Origin: an uncultured Ruficoccus sp.
Lineage (GTDB): Bacteria > Verrucomicrobiota > Verrucomicrobiia > Opitutales > Cerasicoccaceae
Direction: 5' to 3'
Assembly: GCA_965140785.1 (NCBI GenBank)
Contig: OZ223521.1
Span: 76,718 to 140,717 of the forward strand
Length of the DNA: 64,000 bases
The notes below the pieces were generated by a model, which was not told the origin of the DNA, searched no databases, and saw only the letters and a program-made list of their open reading frames with translations. How positions within the stretch are numbered: position 1 is the stretch's first letter; each line of letters begins with the position of its first letter. This document shows, piece by piece, positions 1 through 64,000 of the stretch. The translations under genes and the position numbers were made by a program.

Positions 1-2652
1 CAGCGCGAGCCCAGCCGCCGCCCTGTTCGCATCGCGCAAGACTTCGTCGTCAGCGTTCGCATTCTTCTCCAGGCGGGGATTGGGCAGGGGGGTGGGGATG
101 GGGCTGCCGTTCGTATCGGTCGTCGTTCCGGTGCCTTGATGTGGGATGGTGGAAACGAAGTAATGATCCCACAGCGCCCGATTGAGCAGCCAGGAGACAT
201 CGTAGTAGTAGCCGATCTGATTCGATGGGTCCGAGCCCAGGGCCAGTTGCTTCGCCAAGTCACCCCGTCGGTTGAGGAAATGGAAGTCGCCCAGACTATT
301 CCCAATCGGATAGGCCGGATAATCGTTGAGCCTTGATAAGTTCGCATGCTGAAGCTGGCCCAGGCTCAGTAGCGGCTGGTCGGAGGGGCGAAATTCAAAC
401 AGCGTGGCATTCACGATGCCACCGGACGAATCCAGGCCCGTTCCGCTGGAGGCTCGGAGCCCACTGGTTTCCGCATTGAAATCAGGATCCCGATGGTCCA
501 TCCCGCCGCGGGCAGTGAGGTTAGAGGGGCTGTGGTTGGTGTTGATACGTGTGGCGTAAAGGGCCCGGGGATTGCCTTGCGCAAGCCAGCGCACATCCGG
601 GTAGTCATCCGAGTTCATGCCCTTGGAGAAATTCCTCTGGATCATGATCGCCGACGTGGGTCCGGTCACGAAACTTAACTGCGCGGGCATTTGGAGAAAC
701 TCGTTGCGAAGCTTGCCACCCACAGAGACCAGATTCGTGCCGCCGTCCTGGGCAGGCGTGGCCTGTGAAACTGCCTGATACCAGTGCTTGTCGTTATCGT
801 CGCTGGTTATGTACCCGCGGCGAACATAATCGGCGACCTCGCCCAGATAAGCGTAAAGCTCGCCGCCCGACATGTTCGGCTCGGTCAATGGCGGCAGCCA
901 ATAAGCAGGACTGACCCGGAAGAAGTTGTCGGACTCCCCGGCGCCGATCACCGTCTGGTTCACACCGAAGTCCAGCAGGACATGCCCATACGCGTTCAGG
1001 CCGTGGGTCAAAACATTCTGCGGCTCGCCGTCCTCGGGCGCACGATAGCTGACCCCGCTTTCGGCCCCCTGCAAGCTGAAGATCAGACTCGCTCCCGGCG
1101 GAATGATCGGGGAGTCCACGATGAAGCGCACATAACTGTCACTTTTTCCATCTCCGTACTGATGAGCCCCCCGGGAGAAATCGACCGTCTCCTTGGCGGA
1201 CCACTGGCCGGTGTCATCCTGGACCTGCAACTGAAAACCGCCGCGATAGCGCTGCATGATCCCCACCTCATAGCGGTTCGCGGTAAGGGGAACCGTGTAG
1301 GGATTCCAGAGGATGACCACCGGAAACATGGCCAGCCGGATCGGGGCGCCGTCATAGGCCCCATGCGGGGCCGCATACTGCAGGCCAAGATAAAGGCAAG
1401 TCATGACCGGAGCGATGCCGGTATCCGTCGAGGTAGGCAGACGGGGACTCAGGCTGCCCGCCGGCGCGGTCGTCCGCGCGAATGCCCGCAGCGCCCCCCA
1501 GGTCGGAACGCCGAAACGGTCACGGTCCGTGGTGCCCTCAGGTTCGAATAACGTCTCCGTGTCAAGCGGGTGGGTCGAGCCGGTGGCCAGGATCGCGGAA
1601 AGATCTTGTTTGAGCCCGCCGGCATAGGTATCCGAAAGCACAGAATAGGAACTGGCGGTCAAGTCATGGAAACGCCATTTGAGTGTCTCCCGCATGGCCG
1701 CGCCATCATCCGCCAGTATCGACATGGCGCTCAAATGGGACACCTCATCGAGAGCGCCGATTTGAGGATCATAATTCGCCCCGATCAACCCGCCTGGAGA
1801 AAAGGCGTTTGTCGCTCCCCGGTTGACCAGTTCCACCGCATTACGGCGGGCCAGGACGAAAGCCTCGGGAAGCTCTCCGGTCGGAGCCATCGGGAGGGTG
1901 ACGTTCGCCTTGGCCCCTTCGTCACCGATCCACCAGGCGTAGCGTCCCACGAAGCCATCCTGCCCGTCGCCCGGGATCGCCACCAGCGGCGCCGCCACGT
2001 AGTCGATGGCTGATGCGGCGGAATGCTCCGCCACCAGCAGCACCTGGCTATCGTCCGCGGCTGGTTGGACGGACGCCTGTGCGAGATCAACCGGGCTGGT
2101 CGGAGTGAAACGCCAACCGTGGGGCGCGTTGCGGATGTGCCCGTCGTTGTCCACATCGTCGGCTGGAGTGAAGGAGACGTCCTCATTTCCGCTGACCAGC
2201 CAGGTGAGGAGGACCGCCTGCGAGCCCCTGGCATCCGAATGGGCGGTCACGTCTCCGGCCAGGGAAACTGGGGTCTGGCCGTAGTCGACCGGGGCGCCAT
2301 TGCCGTACACCCCGATCCAGTGTCCGTTCGCGCTGGTGCTATCCACCAGGGCCGGGTCCATGTCCGCCCGCGCTGTGGTTCGCTGATCGGGGCCGGCGTA
2401 TTTTTGTAATTGCCCGAGGGCGATATTCAAGGCCATGAGCGCGTTCTGGCGGGCCGTCACGGTTTGCGTGCTGGTTGAGAACACCCGGGTCTCAATCTGG
2501 GTCATGCTGGACAGCGTCAGCAACAGGGTCAGAAGAAAAGCCATCAGGACGATGGCTATGACCAGTGCGAAGCCCCCCCGGCTGCGTATGCGGAGGGAAT
2601 CTGCATGCACCGCCGGAGCAGCGGATGGGCGGGAGTCATTGAGGGGTATCAT
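1..2652 (-). CDS. Giant PilX/GspK-class pilin-like protein (Verru_Chthon cassette protein A-like); 3' end runs off the window
   Basis: Not in the ORF track (no stop in window). Segments translated by hand from ATG 2652: MIPLNDSRP...RSRGG|FALVIAIVLMAFLLTLLLTLSS (class III signal, no Glu5), ALGQLQKYAGPDQR, YAWWIGDEGAKA, GGLKQDLS, LWNPY, SLGQLQHAN, DVSWLLNRALWD. All are colinear with the paralog at 48533-52357. Confidence 0.85.
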   Translation of the reverse strand, partial: MIPLNDSRPSAAPAVHADSLRIRSRGGFALVIAIVLMAFLLTLLLTLSSMTQIETRVFSTSTQTVTARQNALMALNIALGQLQKYAGPDQRTTARADMDPALVDSTSANGHWIGVYGNGAPVDYGQTPVSLAGDVTAHSDARGSQAVLLTWLVSGNEDVSFTPADDVDNDGHIRNAPHGWRFTPTSPVDLAQASVQPAADDSQVLLVAEHSAASAIDYVAAPLVAIPGDGQDGFVGRYAWWIGDEGAKANVTLPMAPTGELPEAFVLARRNAVELVNRGATNAFSPGGLIGANYDPQIGALDEVSHLSAMSILADDGAAMRETLKWRFHDLTASSYSVLSDTYAGGLKQDLSAILATGSTHPLDTETLFEPEGTTDRDRFGVPTWGALRAFARTTAPAGSLSPRLPTSTDTGIAPVMTCLYLGLQYAAPHGAYDGAPIRLAMFPVVILWNPYTVPLTANRYEVGIMQRYRGGFQLQVQDDTGQWSAKETVDFSRGAHQYGDGKSDSYVRFIVDSPIIPPGASLIFSLQGAESGVSYRAPEDGEPQNVLTHGLNAYGHVLLDFGVNQTVIGAGESDNFFRVSPAYWLPPLTEPNMSGGELYAYLGEVADYVRRGYITSDDNDKHWYQAVSQATPAQDGGTNLVSVGGKLRNEFLQMPAQLSFVTGPTSAIMIQRNFSKGMNSDDYPDVRWLAQGNPRALYATRINTNHSPSNLTARGGMDHRDPDFNAETSGLRASSGTGLDSSGGIVNATLFEFRPSDQPLLSLGQLQHANLSRLNDYPAYPIGNSLGDFHFLNRRGDLAKQLALGSDPSNQIGYYYDVSWLLNRALWDHYFVSTIPHQGTGTTTDTNGSPIPTPLPNPRLEKNANADDEVLRDANRAAAGLAL

Positions 2653-2834
2653 AATAAAGCGGATGGGGTATTATCTCGGCGGGGGGCTATCGCCAGGTCG
2701 GTGAGAAATGCCGACATCCGGGGCTGTCGCCATTCTCTTCGCTGATTGGCAGGGGGACACCCTCCAGCCGAGCGGCATGGAAGGCTACTGTCAGCCGAAA
2801 ATGTACAGGTGTCTTCATCTTGTCATTGAGTGGG

Positions 2835-3818
2835 TTACCAGCCTTTTTGGCAGGCCATGACCAGCTCACGCATAGAGCCGGTCGCCAAGCATATTTTATC
2901 ATCGGTGGCGCCATAGTAGAGGCTTAATCGGTCTTCGTCCCAGTCACCGATCGCTCCGCAGGGGAAGACCACATTATCGCAGTTGCCATTGCGTTCATAG
3001 GGTTCCTTCGGGGCCAAGATCCAACTGTTCGTTTTTCCGATGATCTTCCATGGCTCCTCCAGGTCCAGCAGCAAGGCGCCGATGTAATAATAGGTGCCCC
3101 CGGCAGGCGTGAAGACGCCGTGTATGATTTCGAGCCAGCCTTCGGGGGTCCAGATCGGCGGCGTCGGGCCGACTTTCTGGGTATTCCAATAGCGGTATCC
3201 GGCAGCCAGCAACGGCTGAAAGTTCCCCCAGTGGATCAGGTCCGGCGACGAGCTGATCCAGATATCGCCCGTGCTGCCATCCCCGCCGCCAGGGCGGTCG
3301 AGTTTCCAGTACTTCCCGTTGATCTTCGCCGGGAACAGGGAAGCCCCCCGGTTCATCGGCTGCGTGATGATGGCGATGCGCTCGTAATCAGTGAAATCGC
3401 TCGTCCGCCCAAGCATGCCGACCGGTGAGGCGAACCCGCGCACCATCACCGGCGTCACCACATAGTACACGTCATCGATGCGTGTCACCCGGTTGTCGAT
3501 GAAATGATGATACAAGTCCCAGGGCCATCCCGTCGCCTGCGGATCGATGAAGTTCTCGGTCCCAAGCTCGAAATGGATGCCATCGTGGCTGCGGGCAATG
3601 CGGGTCTGCCCCACGTCACGCCCATACCCCCGGGTGGCGGCGTGCTCGACCACGGAAACGAGCAGGATCGTTTCATCGCCGAACCGGACTGGCGAGGGGT
3701 TGTAGAGTTGAGCCACGCCGGGGTAGTCTTCCAGGCGCAGCACAGGATTGTCGCTGTGGCGTTTGAGGATGCCCGTCGCATCGCGTTTCGTCGAATAGGA
3801 TGAATGTTGATTAATCAT
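2835..3818 (-). CDS. Glycoside hydrolase family 130 (beta-mannoside phosphorylase/hydrolase-like), cytoplasmic
   Basis: NP-VL, YNPS, DNRVT.IDD.YY, LFPAKINGKY, KVGP, HGV and NVVFPCG motifs of the GH130 propeller; no signal peptide. Confidence 0.85.
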   Translation of the reverse strand: MINQHSSYSTKRDATGILKRHSDNPVLRLEDYPGVAQLYNPSPVRFGDETILLVSVVEHAATRGYGRDVGQTRIARSHDGIHFELGTENFIDPQATGWPWDLYHHFIDNRVTRIDDVYYVVTPVMVRGFASPVGMLGRTSDFTDYERIAIITQPMNRGASLFPAKINGKYWKLDRPGGGDGSTGDIWISSSPDLIHWGNFQPLLAAGYRYWNTQKVGPTPPIWTPEGWLEIIHGVFTPAGGTYYYIGALLLDLEEPWKIIGKTNSWILAPKEPYERNGNCDNVVFPCGAIGDWDEDRLSLYYGATDDKICLATGSMRELVMACQKGW

Positions 3819-3855
3819 AGCGAGTGTCGGAGGGAAAGAAGGTAGCGTCGAAGGA

Positions 3856-5814
3856 TCAGGGAGTCTGTACCGGATATCCCCAGTCCCCCAGTGGAATGAC
3901 CGGCCATGAGGTCACTTCGCCTTGCGGCCACACCGGGGAGAATAGGACGGCGATGCGAACCGGGCCCGCCGGTTGATCCGGCAGGCGGAGCATGACGCGC
4001 CGCCAGCCATTGTTGGGCAACTGGGGCGGCAGTTGCTCGGCAGACTCCACGCTGAAAGTGGCCCCGCTCGGAGACAGTACGTGCAGATTCAGTTGCTTGC
4101 CATTCTTGGTCAGGGTAGCCGCTGCTCCGTTCGGGGTGACCGCGGCGCTGGTTGTGAATCCCCAGGCGATATCCGCCGTGCCCGCCAGCTCGATTTCGTC
4201 CTGAACGAGCGCGGCCTGCCGGCTCGCGACCAGCGCGGCTCCCCGGCGAAGAGACGTCACCGGCTGCCCATAGGCGTTCGACAAGTCGATTTCGACGAAG
4301 GGCATCGTGTTTTGCCCGGAATCTGCGCCCGATTGGAAACGTGTGACGGAAGCCCTCCCCGTGGTCTCCTGGTTTTGCGCGTTGAAGGTGGGGACGTTGT
4401 GGCTGAACGAATTGGTCCGATAGTATTCCCAGCGCTGGCCGGAACGGCTGTCGAAGTACCCCGGCAGGTTGTAGCGATCGGACCCCAGATCGCTGACCCA
4501 CCGGACTCCAAGCGCGTCGAGTTCGAAGTTGCCCAGGTCGAGGTGGCCGTGATTCACTTCGTTGTAGCCGGCCTTGATTCCGACAAAGAGGGCCGCAGGG
4601 TCCTCCCAGGCGCTTCTCATGAACACCAACTCAACAGGCCCGCGGTAATATTTGTCGAGCGCAGGCGTCTCCGACCCTGGCTGATTTGACGAGGCATACC
4701 AGATGACATCCTCCGGGGCGACCCATTGGCTCGTCTCAATCAAGTGATGCTGAAAGTTGACGGCAAATGCACTGTTATAAGTCCGGCCCAGCCAGAATAA
4801 GGCCGCCGCGGGCTCCAGTACTTTCCCCGCCCAGCAGTCCGCATAAGCCATCGGAAGGTTCGTCGGCCCGGTACTGTAAACGGGGAACATGGCGGTTTCG
4901 GCGAGGCCCTCGGTGTCCTCCAGTCCTTCATCGGTGCCCTTGGCGCTCTCCAGGGCGGCCAAGGCATAGCAGACGTAACTGGTGGCATACTTCCAGTACC
5001 CCGGTCCCTCTCCCCATGCGCCATCCGGTCCGTATTGGCTGAGCGCCCGGGGCATAGACGCGATAGCGCGCGGCACGATCACTGCCTCATACTGAGGCGC
5101 ATCGTCGCTGACCGCGAGCGCTCCGAGGATCATCCCGGTGTTGCATACCAGGTTCCAATTATGATTCGCCCCGACCCACCAGCCGTAGGTCGAATTTCCC
5201 GAATAGGCCTCAACTCCGGGCTCCAAGCCCTTCGTGATAAGCGCCTCGCGTATCACCTCGGCCTCATCCAGATCCAAATCAAAGTAGGTCCAGTCATAGC
5301 CGATCGCGACCGCGTGCGTCATCTCCGCCGTGTCGAGAAAGTGGGAAGGGTTCCAATCGGGGAAGTTGCAGACGGCAAGGAGATTGTCGCGCAGGGCCTC
5401 GTAATAATCGCGCCGTCCGCTCCAGCGATAGGCTAGGCCGAGCGTATAGACCCGTTTCAGGCATTCTCGGCTGACCTCCAGTATACTGTCGCGGTCCCCG
5501 CTGTCATAGTAGAGCGCGGGGGCTGACAGCAGCGCGTCGGCCTGGCGCAGGCAGTCTTCCACGTACTGTTCCAGGAGGGGATCGGACTGGGCCTGCGCCC
5601 AGAGTTCGTCGAGACGCTCATCCGTCAGGATGAGCCACGGGTGAAAAGCCGCCGCTGCGGACTGGCTCGCTTCTGTCCCGGCGGTTGGCACCGGTGCCGT
5701 GTCCGTGGCGGACGTGCCGTCGGGGGCAGCCTGAAGCGCCGGAATGGATAGGGGTGTCAGCAGGATCAGCCCGAGGGAAAGAAGGCTGAGTGGTTGGATA
5801 GGAGTAGTTTTCAT
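3856..5814 (-). CDS. Secreted heparinase II/III-like polysaccharide lyase (alpha-toroid + Hepar_II_III domain)
   Basis: Start re-set to ATG 5814 (MKTTPIQPLSLLSLGLILL..ALQA signal peptide). Motifs HFLDTAE, NHNWN, EGPGYW.Y, HGHLD, SHN. Confidence 0.85.
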   Translation of the reverse strand: MKTTPIQPLSLLSLGLILLTPLSIPALQAAPDGTSATDTAPVPTAGTEASQSAAAAFHPWLILTDERLDELWAQAQSDPLLEQYVEDCLRQADALLSAPALYYDSGDRDSILEVSRECLKRVYTLGLAYRWSGRRDYYEALRDNLLAVCNFPDWNPSHFLDTAEMTHAVAIGYDWTYFDLDLDEAEVIREALITKGLEPGVEAYSGNSTYGWWVGANHNWNLVCNTGMILGALAVSDDAPQYEAVIVPRAIASMPRALSQYGPDGAWGEGPGYWKYATSYVCYALAALESAKGTDEGLEDTEGLAETAMFPVYSTGPTNLPMAYADCWAGKVLEPAAALFWLGRTYNSAFAVNFQHHLIETSQWVAPEDVIWYASSNQPGSETPALDKYYRGPVELVFMRSAWEDPAALFVGIKAGYNEVNHGHLDLGNFELDALGVRWVSDLGSDRYNLPGYFDSRSGQRWEYYRTNSFSHNVPTFNAQNQETTGRASVTRFQSGADSGQNTMPFVEIDLSNAYGQPVTSLRRGAALVASRQAALVQDEIELAGTADIAWGFTTSAAVTPNGAAATLTKNGKQLNLHVLSPSGATFSVESAEQLPPQLPNNGWRRVMLRLPDQPAGPVRIAVLFSPVWPQGEVTSWPVIPLGDWGYPVQTP

Positions 5815-5825
5815 GTGAGGTAAAT

Positions 5826-6611
5826 TCAGCGTTTGCCCACGGCGATATGGTGGGCAGTGAGATAGTCGTAGCTGTCTTGGATCGCCCCCCAGATGTTGCC
5901 GTCGTAGTCGTCCAGTTCCACCCCGACATATTCGGCCGCCACGGCCGCTTCGGCGGCGGCAAGCAGATCCACCTCTCCGGCTCCCGCCGCCTGGTAGGGG
6001 ATCATCACGGAGGGTGCGTCGACCAGGCCGTCCTTGAAGTGGAGCACCCGCCCGCGCGATCCGATGTCCCGCACGAACTCGACGGGGTCCAGTCCCGCTT
6101 TGGCGACCCAGAACAGGTCTGCTTCCCACAGGACGTTCTCAGGCGTCAATTCCAGGAAATATTGATAAGACGGTCGCCCATCAATCATGCCCAGATCTTT
6201 CGCATGGTTGTGGTAACCGACCATCAGGCCGTGGGCGTGCGCGTTAGCCGCCGCCTGACAGTAAAGCTCTGCCGCCGCCTTGAGGCCGTCCATCTGGCTG
6301 AAGTTGGGGATGCCGTAGGGGGGCACCGCTGTGATCAGATATTTATGGCCCAGTTCAAGCGCAGTTTCAATCACTTCGTTCGTGCGTTCTCCGACGGGGA
6401 GCGGGCAGTGGGCAGTGGGCGCGAGCAGTCCGTAGCGGTTCAATATTTCCGCTGTCCGCGTCGGGGTCGATCCCGGAAACCCAGCCGGCTCCACACAGGG
6501 AAACCCGATCTGAGACAGTGTCCGGATCGTCCCTTCGAAGTCCATGCGCAGCTGTGTGCGTAGCGTGTACAGCTGGATCGTTAATACCGGTATTTGGCGC
6601 TCAGTCAGCAT
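5826..6611 (-). CDS. Sugar phosphate isomerase/epimerase (xylose-isomerase-like TIM barrel)
   Basis: IQLYTLR, YHNH, EADLFW, HFKD and VELD metal-ligand motifs. Confidence 0.85.
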   Translation of the reverse strand: MLTERQIPVLTIQLYTLRTQLRMDFEGTIRTLSQIGFPCVEPAGFPGSTPTRTAEILNRYGLLAPTAHCPLPVGERTNEVIETALELGHKYLITAVPPYGIPNFSQMDGLKAAAELYCQAAANAHAHGLMVGYHNHAKDLGMIDGRPSYQYFLELTPENVLWEADLFWVAKAGLDPVEFVRDIGSRGRVLHFKDGLVDAPSVMIPYQAAGAGEVDLLAAAEAAVAAEYVGVELDDYDGNIWGAIQDSYDYLTAHHIAVGKR

Positions 6612-6649
6612 ATATCAAAATGACATCTGGCATTAAAGTTATCGGGGGC

Positions 6650-8510
6650 CTATACGTCTCGATGAGGCTTATCCGAGTAGTTAAGGCATAACGGGGGAAG
6701 GGTGGGGGAGCCGACAGCCGATGTCTCCGGTTGCGCGCCAGCGGTATCAGGAGAACTGGATTCCAGAATCGCCCTAACGCGTGTCCGCGCCCGACGCCCG
6801 CCAAGGTGTAATAGCACGCCCACGCACCCGATGAATGTTGCGACCCCCAGCACACAAAGCCGGCCGGTCACGTCGTTGGGCACAAGCAGTATCAGCAGAA
6901 CGAATGCCCCCACGCAGAGAACGGCCTTGGAGAGCACGAAATACTGCTCGTAGTCGATCGTTGAGGAACCCACCTCTTTCTCGTAATCCACAGGCGTACT
7001 CATCATCTTGAAAAAACGGGCCACCTCCTCGCGCTCGGCCGACGAGCTGAAAACATGCAGGAGTCGGCAAACGGCCGTTGTTGCCAGGCCAAAGACCATG
7101 ATCCAGAGGGTGCGCTTCTGTATCGTCCAGTCCGTGCCGTTCACCCGCGTATCGATGAACGACCAGATCGAGGGAATCATGCAGGCTGCGAAAATCGGGA
7201 AGTAGGACCACTTCGGCAGCTTTTTCAGCCACAGTCCCATGAGCATCGGAAACCCCATGGGTACACCGATGACCGACCCGATGATGAGGTAGGTATCAAA
7301 CAGGGCGACCGTGCCCTGCCGCGCAATCAAGACAGCATACGTGATGATGACACCGCCCAGGATAACCGTGGCCACATGACAGATGCGGATTTCGGTCCTG
7401 GGGGAAAGGTCATCGTGGTAACCCAAGGCCCCCCGCATGCGCGGGATGATGTTCCGCACAATGTTTCCGACGACACCGTTCAGCCCGGAATCCATACTGC
7501 TCATAGTGGCGGCGAACATCGCAGCGATCAGCATGCCCAGCATTCCGTTGGGCAAAAGCCGCATCGCGATATAGGCGTACGCGCTCTCGGCGGGCTTGTT
7601 TATGGCGCTGGACATGATCTCACCTTCAAAAAGGAAGCGAGCCACCATGGGTGGAACGAACCAGACGGCGCTGCCCAGCGCCATCAGTAAAAAGGCCCAC
7701 CACGACGCCCGCGAGGCTTCCCGCCCATCGCGCGTGGAAATATAGCGCCCGGTTGAACTCAGGCTGACCTGCCCGTACAACTGCATAAAAAACACAATCG
7801 CCGCCCACTGGTACGTGAACCGATCCCCCTGGAAATCTGCCTGCGTCGTTAAAAAAACGAAAATCCTGGGCAAAGTGCGGATCACTGAAATAATTGAAAA
7901 ATGGTCCCAGCCCGCCGATGGCCCGTAACGACAGCACAAAGACCAGTAGCGTGATGGAAAACATGACCAGCGCCTGGACAAAATCCGCGGCCATGACCGC
8001 CCACTTACCTCCCGTCGTCGAATAGAAAATAACGATCACGCCGATCGTCACCAACACCGGCAACAACGGCAAGCCCAGCACCGTGCTGGCAAAGAGCGAA
8101 AGCGCGTAGAGCTGGATCGCGGCGCCGACCGGCCCGAGGAAAACCTCGGTGAAAGCGGCGAATTGCTCGACGGGTACCCCGTAACGCACCCGGACTACGT
8201 CCGCGGTTGTATAGGCCCGGGTCTGCCTCAGCCACCGCCCCAGAAAGAGCCCGCCAACCACGTACCCCAGGCAATTGGCGATGTAGATTACCAAGAGGCT
8301 AGGGCCAGCCTCAAAGGCGGCGGAAGCGTTCCCAGTGAAGGTGAAGGCACTGATACCGCTCATCAGCATACTGGTTCCGACCATCCACCAAGTTCCTTGC
8401 GCCCCGCCCCGAACAAAATCACTCAGGTTTTTGTTGAACCGTGAAAATACCACCCCGAGCATCAACAGGATGCCCAGATAGATCGCCAGCGTTATATACT
8501 CAATTTTCAT
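6650..8510 (-). pseudogene. Sodium:solute symporter family protein split by a single-base frameshift
   Basis: ORF 7626-8510 carries the SSS N-half (SAFTFTG, TTGGKWAV..D.VQ) and ORF 6650-7981 the C-half (GMLGMLIAAMFAATMSSMDSGLN). Deleting one base in the G5 run (7825-7829) or T7 run (7851-7857) fuses them. A sequencing error is not excluded. Confidence 0.8.
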
Positions 8511-8727
8511 CGATACGATCAGATTGAGGAGGGACGGATAGCACGCCCGTTGATTGCATCGGGGAAAAACCGATAAGGACAGCCCGAGTGGCTGTTTGCG
8601 CCCGAGCCGCTAGAGACTCATCCGCCTGGAATGAGCGATTGCGGATGGTTGATTTGGGGTTGGTTGTATTCATCGGAGCACGGGCGCACTCTTTTTTATC
8701 TTGTCACTTTCATCAACACCCCCATGG

Positions 8728-8742
8728 CTAACACATGAGAGT
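8728..8742 (+). promoter_or_regulatory. Putative LacI operator abutting the LacI start codon
   Basis: CTAACACATGAGAGT directly 5' of ATG 8743; 14/15 identical to the reverse complement of 9895-9909. Confidence 0.6.
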
Positions 8743-9762
8743 ATGGACGGAAAAAGAGTCACTCAATCCGATGTAGCCAAGATAGCGGGCGTCCATCGTA
8801 CGACTGTTTCTCTTGCCTTCAAGCGCCACCCCAGCATTCCCGCCGAAACGCGGGAGCGCGTTCTGCGTATCGCGGAGGAACTGGGTTACAGCCCGGATCC
8901 GATGCTGACGGCGCTAGCTTCGTATCGCAACCGTCTGCAGGTCCGCCCCTACCAGGGCACTCTTGCCTGGCTGTTGATCGACAGCCATACACTTCCCAAA
9001 GATTGGCGCCAACTGGTTAACTACATCTATTATCAAGGTGCCGTCAAACAGGCGAAAAAGTATGGCTATAATGTGGAGGTATTCGAATATTGCACCGAAA
9101 AGATGACGGCCAAACGCATGGCAGCGATCTTACGAGCTCGTAACGTCAATGGCATTCTCTTATCGCCCCAACCGCAGCCATATACCGTTCGGGATTTTAT
9201 CTGGGATGACTTCTCTTTTATCTCTTTTGGCTACACGCTACACTCCCCCAAACTGCATATCGTAACGGCTGCCCAATACCGTTCGACGGTTCGGCTCATG
9301 GACCGCATGTACCAACTGGGCTACCGGCGCATCGCCTTCGCGTTCGACCCTACGCACGACGCGCGTGTTGATCATAATTTTATAGCCGGTTATCTGGCTT
9401 TTCAACACACCGCCGGCGCACCAAAACTGATTTACCCCTATCGCTGGAAGTTATCAGAACTGGACGGCTTTCGGGAATTTTTGAAAACCAAGCGACCAGA
9501 TGCCATCATCACCGGGGATGAGAATTTCGCCAAGTATATCCGCATGCTGGGCTTGCGTGTTCCAGAAGATATTGGAGTCGCCAGTCCCGTGGTCGATGCT
9601 CCTGATACTCACATGACGGGCTTTAACGAAAACTCCCTGCAAATTGGAGCCGTCGCCGTTGACCGCTTGACCGATATGATTATGCGCGGGGAAAAGGGCA
9701 TTCCGCCTGAAACCCAATGCACGCTCGTTGACGGTGTATGGGTTGAAGGCGATACGCTCTAA
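8743..9762 (+). CDS. LacI-family transcriptional regulator
   Basis: N-terminal HTH VTQSDVAKIAGVHRTTVSLA...AEELGY.P and a sugar-binding domain (RVPEDIGV). Start placed at ATG 8743. Confidence 0.92.
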   Translation: MDGKRVTQSDVAKIAGVHRTTVSLAFKRHPSIPAETRERVLRIAEELGYSPDPMLTALASYRNRLQVRPYQGTLAWLLIDSHTLPKDWRQLVNYIYYQGAVKQAKKYGYNVEVFEYCTEKMTAKRMAAILRARNVNGILLSPQPQPYTVRDFIWDDFSFISFGYTLHSPKLHIVTAAQYRSTVRLMDRMYQLGYRRIAFAFDPTHDARVDHNFIAGYLAFQHTAGAPKLIYPYRWKLSELDGFREFLKTKRPDAIITGDENFAKYIRMLGLRVPEDIGVASPVVDAPDTHMTGFNENSLQIGAVAVDRLTDMIMRGEKGIPPETQCTLVDGVWVEGDTL

Positions 9763-9894
9763 CCTCTGGATTCCTGCTTCGAGATAAAAGAGCCCTTTCG
9801 GGTTTCTTCGCCTTCTTTGGTGATCATCGTTTTTTTCGCCATGATGAAGGCTTCCTGCTCGTTTGGGACAGTCGTGCCAAGCGGCACTCGCATC

Positions 9895-9910
9895 ACTCTC
9901 ATGTGTGAGT
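9895..9910. promoter_or_regulatory. Putative LacI operator upstream of the PEP-CTERM gene
   Basis: Near-palindrome ACTCTCATGTGTGAGT; inverted copy of the site at 8728-8742. Confidence 0.6.
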
Positions 9911-10117
9911 CCGGAGGCGCTTTCTTTTTTTTAGAGATTGTTTTTATATACATCCGTCAACGTTTCATGCCCCCGATTCTATCCTCCGATGGCCCTTAAT
10001 CTCATAGCGAATGTAGTCCCGCAATCTCGAGATATGAAGAGTCGAGATACAGCAATCCGGGAACCTGTATGAGCACGTCCGTTTACTCCATATTAGTCAC
10101 CCTAAATCAAAAAATCC

Positions 10118-10966
10118 ATGAACAACACTATCACTAAAATCTCGTTTCTAGCTTTCTTGGGAATGACCGCATCCATGAGCCATGCGGCTATTCTGTTTTC
10201 AGAAGACTTCAACGAATACACCGCCGGGGAGCCCATTCCGACGGGGACCGATCAGACTTGGACCATTCGCACCGAGAATACAACTTTTGAAGCAATTGAT
10301 GACACGAGCCATATTTTTTCCCCCTCCGGCAATCAATATGGCCAACTGGACTTTGATGCCGCCTCAGGCGCCGCAGATCCGTTGGCGTCCACCAACTCGT
10401 CGGCCTTCAGCGAAGGTAGCATGACCGGGAAGCTCAGCATTTCATTCTGCACCCCCGAGGCACAGAGTACCTCCGGCTATGGGTTCCTCCTGCGCATCGG
10501 CAACGCCGCCGGTAATTCTGGGACCGCCTTTGCGATGTACATTTTGAAAAACGGCCAATTGCGCCCGAGTACCACCGATGGAGGCATGGGGTATTCCTTT
10601 GCTACCTATTCGCTCGGTGTCGCCAATCAGCTCGAGATTGTCTTCAACAACTCAAATGACTCTGTCAGTTATGAAGGAGGTACTGTCGCCTCAAGGACCA
10701 TGGATGTTTATCTTAACGGATCACTGGTCGCGGACGACATAACGAGCGGAACTGGCGGTCTCGCCCTGGAATCCAATATCACGAACATCAACTTCAGCGC
10801 CAAAACCTATGCGGAGGCATTCACTGGCACTATGTATCTGAACAAAGTCGAGCTTAGCACGATTCCCGAATCCAGCGCCAGTTCCAATGCGATTGCCATC
10901 GCCTTGATCGCCGCACTGAGCCTGTTTATTCGTCACCGTTACCATTCCCGTCGGTCGTCGTTATAG
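10118..10966 (+). CDS. PEP-CTERM sorting-domain surface protein
   Basis: Signal peptide (..ASMSHA), Ser/Thr/Gly-rich body, C-terminal IPES + hydrophobic helix + basic tail RHRYHSRR. Confidence 0.85.
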   Translation: MNNTITKISFLAFLGMTASMSHAAILFSEDFNEYTAGEPIPTGTDQTWTIRTENTTFEAIDDTSHIFSPSGNQYGQLDFDAASGAADPLASTNSSAFSEGSMTGKLSISFCTPEAQSTSGYGFLLRIGNAAGNSGTAFAMYILKNGQLRPSTTDGGMGYSFATYSLGVANQLEIVFNNSNDSVSYEGGTVASRTMDVYLNGSLVADDITSGTGGLALESNITNINFSAKTYAEAFTGTMYLNKVELSTIPESSASSNAIAIALIAALSLFIRHRYHSRRSSL

Positions 10967-11138
10967 GCCACTTGTAGTATTGGAGATAGTAAGTTTCCAT
11001 ATCATCCGGGAATAGGCCTTTGAGGCTCGGCTTGGACCCCTTAAGTTAATCCAGTATTGATGGGTAATCTTCCTTGGATTGTTTGTGGGTTGCGTTGAGG
11101 CCCGGGCAGAGGGGGCCGTAGGACGACCGCAGCCGGGG

Positions 11139-11258
11139 CTTGGCCTTCCGGGCGCGTTGTCTGTCCGTGAACTTCAATCGCTTGTTGCTATGCAACTCTT
11201 TCAAAACGCGTACCTCTTCTTGGAGAGACTCGATTACCTGCTGCTGTTGGCGGTTCAT
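11139..11258 (-). mobile_element. Transposase N-terminal relic (integrase-core/DDE-type element common in PVC bacteria)
   Basis: MNRQQQQVIESLQEEVRVLKELHSNKRLKFTDRQRARKAK resembles the NRxQQxVIEYLxEENRVLxE..xRLRFTDxQRxRLAxKAK N-terminus of these transposases. It is truncated with no catalytic domain. Confidence 0.65.
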
Positions 11259-11397
11259 AGGTCAGCGCTTCGCAGCTTCCTCCCATCCGTCACCATGCAC
11301 AATAGAAGCTGAAACTGAGGCTAAGCCACGAAAATGCTGTCCGTCTGTAAGTCTCATTCAATGAACAACTATTCCTAAACAATTAACGGGTCACGAA

Positions 11398-12081
11398 TTA
11401 GCTATTCGCAGTCCACACGGGCATATTCAAATCAGTATACTTGGCATTCCCGATCGTATGATACATTAAGCGTTCGAGCTTCTCGATTCCCGGGTGGCAA
11501 GACCACTGCTCCAAATAGCGCTCATGCTCGGCATTATCATTAATACCCGGAATAATGGGGCAGCGCAATCGGATGTTCGCGCCCCTATCGAGTAAGAATT
11601 GGAGGTTTGTTTTAATCAGGCTACCGTCTACGCCGGTCCATTTTTTATGGGCTTCCGCCTGGCAAAGTTTGAGATCGAAATGGAATAAATCAACCAGGGG
11701 TAGCAGATCCATCAAGCGTTCAGTCGGGGTATGACCACAAGTATCCAGGCATGTGTGGATGCCTTCGGACTTTGCCCGGCCCAGAAGCGCCCGGCAGAAC
11801 GCATACTGGAGGGTGGGTTCACCGCCGGAAAGCGTCACTCCGCCCTGTGACGCCTCATAAAAATGACGATCGGCCAGGACGAGCTCCATGACCTCATCTA
11901 CGCTCATATAGCGCCCGTAGCACTTTCCTGAAACACCAACTTGCGGCTTTTTCTCTTGCGATTCGGGATTGTGGCACCAGGCACAGCGCAGGGGGCAGCC
12001 TTTGAGAAAAACCGTCGTGCGCAAGCCGGGACCGTCGTGCAACGAGGCTCGCTGAATATCAAAAACGATTCCCGATTCCAT
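11398..12081 (-). CDS. Glycyl-radical enzyme activating enzyme (radical SAM)
   Basis: HDGPGLRTTVFLKGCPLRCAWCHNPES (CxxxCxxC), SGGEP, DTCG and DLK motifs; no ferredoxin insertion; starts 3 bp after the GRE stop. Confidence 0.95.
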   Translation of the reverse strand: MESGIVFDIQRASLHDGPGLRTTVFLKGCPLRCAWCHNPESQEKKPQVGVSGKCYGRYMSVDEVMELVLADRHFYEASQGGVTLSGGEPTLQYAFCRALLGRAKSEGIHTCLDTCGHTPTERLMDLLPLVDLFHFDLKLCQAEAHKKWTGVDGSLIKTNLQFLLDRGANIRLRCPIIPGINDNAEHERYLEQWSCHPGIEKLERLMYHTIGNAKYTDLNMPVWTANS

Positions 12082-12084
12082 GGT

Positions 12085-14271
12085 CTAGTGCAGGGTTCTT
12101 TCGAGGATTTCGAGTTGCGCCTCCCGGGGAAGCTCGACGAAGCGTATGCTGAACCCCCCGACACGCACCATGAGGTGCCCCCAGCGCTCAGGTTCCCGCA
12201 TGGCGGCCTCCAAATCCTCACGTGATACGACGGTGATCATCGCCTGTGCTCCGCCCTGATCGAAGTAAGCCTGCAGGAGGGCGCTCATTTTGGGAAACAT
12301 CTCAACGCTAAACCACGCCCGGCTGAACTTCATATTCTGCACCGCCCCGGCATGAATCCCGGGATCTAGCTTCACCAGGGAGTTAAGAAAGGCGGTTACA
12401 CCATTCGTATCAGCCCCCGGTGACGGATTGTTGGCATTCGCCATTGGTTGCCCAAAGCGGCGTCCATCCACACTGGCTGACGTTAACTTGCCCAGCACCG
12501 TATTCGCCCAGTTATTGATGATAACCACCAGATAGCTATCCAGCCCGACAGCCTGCGATTGTTCAGCAGTCACCTGGCAGATGTGCTCGTGTACCCGACA
12601 CGCCATGGCATCGACCATGGCCTCGTCATTGCCGTACTTACTCACTTTTCGGCACGCGAGATGCACAGGCTCAAAGCCACTGAAATCGCTGTCGATAGCC
12701 TCAATCAAGTCGTGCAACGTGAATTGCTTTTGCCGGAACACCAGTTCGCGGATCACGTGCAGACTGTCCGCGGTATTCGTGTTTCCGTAGGTTTCCAACG
12801 TGCCGCCAAGATACCTGCTTCCACCTCCAAAAGCCCCCTTGTTCCTGTCCACACAGTCAGCGGTCAGCGCGCTGATGAAGGCAAATGGCGCCTCTTGAGA
12901 CGCGACGTCGTATTCGATTTTCTGCTGTCGTGCCAATGCCTCGACATAGTACCGAACCACCTTATCGTAAGCGCTCCATAAATCGTCAAAACTGCGCATG
13001 TGCTCGACCTTGGCAGCAGTCGGCACGACCACTTCCCCGGTAACAGCGTCCACGCCATCGTGCAGGGTAACTTCAAGCGCCTTCAGGAGATTAATCACCC
13101 CGTTCGGCGAGCCCACGCTGAAAGAGCCGAGCACATACTCTCCGCAGCCAAACGGAGTGTAATCAACAGCTACCTGCTCGCTGACGCCAAAAGCGCGGGC
13201 AACGGCCGGGATATTGACATCGTCATTGTACAGCATGGGAAAGGTGCACCCCTCCCCGATAGCCTGCATGGCTCGTTCCCAGAGTTCAGGATTCTGCCCA
13301 CGATAGCAGCGCAGGGATAGTTGCGGCTGGTTTTTGCGCACACGGCGCGTGGCCTCTATTGCCAGTAAAGCAAATCTGTCAGCTGAGGGCTCCTGCGGAC
13401 GTCCTTTGCCGCCGACAATGAGACGATTATCGTACTGGTTGTCGTAAGCATTCATCAGATGCCAAAGCGAGCACAGCAGTTCCAGCGCCTCTGCCTCATC
13501 CAGCAGCCCGGACTCCAGATCTGCGACCAGAAAAGGGCCCAGGGCGACATCTAGCCGACCATAGTTCCACGTGCCGGCATGCAAGGCGTACAGCCAGAAC
13601 AGTTGTATCGCTTCCCGAAAACACCGGGGCGCCTGATCGCCGATGCCTAAAAGCGTTTGCCTCATGCCCTCGTCCGAACAGTCGCGCACGTAGCGATCTA
13701 TCGTTGCCAACATAAGCGGCACGACATGTCTGAACGACGTAGCCTCAAGAGCGTCTGCCAGCCCACCCAGTCCCAACTGAAGCAGTCTGGAATAGTCGAG
13801 AGTCGTACCTGCCATGCGGTAAAGCGGAAAGGCCACGCCACTGTCCTGCTGCCAGGCATCCGACGGCAGGCGTTGAGCTACCCACTGGGGATATCCGGAC
13901 CGTGTTTTTTCGACGGTGGTTCGCCCCCGCCAGAAATTAATCAAATCCCGGCAGGCCCGCGCCTGTGACGGATAAGCATCCGCGCCCGCCTCCAGGGCAT
14001 CGAAACAGCAATAATACCCCACACTGACCGGCTCGGGGCTAAAACCAACCAAGGGATAGCGCACACGTCCGGCAAACATATCCCCTTTCTCCGGGGAGAG
14101 GAATTGCCCGGGGAACTGGACAGCCAGCACGGCGGCCTCGCGCTCCTGGCTGTCCGCATCCTCATACGCTTGATAGGCTCCCGTAAGCGCCTGCGACATT
14201 TCGACAGCCTGAGAGAAGCGCTCGGGCGTCGAGAGCCAATAGTCCTGACTTAACTCACTGAGCGTTTTCAT
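12085..14271 (-). CDS. Glycyl radical enzyme (PFL superfamily), function unknown
   Basis: C-terminal Gly loop LMVRVGGFS, single-Cys loop PFGCGEY, KYGND and DGR motifs. It lacks the PFL Cys-Cys pair. Confidence 0.93.
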   Translation of the reverse strand: MKTLSELSQDYWLSTPERFSQAVEMSQALTGAYQAYEDADSQEREAAVLAVQFPGQFLSPEKGDMFAGRVRYPLVGFSPEPVSVGYYCCFDALEAGADAYPSQARACRDLINFWRGRTTVEKTRSGYPQWVAQRLPSDAWQQDSGVAFPLYRMAGTTLDYSRLLQLGLGGLADALEATSFRHVVPLMLATIDRYVRDCSDEGMRQTLLGIGDQAPRCFREAIQLFWLYALHAGTWNYGRLDVALGPFLVADLESGLLDEAEALELLCSLWHLMNAYDNQYDNRLIVGGKGRPQEPSADRFALLAIEATRRVRKNQPQLSLRCYRGQNPELWERAMQAIGEGCTFPMLYNDDVNIPAVARAFGVSEQVAVDYTPFGCGEYVLGSFSVGSPNGVINLLKALEVTLHDGVDAVTGEVVVPTAAKVEHMRSFDDLWSAYDKVVRYYVEALARQQKIEYDVASQEAPFAFISALTADCVDRNKGAFGGGSRYLGGTLETYGNTNTADSLHVIRELVFRQKQFTLHDLIEAIDSDFSGFEPVHLACRKVSKYGNDEAMVDAMACRVHEHICQVTAEQSQAVGLDSYLVVIINNWANTVLGKLTSASVDGRRFGQPMANANNPSPGADTNGVTAFLNSLVKLDPGIHAGAVQNMKFSRAWFSVEMFPKMSALLQAYFDQGGAQAMITVVSREDLEAAMREPERWGHLMVRVGGFSIRFVELPREAQLEILERTLH

Positions 14272-14272
14272 A

Positions 14273-14383
14273 GATAAGCAAATTTGACTTCAAGGGGTCT
14301 TTAAATTGAACGTTGAAGGTCCAGGCGTCTGAGAGAGAAGTCGGCCCTGAACCCGATAATCAAAAAAATCCTGGCAGGTATGG
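14273..14383 (-). pseudogene. C-terminal relic of a sugar phosphate isomerase/epimerase
   Basis: Hand translation PYLPGFF*LSGSGPTSLSDAWTFNVQFKDPLKSNLLI resembles the PYxP...DAWxxNxxxxDxL tail of TIM-barrel isomerases; it ends right at the GRE start. Confidence 0.5.
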
Positions 14384-14422
14384 CTGCGAATCAAAGGTAC
14401 TTCGAATAACGTCAAGCATAGC

Positions 14423-14989
14423 TTAGGTGTTGGTTGTCTCGACGGTCTCGGTTATTTTTCTGTTAACGTAGTGAATGACAGGACACTCGGAAAATTCGAC
14501 TAGTGTATCTGAAACGTTTCCCACCGGAAATCTCGTGTAGTTTTTGATCGCTAGAGCGAGATTCAGGAATTCTCGAATGGTGTGCCCATGAGTTAAAGCG
14601 ACTATAGTCTGATCTTGTTCCAGGTTTTGAATTTTGTGTAAGAGCTTCATGCACCGACCACGGAATGAAGCTGTCGATTCGTCCAACGCCGGATCTTGTA
14701 CGCTATCAACATCAATATCCTGGTCTGAATCTAGGTTGAGGTGTCCTTCGGATAAAAGAGGTTCGATCTTAATCGGAATATCACAGCACGCTTTGAACGG
14801 CTGAAGTGTCTGTCTGGATCGCAAAAGAGGGCTACACCAGATTTCATCCAACGTGAGTCTAGATAAATACTGTTTTAGTGCGTGAGATTGGAGAATGCCT
14901 GAGGAGTTGAGTTGCTCGTCGGGAATGCACGATAGTTGTCCTGATTGATTCGCATTCGTTTCTGCGTGTCGAATGAGGTGAAGTTTCAT
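14423..14989 (-). CDS. Histidine phosphatase (phosphoglycerate mutase-like) family protein, low GC
   Basis: LIRHAET..N, SPLLRSRQT, L.E and THG motifs; one sampled 60-nt line is about 40% GC. Confidence 0.88.
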   Translation of the reverse strand: MKLHLIRHAETNANQSGQLSCIPDEQLNSSGILQSHALKQYLSRLTLDEIWCSPLLRSRQTLQPFKACCDIPIKIEPLLSEGHLNLDSDQDIDVDSVQDPALDESTASFRGRCMKLLHKIQNLEQDQTIVALTHGHTIREFLNLALAIKNYTRFPVGNVSDTLVEFSECPVIHYVNRKITETVETTNT

Positions 14990-15029
14990 TTCTTCTTTTA
15001 TCGAGCAGTGCTTAGGTCTCTGAGGCGAA

Positions 15030-15269
15030 CTAGACGTTTTTACGAAGTGTTTCTCTGTGATGCCGTGGAGACGCCCCCTCCGGGTTGATTGTTGCGATCA
15101 GTTTCAGCCCGAACGCCGCAACCATGCCGGAGAGACTTGCGGGTGAATTTTTCAGCGCCGGCTGGTAAATCTCGACCGTGTCAAAGCCGACGGCATACGT
15201 CCGCTCAAGAGATACCTCGAGCGAAGCATGCCACATTTCCCACTTGGACTTTGCGAAGAGGAGCTGCAT
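15030..15269 (-). pseudogene. Truncated N-terminus of a sugar phosphate isomerase/epimerase
   Basis: MQLLFAKSKWEMW...GFDTVEIY resembles the first strands of the TIM barrel. The ATG overlaps the PhyH stop (TGATG); the frame stops after 79 residues. Confidence 0.65.
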
Positions 15270-16087
15270 CAATGCGCGCGAAATCCGAGTTCTTTACGCC
15301 GTTTAATAATATGCGAGTAATCCACCGCCGGATCTGCCAAATCCTGGCCGAGTACATTTCGCCCGCGAGCCTGGTAGATCAGTTGCCTGTCCGCATACTC
15401 CGGGTTAAGCCGGACGGTGGCAGGAATAAACCGGAGGGTCCATCCGCAGCGGCGGATGTCGGAGGTATTGGCAGCGCTGCCGTGCTGCGTGCGCGCGTCA
15501 TGCAGGGAGCAATAATTCGGCTGGAGTTCACATGGCACAGCGAGCTCGTCCTTGCGCTGCGAGGGGATTATTTCGGTGGGAAAGACTGCCTTTGACGTGT
15601 CCACATCCTCGTAGTCGGAAAATCCCATTCGTCCGGTATTGTGCGAGCGGGGGATGACATACATACACCCGTTCACCTGAGTCGAAGGGTCGATCGCCAG
15701 CCACACGGTGGCTACCTCCATCGGCTCAAGGAGACGCCGCCAGTAGGCGCTGTCCTCGTGCCACGGGACACGTCGCCCGTCGCCCTTGGGCTTGCAGATA
15801 AAGTGGGTCGAAAAAAGCAGAATGTCCGGGCCCAGTAAAGGCTCAACCAGATCTACGACCTCTGGAGCCAACGCCCATTCGTTCAACTTGGGATCGCCGA
15901 AATGAGGCGTGTCCATCGCTTCGGGGCGCTCATCCGAGGGCCAGGCAGCAAGTTTTTTTTCGAAGTGATCGACCAGTGACGCAAACTTCTCGTCTGAGAA
16001 AACTTTGCACTGGGGAAGGGTATAACCTTCCTGTTTGAACTGCTGAACTTCTTCCGGGGTCAGTCGTGATCGATGCGTCGTTTCCAT
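15269..16087 (-). CDS. Phytanoyl-CoA dioxygenase (PhyH) family Fe(II)/2-oxoglutarate dioxygenase
   Basis: F..EGY, WHEDSAYW (HxD), WLAID, NGCMYVIP.SH and HGS..N.S..RR motifs. Confidence 0.93.
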   Translation of the reverse strand: METTHRSRLTPEEVQQFKQEGYTLPQCKVFSDEKFASLVDHFEKKLAAWPSDERPEAMDTPHFGDPKLNEWALAPEVVDLVEPLLGPDILLFSTHFICKPKGDGRRVPWHEDSAYWRRLLEPMEVATVWLAIDPSTQVNGCMYVIPRSHNTGRMGFSDYEDVDTSKAVFPTEIIPSQRKDELAVPCELQPNYCSLHDARTQHGSAANTSDIRRCGWTLRFIPATVRLNPEYADRQLIYQARGRNVLGQDLADPAVDYSHIIKRRKELGFRAH

Positions 16088-16160
16088 GCTTCATAGTGTA
16101 ACATAAATGGGGCTTGAAATCGTCATCCAAAAAAGCAAAATAATGCTCTATTGTGATCCC

Positions 16161-16985
16161 ATGAAAATACTCCGATGGAAAAATATCTGCGAAAATGATG
16201 AAAGTCTACATATCGCGACCATTGAAATGGGCAAAACTCGATCCACGGCCATGCACCGCCACGACTTCTATGAGTGCTTTCTGGTACTTGAAGGGCACGG
16301 GCAGCATGTCATGCCCTCCGGCACAGAAATGCTCCAGGCCAACCATCTGTACTTTATCCGTCCGGAGCATTGCCATGCCGTTACCGGACAGGCGGACCTC
16401 GTGTTTCTCAACATAGCGTTTGAAGCTTCCGTGTTTGAGAAGGCCGAAGCGCTGTCTGTTTTTTCAAGAGCCTGCTGGCCTCCCGGCCTACCAATAAAAA
16501 ATCTGAGATTGAGCCAGAACCAGTCCATGGCATTGCGCACCTGTATTGATGACATCGCTGGCCAGCCTGGCCGGCGTAATGCCGCCTGGCTCCTGCTCAG
16601 CTTGGCCCGTATTCTGGATGACCCCGTCTCACGTAAATATTCCAACAATGAAATCCCGGAGTGGATGGCGAATGGACTGAACCGCGCCATGGACGAGGAT
16701 GTCCTCAGGCAAGGGGTTGCCGGGCTTACCCTGGCAATGGGCCGGTCGCGTGAACATGTCACCCGCAGTTTTCAAAAATACCTGAAAATGACTCCCACCC
16801 AGTGGCTCAACATCGAGCGCATCAAACACGCCCGGCGGCTCCTGACGACGACACGGTTAAGTGTGATGGAAATTGCGCTCGAATGCGGATACGAGAGCCC
16901 GAGCCACTTCCACAAGTGCTTTAAGCAGCAAGCCGGGACGTCGCCCTTGAGGTATCGCTCCAAGCTCACCTGCGTGCAGGCATAG
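16161..16985 (+). CDS. AraC-family regulator (cupin + double HTH)
   Basis: MHRHDFYE cupin; EIALECGYESPSHFHKCFK..G.SP..YR. Divergent from the PhyH/GRE genes. Start placed at ATG 16161. Confidence 0.92.
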   Translation: MKILRWKNICENDESLHIATIEMGKTRSTAMHRHDFYECFLVLEGHGQHVMPSGTEMLQANHLYFIRPEHCHAVTGQADLVFLNIAFEASVFEKAEALSVFSRACWPPGLPIKNLRLSQNQSMALRTCIDDIAGQPGRRNAAWLLLSLARILDDPVSRKYSNNEIPEWMANGLNRAMDEDVLRQGVAGLTLAMGRSREHVTRSFQKYLKMTPTQWLNIERIKHARRLLTTTRLSVMEIALECGYESPSHFHKCFKQQAGTSPLRYRSKLTCVQA

Positions 16986-17024
16986 ATCAATTACGTATTA
17001 GATCGTCCGTACACATCCTAGCTC

Positions 17025-17147
17025 GTGAAACAGACCCTCCTGCTCCCCACCGCGCCGGACGATTCCTGGGCGTTTGCCCGACAGATCGGCGTCATTCACA
17101 CGGTGACGAAGACCGCTCCCATGTTGTCCGGTCTGCCCATGCCTTGA
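17025..17147 (+). pseudogene. Mannonate dehydratase (UxuA-like) N-terminal relic
   Basis: Hand translation MKQTLLLPTAPDDSWAFARQIGVIHTVTKTAPMLSGLPMP* resembles the UxuA-type W..ARQIGV start. TGA falls where the Trp of the PW motif is expected. Confidence 0.55.
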
Positions 17148-17307
17148 CACCCTCTACAACCTAACCCTAAATCGCATCATTAACCCGCTTAGACTAACTC
17201 TCAACGCGGGACAGTTTGCGTAGGCAGGTCACGGTGCGGTTCTGCTGACATCCATGCCACTTCTCCGACTTGACCCAAAAAACTGGCGAGTACTGGAAAG
17301 TCTCCAG

Positions 17308-19770
17308 CTAGTAGCTGTCGATTAACGAGTAGGTTGTGAGTAGCTTTCGAGCTTCGGAGGCCAATACTGGTTGATCGAAGTGGACCTCAATGGTTCTGTC
17401 ACGCCCTGGGTAAAGGTCTATGTAATTGTCTGAGCAGCGATGCGGCAGCCCAGGGAAATCGAGCTGTACACAGGCTTGAAAGACAGGTGAGTGCAAATGG
17501 ACGGCGACTGTTATCGAGTCTATTGTTTCACACTCGGCCTCAATGGTCTCCCGTAACAGGCTTAAAAAACGTGGAGAGGTGAACAGCCCGGTGCGAATGG
17601 AAGGGGGCTGATTCTTCGGGCACAATTCAGCGCGTAGGAAAAGCTCGGCACGGTCATAGGATGTTAACTCGTTACTGAAGTCCAATCTTTGCTGACAAAT
17701 GGATTCCCCATGACGCAGGCTAACCTGGCGCGAGCTCTCGCGCAGCACTTTACCCTGCATGGTTTCAAGTGACCAGTACAGCTCCGCGGTGTCATCATCG
17801 GGGGCGTCGTAGACGGTGTGCAGTTCAAAGCCGGTGATGGAATTGCGGCGCGTGTTGTTTTTGCCGAGCGACTCCTCGCCCACAAGCTTAACGCTCAGAA
17901 GTGCCGGAGCAAAGAAACGCTTGGCCTCGTAGTGAAGCGCTTTCCATTTGCCCGAGTACTCGATGCTGCTCCATGACGCGACCGGCCAGCAGTCGTTAAG
18001 TTGCCAGTAGAGGGCTCCCATCGTGTGGGGCATGCATCGGCGGAAGTGCTCGACACCGACCTTCATGCAGTGGGCCTGGTTGAGCTGGGACAGGTAGCTC
18101 AGGGCCCGGTAGTCGCGGGGGAACCGGAAAAGACGGGAGATGTAGTCAAAGATTATCTGGTTGCCGGCACTGTTTTTCTGGTGGTTCTCCATCGTCGGGC
18201 TGAAGATATTCAGCTCCTCTGGCGGGCAAAAGGTCAGCGCGACTTCGGGCGAGCAATAGGACTGCATCCCAAACTCCGAACAGAAGCGGAAACGCTTTTT
18301 TTCGTATTCGTTGACGGGCTTGCGCATGTGCCATACATCCCAGAAATGGGCATCGCCACCGGCCTCGTTGTTGTGGCCGTGTTCGTAGCCGTCAGGGTTG
18401 TGCGGTGAGGAGGGCCAGTAGGCCGTCTCCGTGTCGTATTCTTTCAATACACGGGGGAGAATGTCGTAAAAAAGGCTTTCGTAAGCGTGCCGGCGCTCCT
18501 CGGTCTGGAGGACGTCCTGGGAGAGTTGTTCGAGCTCGTTGTTACCGCACCACAGGGCCAGGCAGGCATGGTGGCGTAGGCGCTGGACCTGGCAGACGGC
18601 TTCTGCATGGACGTTGTCTAGAAACTCTTTGTCGCCGGGGTACAGCGCACACGCGAACATAAAGTCCTGCCACACGAGCAGACCTTTCTCGTCGCACAGG
18701 TCGTAGAATGTATCCTGCTCGTAGATGCCGCCGCCCCACACACGAATCATGTTCATATGAGCGGACACAGCGTCGTCGAGCAGTTGCTCATAGCGTGCGC
18801 GGTCCACACGTGTGACAAAAGAGTCCGCCGGAATCCAGTTCGCGCCCTTTGCGAAAAGCGGACGCCCATTGACGACAAACTGAAAGCTCTCGCCGTGTTC
18901 GTCCGGGTGGCGGTCGAGTTCAATCGTGCGCAGCCCGATGCGCCGTTGCCAACTGTCCTGGACTTTCCCGTCGGGGTCGATCCACTCCAGTTTGACCTCG
19001 TAGAGAGGCTGTTCACCCTGACCGGCAGGCCACCATATTTCGGGAGATTCGATGACTGCGCGGTTATCCTTCACGCTTGCGATGTGCTTGCCGCGCAGGG
19101 AGATTTCCCCGCGTACGGAGCCGCTATGGGTCCCGGCCATTCTTGGCGTGAGGGTAAGCTCGACCTTATCGGCGGTATGTTTCTGAACGACCTGCACAGA
19201 CTCGAAGCGGGTGCCGCTCCATGCCTGCAAAAAGACAGGCTTCCAGATACCAGAGGTGGCCAGACGGGGGCCCCAGTCCCAGCCAAAGGAGCAGGCTTGC
19301 TTGCGAATCCGGGAACTGCCTCCGACTGGGTCACAGGATTCAACCAGTTCCTCACCGTCGAGACGGGTGCGGATGTATTTCATCGGGCTTGAGAAGTGAA
19401 TCTCAAGCCGGTTGGTTCCTTTTTTGAGGGAGGCTTTAACGTCAAAGCGGTGCTCGATGAACATGTTATCCACCGTGGCGATCTCTGTGCCGTTGAGCGA
19501 GAGCCGGGCCACGGTATCCAGACCTGGGGCACACAGCTCGATGTGTTCCCTTTGCCAGATTTCATCGCCCGGCGTGAAGTCCAGGCGATAGACCCAGTCC
19601 TTTTCTTCGAGGGGTTGCAGGAGGCGCTCATTGCTCCCCCAAAATGGGTCGGGAATAAGTCCGTGGCGTTGGAGGTCGATGTGGACGCAGCCGGGCACTT
19701 CGGCATCCCGCCAGTGCGTGTCGGCAGCGTCGCGGAACAACCATCCATGGTCGAGTTGTTGTATGTCCAT
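17308..19770 (-). CDS. GH2 beta-mannosidase, cytoplasmic
   Basis: RKQACSFGWDWGP, KGANWIP, RVWGGG, WQDFMFAC, WCGNNE, SEFGMQS and YWQLNDCWP motifs. Start placed at ATG 19770. Confidence 0.93.
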   Translation of the reverse strand: MDIQQLDHGWLFRDAADTHWRDAEVPGCVHIDLQRHGLIPDPFWGSNERLLQPLEEKDWVYRLDFTPGDEIWQREHIELCAPGLDTVARLSLNGTEIATVDNMFIEHRFDVKASLKKGTNRLEIHFSSPMKYIRTRLDGEELVESCDPVGGSSRIRKQACSFGWDWGPRLATSGIWKPVFLQAWSGTRFESVQVVQKHTADKVELTLTPRMAGTHSGSVRGEISLRGKHIASVKDNRAVIESPEIWWPAGQGEQPLYEVKLEWIDPDGKVQDSWQRRIGLRTIELDRHPDEHGESFQFVVNGRPLFAKGANWIPADSFVTRVDRARYEQLLDDAVSAHMNMIRVWGGGIYEQDTFYDLCDEKGLLVWQDFMFACALYPGDKEFLDNVHAEAVCQVQRLRHHACLALWCGNNELEQLSQDVLQTEERRHAYESLFYDILPRVLKEYDTETAYWPSSPHNPDGYEHGHNNEAGGDAHFWDVWHMRKPVNEYEKKRFRFCSEFGMQSYCSPEVALTFCPPEELNIFSPTMENHQKNSAGNQIIFDYISRLFRFPRDYRALSYLSQLNQAHCMKVGVEHFRRCMPHTMGALYWQLNDCWPVASWSSIEYSGKWKALHYEAKRFFAPALLSVKLVGEESLGKNNTRRNSITGFELHTVYDAPDDDTAELYWSLETMQGKVLRESSRQVSLRHGESICQQRLDFSNELTSYDRAELFLRAELCPKNQPPSIRTGLFTSPRFLSLLRETIEAECETIDSITVAVHLHSPVFQACVQLDFPGLPHRCSDNYIDLYPGRDRTIEVHFDQPVLASEARKLLTTYSLIDSY

Positions 19771-19778
19771 GGTTGTGA

Positions 19779-21128
19779 CTATCCGGCCAGGCAACTGAGG
19801 ATGGAGTGGGGCGGAAGCACCAGATTGGCTTCCGTACCCGGAGTGAAGAGCTTGAGCTTTCTTTCACGTTCAGTCGGGTTCATGGCGACGACAGCACACG
19901 AGCCGTCTTCATTTTTAGCAGCGGTGGCTAGCAAATCGTCATGCGTCGTTGCACACAGTATTCGGTGAGCTCCCGGGCGGATAAAGCGGGAAACGTGTCC
20001 GAGGGCCAGCCAGGAAGCCTGTTTGTGCACGGTACCGTTTTGGGTTTCCACGATGAGGGGAGCGCTGCAAAAGTTACTCACGTGGTTGGGGCCGCCGCTT
20101 TCGTTGAGCAGGAGATTCCAATCAAACCATCCCTCCGTCCAGGCGTTGAGGTCCATAATGATCGATCGCGCGTAGCGCTCACCGGTGGCCCAGGAATTCA
20201 GGTGGGTGCCGAACTCCTGGCAGCCCTCGGTAAAGATCAGGTGCTTGTCTGGCCAGCAGTCATGATGCAGCCGTACGTTGTCGAACTTGTCCTGCATATA
20301 CCAGTGGAAGCCGGTACCCCAAATATAGCGGCTGGCTTCGGGATCGCAGTAGGCGGTCTGAGCGCGGTGAATGAGCTTATCCCGGTTGTGGTCCCAGATA
20401 ATGATTTTCACGTTACCGAGCCCGGCTTCTTGCAGGGTTGGCCCCAGATAGTCGCGGACGAAGTCGCGTTCCTCCTCCGCGGAGTAGACACAAGAGTCCC
20501 AGCTTTGAACCGCGTCGGGCTCATTCTGGACGGTGACCGCCCATATCGGTAGCCCCTCCTCGGCGTAGGCCTGGATGAAGCGGACGTAGTAGTCCGCCCA
20601 GGTCTGGAAATACTCGGGCTTGAGCTTACCGCCTTCGTTCATCTTGCCGGTTGTTTTCATCCAGGCGGGCGGACTCCAGGGAGAAGCCATTATTTTCAAG
20701 GCACCCCCTGCAAGCTTTTGGGCCCGCTTGAGGGTGGGGATGATATTTTGCTTATCCCTGTCTATGTTAAAGGACTTGAGCTCTGTATCGCCCGGTTCCT
20801 CTGCACAGGCGTAATTTCCCAGAGAAAAGTCGCAACTGTTGAGTGAGACGCGGCAGAGCGTGTATCCATGACCGTTGCGGGGGCAGAAATACTCCTCCAG
20901 AATGCGGGACTGCTCCTGCTCGGGTAAGGTGGCGAGGGTGACGGCGGCGGCTTCGGTCATCGCCCCACCAAACCCCAGTATCTGCTGAAACTTCTGATCA
21001 GGGTCGATGAATATCGATGCGCCGGGGAAACCCTTGCGCGGGTTAATGGGAGCGGGAGGAATCTCCGTCAGCGCGTGTTTCCAGTCGTTGGCGCTGAGCC
21101 AGAGTTTCCAGTTCTGTGCGTTTGTCAT
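19779..21128 (-). CDS. GH30 glucosylceramidase-like beta-glycosidase
   Basis: GFGGAMT, SCDFS, ASPWSPPAWMK, QNEP (acid/base), FHWY, TEGC (nucleophile), DWNL and GGPNH motifs; no signal peptide. Confidence 0.93.
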   Translation of the reverse strand: MTNAQNWKLWLSANDWKHALTEIPPAPINPRKGFPGASIFIDPDQKFQQILGFGGAMTEAAAVTLATLPEQEQSRILEEYFCPRNGHGYTLCRVSLNSCDFSLGNYACAEEPGDTELKSFNIDRDKQNIIPTLKRAQKLAGGALKIMASPWSPPAWMKTTGKMNEGGKLKPEYFQTWADYYVRFIQAYAEEGLPIWAVTVQNEPDAVQSWDSCVYSAEEERDFVRDYLGPTLQEAGLGNVKIIIWDHNRDKLIHRAQTAYCDPEASRYIWGTGFHWYMQDKFDNVRLHHDCWPDKHLIFTEGCQEFGTHLNSWATGERYARSIIMDLNAWTEGWFDWNLLLNESGGPNHVSNFCSAPLIVETQNGTVHKQASWLALGHVSRFIRPGAHRILCATTHDDLLATAAKNEDGSCAVVAMNPTERERKLKLFTPGTEANLVLPPHSILSCLAG

Positions 21129-21148
21129 GAGTCGAACGATTTAACGCT

Positions 21149-24100
21149 TTATTGTGTGAGTTGGACGGCGCCCCAGCTCTCCGGTCGGGTCTGGATGGCG
21201 TTGCTTTTCCGGCGCGGCCAGTAGACTTCGCGGTCACCGTCCGTGCCCTTTACGCTGAGATTCAGGTTAATGCCCCATACGGCACCGGCTTTGGGGGCAC
21301 CGCCTTGAATATCTTTCCATGGAATGACGAACTCCATCAGGTAGCCAGTCTCAGTGGCCCGTGAGTATGCGTGAACCATGGGGATGTCTTGGCGGGTGTC
21401 TTCGAGTTCGTTGCCGCGCTTCCACTGGCCCAGGTACACGCTTCCACTCTCCGGCTGGGGGACGAGCCAGAACTGATGGTCGCCCGGCCCGTACTCGGTC
21501 GCTTTCTTGTCGTTGTCGGTGTCGATGAAAAGCTCCAGTGCATCCGTGCGCCAGAAGTAGCGAGGGTCGGCGACCTGGACCTTGGAGTCGTCCACGACGA
21601 GTGCTCCCCACAGCCCCTGCTCCGTCCAGCCCAGCCAAACCTGTGCGCGAGGCTCTCCGTAGGTGGAGCCGAGCATCCACTGGGGCAGTTTGTTCTTGGC
21701 GGGCCAGGCTTCGGGGTTGCCCTTAAACCAACCCGGTGAGGGCACCTTGTTTAAATGAATGAAAGGAGGGATGATCGGCTCGGCGATGCGAACGCCGGGG
21801 GAGCTGACCACAACTTCTGCGATTTCGCCCTCGGGGATCTCGTCGCTCCACTCGAGGCTGAGTGTGACTTCGCGGCTCTCCTCCGGCTTGAGCTCGCTGA
21901 TGGTCTGTGTCGATGAAAGAGCTTTCCAGCTCTTGGGCAGCGAAAGGGCTATCTGCGGGTTCTGGGTGACGTTGCCCTGGTTTTCAACCGTAGCGGTGAT
22001 TTCGACCGGCCCCTGCTTGAGGGGGACGGAGCCCACCGTCAGATAGTACGGCTCGAGCACATTGGCTTGCAAGTACAGGGTGGTGAGCAGTTTGTCGTTT
22101 TCGCTGACATCTACCGCCAGGGGGAGGACGCCGGTTTTTTCATCTTCGGGGATATGAAAGGATAGCTCGACGAGCTTGGATTCACCGGCAGGTACGTCGA
22201 CGGCGACACGGGGGCTATCCGCTGTCCAGCCCGTCGGCAATTTCAGAGACAGGCTGGATTGCAGGGGTTGGTCATTGCGATTGGTCACTTGCACCACCAC
22301 CTTCGATTTTTCTCCGGCGGTGACGGACATGTAGTGGTGAGAGTACAGCGCGTATGCGGACTTGCGCATGAGGATGGATTTCTCGGACAGTCCGACAGCA
22401 TACACGGGGGAAATACTCAGAGTGGCCTTAGTGCCAGCCAGCGGGTTGGCGTAGCGGTCGTAGAGTTTTACGCCGGGGCCGAAATCGAGCTCGATCGCAT
22501 CATCTCCGGCTGCGATACGCCAGGCGGCGGCGATGTACTGGCCGTTTTCCTTGAAAATGTAGCCTTGGGTATCAGGGCCGACGTTGAACTCGCCGACGCA
22601 ATTCAGACTGGGCAGCAGGTGGGTGATTCCGGCCATGGTGCACAGCGAAGGCTTCGGCTCTTTGCGGTCAGTCATCAGGCCGCACCCGTCAAAGAATTGG
22701 CTGGGGGTCGGGCTGTCAAAGTGCCAATACCAGAAGGCCCGATCGACACCGGAGGCGGTTAGCATCATGTAGGCCCGCGGAAGATAGGCGGCCTGTTGCT
22801 CCTCGCTCACGATAAAACCGGCCAGCGTGTCCCAGCCGAACTCGGTGATAAAGACCTCGCGTTCCTTGCCATCCTTGTTGGCGATTTTCACGACATCACT
22901 GACTTTATCGCGGAACATCCCCGCCTTGCGACCACCGCTGCCGGTGTTGTAGTTGCGCACGTTGATCTCCGGCGCATCAACCCCACAGTAGTGGTGAAAG
23001 TTGATCACGTCGATGTTGGCGAACGAGCCGTCGTCGATGGCGGCTTCCACCAGGTCGGGGCGAATCCCGTGTCGTCCGTTTTCGACCGCTTTGAGTTCAC
23101 CATGCCCGAGGTAGGCCAGGCCGTCACCGAAGGTCTTGTGGTAGTCCTCATAGTGGGACCAGTGAATGGCGTTTTCGGCGTGTTTGACGTCCGATTTGAG
23201 TGCGTACTCGTTGTCTAATTCCCAGTAAACCAAGTCCGGGAAGCCGCTAAGCACGTCGGCCAGATGGGAGGTCCACTCCCGGTCCGCCGGGATATTATTC
23301 TCGACTTTTCCCTCTACGATTTCGGTCTTGGGGATGGAGCGTACGAGCACGGGCATGACCATCGCACCGGCATCTCTATAGGTCTGCATGATGCCGGGAT
23401 AGCCGGGCCATCCGGCAAAGTTATGATTCGCACCTTTGGCGCGCTTGAGCCAGCTCCAGGTAAACGCGTAGTCGCGGAACCAGACAATGCCCGCCTCGCG
23501 GAAGGGGGTCAGGAAAAGACCATGACCGGCGTGGTAGTTCATGCCGTAGGGGGACGCCAGCTTTTGCTCGACGGTCAGGTCGTGTGGCTTGGGAGCTTTG
23601 GCGAAGCGTAAATACATGTGCTGGGTGTCTCCACCTGCGCGCTCAAGCTTCAGGTCCGCACGGTAGGGGCCGTAGGCTTTGACCGGAGGCTTCCAGCTTA
23701 TACTGCCAACGGCATCCACGCTTTGCTGCTGCACATCCTCATAGATGACGTTACCGGATTCGTCCTGAACGGAAATCGTTGCGCGCACTAGCGCTGGATC
23801 TGGCCGCCAATTGCGCAGGGCAAGAATCAGCTCCGGCTCAGTACCGGCGAAGAAATGGCCCGGCACGGAAGAGGTCAGATTCGCCTCAAACAGCGGAGTA
23901 TCCGGGAGTGTCGCGTCTTTGTGCTTGCCGCTCGGATCGGGTTTCCAGTCCAGATAGGCCCCTGTTTCGGGGTTCGCCCGCGAGAGATCGGTTTCAACGC
24001 TGATGCCACGCAGCCCGATCTTGACGTCCGTCTTTTTGTTGCGAGTGCCGTAGTTGTGAAAAACAAAGCCTTGGATAGCTACGGGTTGGGCGACATCATC

Positions 24101-24529
24101 GGGGACCTCAATGTCGATGGTTTCCCAGGTGTCGGGCGGAAAACGCGGGAAGTCGTACTCCTTCCACACGCCATAGGCGTCGCGCAGTACGAGCTTACTG
24201 CCGGCTCCAGGGTTGCTCATGTTAATGCGTACGCTGACTTTCTTTAGCTGGCCGGGGATCGTGATCGGAGTGACCGGCTCAATCCGCAGATATTGAAAGC
24301 CTTTCCCGGAGAAGGGAATCTGGACCTCCATCCCGAACCCGTCGAGCGGAACAAACTCTGCCGATGCCCGGGTATCTCGGCCTACTTTCCAGTCCTGCGG
24401 AGAAAAATTCTCGATGACCTTGGTGGAGAGACTATCTGAGTCGGCGGCATGTATGGGATGGCTGAAAGCCAGCAGTGCGCCAGCGAGGACGGCCAATACG
24501 GACATAGACGGATGGGGTTTTTGAGGCAT
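21149..24529 (-). CDS. Secreted multidomain clan GH-A-like hydrolase (GH39/GH5-like barrel, NEW3-like Ig domains, C-terminal CBM9-like domain)
   Basis: Signal peptide; GMNYH, WFRD, WELDNE, NFHHY and ITEFGW barrel motifs; two L.LP..W repeats; DALELFID...GYLMEFVIPW...GINL at the C-terminus. Confidence 0.75.
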   Translation of the reverse strand: MPQKPHPSMSVLAVLAGALLAFSHPIHAADSDSLSTKVIENFSPQDWKVGRDTRASAEFVPLDGFGMEVQIPFSGKGFQYLRIEPVTPITIPGQLKKVSVRINMSNPGAGSKLVLRDAYGVWKEYDFPRFPPDTWETIDIEVPDDVAQPVAIQGFVFHNYGTRNKKTDVKIGLRGISVETDLSRANPETGAYLDWKPDPSGKHKDATLPDTPLFEANLTSSVPGHFFAGTEPELILALRNWRPDPALVRATISVQDESGNVIYEDVQQQSVDAVGSISWKPPVKAYGPYRADLKLERAGGDTQHMYLRFAKAPKPHDLTVEQKLASPYGMNYHAGHGLFLTPFREAGIVWFRDYAFTWSWLKRAKGANHNFAGWPGYPGIMQTYRDAGAMVMPVLVRSIPKTEIVEGKVENNIPADREWTSHLADVLSGFPDLVYWELDNEYALKSDVKHAENAIHWSHYEDYHKTFGDGLAYLGHGELKAVENGRHGIRPDLVEAAIDDGSFANIDVINFHHYCGVDAPEINVRNYNTGSGGRKAGMFRDKVSDVVKIANKDGKEREVFITEFGWDTLAGFIVSEEQQAAYLPRAYMMLTASGVDRAFWYWHFDSPTPSQFFDGCGLMTDRKEPKPSLCTMAGITHLLPSLNCVGEFNVGPDTQGYIFKENGQYIAAAWRIAAGDDAIELDFGPGVKLYDRYANPLAGTKATLSISPVYAVGLSEKSILMRKSAYALYSHHYMSVTAGEKSKVVVQVTNRNDQPLQSSLSLKLPTGWTADSPRVAVDVPAGESKLVELSFHIPEDEKTGVLPLAVDVSENDKLLTTLYLQANVLEPYYLTVGSVPLKQGPVEITATVENQGNVTQNPQIALSLPKSWKALSSTQTISELKPEESREVTLSLEWSDEIPEGEIAEVVVSSPGVRIAEPIIPPFIHLNKVPSPGWFKGNPEAWPAKNKLPQWMLGSTYGEPRAQVWLGWTEQGLWGALVVDDSKVQVADPRYFWRTDALELFIDTDNDKKATEYGPGDHQFWLVPQPESGSVYLGQWKRGNELEDTRQDIPMVHAYSRATETGYLMEFVIPWKDIQGGAPKAGAVWGINLNLSVKGTDGDREVYWPRRKSNAIQTRPESWGAVQLTQ

Positions 24530-24667
24530 GATAGAGGTATCAGGCTAAGGGTTCTGTCTGCTGAGAAATGTCAAATATCCAGTACCAACGCAATCTCTGC
24601 GATGGCACCAGCCCATATCTCGGAAGGGGATGACTTTCCGATATGATTTATGGTCAGCGAATCGCCC

Positions 24668-25660
24668 TCAAGACGCGCGGTCCTGCCACTGGGGATGCGG
24701 CTCGTAGGCAGTGCTGTGCACGATCGATCGGTGCCCGACGCTGATGTCTCCACCGCTGCGAAGCTTGTACAAGCGCACCGTTTCATCCACGATTTTATCC
24801 CAGGGGATGCACATGCCGTCCAGCTTCAGTGTTTCCATGACGTCGCTGTCCCCGTAGGTGACAACCGGTACGGCGTTCCCAAGCTTTGCCCGCAGTGCGC
24901 GTGCGGCGGAGTCTGTGACCGTGAATGCCGCATCAAACTTCCGGGACTGCAGGTCGTTTAGCGAGGCCATCGCAGCCTCATAGGACCAGTCCGCTTGATA
25001 AAGAACGTGAAAATTGGGATAAACTTGCCTGAAGCCTTCAAGTTGATGGATGTACTGCCCGTTATTCCTCTGGCCTGCCAACACCAGTATCTTTCGGGCA
25101 CGATAACGCTTGTTGAGTATCTGAGCGCAGTGCCGCCCGGCCGCTTTGTGGTCTACGGAAATACAGTCGGTGAAAACGGCGTTGAGGCCGTCCTCGGGCG
25201 TGGCATCGATCATAAGACTGTAGTTGAGGTGGGAATACAACTTGCGCAGGTCGTACTCGCGTCCCCATACGATATTATATTTCCCTCCCATGTATTGGTC
25301 AAAACTTACACCTTGGACTAACTCATACGAAATCTGCTCGTGATCGAAACGGTTTTTGAGCTTTTCCAGAAGAATGCCCCCGAAATTATTCTTAAGGGTA
25401 TTCGGGTGAAAGACCAGAGCAACGCCGTCGGGCAAAGGAGAGCGGGCCACATAGGTCCCCGAAGAGGGGATGCGGTGCAACCAGCCCTCGTCGGTCAACT
25501 CCGAGATTAGCCGATGAGCCGTCTGGTACGAGACTCCTAAGCGGATCGATAGCTCGCGGTTGGACATGAAGCGGCTACCGGGACGACAAAAACCAAAGTT
25601 GAGCCGTTCGATGAGTTCTTTTTTGATCGTGTGGATACGGTTGCTACGGGTTCTGGCCAT
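24668..25660 (-). CDS. GntR-family HTH regulator with periplasmic-binding-protein-like effector domain
   Basis: PGSRFMSNRELSIRLGVSYQTAHRLISEL..EG.L.R..SSGTYV, then a LacI-like C-domain (VDHKAAG). Confidence 0.85.
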   Translation of the reverse strand: MARTRSNRIHTIKKELIERLNFGFCRPGSRFMSNRELSIRLGVSYQTAHRLISELTDEGWLHRIPSSGTYVARSPLPDGVALVFHPNTLKNNFGGILLEKLKNRFDHEQISYELVQGVSFDQYMGGKYNIVWGREYDLRKLYSHLNYSLMIDATPEDGLNAVFTDCISVDHKAAGRHCAQILNKRYRARKILVLAGQRNNGQYIHQLEGFRQVYPNFHVLYQADWSYEAAMASLNDLQSRKFDAAFTVTDSAARALRAKLGNAVPVVTYGDSDVMETLKLDGMCIPWDKIVDETVRLYKLRSGGDISVGHRSIVHSTAYEPHPQWQDRAS

Positions 25661-26030
25661 GGTACTCGGGGGTAAGGGTTATGCTAAAACTCACGCCATC
25701 GTGCGTCGGCGGAGTTTGAGGAGGTAGGCGTTGTTTAACTTCTAGGCATAGCCTGACTATCACAAAAATCAAACGCATTGCTATGAGTTGGGTAGCCGGA
25801 AGGGAAGTGTACCTTATTTTCGATATCTTATAAAATTAACGTAAATCGTTTTTTTTGTCTTTTATAAGGTGTTATTTATAAGGATATTGCGTGTTATCCT
25901 TTCCGGGAGTTGGAGACGTTTTTGTCTGCCAGCTTTAAAAAAAGATAGACGATTAGGTTTATGTAAGGATGAGTGTTGTATGAATGTAAGTAGTTGACTA
26001 TGTATTATTAAAGTGTTGTGTTGCACGCTC

Positions 26031-26046
26031 GCGCATTGATATGCGC
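26031..26046. promoter_or_regulatory. Palindromic putative operator upstream of the PEP-CTERM gene
   Basis: GCGCAT-N4-ATGCGC, downstream of a TTGACT (25994-25999) in an AT-rich intergenic region. Confidence 0.4.
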
Positions 26047-26127
26047 AAAATACTTATTGGAGTGGGGCACTGGGTGGGGTAGTGTCTCCTTAATTCACCA
26101 ATACTAACCCCTTATCACCTGTACTCC

Positions 26128-26943
26128 ATGAAACGAAAACTATCGTTGTTAGCCGCCTTGCTATCTCTCTCTGCACTGTTCTCTTCAACCGCAGATGCTG
26201 TTGTTTTATATCGGCAGGTATTTGGCTTGGCTGAGGGCAGCAGTAACAAACTGCTTACGGATGTTGGTTGGGCTGCCTATTATGGCCGTAATAGTGAGCT
26301 TCAGGTAGGGAGTAGTTATTATTGTCTGAGATCCTATCCTAGTGCTCCAGGCACAACAGACTTAGAAAATGTCAATTCCTCTGTTACGGCCGCTTCTCTG
26401 ACACATGGTGTTGGCCGCTTTTATTATTTTCCATCCGGAAGCGGCCCGAATCCTGGCAACATTTATATTCCGAATGCAACGGAGCAGGCTGCTTTTGGCA
26501 CGATTGATTATGATAATTATCAGAGCCTGACATTAAGTGTTTACTCCCAGGACCCCTCCCTTACTTTTCGGTTTATTGTAGAAATCACTACGGGCGGTGG
26601 TACGACTGCGTGGGTGGCTACGGACAGTTATACGAACACAAATGAGTGGCAGAAGCATATACTCAATTACACGGAAGACCCCAGCCAGTGGTACTCGCTC
26701 ACTTTTGTGAAGGAATCCGGTGTTCCGATTACAATCTCCTCGGACACGCTAGCGGGCCAGAGTATCGCGTTCCCGGATGGGGAAATCACTAATTTTGGTA
26801 TTTTGGTCGATGAGGGGGGTAAAACGGGGATTGACTTTGATGCCTTTGAGGTCACGGGCGTCATTCCTGAGCCGGCGGCCTACAGCGCAGTCTTTGGGGG
26901 GGTGCTGCTGATGGTCCTCTGTGTGCGCCGTCGCCGCAGCTAA
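26128..26943 (+). CDS. PEP-CTERM sorting-domain surface protein
   Basis: Signal peptide (..STADA); C-terminal VIPEP-AAYSAVFGGVLLMVLCV-RRRRS. Confidence 0.93.
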   Translation: MKRKLSLLAALLSLSALFSSTADAVVLYRQVFGLAEGSSNKLLTDVGWAAYYGRNSELQVGSSYYCLRSYPSAPGTTDLENVNSSVTAASLTHGVGRFYYFPSGSGPNPGNIYIPNATEQAAFGTIDYDNYQSLTLSVYSQDPSLTFRFIVEITTGGGTTAWVATDSYTNTNEWQKHILNYTEDPSQWYSLTFVKESGVPITISSDTLAGQSIAFPDGEITNFGILVDEGGKTGIDFDAFEVTGVIPEPAAYSAVFGGVLLMVLCVRRRRS

Positions 26944-26963
26944 AGAATCGCTCCTTTCCTATC

Positions 26964-26999
26964 AAACTCCGTCCTGCACAGGTGGGACGGAGTTTTTTT
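26964..26999 (+). terminator. Rho-independent terminator
   Basis: AAACTCCGTCC / GGACGGAGTTT stem running into a T tract, 20 bp after the PEP-CTERM stop. Confidence 0.8.
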
Positions 27000-27080
27000 G
27001 TGCCGGACGGAGAAGAAGAGCCCAAGGCCATGCAAGTGGCTTGAGCGGGCGCAAAGGCTACAGGGCGGACAGGCGGGATA

Positions 27081-28103
27081 TCAGACTGACCGCACACTTT
27101 TGCCCTCATGCCACTGGGGAGTGATCAAGTACTGGCCCGCATGCGACGGGACCCCGACCTTGTTACGTTCGATATGGCTGATAAGCAGGTCGGCGGCGAG
27201 CGCTCCGATATCGTCGAATAACCGCTCCATGTGGGCAAAGAAGGGATCGTGGTCGTTTCCCATCGCAATGATGCCGATGTCATCCGGACAGCGAAGGCCG
27301 ATCGACTGGCAAATCTCGAGAATCTCCTTCGGTTGCGCCGTCATGATCGCATCCGGCTTTTGTGTACGGAGCCAGTTTTTGATCTTTCTGGTTTCGCTGC
27401 GGTGTGCGCTCAGGAGGGGAATGCGCTCGGCCGGTTTGAGGTTCATCTGGTAGGCCATGTAGCCACCGATTTCATGGCCGCGTGAGCGTACATTTTCGAG
27501 CACGGAAATAATGAACCCGATCTTGCGGTAACCGAGCTTTCTACATTTTTCCATGCACCCATAGGTCGACTCGTAGTTATTAGTCGCTACACGGTCGAAA
27601 TCCGGCTGCATCACCCCATAGCCGATGGCGATGATCGGATAGGAATTCCATGGTAGCTCAAAGCCCTGCGTCTGCGGTGGGAGCGAACCGATGATAATGC
27701 CGCAGATGCCCCGGGCGTTGAGAAGCCTCTGCATGGACTTAGCGGTTCCCTTGGTTTCTTCGGTCCGGACTTCTTCAAGCAGGTAACCTTTGCGGGCGGC
27801 CTGATCCTGGGCGGCGGAAAATATCTCAGCGAGGTAGCTGTTAGGGCGTATGGGGCCTGGGTAGGGGTTACAGGTTACGTAGGCGATATTTGCCTGAAAA
27901 CTGTTGCCTGACTTTCGGCGGCGCGAGGCGATGAGGGCAGATACCAAGGGATTGGGACGATAGCCCATCGCCTCGCATTGCTGGTGTACACGCTCGCGCA
28001 TCTGTGGGGAGATACGCGGGTCATTTCGCAAGGCCCGAGAGATGGTGGTCTGATGACAGCCCAGGGCTTTTGCGACATCTGCCATTGATATTTTGGGGTC
28101 CAT
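27081..28103 (-). CDS. LacI-family transcriptional regulator
   Basis: ISMADVAKALGCHQTTISRALRN...MGYRPNP HTH; RCPDDIG in the C-domain. Confidence 0.92.
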   Translation of the reverse strand: MDPKISMADVAKALGCHQTTISRALRNDPRISPQMRERVHQQCEAMGYRPNPLVSALIASRRRKSGNSFQANIAYVTCNPYPGPIRPNSYLAEIFSAAQDQAARKGYLLEEVRTEETKGTAKSMQRLLNARGICGIIIGSLPPQTQGFELPWNSYPIIAIGYGVMQPDFDRVATNNYESTYGCMEKCRKLGYRKIGFIISVLENVRSRGHEIGGYMAYQMNLKPAERIPLLSAHRSETRKIKNWLRTQKPDAIMTAQPKEILEICQSIGLRCPDDIGIIAMGNDHDPFFAHMERLFDDIGALAADLLISHIERNKVGVPSHAGQYLITPQWHEGKSVRSV

Positions 28104-28330
28104 GGGTCGGCCGGGTAGAGTGAAATTACAAGCGACAGGTTCAGTATGGTATTTTGCCCTGAAAGTTCAAGGATTACGGTCGTCGCTTGCGCCTGACCAT
28201 TTTCAGGGATGCCTTGCCTCGAATCAATAAAACGAGGAATCCAGAGCTGGCTTTACCGATGCATAACGCCCTTTGACGACGCGAGCTTACATCCCCCCCT
28301 GTGATTCACAAATAGTGATTCTCTTTATGG

Positions 28331-28366
28331 ACAAACAAGCCCTTCAGCGAGGGCTGAAGGGCTTGT
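28331..28366 (-). terminator. Rho-independent terminator
   Basis: Perfect 14-bp stem ACAAGCCCTTCAGC / GCTGAAGGGCTTGT, 4-nt loop, short T tail, just after the 28389 stop. Confidence 0.7.
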
Positions 28367-28388
28367 CGAGATGCAGTTGGATGGGATT

Positions 28389-31300
28389 TTATTCCTGGTA
28401 TTGGGGTATGAGTGTGAACCACTCAAAATGAGCGGCCGGGAGGTCAATAACCAGGGGTTTCCCTTCTTTGACGGTGAGGGTGACGGGCTCGGTGATTGCT
28501 GAAGGATTGTCGATCGGCAGCGGGACTGAAATGTCCCCTTCGGCGGCGCCGTGTATGGTCATCTCCGCGTTCTTGCGGTATTTCATGGACTTACACTCGA
28601 AAATGTAGGTGCCCGGTGCGACATCGACCTGGAAGGGCGTCGTTTTGTTCATCTGTACTGCGTCTTTATCGAGCAAGCTCTTGAGCCAGTGGGCATTGAT
28701 GTTTTTACCCGAGACCTTTTCTAAAAATCCGAAGCCCTTTTCTGGCGTGTAGAGGTCTTCTTTCACGACCGTGGTAAAGGGGCGGATGTAGCCGACTTTT
28801 TTCTTCCCGACATCTTCATGTGAGCCGAAGTCGAAGAGGTAGGGGTTGCATTCTGAGAGAAAGGCCATTTTCTTGCGCCGTTCGGTCTCCCTCTGAATCG
28901 CCTGATTCAGCAGCGCCTGGACGACTTCTTCGTTCGCGATATCTCTGAGGTAGAGGGGGAACGGCCCGAGCTGAAAGCTCTCGTTCAGGATTTGCTCACT
29001 TTTAGCGCCAAAAGCGTTCGTGACCTGGCATTTGCCCAGATTGATCCCGAGGGGGACATTGTCCTCGTAGGAATGGGCCGTGAGCATATAGCCGTCTGCG
29101 GTTCGCCAGTAGTAGATCCAGACACGGGGGTCGTCGGTTTTCAGGCGGTGTGAGCGAAGTGTCGTGACCGTGTCCATCTGACGGATCATCGTGGCCATGG
29201 TAAAATACGATGCGCGTAGCGATCCGTCGTTGCGGATGAGTCCGGCTCCACCGTGGTGAGTGGGAGTTGACCCGGCGATGCGGTAGATCATGACTTTTTC
29301 GATGCCGTTGGCTAAAGCGATCATGCAGCTACGGGGGAGCTTGCCGGCTTGGTGGCGTTCGGTGCGTCCGATCGGGCCACCGACATCGTAGCCCATTTCG
29401 GTGACCCAGATGGGCATACCGGGTTTGAGTTTGTCGCGCCAGTCAGCCAGTTCCATCAGGTATTGCTCGATGGTTTTCGAGTTGGCTTCACCCTTGCCGG
29501 TCCGGTTGGCATTCGGGTCCCGGGTGGCCGTTTCCGGCTCTTGCTTACCGGTGTAGTAGTGGACGCTCAAGACATCGGTGAAATCCAGGGGCGTCTTGCC
29601 GTCGCTGTAGGTGTAAGTGGCCATGGTGTCGATCCAGTCCATGGTGATTCCTGCCCATCCGCCGTTGGAGGTCACTGCGTCCGGGTTGATCTTTTTAAGT
29701 GCCTCGGCACCGACGCGGTACAGCTCATAGAACTCTTCGATTGGCCCGACGAAGAAGCCCCAGCTCTTGTTCGTGAGGTTTTGCTCATTCCAGAGTTCGA
29801 AGGTGGTGATGTAGCCCAGACCGCTTTTCTTGTCTTTAGTGAGGAGAAGGTCGGGTGAGACTTTTTTGCTGCCGTAGCGGGCAACTGCCTGCGCGACGGC
29901 CTTGCCGTAGTCTTCATTGTTTTTGGGGGCGTAGCGCTTGCGGTTCTTTTTCACATCGGGCGGTGCGGAGGTGGCCCATTTGGGCGTTTCAAAGATATAG
30001 GGCAGGATTGAGAGCCCGGCCTTGTGGAATTCCCCGAAATACTCATCAAAGGGGACGTGCCAGGGGCCGACGGACCCGTCGAAGCCGAAGTCGTTAGGAG
30101 CGGGGTTGTAGAAAGGCCATTTCAGGTTTTCAAACCGGACCCAGCCAAAGCCTACCCGAGTCATCTGCGGGATATAGTGGGGACTGTTAGTGTTGATGCC
30201 GAAGCGCGATTCGGGGCGGATTTCGACCGAGCCTTCGGGCATGACAAAGTAGTCCCCGATTTTGACTTTAGTGCCCTGTTCGGTCTCATACTTGACCCCG
30301 AAAAGGTAGGCGTTGGGGCCGAGCGGTTGGCTCGGTTTTATCGAAACCATTTTAAAGGAGTGCGGGGGGATCACGAATTTACTCGTCTGCTCATCGACAG
30401 TCTCTCCGACGGTGGGGATCGCAATCGTTTCGTCGGCTAGTCCGTCATAAACACGGATCGAGCCCAGTGACCGAAAAAGGCCAGGGAGATTATCTCCATG
30501 ATCGTGGTGACGGATTCGCAGTAGGCGTGCCTGGACTGGAGAGGAGAGCTTTACTTGTACGTATTTCCAGTTTTTGTACAGGTCGATGTTCTGAAGCTCG
30601 GCGACCGGCTTGTAGTTACGCCCGTCAGTGGACACATCAATATCGACGCTGCGGATCCAGTTGCCGTCTCCGGGCTTGAGGTCAATGGCCGTGATCGGGC
30701 GAACCTGCCCCAGGTCCAGTATTTCGAAGAGTTCTGTGTAGCCCTCCTTGGGCATAACCGGCTGCAGGCAGGTGTCCTCCAAGCCGTCAGTAAGCGTGTT
30801 GTCGTCAACACGTTCACCGCCGATGACGAACCAGCTTTTCGTGCCCTGAGCGTGGTCACTGCCCAGCTCAGGGTCGGGGAGCTCCGGAGTCTGGTACTGG
30901 GGGTTGGTCTGCAAGCTGCTGTGAACGGTCAGCGTCTGAGGGCTGGCCGTAAAGTTGTGAACGATAAGTGAGCCAGTAAAGGTGTCTCCTGGCTCACCCC
31001 AAGGCGGAGAACTGAGCTGCAGCTGGAAAGAAGGGCTGTCAGCGTTGTGTTGGGAGACTGCGGTAAGTGCGTCGACGACGACGGAGGAGCGACCTGCGCC
31101 GCCGGCAAACCAGACGATGTGCACACTTTTTAAGGGTAAGTCCACTTTACCGTTTTTGTCCGGTTGTTTATAGGCGGGGCGATAGCCTCCGTCCTGGAGG
31201 TTGGTCTCCACCCATTTCCAACCCTCCCAGTCTGCATCGACGAGCGAATACAAAGCTTCGCCTTCGGCATCGTGCACCTGGAATCCTACCTGGCGGGTAT

Positions 31301-31691
31301 TTGACTCGGGAGTAAGATAGACCCACATGCCCAGTTCCTCAATCTCACCCTCCGGGGTGACAGAGAGGGTGTAGTCGCCTTTTGAGCTTCCGCCCTCGGC
31401 GTCGGCGGAGAGCTCGACCGCGTGTTGCCCGACCTTTGCTGCGACACCATCGTAGGGAAGGGCTTGTTTGTTGGACATTTTATATGCGTCTTTCCCGGCG
31501 ATATCGCCAGCATCGAGTGGGGAAAGAAGCAGGATTTGCTTACCCTCAGCTGCCGCCCGGTCATGAGCGGAGTTTTCAGGGACGACCTCCTCACCGTAGA
31601 GGGCCGCTGGAGTCGCGGTAGCGATCAGTCCGAGCAGTAGTAGACGAGGGAGGCGTGTCGGGGTCAGCCGTAAGTTATGAGGATACTTCAT
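28389..31691 (-). CDS. Secreted multidomain clan GH-A-like hydrolase (GH39-like) with an F5/8 type C (CBM32-like) domain
   Basis: Start re-set to ATG 31691 (MKYPHNLRL..LLLLGLIATATPAALYG). ILDLGQVR...VSTDG...ARLLRI (F5/8); FGIN, WVR, ELWNEQN, SVHYY and WVTEMGY barrel motifs. Confidence 0.75.
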   Translation of the reverse strand: MKYPHNLRLTPTRLPRLLLLGLIATATPAALYGEEVVPENSAHDRAAAEGKQILLLSPLDAGDIAGKDAYKMSNKQALPYDGVAAKVGQHAVELSADAEGGSSKGDYTLSVTPEGEIEELGMWVYLTPESNTRQVGFQVHDAEGEALYSLVDADWEGWKWVETNLQDGGYRPAYKQPDKNGKVDLPLKSVHIVWFAGGAGRSSVVVDALTAVSQHNADSPSFQLQLSSPPWGEPGDTFTGSLIVHNFTASPQTLTVHSSLQTNPQYQTPELPDPELGSDHAQGTKSWFVIGGERVDDNTLTDGLEDTCLQPVMPKEGYTELFEILDLGQVRPITAIDLKPGDGNWIRSVDIDVSTDGRNYKPVAELQNIDLYKNWKYVQVKLSSPVQARLLRIRHHDHGDNLPGLFRSLGSIRVYDGLADETIAIPTVGETVDEQTSKFVIPPHSFKMVSIKPSQPLGPNAYLFGVKYETEQGTKVKIGDYFVMPEGSVEIRPESRFGINTNSPHYIPQMTRVGFGWVRFENLKWPFYNPAPNDFGFDGSVGPWHVPFDEYFGEFHKAGLSILPYIFETPKWATSAPPDVKKNRKRYAPKNNEDYGKAVAQAVARYGSKKVSPDLLLTKDKKSGLGYITTFELWNEQNLTNKSWGFFVGPIEEFYELYRVGAEALKKINPDAVTSNGGWAGITMDWIDTMATYTYSDGKTPLDFTDVLSVHYYTGKQEPETATRDPNANRTGKGEANSKTIEQYLMELADWRDKLKPGMPIWVTEMGYDVGGPIGRTERHQAGKLPRSCMIALANGIEKVMIYRIAGSTPTHHGGAGLIRNDGSLRASYFTMATMIRQMDTVTTLRSHRLKTDDPRVWIYYWRTADGYMLTAHSYEDNVPLGINLGKCQVTNAFGAKSEQILNESFQLGPFPLYLRDIANEEVVQALLNQAIQRETERRKKMAFLSECNPYLFDFGSHEDVGKKKVGYIRPFTTVVKEDLYTPEKGFGFLEKVSGKNINAHWLKSLLDKDAVQMNKTTPFQVDVAPGTYIFECKSMKYRKNAEMTIHGAAEGDISVPLPIDNPSAITEPVTLTVKEGKPLVIDLPAAHFEWFTLIPQYQE

Positions 31692-31820
31692 AGCTTGATA
31701 ATGAACGAGCGGGGTGAGGTTTTCTGCGTTGGCCTGACGATTCAGCGAGGTCCGCAGTGATTCGACCAAGCTTAAATGAAGGGACACTCGGTGAAAGCGT
31801 AATATGCCGATTGAGCTGTT

Positions 31821-31869
31821 AAACCGGTATGCTTATAGGATTGTACGGGGGACATTGTCATACCGGTTC
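31821..31869. promoter_or_regulatory. Pair of LacI-type operator-like sites in a divergent promoter region
   Basis: AAACCGGTAT (31821-31830) and the inverted near-copy ATACCGGTTC (31860-31869). Confidence 0.5.
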
Positions 31870-31954
31870 TTTGCTGCAAACGGTGATCGAACTTGAATGC
31901 TCAGCGATAACGCGCGCAAGCTGGTTGCCTGTACGATCCTGACATAATCCGGCC

Positions 31955-34111
31955 ATGAATCCCTACCAAGACCCAAGCGTACCGATCGAAAATAGAGTGT
32001 CCGACCTGATCGCGCGTATGTCTCTGCGCGAGAAAATCGGGCAACTGAACCAAGTCTTTGCGACGGACAAAACGGAAATGGAGCTACTGCCGCTCATTCG
32101 TGAGGGCGGTGCCGGGTCGCGCATACTGGCCAGTTCCTGGCACGCGGGCAGCGATGAGGACCAGCAGTTTGCCTACGAGGCTCTGCATGAGTGCCAGCGT
32201 GTGGCTGTGGAAGAGAGCCGACTGGGGATACCTCTGATCTTTGCCCGTGACGTGATTCATGGACACCTGACCATCTTTCCCATCCCGCTGGCGCAGGCAG
32301 CTAGTTGGAACCCATCTATCGTACAGCAAGCCGCTCGCATCGCTGCCCGGGAGGCGGCGGCGGACTATGTGCACTGGACCCTGGCGCCGATGCTGGATGT
32401 CGCGCGTGATCCACGCTGGGGCAGGGTGATCGAGGGCTGCGGCGAAGACCCCTGGCTGTGTGGTCAAATGGCCAAGGCCATGGTGCGTGGCTTCCAGGGG
32501 GACAACCTGAGAGACCCCGATGCCGTTCTTTCCTGTGCCAAGCACTTTGCCGGCTATGGTGCCGCCGAGGGAGGACGTGATTACAACACCGTGGAGATTT
32601 CGGAAAACACCCTGCGCAATGTTTACCTGCCGCCTTTTCAGGCTGCGCTGGAGGAAGGTGTTGGCTCTGTGATGTGCGCCTTTCACGACCTGAACGGAAC
32701 CCCATGCACGACCCACCGTTTTTTACTTAAGCAAGTGCTTCGTCAGGAGTGGGGATTTGCCGGCATTGTTATCAGTGACTGGGATTCCATTAAGGACACG
32801 GTGCTTCATGGAACCGCCGAAGACCAGGCAGATGCCGCGAGTCAGGCGATCAAGGTCGGCGTGGATATGGAAATGGTTGACGCCTGTTATCGGGGGAATC
32901 TGGAAAAACTGGTGGGGGACGGTCGGGTTGAAGAGTCCTGTATCGATGAGGCGGTGGCCCGCATCCTCCACGCGAAGTTTTCTCTCGGGCTCTTTGAACG
33001 CCCGTACACTCCCAATGGCGGACAACAGGCGGTGCACTTGTTGCCTGAGCATCTTGACTGCGCCTATCAACTGGCTGTCGAGTCTGCTGTGCTGCTCAAA
33101 AATGAAGCCGGGATATTACCGATAGAGTGTGAAGCCGCCGGTCGAGTCGCATTGATCGGGCCCTTGTGCCAAGCCCAGCGGGAGCTGCTTGGCAACTGGA
33201 CACTGGATGGGCGTGCCAGCGATGTGACGAGTATTCAAAATGCCATGACAGATGTCATGCCTGACTTGTTGGTCTGCGATGCGGGTGCTCCCGCCGATAC
33301 GCAACTGCGGCGCGCTCGGGCGGCCGATACGGTCATTATTGTTGTGGGTGAGGATCATCAACGAAACGGAGAGAACGCCAATGTCGCGGAGCTTGCCCTG
33401 CCACCGGGGCAGGAGGAACTGGTTGCCGCCGTGCATGCGCTAGGCAAGAAAATTATATTGGTCGTATGTGCGGGAAGGCCTCTTGTGATGACGCGTATTG
33501 AACCGATGGCGTCGGCGATCCTGTGGATGTGGCATCCGGGGACAGAGGGCGGCAAGGCGGCCGTTGACTTGCTCGTGGGCAAAGTGGTTCCTAGTGGAAA
33601 GCTGCCGATCACATTTCCGCGTGCGACCGGGCAGGTGCCGATTTATTATAACTACAAACGTACGTGTCGCCCGGTTGACGACTACTATGGCAAGGATTCC
33701 CGTTACCTGGATTTGCCCGGAAGGCCCTTGTATCCCTTTGGTTTCGGCCTCAGCTACACGCAGTTCTCCTATTCAGACTTTAAGCTTGATGCCGAATCCG
33801 TTGACTTTGGTGGGAGCGTGACGGCCTCGGTCATGGTGACTAATACCGGAATGCGGGCCGGAGACGAAATTGTCCAGTGCTATGTCCGCGATGACTGCGC
33901 CAGCACCACGCGCCCGGTTCGGGAGCTAAAGGGTTTCCACAAGTTACACCTGGAGCCTGGTCAATCTGAGCGGGTGGAGTTTCGCCTCGGCGAGCAGGAG
34001 CTGGGCTTTTACGGAGATGAACAAAGGTGGGTCGTCGAAGCCGGTACCTTTCATGTGTGGATAGGGGCGGACAGTACGGCAACGCTGGGCGGGACGTTCC
34101 GCATGGGGTAA
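31955..34111 (+). CDS. GH3 beta-glucosidase (BglX-like), no signal peptide
   Basis: SRLGIP, DVIHG, RDPRWGR..E..GED, KHFAGYG, ISDW (nucleophile), PSGKLP.TFP, YPFGFGLSY and a C-terminal FnIII-like domain. Confidence 0.95.
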   Translation: MNPYQDPSVPIENRVSDLIARMSLREKIGQLNQVFATDKTEMELLPLIREGGAGSRILASSWHAGSDEDQQFAYEALHECQRVAVEESRLGIPLIFARDVIHGHLTIFPIPLAQAASWNPSIVQQAARIAAREAAADYVHWTLAPMLDVARDPRWGRVIEGCGEDPWLCGQMAKAMVRGFQGDNLRDPDAVLSCAKHFAGYGAAEGGRDYNTVEISENTLRNVYLPPFQAALEEGVGSVMCAFHDLNGTPCTTHRFLLKQVLRQEWGFAGIVISDWDSIKDTVLHGTAEDQADAASQAIKVGVDMEMVDACYRGNLEKLVGDGRVEESCIDEAVARILHAKFSLGLFERPYTPNGGQQAVHLLPEHLDCAYQLAVESAVLLKNEAGILPIECEAAGRVALIGPLCQAQRELLGNWTLDGRASDVTSIQNAMTDVMPDLLVCDAGAPADTQLRRARAADTVIIVVGEDHQRNGENANVAELALPPGQEELVAAVHALGKKIILVVCAGRPLVMTRIEPMASAILWMWHPGTEGGKAAVDLLVGKVVPSGKLPITFPRATGQVPIYYNYKRTCRPVDDYYGKDSRYLDLPGRPLYPFGFGLSYTQFSYSDFKLDAESVDFGGSVTASVMVTNTGMRAGDEIVQCYVRDDCASTTRPVRELKGFHKLHLEPGQSERVEFRLGEQELGFYGDEQRWVVEAGTFHVWIGADSTATLGGTFRMG

Positions 34112-34123
34112 CGCCATGGGGTG

Positions 34124-35707
34124 TTAGGGGCGGCCCGGTATCGCGCTGAAACGCAGGATTCGGCTCGTTGCGTCGTTATCCTCGCTGATGCAGTAGAGAC
34201 CGATCAGCATGCCAGTGAAGCCGCCGATCACCTCTGTGGAGAGCAGGCGGGAAACTCCGTGACCGACCTCTTGCCATTGGCCTCCCTCTGGTCTCACCGA
34301 AAAAATGAAACCGTGTTGCTGACGGCAGCCGGGATACTCAAGTTCAGTGCTATCCAGGCGTAGTTCGTAGCACTCAGCCTTACCAAGGGAGGTCTCACAG
34401 ACATCCTCCTGCCCAAGGATATGCCGGGTCAGGCGGGCTCTTACCTGTCCGTCAGGGAGGCACCTGACCCCCAGCGCATAATAGCCGGAAGCATCCATGT
34501 AGGCGACTATTCCGCTCTCAACGCCGGAGGTAGAAGGCTGTAGTAATGCGTCGAAATGTCCACTGTGCCAAGCTAAACGGGTCCCAACAAAACCCTGCGG
34601 CTGGTTTCTGCTCAAGCTGTCCGAGAGTGCGTGGAGGATGAGGCCCGGAGACTCGCTGAGGCTATAAGCATTTTGGTATGAACTGCCGAGTGTCACCCAG
34701 TTGTGAGAGAGTTTTTTCCCGTCAAAACAGTCCATCCAGGGGGGCGGTGTTTTAGCCGCCGTATCAGTGGATGTCGGGGGCGTCAATTGGAGTTCCTTGC
34801 TCTCTTCGATGACAGGCCAGCCATCGTCGGACCAGGTTACCGGAGTTATAAAGCTTTCCCTTCCGGTGATGTGCATGGGGTGATAACCGATCGGGCGTAC
34901 CCCGAGAAAAACCATCCACCAGTGTCCCGTCGCGTCCTCCACGAAGTCCGCGTGCCCGGTGTTTTGTATCGGGTGATCAGTACCGGCGTGGCAGAGGATC
35001 GGGTTGTGTGGACAGGCAACCCATGGGCCGAGCGGTGAATCGGAACGGCCGATCATGACGCGGTGGCAGCTCTCTGTGCCCCCTTCTGCCAGCACCAGAT
35101 ACCAGAAGTCGCCCCGACTAAAAACATGGGGAGCCTCGGTTGCCTTACCCCCGAAACCGGATGACAAGTGCTCCCTGCGAGTGAGGCCGCGCCCGGTCAG
35201 CGGATCGAGTTCAAACTGAATCAGCCCGTAGCTTTCGCCAAGTTGAGGGTCCCAGGTTGTTTGGCATAGCGTGGTGCCATCTTCCAGAAAAGTCAGTGAG
35301 GGGTCGATGCCTCCCTGATGGCTGGAGTCGATCCAGATGGGATCGGACCAAGGCTCAGCGGGGTCTGTCGCGGTAACGATGAAGTGGCCGCCATTATCAA
35401 CATTGGTAGTGATCAAGTAAAAGCGTTGGCCGTCGTGGCGCAGTGTCGGGGCATAGATTCCACCGCTGATGATGTTTTGGGCATGTCGAAACGGCAACTG
35501 TTGCGGGCGGTCCAACAGGTGGCGCACGAATCGCCATGTGTGCAGGTCTTCGCTCGCATAGAGTGGCACTCCCGGGAATAAGCCAAAGGTACTTGTCGCT
35601 AGATAGAACGTAGAGCCAACGCGACAGATTGTCGGGTCAGGATGCATGCCAGGGAGGATAAGTCGCTTCGCCATGAGGTCAGAGTACGGGGCCGTTGGTG
35701 ACTTCAC
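34124..35707 (-). CDS. GH43 beta-xylosidase/arabinofuranosidase with C-terminal beta-sandwich
   Basis: HPDPTICR, YAPTLR, GIDPS, EAPH, AEGGT, GHAD and GRE motifs. Alternative start at ATG 35674. Confidence 0.92.
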   Translation of the reverse strand: MKSPTAPYSDLMAKRLILPGMHPDPTICRVGSTFYLATSTFGLFPGVPLYASEDLHTWRFVRHLLDRPQQLPFRHAQNIISGGIYAPTLRHDGQRFYLITTNVDNGGHFIVTATDPAEPWSDPIWIDSSHQGGIDPSLTFLEDGTTLCQTTWDPQLGESYGLIQFELDPLTGRGLTRREHLSSGFGGKATEAPHVFSRGDFWYLVLAEGGTESCHRVMIGRSDSPLGPWVACPHNPILCHAGTDHPIQNTGHADFVEDATGHWWMVFLGVRPIGYHPMHITGRESFITPVTWSDDGWPVIEESKELQLTPPTSTDTAAKTPPPWMDCFDGKKLSHNWVTLGSSYQNAYSLSESPGLILHALSDSLSRNQPQGFVGTRLAWHSGHFDALLQPSTSGVESGIVAYMDASGYYALGVRCLPDGQVRARLTRHILGQEDVCETSLGKAECYELRLDSTELEYPGCRQQHGFIFSVRPEGGQWQEVGHGVSRLLSTEVIGGFTGMLIGLYCISEDNDATSRILRFSAIPGRP

Positions 35708-35748
35708 GGCATGTGTTTTATGCCGGAGGGGGACGAGTCAATTCGCCG

Positions 35749-35766
35749 AATAATAGATCGGTTTGT
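35749..35766 (-). promoter_or_regulatory. Operator-like motif upstream of GH43
   Basis: Minus strand ACAAACCGATCTATTATT, 16/18 identical to 41787-41804 (ACAAACCGGTCTACTATT). Confidence 0.6.
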
Positions 35767-35817
35767 TGGAGGGCATGAGACGGGTTCCTTGACTATAGAC
35801 TCTGTCTTTTAATTATC

Positions 35818-35948
35818 TCAAGTCGTCCACTTAGCGGAAGTTTTACCGTCTTTTTTCTACGGTCCCTTACCCCAAGGCACGTTTACTCATCTCGACATAT
35901 CTTCATATACCTCGCAGCGAAAGCTGCGGTTTCTGGCAGTAGAATACG
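35818..35948 (-). mobile_element. Possible non-autonomous IS200/IS605-derived mini-element
   Basis: Hairpin CGCAGC-GAAA-GCTGCG flanked by TTCAT and TTTCTGGC (left-end-like), a short decayed stretch, and a second small hairpin ending in TTGAG on the minus strand. Pattern resemblance only. Confidence 0.3.
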
Positions 35949-36015
35949 ATGAGGATCCGCGTTTAGAGGTTGGAAGGCAGGCCCTTGGGTTAGAATCGGT
36001 GGAGCCACTCATCGC

Positions 36016-38415
36016 ATGAAATTGAGCAAGCTAATTCTGTCACCGGGAAACCCTGACCTGGCCGGGATTGCCCGTCAGTATCCGTTAGAGGAGGCTGCCT
36101 GGATTTGGGCGGATGACGCCGGAGCTGTGCCGCCTGTGTTCGTTCGTTTTCGATTAAGCTTTATCTCTGACGGGACGCCGATCCGCATGCATGTGAGCGC
36201 AGACCAGCGCTATGAGATGACAGTGGACGGCGAGCATGTCTCCCGTGGTCCGGAGGCCGGAGACCCGCGGCATTGGGCATTCTCTTCCTATGAACTGGAT
36301 TTGACTGAAGGAGAGCATGAGCTTTGTGCGCTTGTCTGGGCTATCGGCGGGCATGCGCCTCATGCCCACATGACGCATGAGCCCGGGTTTGTTCTCGCGG
36401 CAGAGGGGGAGTATGCTCAGGTGCTGGACACGGGGCTGGCACCCTGGACGGCCGAGGTGCTAGGGGGGATCAGCCTCCTGCCGGAGCGTAAAATGCCCGG
36501 CCCTCATTTTATCGGTTCGGCGGGGCAACTCGATGCGCGGGTATTTCAATGGGAGCCAGTGAATGAAAAACCGGCCGTAGTCGTGCAGCCCGCTCTGCCG
36601 GACTGGGGGTGGCGATGGGGACTGCGTATGAGTGAGCGGTGCGTGCGTCCGGCCATGCTGCCGGAGCAACGAGCCGAGACGGTCCGGCCCGGTCGTATTT
36701 GTGCGGTACTGTCTGATTCGGGCGAGCCGGGGACGTTTACTTTTGTGCCGCCGGAGGCCTGCAATGACCCGCGTGTGTCCCTGTTCGAGAGCTTACTGAA
36801 CAAGGGGAGGACGGTTCACTTTGAACCCGGCGAATCTGTGGCTATTCTCTGGGATCTGGAGGATTATTACTGCGGATACCCGGTGCTGAGTGTGGCGGCG
36901 GGGAGGGACTCCTCCTTGACGGTTGAGTGGGCGGAGTCTTTGTTTGACGAGTTGGAGCCGGTGCCAGGGGCTGAGTCTGCGGCCAAGGGGCAGCGGGATG
37001 CTGTCGGTGGGAAGTACTTTCGGGGATTTGGAGATACCTATATTGCCGACGGAGAGGAGCGCGGCTGGCGTCACTTCTGGTGGCGCTCGGGGCGCTTTCT
37101 GATCTTGCGTGTCAAGGTCTCCACTGAACCACTTGAGTTGAGAGAGTGGTGTATTGAAAAAGTCGGTATGCCGTTGGAGTTTGAGGGCGGTTTTGAGGCT
37201 GATGCTGAGCTTCGTCATGTGCTCAGGATGTGTCAACGTGGGCTGGAAATGTGCGCTCACGAACACTTCGTGGATTGTCCCCATTATGAGCAATTGATGT
37301 ACCTGGGTGACAGCCGGGTGCAGGCCTTGTGCCTTTATGCCAGCGTGCGGGACGCCTCCCTGCAGCGGCGTTCTCTCGTACTCGCAGACTGGTCTCGAAT
37401 GAAGCAGGAAGGCGGATGGACGCTCTGCCGTTATCCTGCCCGGGGGGATGCCTTGATTCCACCGTTTAGCCTGATCTGGATCGGTATGCTCCGCGACCAC
37501 CTTGACTGGCGGGGGGAGGCTGACTTTGTACGGAGTCTGCTTCCGGGCGTCTGGGCGGTACTTCAGTGTTGCCAGCGCTACCTCGACAAAAACGGTTTGC
37601 TTGGCCAACTGCCCGGGTGGCCCTTTGTTGACTGGTCGCCTGAGTGGGACAATGGCGTGCCGCCGGGGGCGCTCGATGGTGCCTCATCGGTGGTTAACCT
37701 CCTCTACGCCTGGGCGCTTAAGCATGCGGTGTATTTGGCGACTCATTTAGGGGAGCCTGCACGCGCATCTATGCTAAGAGAGCGGCGGGCACATCTGCTG
37801 CATACGGTGCGTACGGTTTTCTGGGACGAAAATCGGGGCTTGATGGCCGACGATGAGCAACACCGCTCGTTCAGCCAGCATGGGCAGGTACTGGCGATCC
37901 TGAACCATGCGCTGGACAAGGAGCAAGCAGCCCGTGCCTGGCGAGGGTGCCGCGAAGAAGCTCTGCATGAAACTACGTTGTACTTTCGGCATTATTTCTT
38001 TGAAGCCGCTTTTCTTCAACACGACCCCGAGGCTTTCTTCCGGGGCTTGAAGCCGTGGCACGACATGCTTGAGGCAGGGGCATGCACGCCCTGGGAACGC
38101 CCGGAGCCGAGCCGGTCCGATTGTCATGGGTGGGGCAGCAATCCTCTGTTTTGGACTCGCGCCGGGCTGGCTGGAATTCGGCCGGCGGCCCCCGGTTTCA
38201 AATCCGTACGTGTCGCTCCTCAGCCCGGGCCATTGAATCGCCTGGAGGTAGCGATGCCACACCCGGCAGGCATGATCGAAGCGAAACTGACGTTCGCTGA
38301 GGGTGAATGCCGGGGCTCGATTGATCTGCCTGCCGATGTCAGTGGAACCTTTCATTGGCAGGGGCATCGTCAAGCTCTTCATGGCGGTCGAAACCCTTTA
38401 TCTTTACCCATATAA
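36016..38415 (+). CDS. GH78 alpha-L-rhamnosidase
   Basis: SADQRY...G..VSRGP, DCPHYEQLMYLGD, FVDW and TPWE....RSDCHGW motifs; no signal peptide. Confidence 0.9.
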   Translation: MKLSKLILSPGNPDLAGIARQYPLEEAAWIWADDAGAVPPVFVRFRLSFISDGTPIRMHVSADQRYEMTVDGEHVSRGPEAGDPRHWAFSSYELDLTEGEHELCALVWAIGGHAPHAHMTHEPGFVLAAEGEYAQVLDTGLAPWTAEVLGGISLLPERKMPGPHFIGSAGQLDARVFQWEPVNEKPAVVVQPALPDWGWRWGLRMSERCVRPAMLPEQRAETVRPGRICAVLSDSGEPGTFTFVPPEACNDPRVSLFESLLNKGRTVHFEPGESVAILWDLEDYYCGYPVLSVAAGRDSSLTVEWAESLFDELEPVPGAESAAKGQRDAVGGKYFRGFGDTYIADGEERGWRHFWWRSGRFLILRVKVSTEPLELREWCIEKVGMPLEFEGGFEADAELRHVLRMCQRGLEMCAHEHFVDCPHYEQLMYLGDSRVQALCLYASVRDASLQRRSLVLADWSRMKQEGGWTLCRYPARGDALIPPFSLIWIGMLRDHLDWRGEADFVRSLLPGVWAVLQCCQRYLDKNGLLGQLPGWPFVDWSPEWDNGVPPGALDGASSVVNLLYAWALKHAVYLATHLGEPARASMLRERRAHLLHTVRTVFWDENRGLMADDEQHRSFSQHGQVLAILNHALDKEQAARAWRGCREEALHETTLYFRHYFFEAAFLQHDPEAFFRGLKPWHDMLEAGACTPWERPEPSRSDCHGWGSNPLFWTRAGLAGIRPAAPGFKSVRVAPQPGPLNRLEVAMPHPAGMIEAKLTFAEGECRGSIDLPADVSGTFHWQGHRQALHGGRNPLSLPI

Positions 38416-38433
38416 CCTCATCCCTCATCTCCT

Positions 38434-41400
38434 ATGAAACTAGCAATGCTCTACATGTTGACCCTACTGGCCTTACTGATGACCAGTGTTCGGACCTTTG
38501 CCTCGAACCAATACCGGGTATCCGAGGTCGACGGCGGTATGCCCTATCTGTTGCACCTGCCTGAGGTGTATGACGATAACCCGGACAAAGCTTACCCCGC
38601 CATCATTTTTCTGCATGGGTACGGTGAGCGATGCAACCCGAATAGCTATGGCACAACCAATGAACTATCCAGGCTGGAAAATGCGGGCGGGACAATACCC
38701 CGGCTTGTCCGCGATGGGTACCCCCTGAGTGCTGAGGTTAATGGCGAGACGGAGTACTTTGTCCTGATCTCCCCGCAAATCGCAACGGATCGTGGGCCGT
38801 GGGGAGCTGAGGATGTGATCGCATTGCTCGATGAGGTTTCGGCGGAGGTTCGCATCGACCCGGAACGCGTTTACCTGACAGGCTTCAGTTTCGGGGGGAC
38901 AGGAGTGTGGAGCGTGCTCACCCAGTCGGCCAACGAGCCTAATCGGTTCGCGGGGGCGGCTCCGGTTCACGGGCGGTCAACCTCATTGAATAAGCATAAA
39001 AAAATCGCAGAGGATAATGTGCCGATTTGGGCTTTCACTGGCTTGAAGGATCCGACTGAGCATACACCCGAGCGAGTGCTTATCGCCAACCGCGAGGTAC
39101 TTGGCTATCTGCCGACAGCGGACAACCAGGCTAGCGCATACCCCGATGTTGCCCACTCCTGCGCACGTGCCTACAACACCGGCAATTTCTACGAATCGCC
39201 TAATCTTTACCAATGGTTCCTGCAGCACCGGCTACAGGAACCGGGGCTGGTCGAGCAGACCAACCTGGCCAACCGAAGCGAGACGATTGTCACCGCCGGG
39301 GACGTGCAGGGGAACTATGGGGCGAACCGGGTGAAGAACAATACGGGTACGTTTTGGGGCTCCGATACGGATAATTATGATGATAAATGGGTGATGCTCG
39401 ATTTGGGGGAAATTGATATGGTGGACGCCGTCTATCTGCGTTTTGCCAGTTCGACAAACTCCTCGCTCAAACCGACTTCGCCGCATGGGGAGATCACTCG
39501 TGTCGAGGCTTCGCCCACGAGCGGGCGCATCCGGATTTACGCGCCGAATCATGCCCGGCGTAAGCAATCGTTACAAATTCCGGCTGACCTGATTTGGATC
39601 AAGGGGACGAGCGATTACAATGGCGGTCCCTTTGAGGTGATGGCGGTGAACAGCAAAAGCTCGGAAAACCCCAACGGATGGTTCGAGATTGAGGGTGATT
39701 TTGCGCAGACGAGCACGGGCACCTGGTACACACTCAACCAGACGACGGTAGCCTATCGCCTGGAATGCAGCGAAAATGGAAATGACTGGACCGTGCTGGC
39801 CGAGGAGGATGATAACTACCAGTTCAACCGTCTCTATCGCTTTGAGGCCCGGCCGATGCGCTATGTGCGCCTGAGTATCCAGCGGCCCAACCGCATGGAC
39901 CTGCCGGAGTTTGAGCACCTGTCCCGAATCTACGAGATCAAGGTGCTGGAAGCGCTGGCGGATCTGGACCCTCCCAGTGCCCCCTCGGCTCTCAACGTTT
40001 CGGACGTGACCTCCGGCGGGATGGCGCTGGACTGGACCGCGCCAACGGGCGGAGTCGTCGCGGGCTACCATGTTTACTGGAGCACGGAAAACGTTCGGCC
40101 CGAATCACCGCAGGAGGATGTCGATAATACCAGTTGTGTCTTAACGGGACTGGATTCCGAGACGACCTATTACTTTTGGGTCAGTGCTTACAACTCTGGC
40201 GGGGAATCCGCCGCCATCAGCGGCTCGCAGACAACGCTCGCGCTACAGCCTCCGGTGGCACCGGAGGACTTGTCGGTCGTTGCTGCCACGGCGAGCAGCC
40301 TGACCCTGGCGTGGACGGATGCCGCTGACAACGAAGACAGCTACCGTGTCTACTGGAGCACAGAAAATGTCCGGCCCGCCTCTGCGCCGGCGACGCTCCC
40401 AGCTGGGTCAAACACTTACTATGTCGATGGGTTGACGGCTGAGACGAACTACTACTTTTGGGTGGTGGCGGTCAACGCCGAGGGTGAGTCCCCGCCGGCG
40501 ACGCTGAGCGCCCAGACGCTGGAAGCGGCGGGCAGTATTGATGTCGGGCTTATCTCGCACTGGAAGTTTGACGAAAGCAGTGGAGCAACGGCATACGATA
40601 CCTACGGGCTGGCCGACGGCACACTGACGGGAGACGCCACGCGTCTTTCGGCGGGCCTCTCGGGGGGCGGGGTTTCTCTGGATGGGACCGATGACTGGGT
40701 GGAGGTTGACCACCAGGCTGAGTACAGCGGAGAGGCTTTCAGTATCTCCATGTGGATTCGTCCGGCGGCTATCGACTCGCAGCCGCGCGGGTTGATTTCC
40801 AAGCGCTCGGGTACGGCCAGCACCCAGCGGACTTTCAGTATCTTCAGCTATGCGAGGGGACAGTTGTACATCGACATCGGACCGTCCCGTATCGTGAGTG
40901 GCTACTTTCTGGAGGCGCTTACGGAGTGGCAGCATCTGGTACTGGTCTTTGATGGCTCCGTCAGTTCCGATAATGTGCACCTTTACATGAACGGGACGCT
41001 GGTCGGCACCTATACAATCTCGGTTACGGAAATGCCCTCAATTGACTGCCCATTGACCATCGGCACGCTGAACAAGGACTACGGCGACTCATTTAACGGG
41101 GACATTGACGAAGTGCGTCTGTATGGGCGTGTGCTGGTCTCTAGCGAGGTCGCTTACCTGTACGCAAATGAACCGGAAGCCGCCTCTGGGGAAGTGCCAG
41201 CCAATTATGCCGAGTGGGTGGCGCAAACCTTGGATGGCGCAACGGCACAGGAGCAGGCTCCCTCCGCTGACCCAGACGGGGATGGAATTGTGAACCTGAA
41301 CGAGTTTGCGTTGGGTGGCGATCCTACGACTGGGGACCCGTTCACGCATCCGGTTTCGACGTTGGTCGAAGTTAACGGCGTGCGCTATCTGGAGGTTAGC

Positions 41401-41697
41401 CACCGCCGTCGTTGTGGCGGGACGGGTGACAGCGTGTCCGGGTATTCGGTCGGCGATCTGTATTACCGTGTCGAAGTGACTGATGACCTGGGAGCGGAGA
41501 TATGGGAGAGTGGCAGTGAGTGGTTTGAACAGATCGGTACCCCGGTGGACAACGGTGATGGCACGGAAACGGTGACCCTTCGGCTGAAATTACCCGTTTT
41601 CGGTCAGACCGTGTATTATGTGCATCTGTACGTTAATAACGACTCATCGACGAGTGCTGCTTCCTTTCAGATCGTCGAGAATCGCCCAGAGAAGTAG
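38434..41697 (+). CDS. Secreted modular protein: alpha/beta-hydrolase (esterase) + interrupted F5/8 + 2x FN3 + LamG + C-terminal DxDxDG module
   Basis: Signal peptide; FLHGYGE, RVYLTGFSFGG (GxSxG); WVMLDLG...CSENGNDW; two L.W...Y.VYW...TYYFWV.A.N repeats; HWKFDE...WQHL...IDEVRLY; ADPDGDGIVNLNEFALGGDP. Confidence 0.85.
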   Translation: MKLAMLYMLTLLALLMTSVRTFASNQYRVSEVDGGMPYLLHLPEVYDDNPDKAYPAIIFLHGYGERCNPNSYGTTNELSRLENAGGTIPRLVRDGYPLSAEVNGETEYFVLISPQIATDRGPWGAEDVIALLDEVSAEVRIDPERVYLTGFSFGGTGVWSVLTQSANEPNRFAGAAPVHGRSTSLNKHKKIAEDNVPIWAFTGLKDPTEHTPERVLIANREVLGYLPTADNQASAYPDVAHSCARAYNTGNFYESPNLYQWFLQHRLQEPGLVEQTNLANRSETIVTAGDVQGNYGANRVKNNTGTFWGSDTDNYDDKWVMLDLGEIDMVDAVYLRFASSTNSSLKPTSPHGEITRVEASPTSGRIRIYAPNHARRKQSLQIPADLIWIKGTSDYNGGPFEVMAVNSKSSENPNGWFEIEGDFAQTSTGTWYTLNQTTVAYRLECSENGNDWTVLAEEDDNYQFNRLYRFEARPMRYVRLSIQRPNRMDLPEFEHLSRIYEIKVLEALADLDPPSAPSALNVSDVTSGGMALDWTAPTGGVVAGYHVYWSTENVRPESPQEDVDNTSCVLTGLDSETTYYFWVSAYNSGGESAAISGSQTTLALQPPVAPEDLSVVAATASSLTLAWTDAADNEDSYRVYWSTENVRPASAPATLPAGSNTYYVDGLTAETNYYFWVVAVNAEGESPPATLSAQTLEAAGSIDVGLISHWKFDESSGATAYDTYGLADGTLTGDATRLSAGLSGGGVSLDGTDDWVEVDHQAEYSGEAFSISMWIRPAAIDSQPRGLISKRSGTASTQRTFSIFSYARGQLYIDIGPSRIVSGYFLEALTEWQHLVLVFDGSVSSDNVHLYMNGTLVGTYTISVTEMPSIDCPLTIGTLNKDYGDSFNGDIDEVRLYGRVLVSSEVAYLYANEPEAASGEVPANYAEWVAQTLDGATAQEQAPSADPDGDGIVNLNEFALGGDPTTGDPFTHPVSTLVEVNGVRYLEVSHRRRCGGTGDSVSGYSVGDLYYRVEVTDDLGAEIWESGSEWFEQIGTPVDNGDGTETVTLRLKLPVFGQTVYYVHLYVNNDSSTSAASFQIVENRPEK

Positions 41698-41788
41698 CGG
41701 CTGGGCATCACATGGAAAGGGGCTGGGGTATTCTCTATGGCCGGAATCACGCACGGCGGGCGGTCAGGTGCTGCTTGCCGTGTGTGAC

Positions 41789-41830
41789 AAACCGGTCTAC
41801 TATTGAGGGGATGGGGCTTGGCAGGGCTTG
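41789..41830 (+). repeat. 42-bp regulatory repeat, copy 1 (upstream of the TPR/ABC genes)
   Basis: AAACCGGTCTACTATTGAGGGGATGGGGCTTGGCAGGGCTTG; 38/42 identical to 57314-57355. Confidence 0.85.
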
Positions 41831-41904
41831 AAGAATTATACCTAATTCCATCAGCTCGGATGCAACACGTAGAGGCGTGTTTGACTCTGGGCTTTACCCA
41901 GCCT

Positions 41905-42834
41905 ATGCCACAGTCTTTTTCCATACGCCCGATGTGCCTTGCCCTGTACCTGTGTGTACTGGCCGCACTATCTGGTTGCTCCCGTCAGAAAGAGGAGCCC
42001 GCCTCGGCCGTTGAGCAGATCGAGGCGGGGGTCGATTTACTGCGCATTTTTAATTTTAAGGAGGCTTACGACGTGCTGTCCAGTGTCCAGCCGCAGTTGA
42101 GTGAGGAAGATGAGCAATGGCCGTTGGCAACGTACTCGCTGGGGGTGGCTGCCTGGCAGATGGCTCCGCCGAGGCAAGAGCGGATCAAGCAGGCGCAGGA
42201 ACTTTTCGAAGCCGTGATATCCCATGACGCAGACTCGGAGTTCGCGTCTGCCGCGATGCTTGACTTGGGGCGGATTGCCGAAGTGTCCGACTATCTCGGC
42301 GACCCCACGGACGTTCCTCTGGCTCAGAGCTACTATCAGAAGGTGAGGGACGAGTTCCCCGGTACGGATATGGCCACCCGGGCGACTCTCTATCTGGCTC
42401 AGACCTGGGCGCAGACATTTGATCCGGGGCAGGTTCAGGCTGCCGTCGAGCTACTGGAGTCAGAAATGAGCGCGGAACCCGACAGCCCATGGATGGGAGT
42501 TCTGGCTCAGTATACTGCGCAACTGTACGCCTTTTACCTGGATCGCCCTGATGAGGCGGTTGATATTTACCTGAAGGCGGTCGAGGCAGGGCTCCCCCGT
42601 CCTGCCGATGCTGATGTTTCTCTCTGGCAACTGGGGTTGCTGGCGGAAAAGGCCGGGCGGGATAAAATCGCGGCTGAAGTCTTTGCCCGGATGGTTCGTG
42701 AATATCCGCGCAGCATTTACCGGACCATGGCTTATGAGAGAGCCATGGCGCTGGTCCGGAAGCATCCAGAATTTCAGCTGGCATTACCCGAAGTTTCGGT
42801 AACGGAAATGAGCGGAGGGGGACAATCGCGATGA
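41905..42834 (+). CDS. TPR-repeat lipoprotein
   Basis: Start placed at ATG 41905; lipobox LSGC; repeated A..Y/F..V...YP/FP.S/T..A..A helical motifs. The stop overlaps the SBP start (ATGA). Confidence 0.8.
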   Translation: MPQSFSIRPMCLALYLCVLAALSGCSRQKEEPASAVEQIEAGVDLLRIFNFKEAYDVLSSVQPQLSEEDEQWPLATYSLGVAAWQMAPPRQERIKQAQELFEAVISHDADSEFASAAMLDLGRIAEVSDYLGDPTDVPLAQSYYQKVRDEFPGTDMATRATLYLAQTWAQTFDPGQVQAAVELLESEMSAEPDSPWMGVLAQYTAQLYAFYLDRPDEAVDIYLKAVEAGLPRPADADVSLWQLGLLAEKAGRDKIAAEVFARMVREYPRSIYRTMAYERAMALVRKHPEFQLALPEVSVTEMSGGGQSR

Positions 42835-44675
42835 GTAAGCGTAGAGCGAAATTTGATACCAGGTGGATCTCGGCCGGTATTTTACTGGTGGCGTTTATCT
42901 ACAGTGCGGTGCGTTTCTTTATCGTTTCCCATCAGCTCAACAGCGTGGAATCAGATGACAGTGGCCAAAAGACGATTCGCATTGCGCATTGGCTGCTTGA
43001 GCCTGGCGTAAGCGAGAGCCTGCAGTGGGCGATCGACGAGTATGAGCAACTGCCACACGTGAAGGCGGCAAACGTCAAAATTATTCAGGTTCCAATTTCG
43101 GAGCGGTTTTTCAACCAGTTCATGAATGTGCACCTGATCAGCGGGACGGCACCGGATATCGCGATCAAAGGCCAGACGGAGTTGATCAAGGGCAACGCTC
43201 TGGCAAAATTCTATACTCCCATCAGCAGCTACATTGGCGATCCCAATCCCTACAACGCGCCCGAGTACCAAGAGCCCGGACTGCCCGAGGATCTTTCCAG
43301 ATTTCTGGCCGAGAGCCCTTGGAAAGACACCTTCTTTGACGGACTGCAAGGGGGTTATGAAGAATTGCTGAGCGACTATTACGCAATTCCCATTTCCACC
43401 TGGGGTGGCTTTCGGGTCATTTACAACCTGAGCATGCTGGCTAATGTCAAGGACTTCGCCCGGGAGCAGGCCACGGTGCAGCCCGAACCGGAGTGGATGA
43501 CAAAGATGTGGCGTGTGCCCGGTGAGAATAAAGGCTTCCTACCCAAGGAGGAGGCGTTGTCTTGGCTGAAGACGGACAGCATCCCGCAGACGTTGGGGGA
43601 ATTCATTTTTTACTGCGAAGCAGTCAAGGCCTATGCGGAGGCAACCGGGGAGCCGCACCTGTACCCGATCGCGGGCAGCAGCTATTTCGGCAATAACCTC
43701 ATGCGTCAGTACGAGCGAGAGTTCCTCTCCGACTATTGGGATAAGTTAGACTTTGAGCCTGGGACGAAGCTCCATCCGATGGAAATGATGGAGGGCTATG
43801 AGGAAGGAAAGTGGAGCATGCAGTCGGCGGACATTCGCGCTTATTTCGAATTCCTGAGGACTCTGACCTCATACTACCCAAACGGCTTTATGGGGATGGA
43901 CCGCGAGCAGGCCCAACGGCGTTTCGTGCTCGGCCAGTCTGCCATCATCAGCACGGGAGCCTGGGACGCGCAGAGCATTTACTCGGGTGTCGCCTCACGG
44001 GATGACCCGGCGGACCGCTTCGATATCGGGATCGCCCTCAAGCCGTTGCCGTCAGCCGGTGAGCGGTGGAGTGATATCTTGCGCATGCGCGTTTCTGAGG
44101 CAGATGCCAAGGGGCAGGTGCCCTTTGCCATCAACAAGCAGTCACCGCATTTTGAGTGGGCACTGGACTTTCTCAAGTTCCTTTCTTCGCACCGTATTAA
44201 CGAGGAGTTTAACGAGCGTGCCGGACGGCTGCCAGTGGTGATCGGAGCCAAGCCCCCGGAGATGGTGAAGGCTTTTCAACCCACGGCGGAGGGGATTCCC
44301 CAGTGGTTTGCGATGAGCTTTGGGAGCCCCGGATTACCGCCGACGGTCAAGTCTGTGTGGTCGTCCATGACGAAACTCTACATGACCGGGGACGTTGATT
44401 ATGACGAGGTAGCAACGAGCATTGATGACGTTTTGCGCAATCCAAGGATTGGGATCCAGCGGGCCTGGGTAACCTCACTGCTGACTGAGCAGGACAAATC
44501 CCGTGCGAATGACCGGGCGGTCTCGGTGGAGAGGCTCAATGCGATTCTGGGCTCGGAAGAGGCTGCCAAGCGCGAGCGCTCGTTGATGTACCTCGGGCTG
44601 ATTGAAGACGAAGGCGTCCAACTGCGGCATTGGTGGCACATGACGCACGAGGGGCAGCCCTATCCTGCCTATTAG
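42831..44675 (+). CDS. Carbohydrate ABC transporter extracellular solute-binding protein, N-terminally anchored, large (614 aa)
   Basis: N-terminal TM; IRIAHW, SGTAPDI, IYN..ML, F..GQSA...G.W and ALDFLKFL motifs; followed by two permeases. Confidence 0.85.
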   Translation: MSKRRAKFDTRWISAGILLVAFIYSAVRFFIVSHQLNSVESDDSGQKTIRIAHWLLEPGVSESLQWAIDEYEQLPHVKAANVKIIQVPISERFFNQFMNVHLISGTAPDIAIKGQTELIKGNALAKFYTPISSYIGDPNPYNAPEYQEPGLPEDLSRFLAESPWKDTFFDGLQGGYEELLSDYYAIPISTWGGFRVIYNLSMLANVKDFAREQATVQPEPEWMTKMWRVPGENKGFLPKEEALSWLKTDSIPQTLGEFIFYCEAVKAYAEATGEPHLYPIAGSSYFGNNLMRQYEREFLSDYWDKLDFEPGTKLHPMEMMEGYEEGKWSMQSADIRAYFEFLRTLTSYYPNGFMGMDREQAQRRFVLGQSAIISTGAWDAQSIYSGVASRDDPADRFDIGIALKPLPSAGERWSDILRMRVSEADAKGQVPFAINKQSPHFEWALDFLKFLSSHRINEEFNERAGRLPVVIGAKPPEMVKAFQPTAEGIPQWFAMSFGSPGLPPTVKSVWSSMTKLYMTGDVDYDEVATSIDDVLRNPRIGIQRAWVTSLLTEQDKSRANDRAVSVERLNAILGSEEAAKRERSLMYLGLIEDEGVQLRHWWHMTHEGQPYPAY

Positions 44676-44714
44676 AAACGACGGAAAATATCGAATCACA
44701 CCTTTAATACGAAA

Positions 44715-46211
44715 ATGCTTAAACAGAGCACACAGGGGCAGGATCAACTGCGTCGAAGCCGCTTGCGCCAGAAGTTTTTCGAGCGTGGAAAGCTGTATCT
44801 GGCTTTGTATGCGCTTATTTTACCGACGACTCTTTCGCTGCTTATTTTCAGTTATTACCCAAAGGTCGATGTGCTGTTCATGTCGTTCTTTCGCTGGGAG
44901 CCGCCCTCGGTCAAAGACTATATCGGACTGCGGAATTTTGTGACGGCCTTTAATGACCCGCTTTTCTGGCAGTCGTTTAAATTGGTGGGTATATTGCTGG
45001 TGGCTAACCTGATCAAGTTGTGGCCCGGCATCTTGGCGGCAATTGCGCTGAACCGTGTAAAAAGCGACCGTTTGCGCTATTTTATCCAAGTTTGTTTCGT
45101 GGTGCCGATGATCATTCCGAGCATGGTGTTCCTGCTTATCTGGAAGAACTTCTATGACCCGGACTTCGGTCTGGTGAACCGTCTGCTCAACGCGACCGGA
45201 GGAATGGAAATTCTCAACTGGATGGATACGGTGATGCCGGCCTTTGCCCAGTGGCTAAGTCCCTTTGAGGCGCATTTTCTGACGCCGGTGTTCGGGGGAA
45301 TCGGCGGTCCCATTATCCTGGGGGCAATGGTGATGGCCGCCGGGGCCAGGCGCGAGTATAGCCAGCGTCGTTGGGGCGACTACGGCATGTTAATGGCCGG
45401 TGCGGTTCTGTTTCCGGCGGCGAGTATTTTTGGCCTCCAGGCGCAGCCAACCATGGGACTCGTGCTCGTGGTAAGTGTGCTGGCTGTTGCCTGGATGGTT
45501 CTTTGCTCCCGCAGACTGGGCAATGCCTGGATAACCTGGCCGTTTCTGATTTTGGCTGGGATCGTTGTCTTTTGGCATGAGCTCTGGCGTATGCCAGTTA
45601 CCCTGCTTGCCGCATTGGCTTTGGTGGAGTTAGTGCAGATGAGAAAGGATGAGTATCAGGCGCGTTTTGTCTTCCGGGCTATCATGCTGGGACTGGTTGG
45701 GCTGGGTGTGTTTTTCGTCCTGTTCGGGACCATATGGACGGACCCGATCGGACAATTCGCGGGCGGGTCACCAGCCTGGTTGGGGAATCGAGACCTAGTA
45801 ATCCCGGCGATTATTTTCTGGGGCTTTCCGTGGGTCGGGTCCGTTGGGGTGCTGATCTATCTGTCCGGGCTGCAGAATATCCCGCAGGATGTATACGAGG
45901 CGGCACGTCTGGATGGTGTCAGCCCGATCGGGATGATCTTTCGCATTGAGCTCCCCTTGATCATGACGCAGATCCGGATCAATCTCATTTTTATGACCAT
46001 TGGTACGCTGAGCGCGTACGAGATATTTCTTATTCTTCTGGGACCTTATGGGGGCCCCGGGAACAAGGGGATGGTGCCGGGGCTGTACATGTTCAGCTCG
46101 GCTTTTAACGAAGGTCACTTCGGCTATGCGTGTGCGTTGGGGATGGTGCTTTTTATAATCATTCTGCTGCTGACCATCGTCTACCAGAAGTACGTTAAAG
46201 TGGATAAATAA
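44715..46211 (+). CDS. Carbohydrate ABC permease (MalF-like) with extra transmembrane insertion
   Basis: YIGLRNF...D..FW, GLVN.LL, and the EAA motif LQNIPQDVYEAARLDG. Confidence 0.9.
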   Translation: MLKQSTQGQDQLRRSRLRQKFFERGKLYLALYALILPTTLSLLIFSYYPKVDVLFMSFFRWEPPSVKDYIGLRNFVTAFNDPLFWQSFKLVGILLVANLIKLWPGILAAIALNRVKSDRLRYFIQVCFVVPMIIPSMVFLLIWKNFYDPDFGLVNRLLNATGGMEILNWMDTVMPAFAQWLSPFEAHFLTPVFGGIGGPIILGAMVMAAGARREYSQRRWGDYGMLMAGAVLFPAASIFGLQAQPTMGLVLVVSVLAVAWMVLCSRRLGNAWITWPFLILAGIVVFWHELWRMPVTLLAALALVELVQMRKDEYQARFVFRAIMLGLVGLGVFFVLFGTIWTDPIGQFAGGSPAWLGNRDLVIPAIIFWGFPWVGSVGVLIYLSGLQNIPQDVYEAARLDGVSPIGMIFRIELPLIMTQIRINLIFMTIGTLSAYEIFLILLGPYGGPGNKGMVPGLYMFSSAFNEGHFGYACALGMVLFIIILLLTIVYQKYVKVDK

Positions 46212-46236
46212 AGGGGTAAACGGAGCCGATAATACG

Positions 46237-47076
46237 ATGAAATTTTTCAATGCCAGTAAATGGGGAGAGGCGGTCAAGCTCGGTTATTTGGCCTTTATTC
46301 TCCTGTGTGCTTTTTTCCCGCTGTACATCATGCTGGTGGTCAGCTTCAAGACTAACGAGCAGTACCTGACCAATCCCTGGTTTTTTGACGCTCTCTCGGA
46401 TTGGAAGTGGGAGAACTGGGCCGGAGGCTGGCAGGCTGTGCACGGCTACATCGGCAACTCTATCTTCGTTTCCTTTCTCGGAACGTTTATCACGCTGATC
46501 ATCGTTCTGATGAGTTCATACGCCATCGCTCGTTATAATTTTCCGGGCAAGAATCTGATCTTTTACCTGATCATGGCCACGATGTTTCTGCCTGGGACGG
46601 TTGCAGCTCTGGTTACGCTGTTCAACCTGCTCAGGCAGATGGGGCTGATCAACAATCTGTGGGCTCTGGTATTGATGGCTTCCGTCAGTGGGCAAGTTGC
46701 CGGTGTGTTCATCTTGAGGAACTTTATTGAGGAAATCCCCAAAGAGCTTTTTGAATCCGCTCAGATAGACGGTGCCGGGCACCTTCAGCAGATCCGGCAT
46801 ATCGTGCTGCCACTTGCAGCTCCGATTATCTCTGTGACGTGTATCATGGATTTTCTGCATTCGTGGAACAACGTCATTCTCCCACTGCTGTTGCTGCGTG
46901 ACGACGCCTTGTTGACGATCCCAGTCGGGCTCTTCCGTTTGGATGGGCAGTACGTCAAGCAATACGGCCAGCTTATGGCGGGCTACGCGATCAGTTCCAT
47001 TCCTTTGTTAATCATTTTTATTTTTTCCATGAAATTTTTCGTTAAGGGCCTGTCTGCGGGCGCAGTAAAAGGCTAA
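46237..47076 (+). CDS. Carbohydrate ABC permease (MalG-like)
   Basis: SFKT, YAIARYNFPGK, IPKELFESAQIDGA and WN motifs. Confidence 0.93.
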   Translation: MKFFNASKWGEAVKLGYLAFILLCAFFPLYIMLVVSFKTNEQYLTNPWFFDALSDWKWENWAGGWQAVHGYIGNSIFVSFLGTFITLIIVLMSSYAIARYNFPGKNLIFYLIMATMFLPGTVAALVTLFNLLRQMGLINNLWALVLMASVSGQVAGVFILRNFIEEIPKELFESAQIDGAGHLQQIRHIVLPLAAPIISVTCIMDFLHSWNNVILPLLLLRDDALLTIPVGLFRLDGQYVKQYGQLMAGYAISSIPLLIIFIFSMKFFVKGLSAGAVKG

Positions 47077-47107
47077 GTACAACCTCTTTTTCGAGGGGGA
47101 ACGTAAC

Positions 47108-48412
47108 ATGAATAAAGTTGATATAAAAACAGTCACAAGATTAGGCTACCAAGGTATATGGTACGATCTAGGACAAAGCAATGAGTATGGCTCAAAGTAT
47201 TCGGGGGGGTTAGCGACTTATACGGCCAAGCACCGTCCGATTGCGATATATTCGGCTGAAGCCGAGTGTACCTTCTTTGTCTATGGGGGAACGCGTGCCA
47301 CGAACGAACGGTACCTTCTGTGCATGGTCGGTGCTTACGATCACCGGCAGAAGAAGTTGCTTCCGCCTACGGTTGTGCATGACAAAGAGGGGGTAGACGA
47401 TCCGCATGACAACAGCTCGATAGCTATCGATGAGAAGGGCTTCCTATGGATATTTGTGTCGGGGCGTGGAAGTGGACGACCGGGATTTATCTACCGTTCG
47501 AATGTCCCGTACTCGATTGAGTCGTTTCAGGTCGTAGACTCCTCGGAGTTTACGTATCCTCAGCCCTGGTGGATAGCGGGCAAGGGGTTCTTTCATTTCT
47601 TTACGCAGTACACGGGGCTGCGTGAGCTGTACTTCAATACCAGTGCGGATGGCTACGAGTGGGGGGAGGTGCGCAAGCTGGCAGGAATCGGCGGGCACTA
47701 CCAGCTCAGTGAAGTTCGTGGAGACAGGTTGGTCACGGCTTTTAACCGGCACCCGGGCGGTGACTGCGACATGAGGACTGACTTGTACTACGTGGAAACT
47801 CGCGATATGGGTGAGTCTTGGCAGACCATTGATGGCCACGAGGTCCATATCCCCATTTGCACAGAGGAGCATCCGACACGTATTCGGAACTATCAGGTGG
47901 AAGGCAAATTGGTTTATGTGAAGGACCTGAACTTTGATCATAAGGGTAACCCGATTATCCTTGTGGTCACGAGTAGGCATTGCCACGCCGGTCCGGCGGG
48001 CAATCCCCGTGAGTGGGAAATCGTGCATTGGAATGGTCGGGAGTGGAAGTTTCAGGTCGTGACGTCATCCTCCCACAACTATGATACCGGGTCGATTTAT
48101 GTGGAGGGTGAAACCTGGCGTTTAATTGCACCGACCGAACCCGGTCCCCAGCGTTGGGGACAGGGTGGGGAAGTCGCAGTCTGGGAGAGTCCTTATCCAG
48201 GTAACCAGTGGAAAAAGGTCTGTGATATCACCCATGAAAGTCCGCGTAATCATTCCTATGTTCGACGCCCGGTAAATGCCCACGATGATTTTTACGCGTT
48301 TTGGTGTGATGGACACTCGGACACGCTCAGCGACGCTAAGCTCTACTATACCCGCCGCCCCGACTATGCCCCGGTATCCATGCCGATGAGCCTGGATGAC
48401 CTGATTGAATAA
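47108..48412 (+). CDS. BNR_4-repeat beta-propeller protein (putative polysaccharide lyase/glycosidase)
   Basis: DPHDN.SIAID..G..WIFVSG, TYPQ, and Asp-boxes SADGYEW / TRDMGESW; no signal peptide. Confidence 0.7.
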   Translation: MNKVDIKTVTRLGYQGIWYDLGQSNEYGSKYSGGLATYTAKHRPIAIYSAEAECTFFVYGGTRATNERYLLCMVGAYDHRQKKLLPPTVVHDKEGVDDPHDNSSIAIDEKGFLWIFVSGRGSGRPGFIYRSNVPYSIESFQVVDSSEFTYPQPWWIAGKGFFHFFTQYTGLRELYFNTSADGYEWGEVRKLAGIGGHYQLSEVRGDRLVTAFNRHPGGDCDMRTDLYYVETRDMGESWQTIDGHEVHIPICTEEHPTRIRNYQVEGKLVYVKDLNFDHKGNPIILVVTSRHCHAGPAGNPREWEIVHWNGREWKFQVVTSSSHNYDTGSIYVEGETWRLIAPTEPGPQRWGQGGEVAVWESPYPGNQWKKVCDITHESPRNHSYVRRPVNAHDDFYAFWCDGHSDTLSDAKLYYTRRPDYAPVSMPMSLDDLIE

Positions 48413-48414
48413 GC

Positions 48415-48424
48415 ATATCGGTTT
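48415..48424 (-). promoter_or_regulatory. Operator-like site upstream of the giant PilX-like gene
   Basis: Minus strand AAACCGATAT matches the AAACCGRTMT consensus found in other intergenic regions. Confidence 0.35.
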
Positions 48425-48532
48425 CCTGTTTCGAAGGGGCTTCGGAGTTGCGCGAACATGACAGAAGGAATACATTAAATTATTACAAGGGATGCGATTG
48501 AAAGTCCCGGTACCCCGTTCTTTTTGCTATCA

Positions 48533-51500
48533 ATGATGCCCCCCTCTCCATTGAAAAATCCTGATACGACTTCCCCGTTTGGAGCGCATCGAGAAGGGTT
48601 TGCCCTGATCGTTTCGCTGACACTGATGGGGTTTGTCGTGCTGCTGGCATTGGGGCTTTCCCTGACGGCTCAGATCGAGCTTGCCAATACCAGGAGCATG
48701 ACGCAACTGACGGAGGCTCGCGCAAACGCGATCTTCGGACTCAAGACGGCTATCGGACAACTCCAGAAGGAACTTGGGCCGGACCAGCGGGCAACGGCTC
48801 CTGCTCTCCTCCTCAAGCAGGAGGGTAATGCTGAACAATCTTTGCTCAGTGATGACGACCCGAGAAGGTACTGGGTCGGTGTGTGGGATACGGCGAATCT
48901 GAGCTCGGTTAACGGCAATGAGAAGACCTGGATGCAGGCACCCAATGCGCTGCACGAAAGCTGGCTCATCTCCGGCATGAAGGATGCCCTTAAAGGGAAA
49001 TTGCCAGAGATCAACACTGGCTTGGGTGAGGGTGGCGAACCGGCGGATGACTCGGTTGCGATCATGGCGGGAGCCGGTTCTGTCGGAAGCGACGATGTCG
49101 ATCAGTACGTATTTGCGCCCAAGGTTGATATTGAGAATAGCATGGGATGGGACGCCTCGTATGCCTACTGGGTGAGTGACGAAGCGCAAAAGGCTCCCAT
49201 CGCTCTGGTGGATGAGCGCTACACGGATGCCACCACAGTCCCCGATGCCTATCATTCGCGCCTTGATCTGATGGCGCCGGAGCGTGTCGGTATTAGCAGC
49301 CTGGAGAATCTGAAGGGCTATGACCTGACCGATTCCAGCCAGGCCAGTGTCTTGGAGAAAGTCCAGAATCTTTCGGAGGCGGCATTCTTGTCAGGCAATG
49401 ATCTTCCGACCACAGCGGCCGCGTGGAAGACTACGCTGGGCGAGTATTATCACGACCTGGGCGTGGGGGCGATCAACTTGCAGACGGATGTCCGCCATGG
49501 CGGTTTGAAGAAAGACCTAAGCCTGCTCTTTGAGCTGGATGACGATACCTTTGCTGAGACGCCCTACGGCGGCGAAGAGTCTACTCGCTTGGATGCGCCC
49601 CCCACGGACGAGGATTATGTGGACGCCTATACCGATACGCCGGTGGCCTACCTGTTCAAGTATCCGGTGCCCGACGTGGCCGCCGATGCCTATATCCGTG
49701 GGCCGACCTGGCACTTCCTGCGCAGCTACTACCGAATCGCCAAAAGCATCTCCCATCCAGAAACGACCCCTACAGCCACCGCGCGCGCCTACCGCCCCAA
49801 TACGGAGGACTTCAGTCTACATGGGAGTAGTGCGCGTGACTATGGATATGTGAGTGCCATGATTACGAGCAACTCTGGAGATGTGAGCAAAGGGAATAAT
49901 TTCGTGAACACGAGTGTAAAGGGATCGGGGGGACTTTCCGATACTACTGAGGTTGTGATTTCACAACTGACCGAGCACGAGATGGCACCGCTAGCGGTAC
50001 GCCTGTACCTGATCTTTGGTTTTGTAAATGTCAACATGAACCCTGTCTGGCGTATCCAACGGGATACAGAAGGCGACCCGGTGTACCGTAATCCAAATAA
50101 CTACAGGCTTCAGGATGAGGGCCCTGGTACGATCATTGCCCCAGTTATTCAACCGGTAGCTGTCGTTTGGAATCCCTACAATACCCGGCTGAGCTTTAAT
50201 GCCTACAAGATTGCTTTTAACCAACCCAATTTGAGGTTCAAAGTTTCTTGGATGGAGGGGACTGAAAGTCGTGGATACGAGGCTACGCTGAAAGATTTGA
50301 TAGGCGACAGTGTTCAGGAGCGTATGTCGGATGGGACGATTTTAAACGATGACTTTAGCTATTTTGAGTTTTTGGTAGCTAATTCACCGGACGGAAGTTC
50401 GCCTATCACGTTGGAGCCCGGCGAACAGAAAATATTCAGTGCCAACACATTTAAGCATAACGGGAACATTCTTACGCAGGGGGAGGTGTTATTCCTGGAA
50501 GAAGGCTGGCATACCGATGGGGGGATTTTGCTCCATCGTGAAGAAGGCTGTACGCGGACATTTCGCAGGGCCGGTCAGGTCGACAATATTCCTGATGGGG
50601 CGTCTGTCAGCGTTGAAGTTCAATGGGTAAACCCTGACAGCGGTAATCCCTATGGGAAGCATGTGAAGCTGGTGAGGTTGAATGGCATTAAGAATGCAGA
50701 GGCTGGGCTCTACGAGTATGTCCTGACGGATACATCAAGTATCGCCCAGGGAGGGAATCGGCAGACGGATGACCATGAGCTACGATCAATTGGCGCGTCC
50801 TATTATGATTCATCCGGTGCTCAAACTGTCTTTAACAATATGAATCCAATCTCGGGCATCTCCCCGTTTGGTTCAAATGCTTATCCCTTTTTGGCGATCG
50901 AAATCAGCCTTAGCCCTGCTAAAAGCGGATCGGCAAGCCCGATGGAAATGCTCGGGAATACCAACCCATTTGGTATCATAGGCTCGTCGCTGCAAAACGG
51001 TAAACTGACTCCAGACCGCTACCAGGTACACGTCGAGCCCCTGGGCGGCCCCGGTGATTATAGTTCATTACGCCCTCAGATCGCGCTGGATGGGACTGAG
51101 GATACTTACTTCGGTTATTCATTCTCCGCTGCTGACGGGTCCAGCCGTACGGTTATGGAGGAACTGCCGACAACACCCCTGTGGTCCTTGGGAGCTTTGC
51201 AGCATGCGAATATTTCCCGATCGTCGTCGCTGCCACGAAACGCCATCGGGAACGCTCAGTCTCCACCTTACTTTGAGGCTGACGACCTGAGTCTGCACAA
51301 GGAGTATGGTGACTCAATTAAGCCATCGCTGTATGATATCTCGTACCTGAGCAACGAGGCGCTCTTTGACGAGTTCTTTTTCTCCAGCCTGGCTCCCGAC
51401 TACGATCAGGATGATGTCGAGGAGTACCTCAAGGATGCACTGGATACCGCGGAGGAAAACAACACGCAGCTACCACTGCCGAACCGGCGTTTTACCGCGC

Positions 51501-52357
51501 TGCACAGTGCTGACCAGGCGGAGGAGATTCACGACGAGCTTGTCGCGACAGACGGCTATCTGAAGACAGCGGCGTATTGGGCACCAAAGGGAGGGTTTAA
51601 TGTGAACTCGACCTCCGTTCCCGCATGGAAGGCTTTTCTCGGGGCTAATTATGGGCGAGCCTATCAGTACCTGAACAACGGTGCGCTGGAGGACGATACG
51701 GAAAACGAGGCGCTGTTTTCGCGGTTTTCCCTGCCGGTGGCCGAGACGGGAAACACCTCCAATTCCCGCGACGACTGGAACGCGCCGATCCGCCTGAGCG
51801 ATGCGCAGTTGACCACCCTGGCCGAAGCGGTGGTTGACGAGGTGAAGGCGCGCGGACCTTTCCTGAGCCTGGCGGACTTTATCAACCGCAGGCCCGGAGG
51901 CGTGTCCGAGGAACAGCAGCGTCAGGGGACCCTGGCACGGGCGATCGACCAGTCGGGCGTTAACGATACGGTCGCGGCCCGCGGCGAAGTAGCCTACAAC
52001 GGTAGCGACATCGAGAGTGCCTTTATTGGAGAGAACACCTTGAAGAACACGGCGGCGGGCATCCCCGGGTGGTTGACGCAGGCGGATGTATTGACGCCAC
52101 TGGCTCCCTACCTCTCTGTGCGCTCGGATACCTACACGATACGCTCCTACGGTGAGGTTCGCGATCCCGGATCGGGTACGATCACTGGCCGGGCCTGGTG
52201 CGAGGCACAGGTGCAGCGTCTGCCCGAGTATATCGATCCAGATACGAATGAGCCCTGGGACTCTGCCGTGACCGGTAACCTATCTCCGACTAACAAAGAG
52301 TTTGGACGCCGGTTTGTCGTCGTCAGTTTTCGCTGGTTGAATAAAGATGAAATTTAG
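48533..52357 (+). CDS. Giant PilX/GspK-class pilin-like protein (Verru_Chthon cassette protein A-like)
   Basis: REG|FALIVSLTLMGFVVLLAL class III signal without Glu5; GQLQKELGPDQR; FNVNSTS..AW; RGPFLSLADFINR; RSDTYTIRSYG; FGRRF...SFRWL. Confidence 0.85.
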   Translation: MMPPSPLKNPDTTSPFGAHREGFALIVSLTLMGFVVLLALGLSLTAQIELANTRSMTQLTEARANAIFGLKTAIGQLQKELGPDQRATAPALLLKQEGNAEQSLLSDDDPRRYWVGVWDTANLSSVNGNEKTWMQAPNALHESWLISGMKDALKGKLPEINTGLGEGGEPADDSVAIMAGAGSVGSDDVDQYVFAPKVDIENSMGWDASYAYWVSDEAQKAPIALVDERYTDATTVPDAYHSRLDLMAPERVGISSLENLKGYDLTDSSQASVLEKVQNLSEAAFLSGNDLPTTAAAWKTTLGEYYHDLGVGAINLQTDVRHGGLKKDLSLLFELDDDTFAETPYGGEESTRLDAPPTDEDYVDAYTDTPVAYLFKYPVPDVAADAYIRGPTWHFLRSYYRIAKSISHPETTPTATARAYRPNTEDFSLHGSSARDYGYVSAMITSNSGDVSKGNNFVNTSVKGSGGLSDTTEVVISQLTEHEMAPLAVRLYLIFGFVNVNMNPVWRIQRDTEGDPVYRNPNNYRLQDEGPGTIIAPVIQPVAVVWNPYNTRLSFNAYKIAFNQPNLRFKVSWMEGTESRGYEATLKDLIGDSVQERMSDGTILNDDFSYFEFLVANSPDGSSPITLEPGEQKIFSANTFKHNGNILTQGEVLFLEEGWHTDGGILLHREEGCTRTFRRAGQVDNIPDGASVSVEVQWVNPDSGNPYGKHVKLVRLNGIKNAEAGLYEYVLTDTSSIAQGGNRQTDDHELRSIGASYYDSSGAQTVFNNMNPISGISPFGSNAYPFLAIEISLSPAKSGSASPMEMLGNTNPFGIIGSSLQNGKLTPDRYQVHVEPLGGPGDYSSLRPQIALDGTEDTYFGYSFSAADGSSRTVMEELPTTPLWSLGALQHANISRSSSLPRNAIGNAQSPPYFEADDLSLHKEYGDSIKPSLYDISYLSNEALFDEFFFSSLAPDYDQDDVEEYLKDALDTAEENNTQLPLPNRRFTALHSADQAEEIHDELVATDGYLKTAAYWAPKGGFNVNSTSVPAWKAFLGANYGRAYQYLNNGALEDDTENEALFSRFSLPVAETGNTSNSRDDWNAPIRLSDAQLTTLAEAVVDEVKARGPFLSLADFINRRPGGVSEEQQRQGTLARAIDQSGVNDTVAARGEVAYNGSDIESAFIGENTLKNTAAGIPGWLTQADVLTPLAPYLSVRSDTYTIRSYGEVRDPGSGTITGRAWCEAQVQRLPEYIDPDTNEPWDSAVTGNLSPTNKEFGRRFVVVSFRWLNKDEI

Positions 52358-53045
52358 TAAGTTAAAAATGTGTGTGTGGGGCTTGGTGGCCTTGCTTCCG
52401 GCCTCCGGGATGGCGCAGTTTCAGCCTGCGGAAGAGAGTGCGCCGCTTCGGACGGAGTTTAGCTGCCTGAGCTGGCCGGACCGGCTGAAGGAGGTGCTGT
52501 ATGTCCGCACCGAGGGCGAGTATAAGCCTGTCGATGTGCAGAGCCTGAAGCGGTCAAGCCTGATCAAATACGTGGGAAGCAACCCGGTCGTATTTTACCG
52601 GAAGGGTAAAGATTCAGAGGGGAATACGGTCTATAGCCCCGCCGCTCAGGTGGAGATCGGCGAGACACTGGAGAGGCCCTTGCTCTTGTTTCGGAATGAT
52701 GGTTCGGGCTATGCGATTGGCGCGATGGAGGACAGTTTCCAGAAATATCCAGTGGGCAGTTACCGTTTTTATAATCTTACCGATATGGACTTGAAGGCTC
52801 GGCTGGGGACGCGTCTCATTGAGCTTGAGCCGCACCAGCGTGTTGCGCTGAAGCAGCCCTTTCCCGGAGACGAAGAAATCCCTGTCATGTTCGTGGTGCA
52901 GGAGCCCGACGGGCTCAAGCCCCTGTACAGTAACAAGTGGGACCACCTCTCGGAGTACCGGTATCTGATATTGATCTCCGAGGCGGAATCGAAGCGCAAT
53001 GGGCCTATCAAATTCCGGATTTTAACGGACTATCCCAAGCGATGA
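52347..53045 (+). CDS. Secreted hypothetical protein coupled to the giant pilin-like gene
   Basis: Signal peptide (..ASGMA), beta-rich body; overlaps the upstream stop by 11 bp. Confidence 0.75.
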   Translation: MKFSKLKMCVWGLVALLPASGMAQFQPAEESAPLRTEFSCLSWPDRLKEVLYVRTEGEYKPVDVQSLKRSSLIKYVGSNPVVFYRKGKDSEGNTVYSPAAQVEIGETLERPLLLFRNDGSGYAIGAMEDSFQKYPVGSYRFYNLTDMDLKARLGTRLIELEPHQRVALKQPFPGDEEIPVMFVVQEPDGLKPLYSNKWDHLSEYRYLILISEAESKRNGPIKFRILTDYPKR

Positions 53046-53054
53046 CCACCGTTC

Positions 53055-53984
53055 TCAGTCAGCTGCCACACAGTGTTTTATCAGCTCTTCACAACTGCTG
53101 GCGTCGTGAATGCCAGTGGCGAAAATGAAATCATAACCCAAGCGGAAGTGCTCATCGGGGGCCAGAACGGTTGCGCCTTCACCGACGAAGGGCAGGGCGA
53201 CACAGGGCATTTCCGGCCGGAAGAACCAACGCGTGGGATAGTTGGGATTATCCGCATGGTCGCAGAAGATCAGCGTGGTATCCCCGTCCGCATTGTCGTG
53301 AGATCCGACACCGTACATCCAGGGGGCAGCAGTCCCGTGTATGTGCTCAACGCCGTGCTGGCCGGCAGGCAGATAAGAGCCGTAGGGCTCCCATTCCCCC
53401 TTGCCGAAAAAGTCGCGGCTGAGCCTGAAGAATATACCCGTATAGTGTGAGCCCGTGAGCCCTTCCTCCGACTCAAATGTGCCCAGACGGAGAGTTTTTC
53501 CACTGACGTTTTCAAAATGCAAATGCAGCCGCAGCCGCCAGCACTCAAGCTCGGGAAAGACTCGCGCATCGATGGTACGTTGCTCGCTGAGGGTAAGCTC
53601 TCGCCGTTCATTATTCCATGCGAGATTCTCGACTACGCGCACGCCGGTGGCGTCAGTTTGGATGTCGGCCCAGGCGAGGTGATCCTGCGTCCCGAAATTA
53701 TCCCGCATGCGATACCCATCTTCTTTGCGGTAGGTGTTCCCGCCCCAAAAATTGGTGCCATTGACCAATGTCATGGTCATGGACAGCCCATGGTGCCAGG
53801 GGTGGTCGTTGGGGCGAAAATTACTGACGGTTTGCCCGTTGAGGTTCCGTAGAGGATGGAAATACGGTTTGGGGCTTTCGTTGGCCGGCAAAGTTGGCTG
53901 GGCGACATAATCGAAGAGGGGAGTGTCGCCCCAGAAGAAAGTAAGCCCGTCGTTGTCGGTTTTCAGGAGTTTTGCTTCTTTCAT
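53055..53984 (-). CDS. PmoA-like/DUF6807 family protein (carbohydrate-locus associated)
   Basis: KPYFHPL...G..V...P.DHPWHHGL, NFWG, L.E.R, Y.G.F.R and WF.R motifs. Confidence 0.8.
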   Translation of the reverse strand: MKEAKLLKTDNDGLTFFWGDTPLFDYVAQPTLPANESPKPYFHPLRNLNGQTVSNFRPNDHPWHHGLSMTMTLVNGTNFWGGNTYRKEDGYRMRDNFGTQDHLAWADIQTDATGVRVVENLAWNNERRELTLSEQRTIDARVFPELECWRLRLHLHFENVSGKTLRLGTFESEEGLTGSHYTGIFFRLSRDFFGKGEWEPYGSYLPAGQHGVEHIHGTAAPWMYGVGSHDNADGDTTLIFCDHADNPNYPTRWFFRPEMPCVALPFVGEGATVLAPDEHFRLGYDFIFATGIHDASSCEELIKHCVAAD

Positions 53985-53995
53985 GTTTGTTGTGT

Positions 53996-55135
53996 TTATA
54001 AATTCCAGCTGTGCTGGCGCAGGGCGTCTTCATCGGGTTCGATGCCGATCCCGGGGGTGTCGTCCATATGGATGCTGCCGTCGTGTTCGACCTTCGATTT
54101 TGTCGGGAAGAGTATGCTGTCGTCCATGAACTGGGAACCGTTGAGGGCTGCCGGGTCTTTGTAGCCATAGGCAGCCGCCGTTTGGCAGGCGGCGACCTTT
54201 GTCACCATGGAGTCGGATAGACCACTAACGAGCAGACCGTACCCGGCGCTGCAGGCGGTCCCCAGTTGCAGGAGCGTAGGCCAGATCCCGCCGCTGCGGG
54301 TGAGCTTGATGACGTAGTAGTCTACGAGGCCTTCGGCGGCGTAGTGGAAGAAATCCCCGGGGCTGACACAGCTCTCGTCCACGGCCAGGGGAAGAGCGGT
54401 CATTGCCCGCAGACGTTTCATCAAGTGCATCTGGTCTGCCGCCAACGGCTGCTCGATGACGGCGACCTGCTCCTCCTCCAGCATGCGGGCCAGGCGCACG
54501 ACCTGAGTAAAGGGGAGGCTTTGGTTCGCGTCCGTCCAGATAAAACCCTCGGCCGGGATGTGTGTTTGCGCCATCCGTATGAGTGTCTTGTCGCGCTCGA
54601 AGTCACCGTGAACTTTAAAGTTGAAATGACGGAACCCCTGGGCGACGGCTTCTTGGATCTCCTCGCGTCCGGCCTCTGCGTCCTTGACGGCGACGGTCCA
54701 GCCGAGCGGCATCTCGGTGCTCTCCGTGGTGCCTCCGAGAAAGGCGCGCAGCGGGAGCCCCGCGGCACGGGCACACAGGTCGTGGACAGCCATGTCGAGG
54801 GCGGCTTTGGCCAGGGGCATACCTGTGCTGGGGCCTCGCCCTACTGCTGCGTGCATGCGCTCGTGGAGTTGTTGGCGATCCCAGATACACAGTCCCTTGA
54901 CAGCAGGAGCCAGGTGCTGGCGGAGTGTTGAGACGAGGGATTCCGGCGTCTCGTAGGACCACTGCGGGTGCGGGCGGGCTTCGCCCCATCCGTAGCAGCC
55001 GTCGGAGTCCGTTACTTTGACAAAGACGATGCGTGCCTGGGTACCGGCGCTCCCGGCGCTGCCGGAGGCGAAATTAAAGGTCCGTGTGACCGGGACCTGA
55101 GCGGGGAAAACTTCGATCTGTTCAAGGGTTTTCAT
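53996..55135 (-). CDS. Enolase superfamily (mandelate racemase/muconate lactonizing enzyme-like) protein
   Basis: GWGEA, AKAALDMA.HDL, DANQ, EQP, DES, IKL...GG and PGIG motifs. The KxK motif reads NFK. Confidence 0.9.
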   Translation of the reverse strand: MKTLEQIEVFPAQVPVTRTFNFASGSAGSAGTQARIVFVKVTDSDGCYGWGEARPHPQWSYETPESLVSTLRQHLAPAVKGLCIWDRQQLHERMHAAVGRGPSTGMPLAKAALDMAVHDLCARAAGLPLRAFLGGTTESTEMPLGWTVAVKDAEAGREEIQEAVAQGFRHFNFKVHGDFERDKTLIRMAQTHIPAEGFIWTDANQSLPFTQVVRLARMLEEEQVAVIEQPLAADQMHLMKRLRAMTALPLAVDESCVSPGDFFHYAAEGLVDYYVIKLTRSGGIWPTLLQLGTACSAGYGLLVSGLSDSMVTKVAACQTAAAYGYKDPAALNGSQFMDDSILFPTKSKVEHDGSIHMDDTPGIGIEPDEDALRQHSWNL

Positions 55136-56253
55136 ACCGTGGCTTTCTTTTGGGATTTAACCATGCGGTGCTGGACGTCATGGCCGCCATGGAAGCTGTC
55201 ATAAAACGGGTCGCCGGGTTTGATCGATCCGCGTGCGACTGGCTTCCCGGTCAGCGCCGCCTTATAGAGGGAAGAGATCAGGTCGATGGTTGCCTCGGCT
55301 TGCACCCCGGATGTTTCCGGTGTACGTCCGGAGCGGATATCTTCGGCAATCGCTTTCAACTGTGCGGCATGGTCCGAGCGATTGTCCTGCGGGATGCTTT
55401 CGAGCTTCTTTGTGAACTCGTCGTCAAGGTCCGGGGCGGCCGTGAAGCTCCAGTCCGCATTCTCGTAGGCGTAAAGGTGGCGTAGCTCTACGGTGGCCTT
55501 TTGGAAGTCGAGTCGGTGGTAAGTGACTTCATTTGCACAAAGTATGCTATTGACGATACTGCCCATCGCGCCGTTCTGGAAACGAATGATCGCCAGGGAA
55601 GCGTCTTCGACTTCAATTGGGCGGTCGAGTGTTCCCATGTCGGCCCGCACTTCTGACCAGTCTCCCATTATGGACAACAGGTGGTCCATAGCATGGATGC
55701 CATGCCCGGTGGTGGGTCCGCCCAACTCGGTGCTCCAGATGCCTCTCCACTCCAGTTCGTAGTAGGCGCGGTCGCGCATCCAGAGGGTGTGGCAAATAGC
55801 CAGCAAGGGGCGTCCGAGGGTGCCGTCCTGTATGAGCCTGCGCAGGTGCTCTGTGCCTGCTCCATAACGGAACTGAAAGACGCTGGCACACCATTTTCCG
55901 GTCCGCTCCTCCGCTTCTCTAAGCTTGTGGTAATCGGCCAGCGAACCGCAGAGAGGTTTTTCGCAAAGGACGTCGATGCCTGCCTCCATGGCCTGAATCG
56001 CGAGGGTGACATGCGTGGCAGGAGGCGTGCTGATTTGGACGAGGTCGAGCTCTTCGTGTTGCAGTAACTCTTGCAGCGATTGGTAGCAGCGCTTGACGCC
56101 GCTGCCCTCGATAAAGGCCTTTGCTCGCTCGATATCGACATCACATACGGCGCATAGTTCGTAGATGTCTTCGTTGGCCTGGAGGGCTTCGATATGTATT
56201 TTTGCGATGCCTCCGGTGCCGACGATGGCAGTTCGTAATTTACGGGGACTCAT
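55132..56253 (-). CDS. Gfo/Idh/MocA-family NAD(P)-dependent oxidoreductase
   Basis: IVGTGGIA, TPP..H, CEKP, W....GG......IH..D and VED motifs. Confidence 0.93.
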   Translation of the reverse strand: MSPRKLRTAIVGTGGIAKIHIEALQANEDIYELCAVCDVDIERAKAFIEGSGVKRCYQSLQELLQHEELDLVQISTPPATHVTLAIQAMEAGIDVLCEKPLCGSLADYHKLREAEERTGKWCASVFQFRYGAGTEHLRRLIQDGTLGRPLLAICHTLWMRDRAYYELEWRGIWSTELGGPTTGHGIHAMDHLLSIMGDWSEVRADMGTLDRPIEVEDASLAIIRFQNGAMGSIVNSILCANEVTYHRLDFQKATVELRHLYAYENADWSFTAAPDLDDEFTKKLESIPQDNRSDHAAQLKAIAEDIRSGRTPETSGVQAEATIDLISSLYKAALTGKPVARGSIKPGDPFYDSFHGGHDVQHRMVKSQKKATV

Positions 56254-56327
56254 GCCCGCTATATTAACCTTTTATCACCTCGTAATCCAATGGACAATAG
56301 CGGGATATATTTGTACAAAACAATCAG

Positions 56328-57272
56328 ATGCTTGAAATTCCCGAAGGTTGTATGGTGGTATTCCCGGATGATGAGCGGTGGGAGCGCGGGAGTTCTTCTC
56401 TGTGTCCGGATCGTCTGTGCATGCCAAGGATCATTCATGGCGCCTGTCAGCAGGAACTGCCGACAACGGTCCATCGGGAGGAGCACACGCACGCCGTTTA
56501 TCACATCTGCCTGGTCCATCGGGGAAGGGGGTCGATGGTATACCGGGGAGGTGTTACCTCGACTGTCGCTGGCAGTCTGCTCATTGTGAGTCCGGGGGAG
56601 CCTCATTGTTTTTTACTGCCGCCGGGCGAGGCCTCCTGTTATTCGGAAGTTACCTTTGAAGTCCTAAATGAAAATGAGGACGCGGTGCTAGCTCCTTTAC
56701 ATGAGCTTCTGTCTGAGTGGTCTGGCCGGGCCTGTACGCGCTGGCGATGCGGTAATGTCGTCCCCCCCGTGATGCAAAAGCGCATGCAGTCAACTCTACG
56801 TCGCATTGTGGCGGGTTGCCTGATGCCGATACGTTCGCGGGCATTTTATGCGAATCGGGCACTATTAGATCTGCTGGAGTTGGTGAGCGAGGTACTGGAC
56901 CCGGCGATATCTATTGTCGATGATCCTTTGCAGGAAGCCGCCGACCTGATCGAGTGTAACATGCACAGAGCCTTGTCTGTGCAAGCTGTCGCGGCGGAGG
57001 TGGGGATGAGCACAAATCACTTCATCCGCAGCTTTCGCCAGCGCTTCGGGGAGACTCCGCTGGTTTACCATCAGAGGAACCGGATCCGTGCGGCTCAGCG
57101 TTTGTTGACGCAGACTCAGTACCCGATCAAGCTGATTGCAGAGTGGACGGGTTTTTCCGATGTGTACTACTTTTCCCGACTTTTCTCGGCAAAGACCGGT
57201 ACACCCCCGGCCGCATACAGACGCCAGAAGAGCGGCGTGCGACTGCCCGAGGGGGAGTCGCCTGAGGAGTGA
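56328..57272 (+). CDS. AraC-family regulator
   Basis: HTH.VYH cupin; IAEWTGFSDVYYFSRLF..KTG.PP..YR. Divergent from the oxidoreductase genes. Confidence 0.9.
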   Translation: MLEIPEGCMVVFPDDERWERGSSSLCPDRLCMPRIIHGACQQELPTTVHREEHTHAVYHICLVHRGRGSMVYRGGVTSTVAGSLLIVSPGEPHCFLLPPGEASCYSEVTFEVLNENEDAVLAPLHELLSEWSGRACTRWRCGNVVPPVMQKRMQSTLRRIVAGCLMPIRSRAFYANRALLDLLELVSEVLDPAISIVDDPLQEAADLIECNMHRALSVQAVAAEVGMSTNHFIRSFRQRFGETPLVYHQRNRIRAAQRLLTQTQYPIKLIAEWTGFSDVYYFSRLFSAKTGTPPAAYRRQKSGVRLPEGESPEE

Positions 57273-57313
57273 GGATGATGGAAGCGCCACCGTACTCACA
57301 GTTCGTTCGTTGA

Positions 57314-57355
57314 AAACCGGTCTACTATTGGGTGGATGGGGCTTGGCAAGGATTG
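57314..57355 (+). repeat. 42-bp regulatory repeat, copy 2 (upstream of the ABC ATPase)
   Basis: AAACCGGTCTACTATTGGGTGGATGGGGCTTGGCAAGGATTG; 38/42 identical to 41789-41830. Confidence 0.85.
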
Positions 57356-57468
57356 CTTGTGGGGGCTAGTTATTATTACTCAAGACCCGCTGCCGTGCTG
57401 CCTCCTTATTAGCCTCAAGGGTTCAGGAGTTAGTGAAAAACGGCCTATCAGGTGACCCTTAGAAGACA

Positions 57469-58599
57469 ATGGCTGAAGTTATCCTCAACAACTTGGTGAA
57501 AGAGTACCGTGACACGAAACGGAGTAGCTTCCGTGCGGTGAACGGAATCGATCTGGAAATTCGTGATCGCGAGTTCATGGTTTTGGTTGGGCCGTCCGGC
57601 TGCGGGAAATCAACCAGCCTACGCATGATCGCGGGGCTTGAAGATATTACAGGCGGGACGATATCCATTGACGGTCAAGTGGTGAATGACATCCAGCCCA
57701 AGGACCGGAACATTGCGATGGTGTTTCAGAATTACGCTTTGTATCCGCACATGAGCGTATTTGACAATATGGCGTTCGGGCTGAAGCTGCTGAAGTACTC
57801 CCGCGACGAAATCAAGCGCCGGGTTGACGAGGCGGCCGACATCCTGGGGCTTGAGACGATGCTTGATCGCAAGCCCAAGCAGCTCTCTGGTGGCCAACGG
57901 CAGCGCGTTGCCGTGGGCCGTGCGATTGTACGCAAGCCGAAGGTGTTTCTTTTCGACGAGCCCCTGTCCAATCTCGATGCAAAGATGCGCGTGCAGATGC
58001 GTACGGAGATTGCGAAGCTTCATGCCAAGTTGGACGCTACGATGATTTACGTGACGCACGACCAGGTGGAGGCGATGACGATGGGGGATCGTATTTGCGT
58101 GATGAAGGACGGAGACATCATGCAGGTTGACGAGCCCCTGAGGCTGTACAACCAGCCCAAAGATATCTTTACCGCTGGATTTATTGGAAGCCCTCCCATG
58201 AATTTCTTCACCGGGCAGCTTATTGTCGAGGGTGACAGAACTTACTTTCTCGAGAATAACGACTCTGGCTGTCAGGCAAAAATCGTACTGAGCAAACGCT
58301 TGGCTGAACGGGTGAAGGCCTATGGCGTACGCTCCATCGTGCTCGGTGTACGCCCGGAGGATGTGACTGAGTTTTGCGATACCGAAAGCCAGGAATCTTG
58401 CCCGTGCATACGGGGTACAGTAGAGGTTTCGGAGCCCATGGGGGCTGAGACTTATTTGTATATTGATACGGGTGCCCACCGGTTTATCGCGCGCGTCCAT
58501 GCCGAGCGAAGTTTCAGCTATGGAGAAAAGGTTACCGTCTCCCTCGATTTGGACAAAGTACACTTTTTTGACCCCGATAGCGGCAAAGTCTTCAAGTAA
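57469..58599 (+). CDS. Sugar ABC transporter ATP-binding protein (MalK/UgpC/MsmX-like)
   Basis: [51 protein letters not shown] and a C-terminal TOBE domain. Confidence 0.96.
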
Positions 58600-58625
58600 G
58601 GAGATGTAGTCACGCTGTTACCCCC

Positions 58626-59876
58626 ATGATGGCTCCTTCACTTCAAGCCCCGCCCGATATGTCTCGCACGAAGCAAGTGAGCATACCTGATGAATCCGTA
58701 TCCAGGTCTTCTGCTGACCGGAATAAAAGGCGCGGAGACAAGCGCCGGAGCATGGTTATTCAGGTCATGATCTACAGCGTGGCGGCTCATGCGGTAGCGT
58801 TGTTTATTTGGGGGAATATTGTGCTGTGGCAGAATATCACCGATGACGACACACCTCAGTTGGAGGCTCCGCCGTCTTCTGAGCCTGAGTCGGTGCCTCC
58901 GTTGAAGATGGAAGTGAAACTGCTCAAGCAGATTCCCCAACGAGCCCCTTCGCAGATTACCGTTAAAAATGCGGCCGAAATCGATCTGCCCCAGGTTAAC
59001 GTAGATATCCCTATGCCGGGGGCGAACGTAGGGTTTGGGAAATATGGGGAGGGTGGTATTGGGCTGACCTTGCCTACGATTGATATCGAGTCCGTTTTCG
59101 GTAGCTCACGGGCTGCAGATGGGAAACTGACAGGCTATCTGTATGACTTGAAGAAAAATCCGGGGGGGGAAATCTTACAAAAACCGAGAGAGGGTAAGGG
59201 GCTGCCCTACAGCAGTCGTGAGCACACCTTGGCGTACGAGAAGGTAATTAATGAGTTCATGTCCAGAAACTGGAATGAAAATGTTTTCAAAAACTTTGCC
59301 CGCTCGCCGACTCCCCTATACGGGAACTTGTTTTTTATCCCATCAATGTCGGCTTCAGAGGCTCCGAAGTCCTTCGGGCTAGAAAATGAAATGGAGCCGG
59401 CGATGTGGGTGGCGTACTACCATGGAGAGATGGTTCCAGCAGTGTCGGGCCGGTTTCGGCTGGTGGGAAAGGCCGATGATATGCTAATTGTACGCATCAA
59501 CCGTCGTGTTGTGTTTGATGGTGGTTACCATACTTTTGCAACGGTGGAAGAGGGGGAGATGGACGTCAACGGTCGCTGGCGGCTGGGAGGGCTGACGAAA
59601 AATCCTGTGGCAGGTGAGTGGTTTTCGCTGGAGAAAGGGCGAAAGGTGGATGTGGAGGTCCTGCTCGGGGAGATCCCGGGTGGAAAGTTCGGGAGCGTGC
59701 TTCTGTATCAGCAATATGGCGTCGAATATCCCATGAAAAACGGCGTGCCTGTGTTGCCAGTCTTTTCGACATCCCCGCTCAGTGAGTCTCAAATCGAATT
59801 GGTGGAAAGCAAGGGAAATGGGCTGATCGATGTTGATGGGTCGTTGGTTGCTCAGCCCGAGGAACTGAGTGAATGA
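58626..59876 (+). CDS. Membrane-anchored protein: TonB/TolA-like TM (SxxxH), Pro-rich linker, PA14-like C-domain
   Basis: SVAAHAVALFIW TM; APPSSEPESVPP linker; YHG..VP..SGRFRLVG.ADD.LIVRIN (PA14-like). Start uncertain. Confidence 0.6.
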   Translation: MMAPSLQAPPDMSRTKQVSIPDESVSRSSADRNKRRGDKRRSMVIQVMIYSVAAHAVALFIWGNIVLWQNITDDDTPQLEAPPSSEPESVPPLKMEVKLLKQIPQRAPSQITVKNAAEIDLPQVNVDIPMPGANVGFGKYGEGGIGLTLPTIDIESVFGSSRAADGKLTGYLYDLKKNPGGEILQKPREGKGLPYSSREHTLAYEKVINEFMSRNWNENVFKNFARSPTPLYGNLFFIPSMSASEAPKSFGLENEMEPAMWVAYYHGEMVPAVSGRFRLVGKADDMLIVRINRRVVFDGGYHTFATVEEGEMDVNGRWRLGGLTKNPVAGEWFSLEKGRKVDVEVLLGEIPGGKFGSVLLYQQYGVEYPMKNGVPVLPVFSTSPLSESQIELVESKGNGLIDVDGSLVAQPEELSE

Positions 59877-60210
59877 ACGAGCCATTCGTTTATGCATGCA
59901 TTCATTTCCTTAAGCCTCGCAAGCGAAGTGCAGCAAAATCAAAACACAATGAAAGCGGACCTGTCAGCTCAAGGTACGAACCTCGATGTTGAGAAAATCC
60001 GCTACGGCCATCGCGTCGGCTTAAACCCGATTTTCGGTCTGAAGAAGTCTATCTTTTTTCCTCTTTGCTCGTTACGTTAGCAGGTCCAAGCACCCCGAAT
60101 GAAAATAGCACTCCCGACGAGGCGGAGGTTTGCTCGGGGCTCTATGGAAAGACCTGAATAGAGAGAGTGGGAACAGGGAGTTCCGCAGGTGTCTCTTTTC
60201 CGTCGGGTGG

Positions 60211-61254
60211 CTACGCGCCTGACGCTCGGAAATCGGCGGGGGGCTTACAGGTGGAGGCGTGGACCACGAGCTTGCCGGGAATCGTCATGACCATATTCGT
60301 GTTGCTGATCTCGAGAAGGTGGGAGAATAGCAGGTGGACCGCCGTTTTACCCATCTGATCCCAGTCCGGTTCATAGGAAGTTATGGGTATGATGGCACCG
60401 GGATTGAGCATGTTGTTATCAAAGCCGGCAATACTGAAGCGCTCCGGAAGTTTCCAGCCGGCATCGTGCAACTGGTGCTGGAGCTGGTAGGCGGCCATAT
60501 CGCTGCTGCACATGGCTGCACTGTAGCGGGAGATGAGGTCCATTGGGACCATGCCATCACGGTGAGGGTGTAGGTGAGAGTGCAGATGCGCGTACGGAGT
60601 CAGGCCGTAGTCGTGCATGGCTGCAATATAGCCATAGGAGCGCTCTTTGAAGATCTGGGTATTCTTCTGCATGTAGCCCACAAAGATGATCTGGCGGTGG
60701 CCGAGCTTGATCAGGTGTTCGGTGGCGAGGTAGGCCCCGTGGAAGTTGTCGGCTACGATCCGCGGCAACCCCGGGCATTCAATAAAGCTGCTGACGGCCA
60801 AGGCGGGAAAATCGCCGAGCTGCTTGATGGTTTCAGCCGTGAAACGGCCCAGCAGGAAGACACAGTTGACCGTCCCATTGCGGACCAGTTGCGGTATGGT
60901 CGGTGGGGTGGGGGCGGCGGTCTCGATCATGGTTTCGATCTCCAGCCGCTGACACTCTTTTTGCAGGGAGAGGAAAATACGGCGCATGATGTGGGACTTC
61001 AGCAAATCGACATCGGGAGCCTCATCATTTTCGTAAATAATGATGCCGGCCCGCTGCCGTTCGGAGGTGCGGTGCGGGGCCGCGAGTGTGTTCGTGTGGA
61101 ACGCCCGCTTCTTGGTGTAGCCCAGCTCGGCGGCTTTTTTCAGGACGCGCTCTTTGGTGTCCGGGGCCAGGTCGGGATGTCCCCGCAGGGCTCGGGAGAC
61201 GGTGATGACGGATAGGTTGAGGGCTTCGGCGATTTGCTTTTGGTTGACGGACAT
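60211..61254 (-). CDS. LacI-family transcriptional regulator
   Basis: Start re-set to ATG 61254: SVNQKQIAEALNLSVITVSRALR; DNFHGAYLATEHLIKLGHR; PERFSIAGFD. Confidence 0.92.
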   Translation of the reverse strand: MSVNQKQIAEALNLSVITVSRALRGHPDLAPDTKERVLKKAAELGYTKKRAFHTNTLAAPHRTSERQRAGIIIYENDEAPDVDLLKSHIMRRIFLSLQKECQRLEIETMIETAAPTPPTIPQLVRNGTVNCVFLLGRFTAETIKQLGDFPALAVSSFIECPGLPRIVADNFHGAYLATEHLIKLGHRQIIFVGYMQKNTQIFKERSYGYIAAMHDYGLTPYAHLHSHLHPHRDGMVPMDLISRYSAAMCSSDMAAYQLQHQLHDAGWKLPERFSIAGFDNNMLNPGAIIPITSYEPDWDQMGKTAVHLLFSHLLEISNTNMVMTIPGKLVVHASTCKPPADFRASGA

Positions 61255-61348
61255 GACGGGTGAAGGCGGCTGGGTCGCGGGAGACGGCTGGCGGTGATCA
61301 GGGTAGGCCGAAATGGCTGTCGGCGCCCATCTATGCCCAGTCAGCATG

Positions 61349-61539
61349 ATTACCGGTAATAGTGGTGGCAATGATAATGTGGTTCTATTTCCCGTCAGCC
61401 TAAGCTGAAATTCGGAGTCGAGAAGGGGAAGCGATCGGATACCGGTAGTAATATTTCTCCGGAGAACATCAGAGAGAAGGGAGCTGTATTTATTTGAATG
61501 TGTGGGGGTTGCGGAGTTTGGTTTGTAACTACCGGTAAT
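61349..61539. promoter_or_regulatory. Three TACCGGTA palindromic operator-like sites about 90 bp apart
   Basis: Cores start at 61351, 61440 and 61530 (ATTACCGGTAAT, ATACCGGTAG, ACTACCGGTAAT); a perfect TTGACA lies at 61567-61572. Confidence 0.7.
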
Positions 61540-61614
61540 TAAATGATGTAAATATCGACAAATACGTTGACAAGGCGTCAAAATGGTGAGTCGTTGGGCT
61601 AGTAACGAACCCCT

Positions 61615-62370
61615 TTGTGTATCCCCGTGAAGTTGCCCCTTATCGTTTTGACTCCGCCAACTGGCTGCTTTCGTGGCCGGCTAGCGTTTACGTTAATCGA
61701 GCTGCTGACGGTGATCGCGGTGATTGCGATCCTGGCTTCGCTGATCATTGCCGGAGTCGGCAAGGTCCGGACCACGGTCATGAAGTCGCAGGGCAGCTCA
61801 AATATGCGTCAGATCGGGGCGGCGGTGCTGATGTATTCCAACGAGCATGGCGGCTACCTGCCAGGCCCCAGCGGCCTGGGGCTGGTCCCGTATTTCCGCA
61901 ATCCCGGAGAAACGAACCTGAGCGTATTCATCGCTCCCTACCTGGACGTTCCGCTGGACACTCCCCGTGGCGAGAACGGCGTGGTCATGGTCCCCGCCAT
62001 GGTCTGTCCGGGGGCAGAGGCAGTGTTGGATCAGGAGGAGGGCGAGCTACCGCCCCCTTACTATGTACAGAGCTACGACCTGGATATCCCGCGGGGACGT
62101 ATTTTCGGCGCCCAGGAGTACGGTAATTCGGAAGCGACCACCGGCTGGATGCTGACGCGCATCGAGGAGTTGGGCTCGCCCGCAAGCACCTGGATGCTGA
62201 CCAATCTCGACCAGCAGTTGCCGACCGACATGCCGACTTCCCGAAGCGGCAGTGTGACCGCCTCGGGCTGGTTCTCCCGCCTGCCGGAAAAGCCGGTCTG
62301 GGGAGACACGCGCATGCGCCTGTACCTCGACGGCCATGTGGCCGAAGTCCCCCGCGATGCCGAGTACTGA
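61615..62370 (+). CDS. Prepilin-type N-terminal cleavage/methylation protein with H-X9-DG-like C-terminus
   Basis: A|FTLIELLTVIAVIAILASLII, SNMRQIG.A..MY, CP, C-terminal W-X9-DGHV. Start uncertain (61615 TTG or 61627 GTG). Confidence 0.9.
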   Translation: MCIPVKLPLIVLTPPTGCFRGRLAFTLIELLTVIAVIAILASLIIAGVGKVRTTVMKSQGSSNMRQIGAAVLMYSNEHGGYLPGPSGLGLVPYFRNPGETNLSVFIAPYLDVPLDTPRGENGVVMVPAMVCPGAEAVLDQEEGELPPPYYVQSYDLDIPRGRIFGAQEYGNSEATTGWMLTRIEELGSPASTWMLTNLDQQLPTDMPTSRSGSVTASGWFSRLPEKPVWGDTRMRLYLDGHVAEVPRDAEY

Positions 62371-62414
62371 GCGCTCACAGCCCCTTGCGGTTTATCAATA
62401 AACTTTCATCTCCG

Positions 62415-64000
62415 ATGGCCTTTTTTCCTATGACTGACTTCGTGCCTACCCGCCCATCACTCCTGGTGGCAATGAGCCTGGCAATGACGCTGGTCGCTTG
62501 TTCCCCCCGGAGAGGGACGGCTGATGAAGTCGCTCCTCCGGCACCGGTCACGCCGAGCAAGTCGCACGCTTCCTCCGTCGCGGAAAAAGACGCCAGTGCC
62601 TCGACAACCCCGGGGCGCGAGCAGGCCGTGGCCAGCCCGAAGTCCTCGAAGGCTCCCGGTGATCCGCATGATGAAGATGCCCGGGTGCTCCCGATAAAGA
62701 ATCCCGGCTTTGAAGACGGATTGGCCGGCTGGCGAAATCTGGAGAGCGAGCCGATGAGTGCGGTCAAGCCCGAGGCCGCGCATCAGGGCAAGAGTGGCCT
62801 GCGGGTGGAGGATACTTCTGACAAAAAATCTTCCTCCACGGTTGCGGCCAGCTTCCCGGTGGAGCCTGGGCGTGCTTACCGTTTTTCGTGTTATGCCCGC
62901 CGGGTCTCCGGGCACGGCATCTCGATCTACCTGCGCTTCCTGGATGCCAACGGGAAATACCTGAACAAATGGCCCGACTTCATCGATCAGATGCAGGTCG
63001 AGCCTAAGGAGTGGACGAAATTCACGGTGGAGGCGATCCCGCCCAACGGCACCGCCTCCGTCGATGTGATGGTGGGCTCCTATGGCTGGTCGCAGGTAGT
63101 GGCCGATTTCGACGACTTTACGCTGGAGAGCTACTTGCCGGAAATCGATCCGCCCTGGGAGCCGACCTACTATTTTAACTTGAACGATCCCGCTGACCGG
63201 GCGCGGCTGACCCCGGCGGATGTGCCCGGCCCGGACGGGCTGGTCTATCCGGACTGGCGGCGGGCCGGTATCCCCGGCGGGATTCCCGACACGGACGAGT
63301 TGGATTGGATTGCCGGACCGGAAGATTTCGATGAGCACGCGGGCAAGGACATCGCGGATTTGCTTCAGCGCGCGGTGGACGAGGCCGCCGACAATGGCGG
63401 AGGCTTGATCGAGCTGCCGGCGGGGGGCTTCCTGCTCTCACATACGATCGTCATCCGCGGGTCGAACACCGTGCTGCGCGGGGCCGGGATCGGCCGGACG
63501 AATCTGCTTTTCACGGGCGCTATCCCCTACGGTACCGTGCGTGGGCGCAGTTGGTCCGCCACGAACAAAATCGGCCCCAACGGCTTTTGCGAACTTCAGG
63601 CCAACCCGAAGAACCTGGTCCGCCTCACCGTGACCAGCGAGGGCAAGACGGTGGCCGATGAAAAGCTGCGCAAGCACTGGGGCGGGCGCTACTATGCCCG
63701 CATGCGGGGCGGGGACCTCCTGAGTAAGCTCGGACCCGGTCGCCATACGCTCAAGGGCCAGGCCTTTTATAAAAACGGCGACTCCTTCACCGGGACTTAC
63801 GAGGTCGAACTCTCCGCCGCGCATCTGCCGACGGATACGTGGGCCGACCAGCACGCCATCATCGGCATCTTTGGCGGCGGCTACATCAGTGACAAAATCC
63901 CGCTTTCGGCCACGGCGAAACGCGGGGACAGCTTTATCCCGCTCGAGCCCGGACACGGGCTCAAGGCCGGGGACTGGATCATGATTGAGGCTCCCCAGAG
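62415..64000 (+). CDS. Lipoprotein with CBM4/9-like domain and pectate-lyase-like beta-helix; 3' end runs off the window
   Basis: Not in the ORF track. Hand translation from ATG 62415/62430: lipobox TLVAC, Ser/Pro/Ala linker, NPGFEDGLAGW...V.PGRAY.FS...FDDF, then YPDWRRAGIPGGIP, LQRAVD...GGGLIELPAG.F and VLRGAG. Confidence 0.8.
   Translation, partial: MAFFPMTDFVPTRPSLLVAMSLAMTLVACSPRRGTADEVAPPAPVTPSKSHASSVAEKDASASTTPGREQAVASPKSSKAPGDPHDEDARVLPIKNPGFEDGLAGWRNLESEPMSAVKPEAAHQGKSGLRVEDTSDKKSSSTVAASFPVEPGRAYRFSCYARRVSGHGISIYLRFLDANGKYLNKWPDFIDQMQVEPKEWTKFTVEAIPPNGTASVDVMVGSYGWSQVVADFDDFTLESYLPEIDPPWEPTYYFNLNDPADRARLTPADVPGPDGLVYPDWRRAGIPGGIPDTDELDWIAGPEDFDEHAGKDIADLLQRAVDEAADNGGGLIELPAGGFLLSHTIVIRGSNTVLRGAGIGRTNLLFTGAIPYGTVRGRSWSATNKIGPNGFCELQANPKNLVRLTVTSEGKTVADEKLRKHWGGRYYARMRGGDLLSKLGPGRHTLKGQAFYKNGDSFTGTYEVELSAAHLPTDTWADQHAIIGIFGGGYISDKIPLSATAKRGDSFIPLEPGHGLKAGDWIMIEAPQ

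What the first reader, a model, noticed from the sequence alone, without database searches (positions are those of the whole stretch)
11398..16985. O2-dependent Fe/2OG dioxygenase and O2-labile glycyl radical enzyme in one AraC-divergent gene run: candidate new sugar catabolic pathway
Seen: the co-oriented run PhyH dioxygenase - (broken TIM-barrel isomerase) - GRE - activase, with a TGATG overlap and a 3-bp gap, divergent from an AraC gene and beside GH2/GH30 genes and a uxuA-like relic. Established: PhyH-family enzymes consume O2, activated GREs are cleaved by O2, and oxygenase/GRE pairs can serve the same substrate class (CntA/CutC for trimethylamine release, TauD/IslA for sulfonates). Inference: this may be an oxic/anoxic dual route for one substrate, plausibly a modified sugar released by the neighbouring glycosidases (for example O-demethylation versus radical 1,2-elimination). 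The substrate is not identifiable from sequence.
Basis: partly seen in the sequence, partly recalled or inferred. Interest (0 to 1): 0.8.

Follow-up and report, generated by a model that had tools for sequence, protein, structure and literature searches.

The report
One switch, two oxygen-opposite sugar enzymes
An oxygen-needing iron enzyme and an oxygen-destroyed radical enzyme of unknown function sit in one gene run behind a conserved DNA motif that likely binds a sugar-sensing activator, and in related bacteria either enzyme can occupy that slot alone, so they likely offer air and no-air routes to strip the same chemical group, predicted to be a methyl ether, from a modified sugar.

Summary
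The run is real and conserved. PhyH, GRE and activase are intact. The GRE is a CXE-type enzyme 19-25% identical to solved GREs and below every named-enzyme cutoff. In 300 class genomes, 6 of 8 GRE carriers also have the PhyH orthologue (0.7 expected). A PhyH lies nearby in 24 of 100 GRE loci, from two distant clades; most GRE loci lack one. One AraC clade and one 21-bp direct-repeat motif precede PhyH alone, GRE alone or both. GRE-only genomes lack heme-copper oxidase (0 of 4); PhyH-only (5 of 5) and dual carriers (7 of 7) have it. This fits interchangeable oxic and anoxic routes. The substrate is unproven. An O-methylated mannose-type sugar is the best guess: MtaA-like methyltransferases fill the same regulon slot, mannosidases recur, and the PhyH family includes ribose O-demethylases. 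The scan noted this module before in another genome (e1-366394).

The parts
16161..16985 (+). AraC/RhaR-like regulator with an HxHD-E cupin ligand domain; probable start 16161 (the longest ORF starts at 16107)
   Evidence: PF02311+PF12833; N-domain matches RhaR 5u9e, E 6.5e-4; member of a 49-row clade, SH-aLRT 99
16118..16158 (-). Conserved 21-bp-period direct-repeat motif (consensus RTCA-N7-RYAA-N6-GTCA-N7-RCAAGA; second half degenerate here), predicted AraC operator overlapping the -35 region
   Evidence: second-best site in the genome, 24.9 bits
16095..16100 (-). Predicted -10 box (TACACT), 18 nt after the motif and 7 nt before the PhyH ATG, suggesting a leaderless transcript
   Evidence: sequence; same spacing in many relatives; inferred
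15269..16087 (-). PhyH-family Fe(II)/2-oxoglutarate dioxygenase, 272 aa; H110-D112-H202 and R213 intact
   Evidence: PF05721; invariant columns in 61 homologs; no deviation at 97 conserved columns; fold 16-23% identical to solved relatives
15015..15269 (-). 5' stub of a xylose-isomerase-like TIM-barrel gene (aa 1-85, with an in-frame stop at 15030-15032)
   Evidence: tblastn with the full Cerasicoccus proteins; PF01261 for the intact orthologue
14423..14989 (-). Inserted low-GC histidine-phosphatase gene (188 aa) that replaced the middle of the isomerase; probably a passenger
   Evidence: PF00300 E 5.5e-29; GC dip; no homolog among the ORFs of 95 other GRE loci; nearest relative 70%
14264..14410 (-). 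3' relic of the isomerase gene (aa 229-273, with a stop), overlapping the GRE start as in Cerasicoccus
12085..14271 (-). Glycyl radical enzyme of an uncharacterised clade, 728 aa; C376-G-E378 Cys loop and R703-V-G-G706-F Gly loop; invariant R152, R283, E493, N586, N587
   Evidence: model pLDDT 92; TM 0.79-0.85 but 19-25% identity to solved GREs; differs at 5 of 221 conserved columns
11398..12081 (-). Radical-SAM activating enzyme, 227 aa, C29-C33-C36, short form without ferredoxin insert
   Evidence: TIGR02494 247.9 bits, cutoff 174.35; sequence

Best explanation
A conserved upstream motif, predicted to bind the neighbouring AraC activator, precedes an intact PhyH dioxygenase and an intact glycyl radical enzyme with its activase, and the two enzymes likely are air and no-air alternatives that would strip the same group, most likely an O-methyl ether, from a mannose-type sugar. 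Shown: the genes, their catalytic motifs, the recurring pairing, one regulator clade and one motif in front of PhyH alone, GRE alone or both, and sorting by respiratory oxidase content. Inferred: (1) the AraC binds the sugar in its RhaR-like cupin and activates one leaderless transcript running from PhyH through the stub and phosphatase to GRE and activase; (2) with O2, PhyH (H110/D112/H202) hydroxylates the O-CH3 group, which collapses to formaldehyde and the free sugar, with 2-oxoglutarate going to succinate; (3) without O2, the activase installs a radical on G706, C376 abstracts H from the carbinol next to the methoxy carbon, E378 deprotonates it, and methanol is eliminated to leave a deoxy-keto sugar; (4) in some relatives an MtaA/URO-D-like methyltransferase would be a third, corrinoid-dependent route. 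Odds: about 0.65 that both enzymes act on one substrate; about 0.33 that it is an O-methyl mannose-type sugar.
For: Co-occurrence in 300 class genomes: GRE 8, PhyH orthologue 25, both 6 (expected about 0.7); 4 of the 6 in one locus, 1 split at contig ends. PhyH lies within 2 kb in 16 of 100 GRE loci and a second, distant PhyH clade within 8.5 kb in 8 more. The first pairing is scattered over several GRE lineages and includes Persicobacter psychrovividus. AraCs of PhyH-only, GRE-only and dual loci form one clade; sister regulators drive PhyH+GRE or GRE alone (L046/L095, L096/L097). A motif trained on 21 AraC|GRE spacers beats all 60 shuffles in 26 of 32 AraC|PhyH spacers, and 14 of 21 the other way. 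Sites outside the training set precede the second PhyH clade (L069, L090) and the GRE of L096. Heme-copper oxidase: 0 of 4 GRE-only, 5 of 5 PhyH-only, 6 of 6 dual genomes plus the host; the host also has bd oxidase and anaerobic ribonucleotide reductase. For methyl: a URO-D/MtaA-like gene directly follows PhyH in 5 of the 20 loci, from three subfamilies only 24-32% alike; one is the first gene behind the motif in G142; a 36-40% relative sits with a PhyH in a full corrinoid methyltransferase cluster with a lyxose-isomerase-family gene (L135); PF05721 includes ribose O-demethylases (PMC12709175). For mannose: GH38, GH92 and GH2 genes recur, and the motif precedes GH38 in 3 genomes including the host.
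Against: No substrate, activity or transcript was shown. 44 of 67 GRE loci with at least 1.5 kb upstream have no PhyH nearby. In 251 genomes of another phylum the PhyH orthologue (5) and GRE (4) never overlapped, though the 3 GRE loci fetched there carry the second PhyH clade. Among 20 close relatives searched with both queries there was no overlap. The motif is a family signature: it also precedes Gfo/Idh/MocA genes in 4 places, and the GH38- and Gfo-driving AraCs form their own subclade, so their ligand may differ. The oxidase pattern would hold for any O2-needing and O2-labile pair, and G184 lacks the oxidase yet has 4 other PhyH-family genes. URO-D-like genes number 5-20 per genome in those hosts, the hosts are kin, and 0 of 8 further PhyH loci (L127-L134) have one next to PhyH; only L135 of the fetched loci has a dedicated corrinoid protein. 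The PhyH is only about 20% identical to PHYHD1. GRE pocket residues vary between subclades (W235 to R, L, I, F or M), and neighbours include nucleoside hydrolases, ribokinase, NanE, NagA/NagB and a SolA-like oxidase, so substrates may differ. The GRE has Gly at the position of the glycerol-dehydratase acid His164, so the acid that would release methanol is not identified.
Confidence: 0.33

Rival explanations
1. Same dual-route logic, but the group removed is not a methyl ether: an amine or N-glycoside (amino sugar, Amadori or opine type), a sulfonate, phosphonate or other anion, or an anhydro ring oxygen. PhyH would hydroxylate the carbon bearing it; the GRE would eliminate it or open the ring.
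For: All regulon and co-occurrence evidence fits equally. The GRE keeps two invariant Arg and an extra Glu (R152, R283, E493); C-S lyases anchor sulfonate with two Arg (PMC13450708). Neighbours include ROK+NanE, NagA/NagB and an N-methyltryptophan-oxidase-family gene.
Against: It does not explain the repeated recruitment of MtaA-like genes. No sulfite, phosphonate or amine-handling gene recurs among the clustered neighbours. YbiW/PflD-type context (PTS, transaldolase; recalled) was not seen among the annotated clusters.
Confidence: 0.27
2. One inducer, different jobs: the AraC switches on a glycan-breakdown regulon in which PhyH and GRE act on different monomers or at different steps, and they share an operon only because they share a signal.
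For: The motif also precedes glycosidases and Gfo/Idh/MocA genes. Either enzyme occurs alone in many genomes. The oxidase pattern follows from O2 chemistry alone.
Against: Sister regulators swap PhyH and GRE in the first-gene slot. A second, distant PhyH clade joined the GRE regulon with its own motif site, which is more easily explained by a shared need.
Confidence: 0.22
3. The substrate is 2-O-methylribose or a 2'-O-methyl nucleoside from RNA turnover: PhyH would demethylate the nucleoside in air, and a nucleoside hydrolase, kinase and the GRE would handle it without air.
For: PF05721 members do this reaction (PMC12709175). Nucleoside-hydrolase-like genes lie near 5 and PfkB kinases near 8 of 96 GRE loci.
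Against: Those neighbours belong to distant GRE subclades, not to the window's clade. The window PhyH is no closer to PHYHD1 than to ThoJ, SyrB2 or EvdO2.
Confidence: 0.08
4. In this genome the operon is decaying or uncoupled (the insertion cut the GRE off from the promoter), or PhyH merely removes O2 to protect the GRE.
For: The isomerase is destroyed and a foreign gene sits between PhyH and GRE. No second motif site precedes the GRE here. None of 4 same-genus genomes has either gene.
Against: GRE, activase and PhyH keep their conserved residues. No terminator-like site lies between PhyH and the GRE start on the minus strand (the scan's hits are at chance level). PhyH stands alone behind the same regulator in most of its carriers, where it has no GRE to protect.
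Confidence: 0.1

Closest known systems
GRE 1,2-eliminases and isomerases: glycerol dehydratase (1R8W), propanediol dehydratase (5I2G), HypD (6VXC), CutC, IslA/IseG/HpsG, YbiW (8ID7), PflD (8ID0), HplG
   Same: Same fold (TM 0.79-0.85), CXE Cys loop, C-terminal Gly loop and dedicated radical-SAM activase.
   Different: 19-25% identity; far below every equivalog cutoff; Gly at the His164 position and different strand residues; the 2026 review PMC13450708 lists no enzyme that removes a methyl ether.
PhyH-family O-demethylases FJS and PHYHD1 (PMC12709175)
   Same: Same Pfam family and HxD..H triad; they remove an O-methyl group from a ribose as formaldehyde.
   Different: About 20% identity to PHYHD1; FJS itself was not compared; no GRE link in the sections read.
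Oxygenase/GRE functional pairs CntA/CutC and TauD/IslA (pairing recalled; CutC and IslA chemistry)
   Same: An oxygenase and a radical lyase break the same kind of bond with and without O2.
   Different: As I recall, those pairs lie in separate loci, mostly in different organisms. Here both follow one promoter motif, and the pairing arose with two PhyH clades.
RhaR/RhaS/ChbR-type AraC activators
   Same: Cupin ligand domain (match to RhaR 5u9e); tandem sites reaching the -35 region (AraC-type layout recalled).
   Different: Below the ChbR and RhaS/R cutoffs; own 21-bp-period motif; ligand unknown.
UroD-superfamily corrinoid methyltransferases (MtaA/CmuA; mlp clusters, PMC10418091)
   Same: The regulon's URO-D-like genes score best to TIGR01463 and MtaA 4AY7.
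   Different: Below cutoff; mostly without an adjacent corrinoid protein; the characterised mlp clusters concern methyl-sulfur and methyl-selenium, not sugars.

Membership tests
PFL-like glycyl radical enzyme superfamily | C-terminal Gly loop with the radical glycine | tested here: met
   R703-V-G-G706-F aligns with RVAGY of glycerol dehydratase; PF01228
PFL-like glycyl radical enzyme superfamily | Catalytic Cys loop and 10-stranded barrel fold | tested here: met
   C376 invariant; Foldseek TM 0.79-0.85
PFL-like glycyl radical enzyme superfamily | Cognate radical-SAM activase with CX3CX2C | tested here: met
   Adjacent gene, TIGR02494 above cutoff
PFL-like glycyl radical enzyme superfamily | EPR-detectable glycyl radical, cleaved by O2 | not testable with these tools
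   needs protein
GRE 1,2-eliminases/isomerases | [quoted passage not shown] | tested here: met
   GCGE in all 80 full-length family rows; definition from PMC13450708
GRE 1,2-eliminases/isomerases | Elimination or ring-opening activity on a 1,2-substituted substrate | not testable with these tools
   substrate unknown
Named GREs with NCBIfam models (HypD, CutC, HpsG, HpfG, IAD, HPAD, PFL, PRK09983, PFL2-3 subfamily) | Score above the curated cutoff | tested here: not met
   best 273.9 against 678.2 (TIGR01774); others 71-232 against 994-1150
Glycerol/propanediol dehydratase | His164 as acid for the leaving hydroxyl | tested here: not met
   aligned residue is G155, invariant in the close family
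C-S lyases IslA/IseG/HpsG | Two Arg and a Gln anchoring sulfonate | tested here: inconclusive
YbiW/PflD anhydro-sugar-phosphate isomerases | Close sequence relationship and phosphate-binding pocket | tested here: not met
   23-24% identity, no closer than other GREs; pocket not mapped
PhyH-family Fe(II)/2OG dioxygenase | HxD..H iron triad, 2OG-binding Arg and double-stranded beta-helix fold | tested here: met
   H110, D112, H202, R213 invariant; fold search
SyrB2/CytC3 halogenases | Ala/Gly in place of the triad Asp (recalled) | tested here: not met
   D112 invariant; TIGR01762 62 against 226
PHYHD1/FJS 2'-O-methyl nucleoside demethylases | Demethylation of 2'-O-methyl nucleosides; clade membership | tested here: inconclusive
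   about 20% identity to PHYHD1, rank 7 in the fold search; FJS not compared; activity untested

The most novel reading that the evidence does not exclude
The GRE is the first glycyl radical methyl-ether lyase: it expels methanol from an O-methylated sugar, and one AraC regulon has recruited three unrelated demethylation chemistries for that sugar (Fe/2OG oxygenase from two separate clades, glycyl radical elimination, and a corrinoid-type methyltransferase), with facultative bacteria carrying the oxic and anoxic versions on one transcript.
Probability: 0.3. Interest if true: 0.88.

Novelty: new variant of a known kind. Interest (0 to 1): 0.7.

Why it matters
The GRE clade is large (at least 1755 clusters at E<=1e-50 among 7999 candidates scored, a count that includes other GREs), reaches Verrucomicrobiota, Bacteroidota including gut Parabacteroides, and other groups, and has no assigned reaction. 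Its pairing with an easily assayed aerobic oxygenase behind one motif gives a shortcut: find the PhyH substrate or the AraC inducer and the GRE substrate is nominated. If the group is a methyl ether, it would add a bond type to GRE chemistry and show how anaerobes unlock O-methylated sugars of algal, fungal and invertebrate glycans (occurrence recalled), releasing methanol.

Tried and rejected
uxuA relic: not found. Chance adjacency or a one-off insertion of PhyH: rejected by recurrence and low copy number. Obligate sequential pathway: rejected because each enzyme often occurs alone. Isomerase as core part: 3 of 96 GRE loci and one PhyH-only locus (L129). Histidine phosphatase as pathway member: no homolog in 95 other GRE loci; a shared longest-contig length of 2523 between P0143 and P0244 could not be checked. 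Window GH2/GH30 as co-regulated: no motif site; a 50% GH2 relative lies near the C. maritimus locus. Generic promoter/terminator scan gave chance-level counts. The Atlas search returned only unnamed PFL-like clusters. The careful AraC tree did not finish; the quick tree is used. GRE and ligand-domain trees are FastTree; 33 short-flank loci, partial proteins and 3 duplicates were left out of the GRE tree. Literature: ten searches; none returned a paper on this pairing or clade, and searches returned no paper at all. Most subscription papers are outside the library, the GRE network paper I tried was not held, and no supplements were read. No complex prediction was run.
Full report
Observation. 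On the minus strand lie a PhyH-family dioxygenase (16087-15269), an 80-codon isomerase stub, a histidine-phosphatase gene (14989-14423), a glycyl radical enzyme (GRE, 14271-12085) and its activase (12081-11398); an AraC gene runs the other way to 16985. The TGATG overlap and the 3-bp gap are as described. In Cerasicoccus maritimus and C. frondis the order is AraC | PhyH, a whole 279-aa TIM-barrel protein, GRE, activase. In the window residues 1-85 and 229-273 of that protein flank the low-GC phosphatase, so a foreign gene replaced its middle. No uxuA relic was found. The host belongs to the Cerasicoccus family and has a heme-copper oxidase, a bd oxidase and an anaerobic ribonucleotide reductase.

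The enzymes. The GRE has GCGE and RVGGF loops, differs from its family at 5 of 221 conserved columns, folds like other GREs (pLDDT 92; TM 0.79-0.85) at 19-25% identity and passes no named-enzyme cutoff. CXE marks eliminases and isomerases (PMC13450708; I read the abstract and sections 5.6, 5.7 and 7 and ran a term search). It has Gly where glycerol dehydratase has His164 and keeps invariant R152, R283, E493, N586 and N587. Position 235 varies by subclade. The PhyH keeps H110, D112, H202 and R213 and is 16-23% identical to solved relatives, none clearly nearest.

Is the pairing conserved? In 300 genomes of the class, 8 have the GRE, 25 the PhyH orthologue and 6 both, against about 0.7 expected; kin are not independent. 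Of 100 GRE loci held (two pairs are duplicates, many are short), 16 have the orthologous PhyH within 2 kb and 8 a second PhyH clade only 18-23% like the first; among 67 with at least 1.5 kb upstream, 23 have one and 44 have none. The first pairing is scattered over the GRE tree and includes a Bacteroidota plasmid. Twelve identical longest-contig lengths among the GRE and PhyH protein hits hint at further shared contigs; one of them is the C. maritimus contig and the rest are unverified. Against: no overlap in 251 genomes of another phylum, although all 3 GRE loci fetched there have the second clade; no overlap in 20 close relatives; neither gene in 4 same-genus genomes.

One regulator, one motif. 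AraCs beside PhyH alone, GRE alone or both form one clade of 49 rows (SH-aLRT 99, quick tree) that holds only 2 of the host's 31 other AraC-like genes tested; the Persicobacter, Parabacteroides and Bacillus regulators fall outside it. The spacers share a direct repeat with a 21-bp period, 18 nt before a -10-like box. Trained on 21 AraC|GRE spacers, it beats all 60 shuffles in 26 of 32 AraC|PhyH spacers; the reverse gives 14 of 21. The window's own site is degenerate (z 2.3 in that test) but ranks second in the genome; the first lies before a GH38 gene. Untrained sites precede the second PhyH clade in L069 and L090 and the GRE in L096, L097 and L099. A pattern search of 301 genomes gave 24 matches against 4 for the reversed control: 8 before PhyH (6 of them training loci), 1 before a decayed PhyH, 3 before GH38, 4 before Gfo/Idh/MocA genes, 1 before a URO-D/MtaA-like gene, 1 beside an AraC with unclear target, 6 unrelated. 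Part of the conservation may serve the overlapping AraC promoter. The GH38- and Gfo-driving regulators form a subclade and may sense another ligand.

Oxygen. Heme-copper oxidase was found in 0 of 4 GRE-only genomes, 5 of 5 PhyH-only genomes (5 of 19 tested) and 6 of 6 dual genomes besides the host. This fits alternatives for air and no air but does not prove a shared substrate.

Substrate. Three lines point to a methyl ether. URO-D/MtaA-like genes of three subfamilies directly follow PhyH in 5 of the 20 loci, against 5-20 such genes per genome, though in 0 of 8 further loci. One stands first behind the motif, and a relative sits with a more distant PhyH (34%) in a full corrinoid methyltransferase cluster (L135). 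The host's other PhyH also lies near a URO-D-like and a corrinoid gene. UroD-superfamily members include corrinoid methyltransferases (PMC10418091; abstract and passages). PF05721 enzymes demethylate 2'-O-methyl nucleosides (PMC12709175; abstract, two Results sections and passages). Mannose is suggested by GH38 (6 of 96 loci), GH2 (8) and GH92 (3) near GREs, GH38 near 3 PhyH loci and a D-mannonate oxidoreductase in Persicobacter. Other neighbours point elsewhere: nucleoside hydrolases and ribokinase, ROK with NanE in Parabacteroides, NagA/NagB, a SolA-like oxidase.

Mechanism and verdict. Most likely the AraC senses a modified sugar and turns on one transcript; in air PhyH oxidises the substituent off, and without air the GRE eliminates it by thiyl-radical chemistry. 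I commit to an O-methyl mannose-type sugar (0.33), with formaldehyde and methanol as predicted products; a shared substrate of any kind stands at about 0.65. The enzymes are members of known superfamilies but of no characterised subfamily. Oxygenase/GRE pairs are known as a concept (recalled); their union behind one motif was not found in ten literature searches of the held library. An earlier scan report (e1-366394) reached the same two-route reading on another genome; it is not independent support. What I add is the motif, the interchange of outputs, the second PhyH clade, the oxidase pattern and the methyltransferase link. Novelty: new variant of a known kind. Interest 0.7.

Noticed in passing
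window 6650-8510 (-): A sodium:solute symporter gene is split into two overlapping ORFs (N- and C-terminal halves of PF00474), as from a frameshift.
   Followed up: no
window 17132-17232: A roughly 100-bp element with 21 blastn hits elsewhere in the genome, mostly 89-95% identical: a MITE- or REP-like repeat.
   Followed up: partly
window 11212-11394: A second dispersed element, 12 partial hits at 77-87%, just downstream of the activase; likely an insertion-sequence remnant.
   Followed up: no
window 10118-10966 (+): Secreted 282-aa protein with a PEP-CTERM-like tail by eye; no Pfam or NCBIfam hit.
   Followed up: no
G000:C4:285588-290217 (L126): The host's second PhyH lies between two AraC genes, next to a URO-D-like gene and a corrinoid-binding protein; one AraC groups with the Persicobacter PhyH-GRE regulator.
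   Followed up: partly
G000:C4:86366-89470 (L125): Best motif site in the genome, between a paralogous AraC and a 1008-aa GH38 gene.
   Followed up: partly
G000:C39:135301-136245: A second uxuA copy is matched in two pieces, beside an intact copy on C43.
   Followed up: no
L135:3997-19833 (G695): Cluster of corrinoid protein, MetH-type reactivation domain, homocysteine S-methyltransferase, three URO-D-like genes, PfkB kinase, lyxose-isomerase-family gene, PhyH and glycosidases: a candidate methylated-sugar demethylation locus.
   Followed up: partly
L122:18134-23770 (Parabacteroides distasonis): A 38% relative of the GRE sits in a ROK kinase - NanE - GRE - activase - O-acetyltransferase run in a human gut commensal.
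   Followed up: partly
L134:9829-11807 (G690): PhyH orthologue followed by an N-methyl-L-tryptophan-oxidase-family gene above its cutoff.
   Followed up: no
L014-L018, L020, L021, L025: A GRE subclade with activase but without this AraC or PhyH, in several loci directly after an Era-like GTPase or beside an ACT-domain gene.
   Followed up: no
L146 (G451:C71): Motif and AraC in front of what looks like a decayed PhyH gene.
   Followed up: no
L136-L138, L069, L079, L090: A conserved cassette of GRE, activase, AraC, second PhyH clade, sugar ABC binding protein, nucleoside-hydrolase-like gene and, in most, GH92, lactonase-like and Gfo/Idh/MocA genes.
   Followed up: partly
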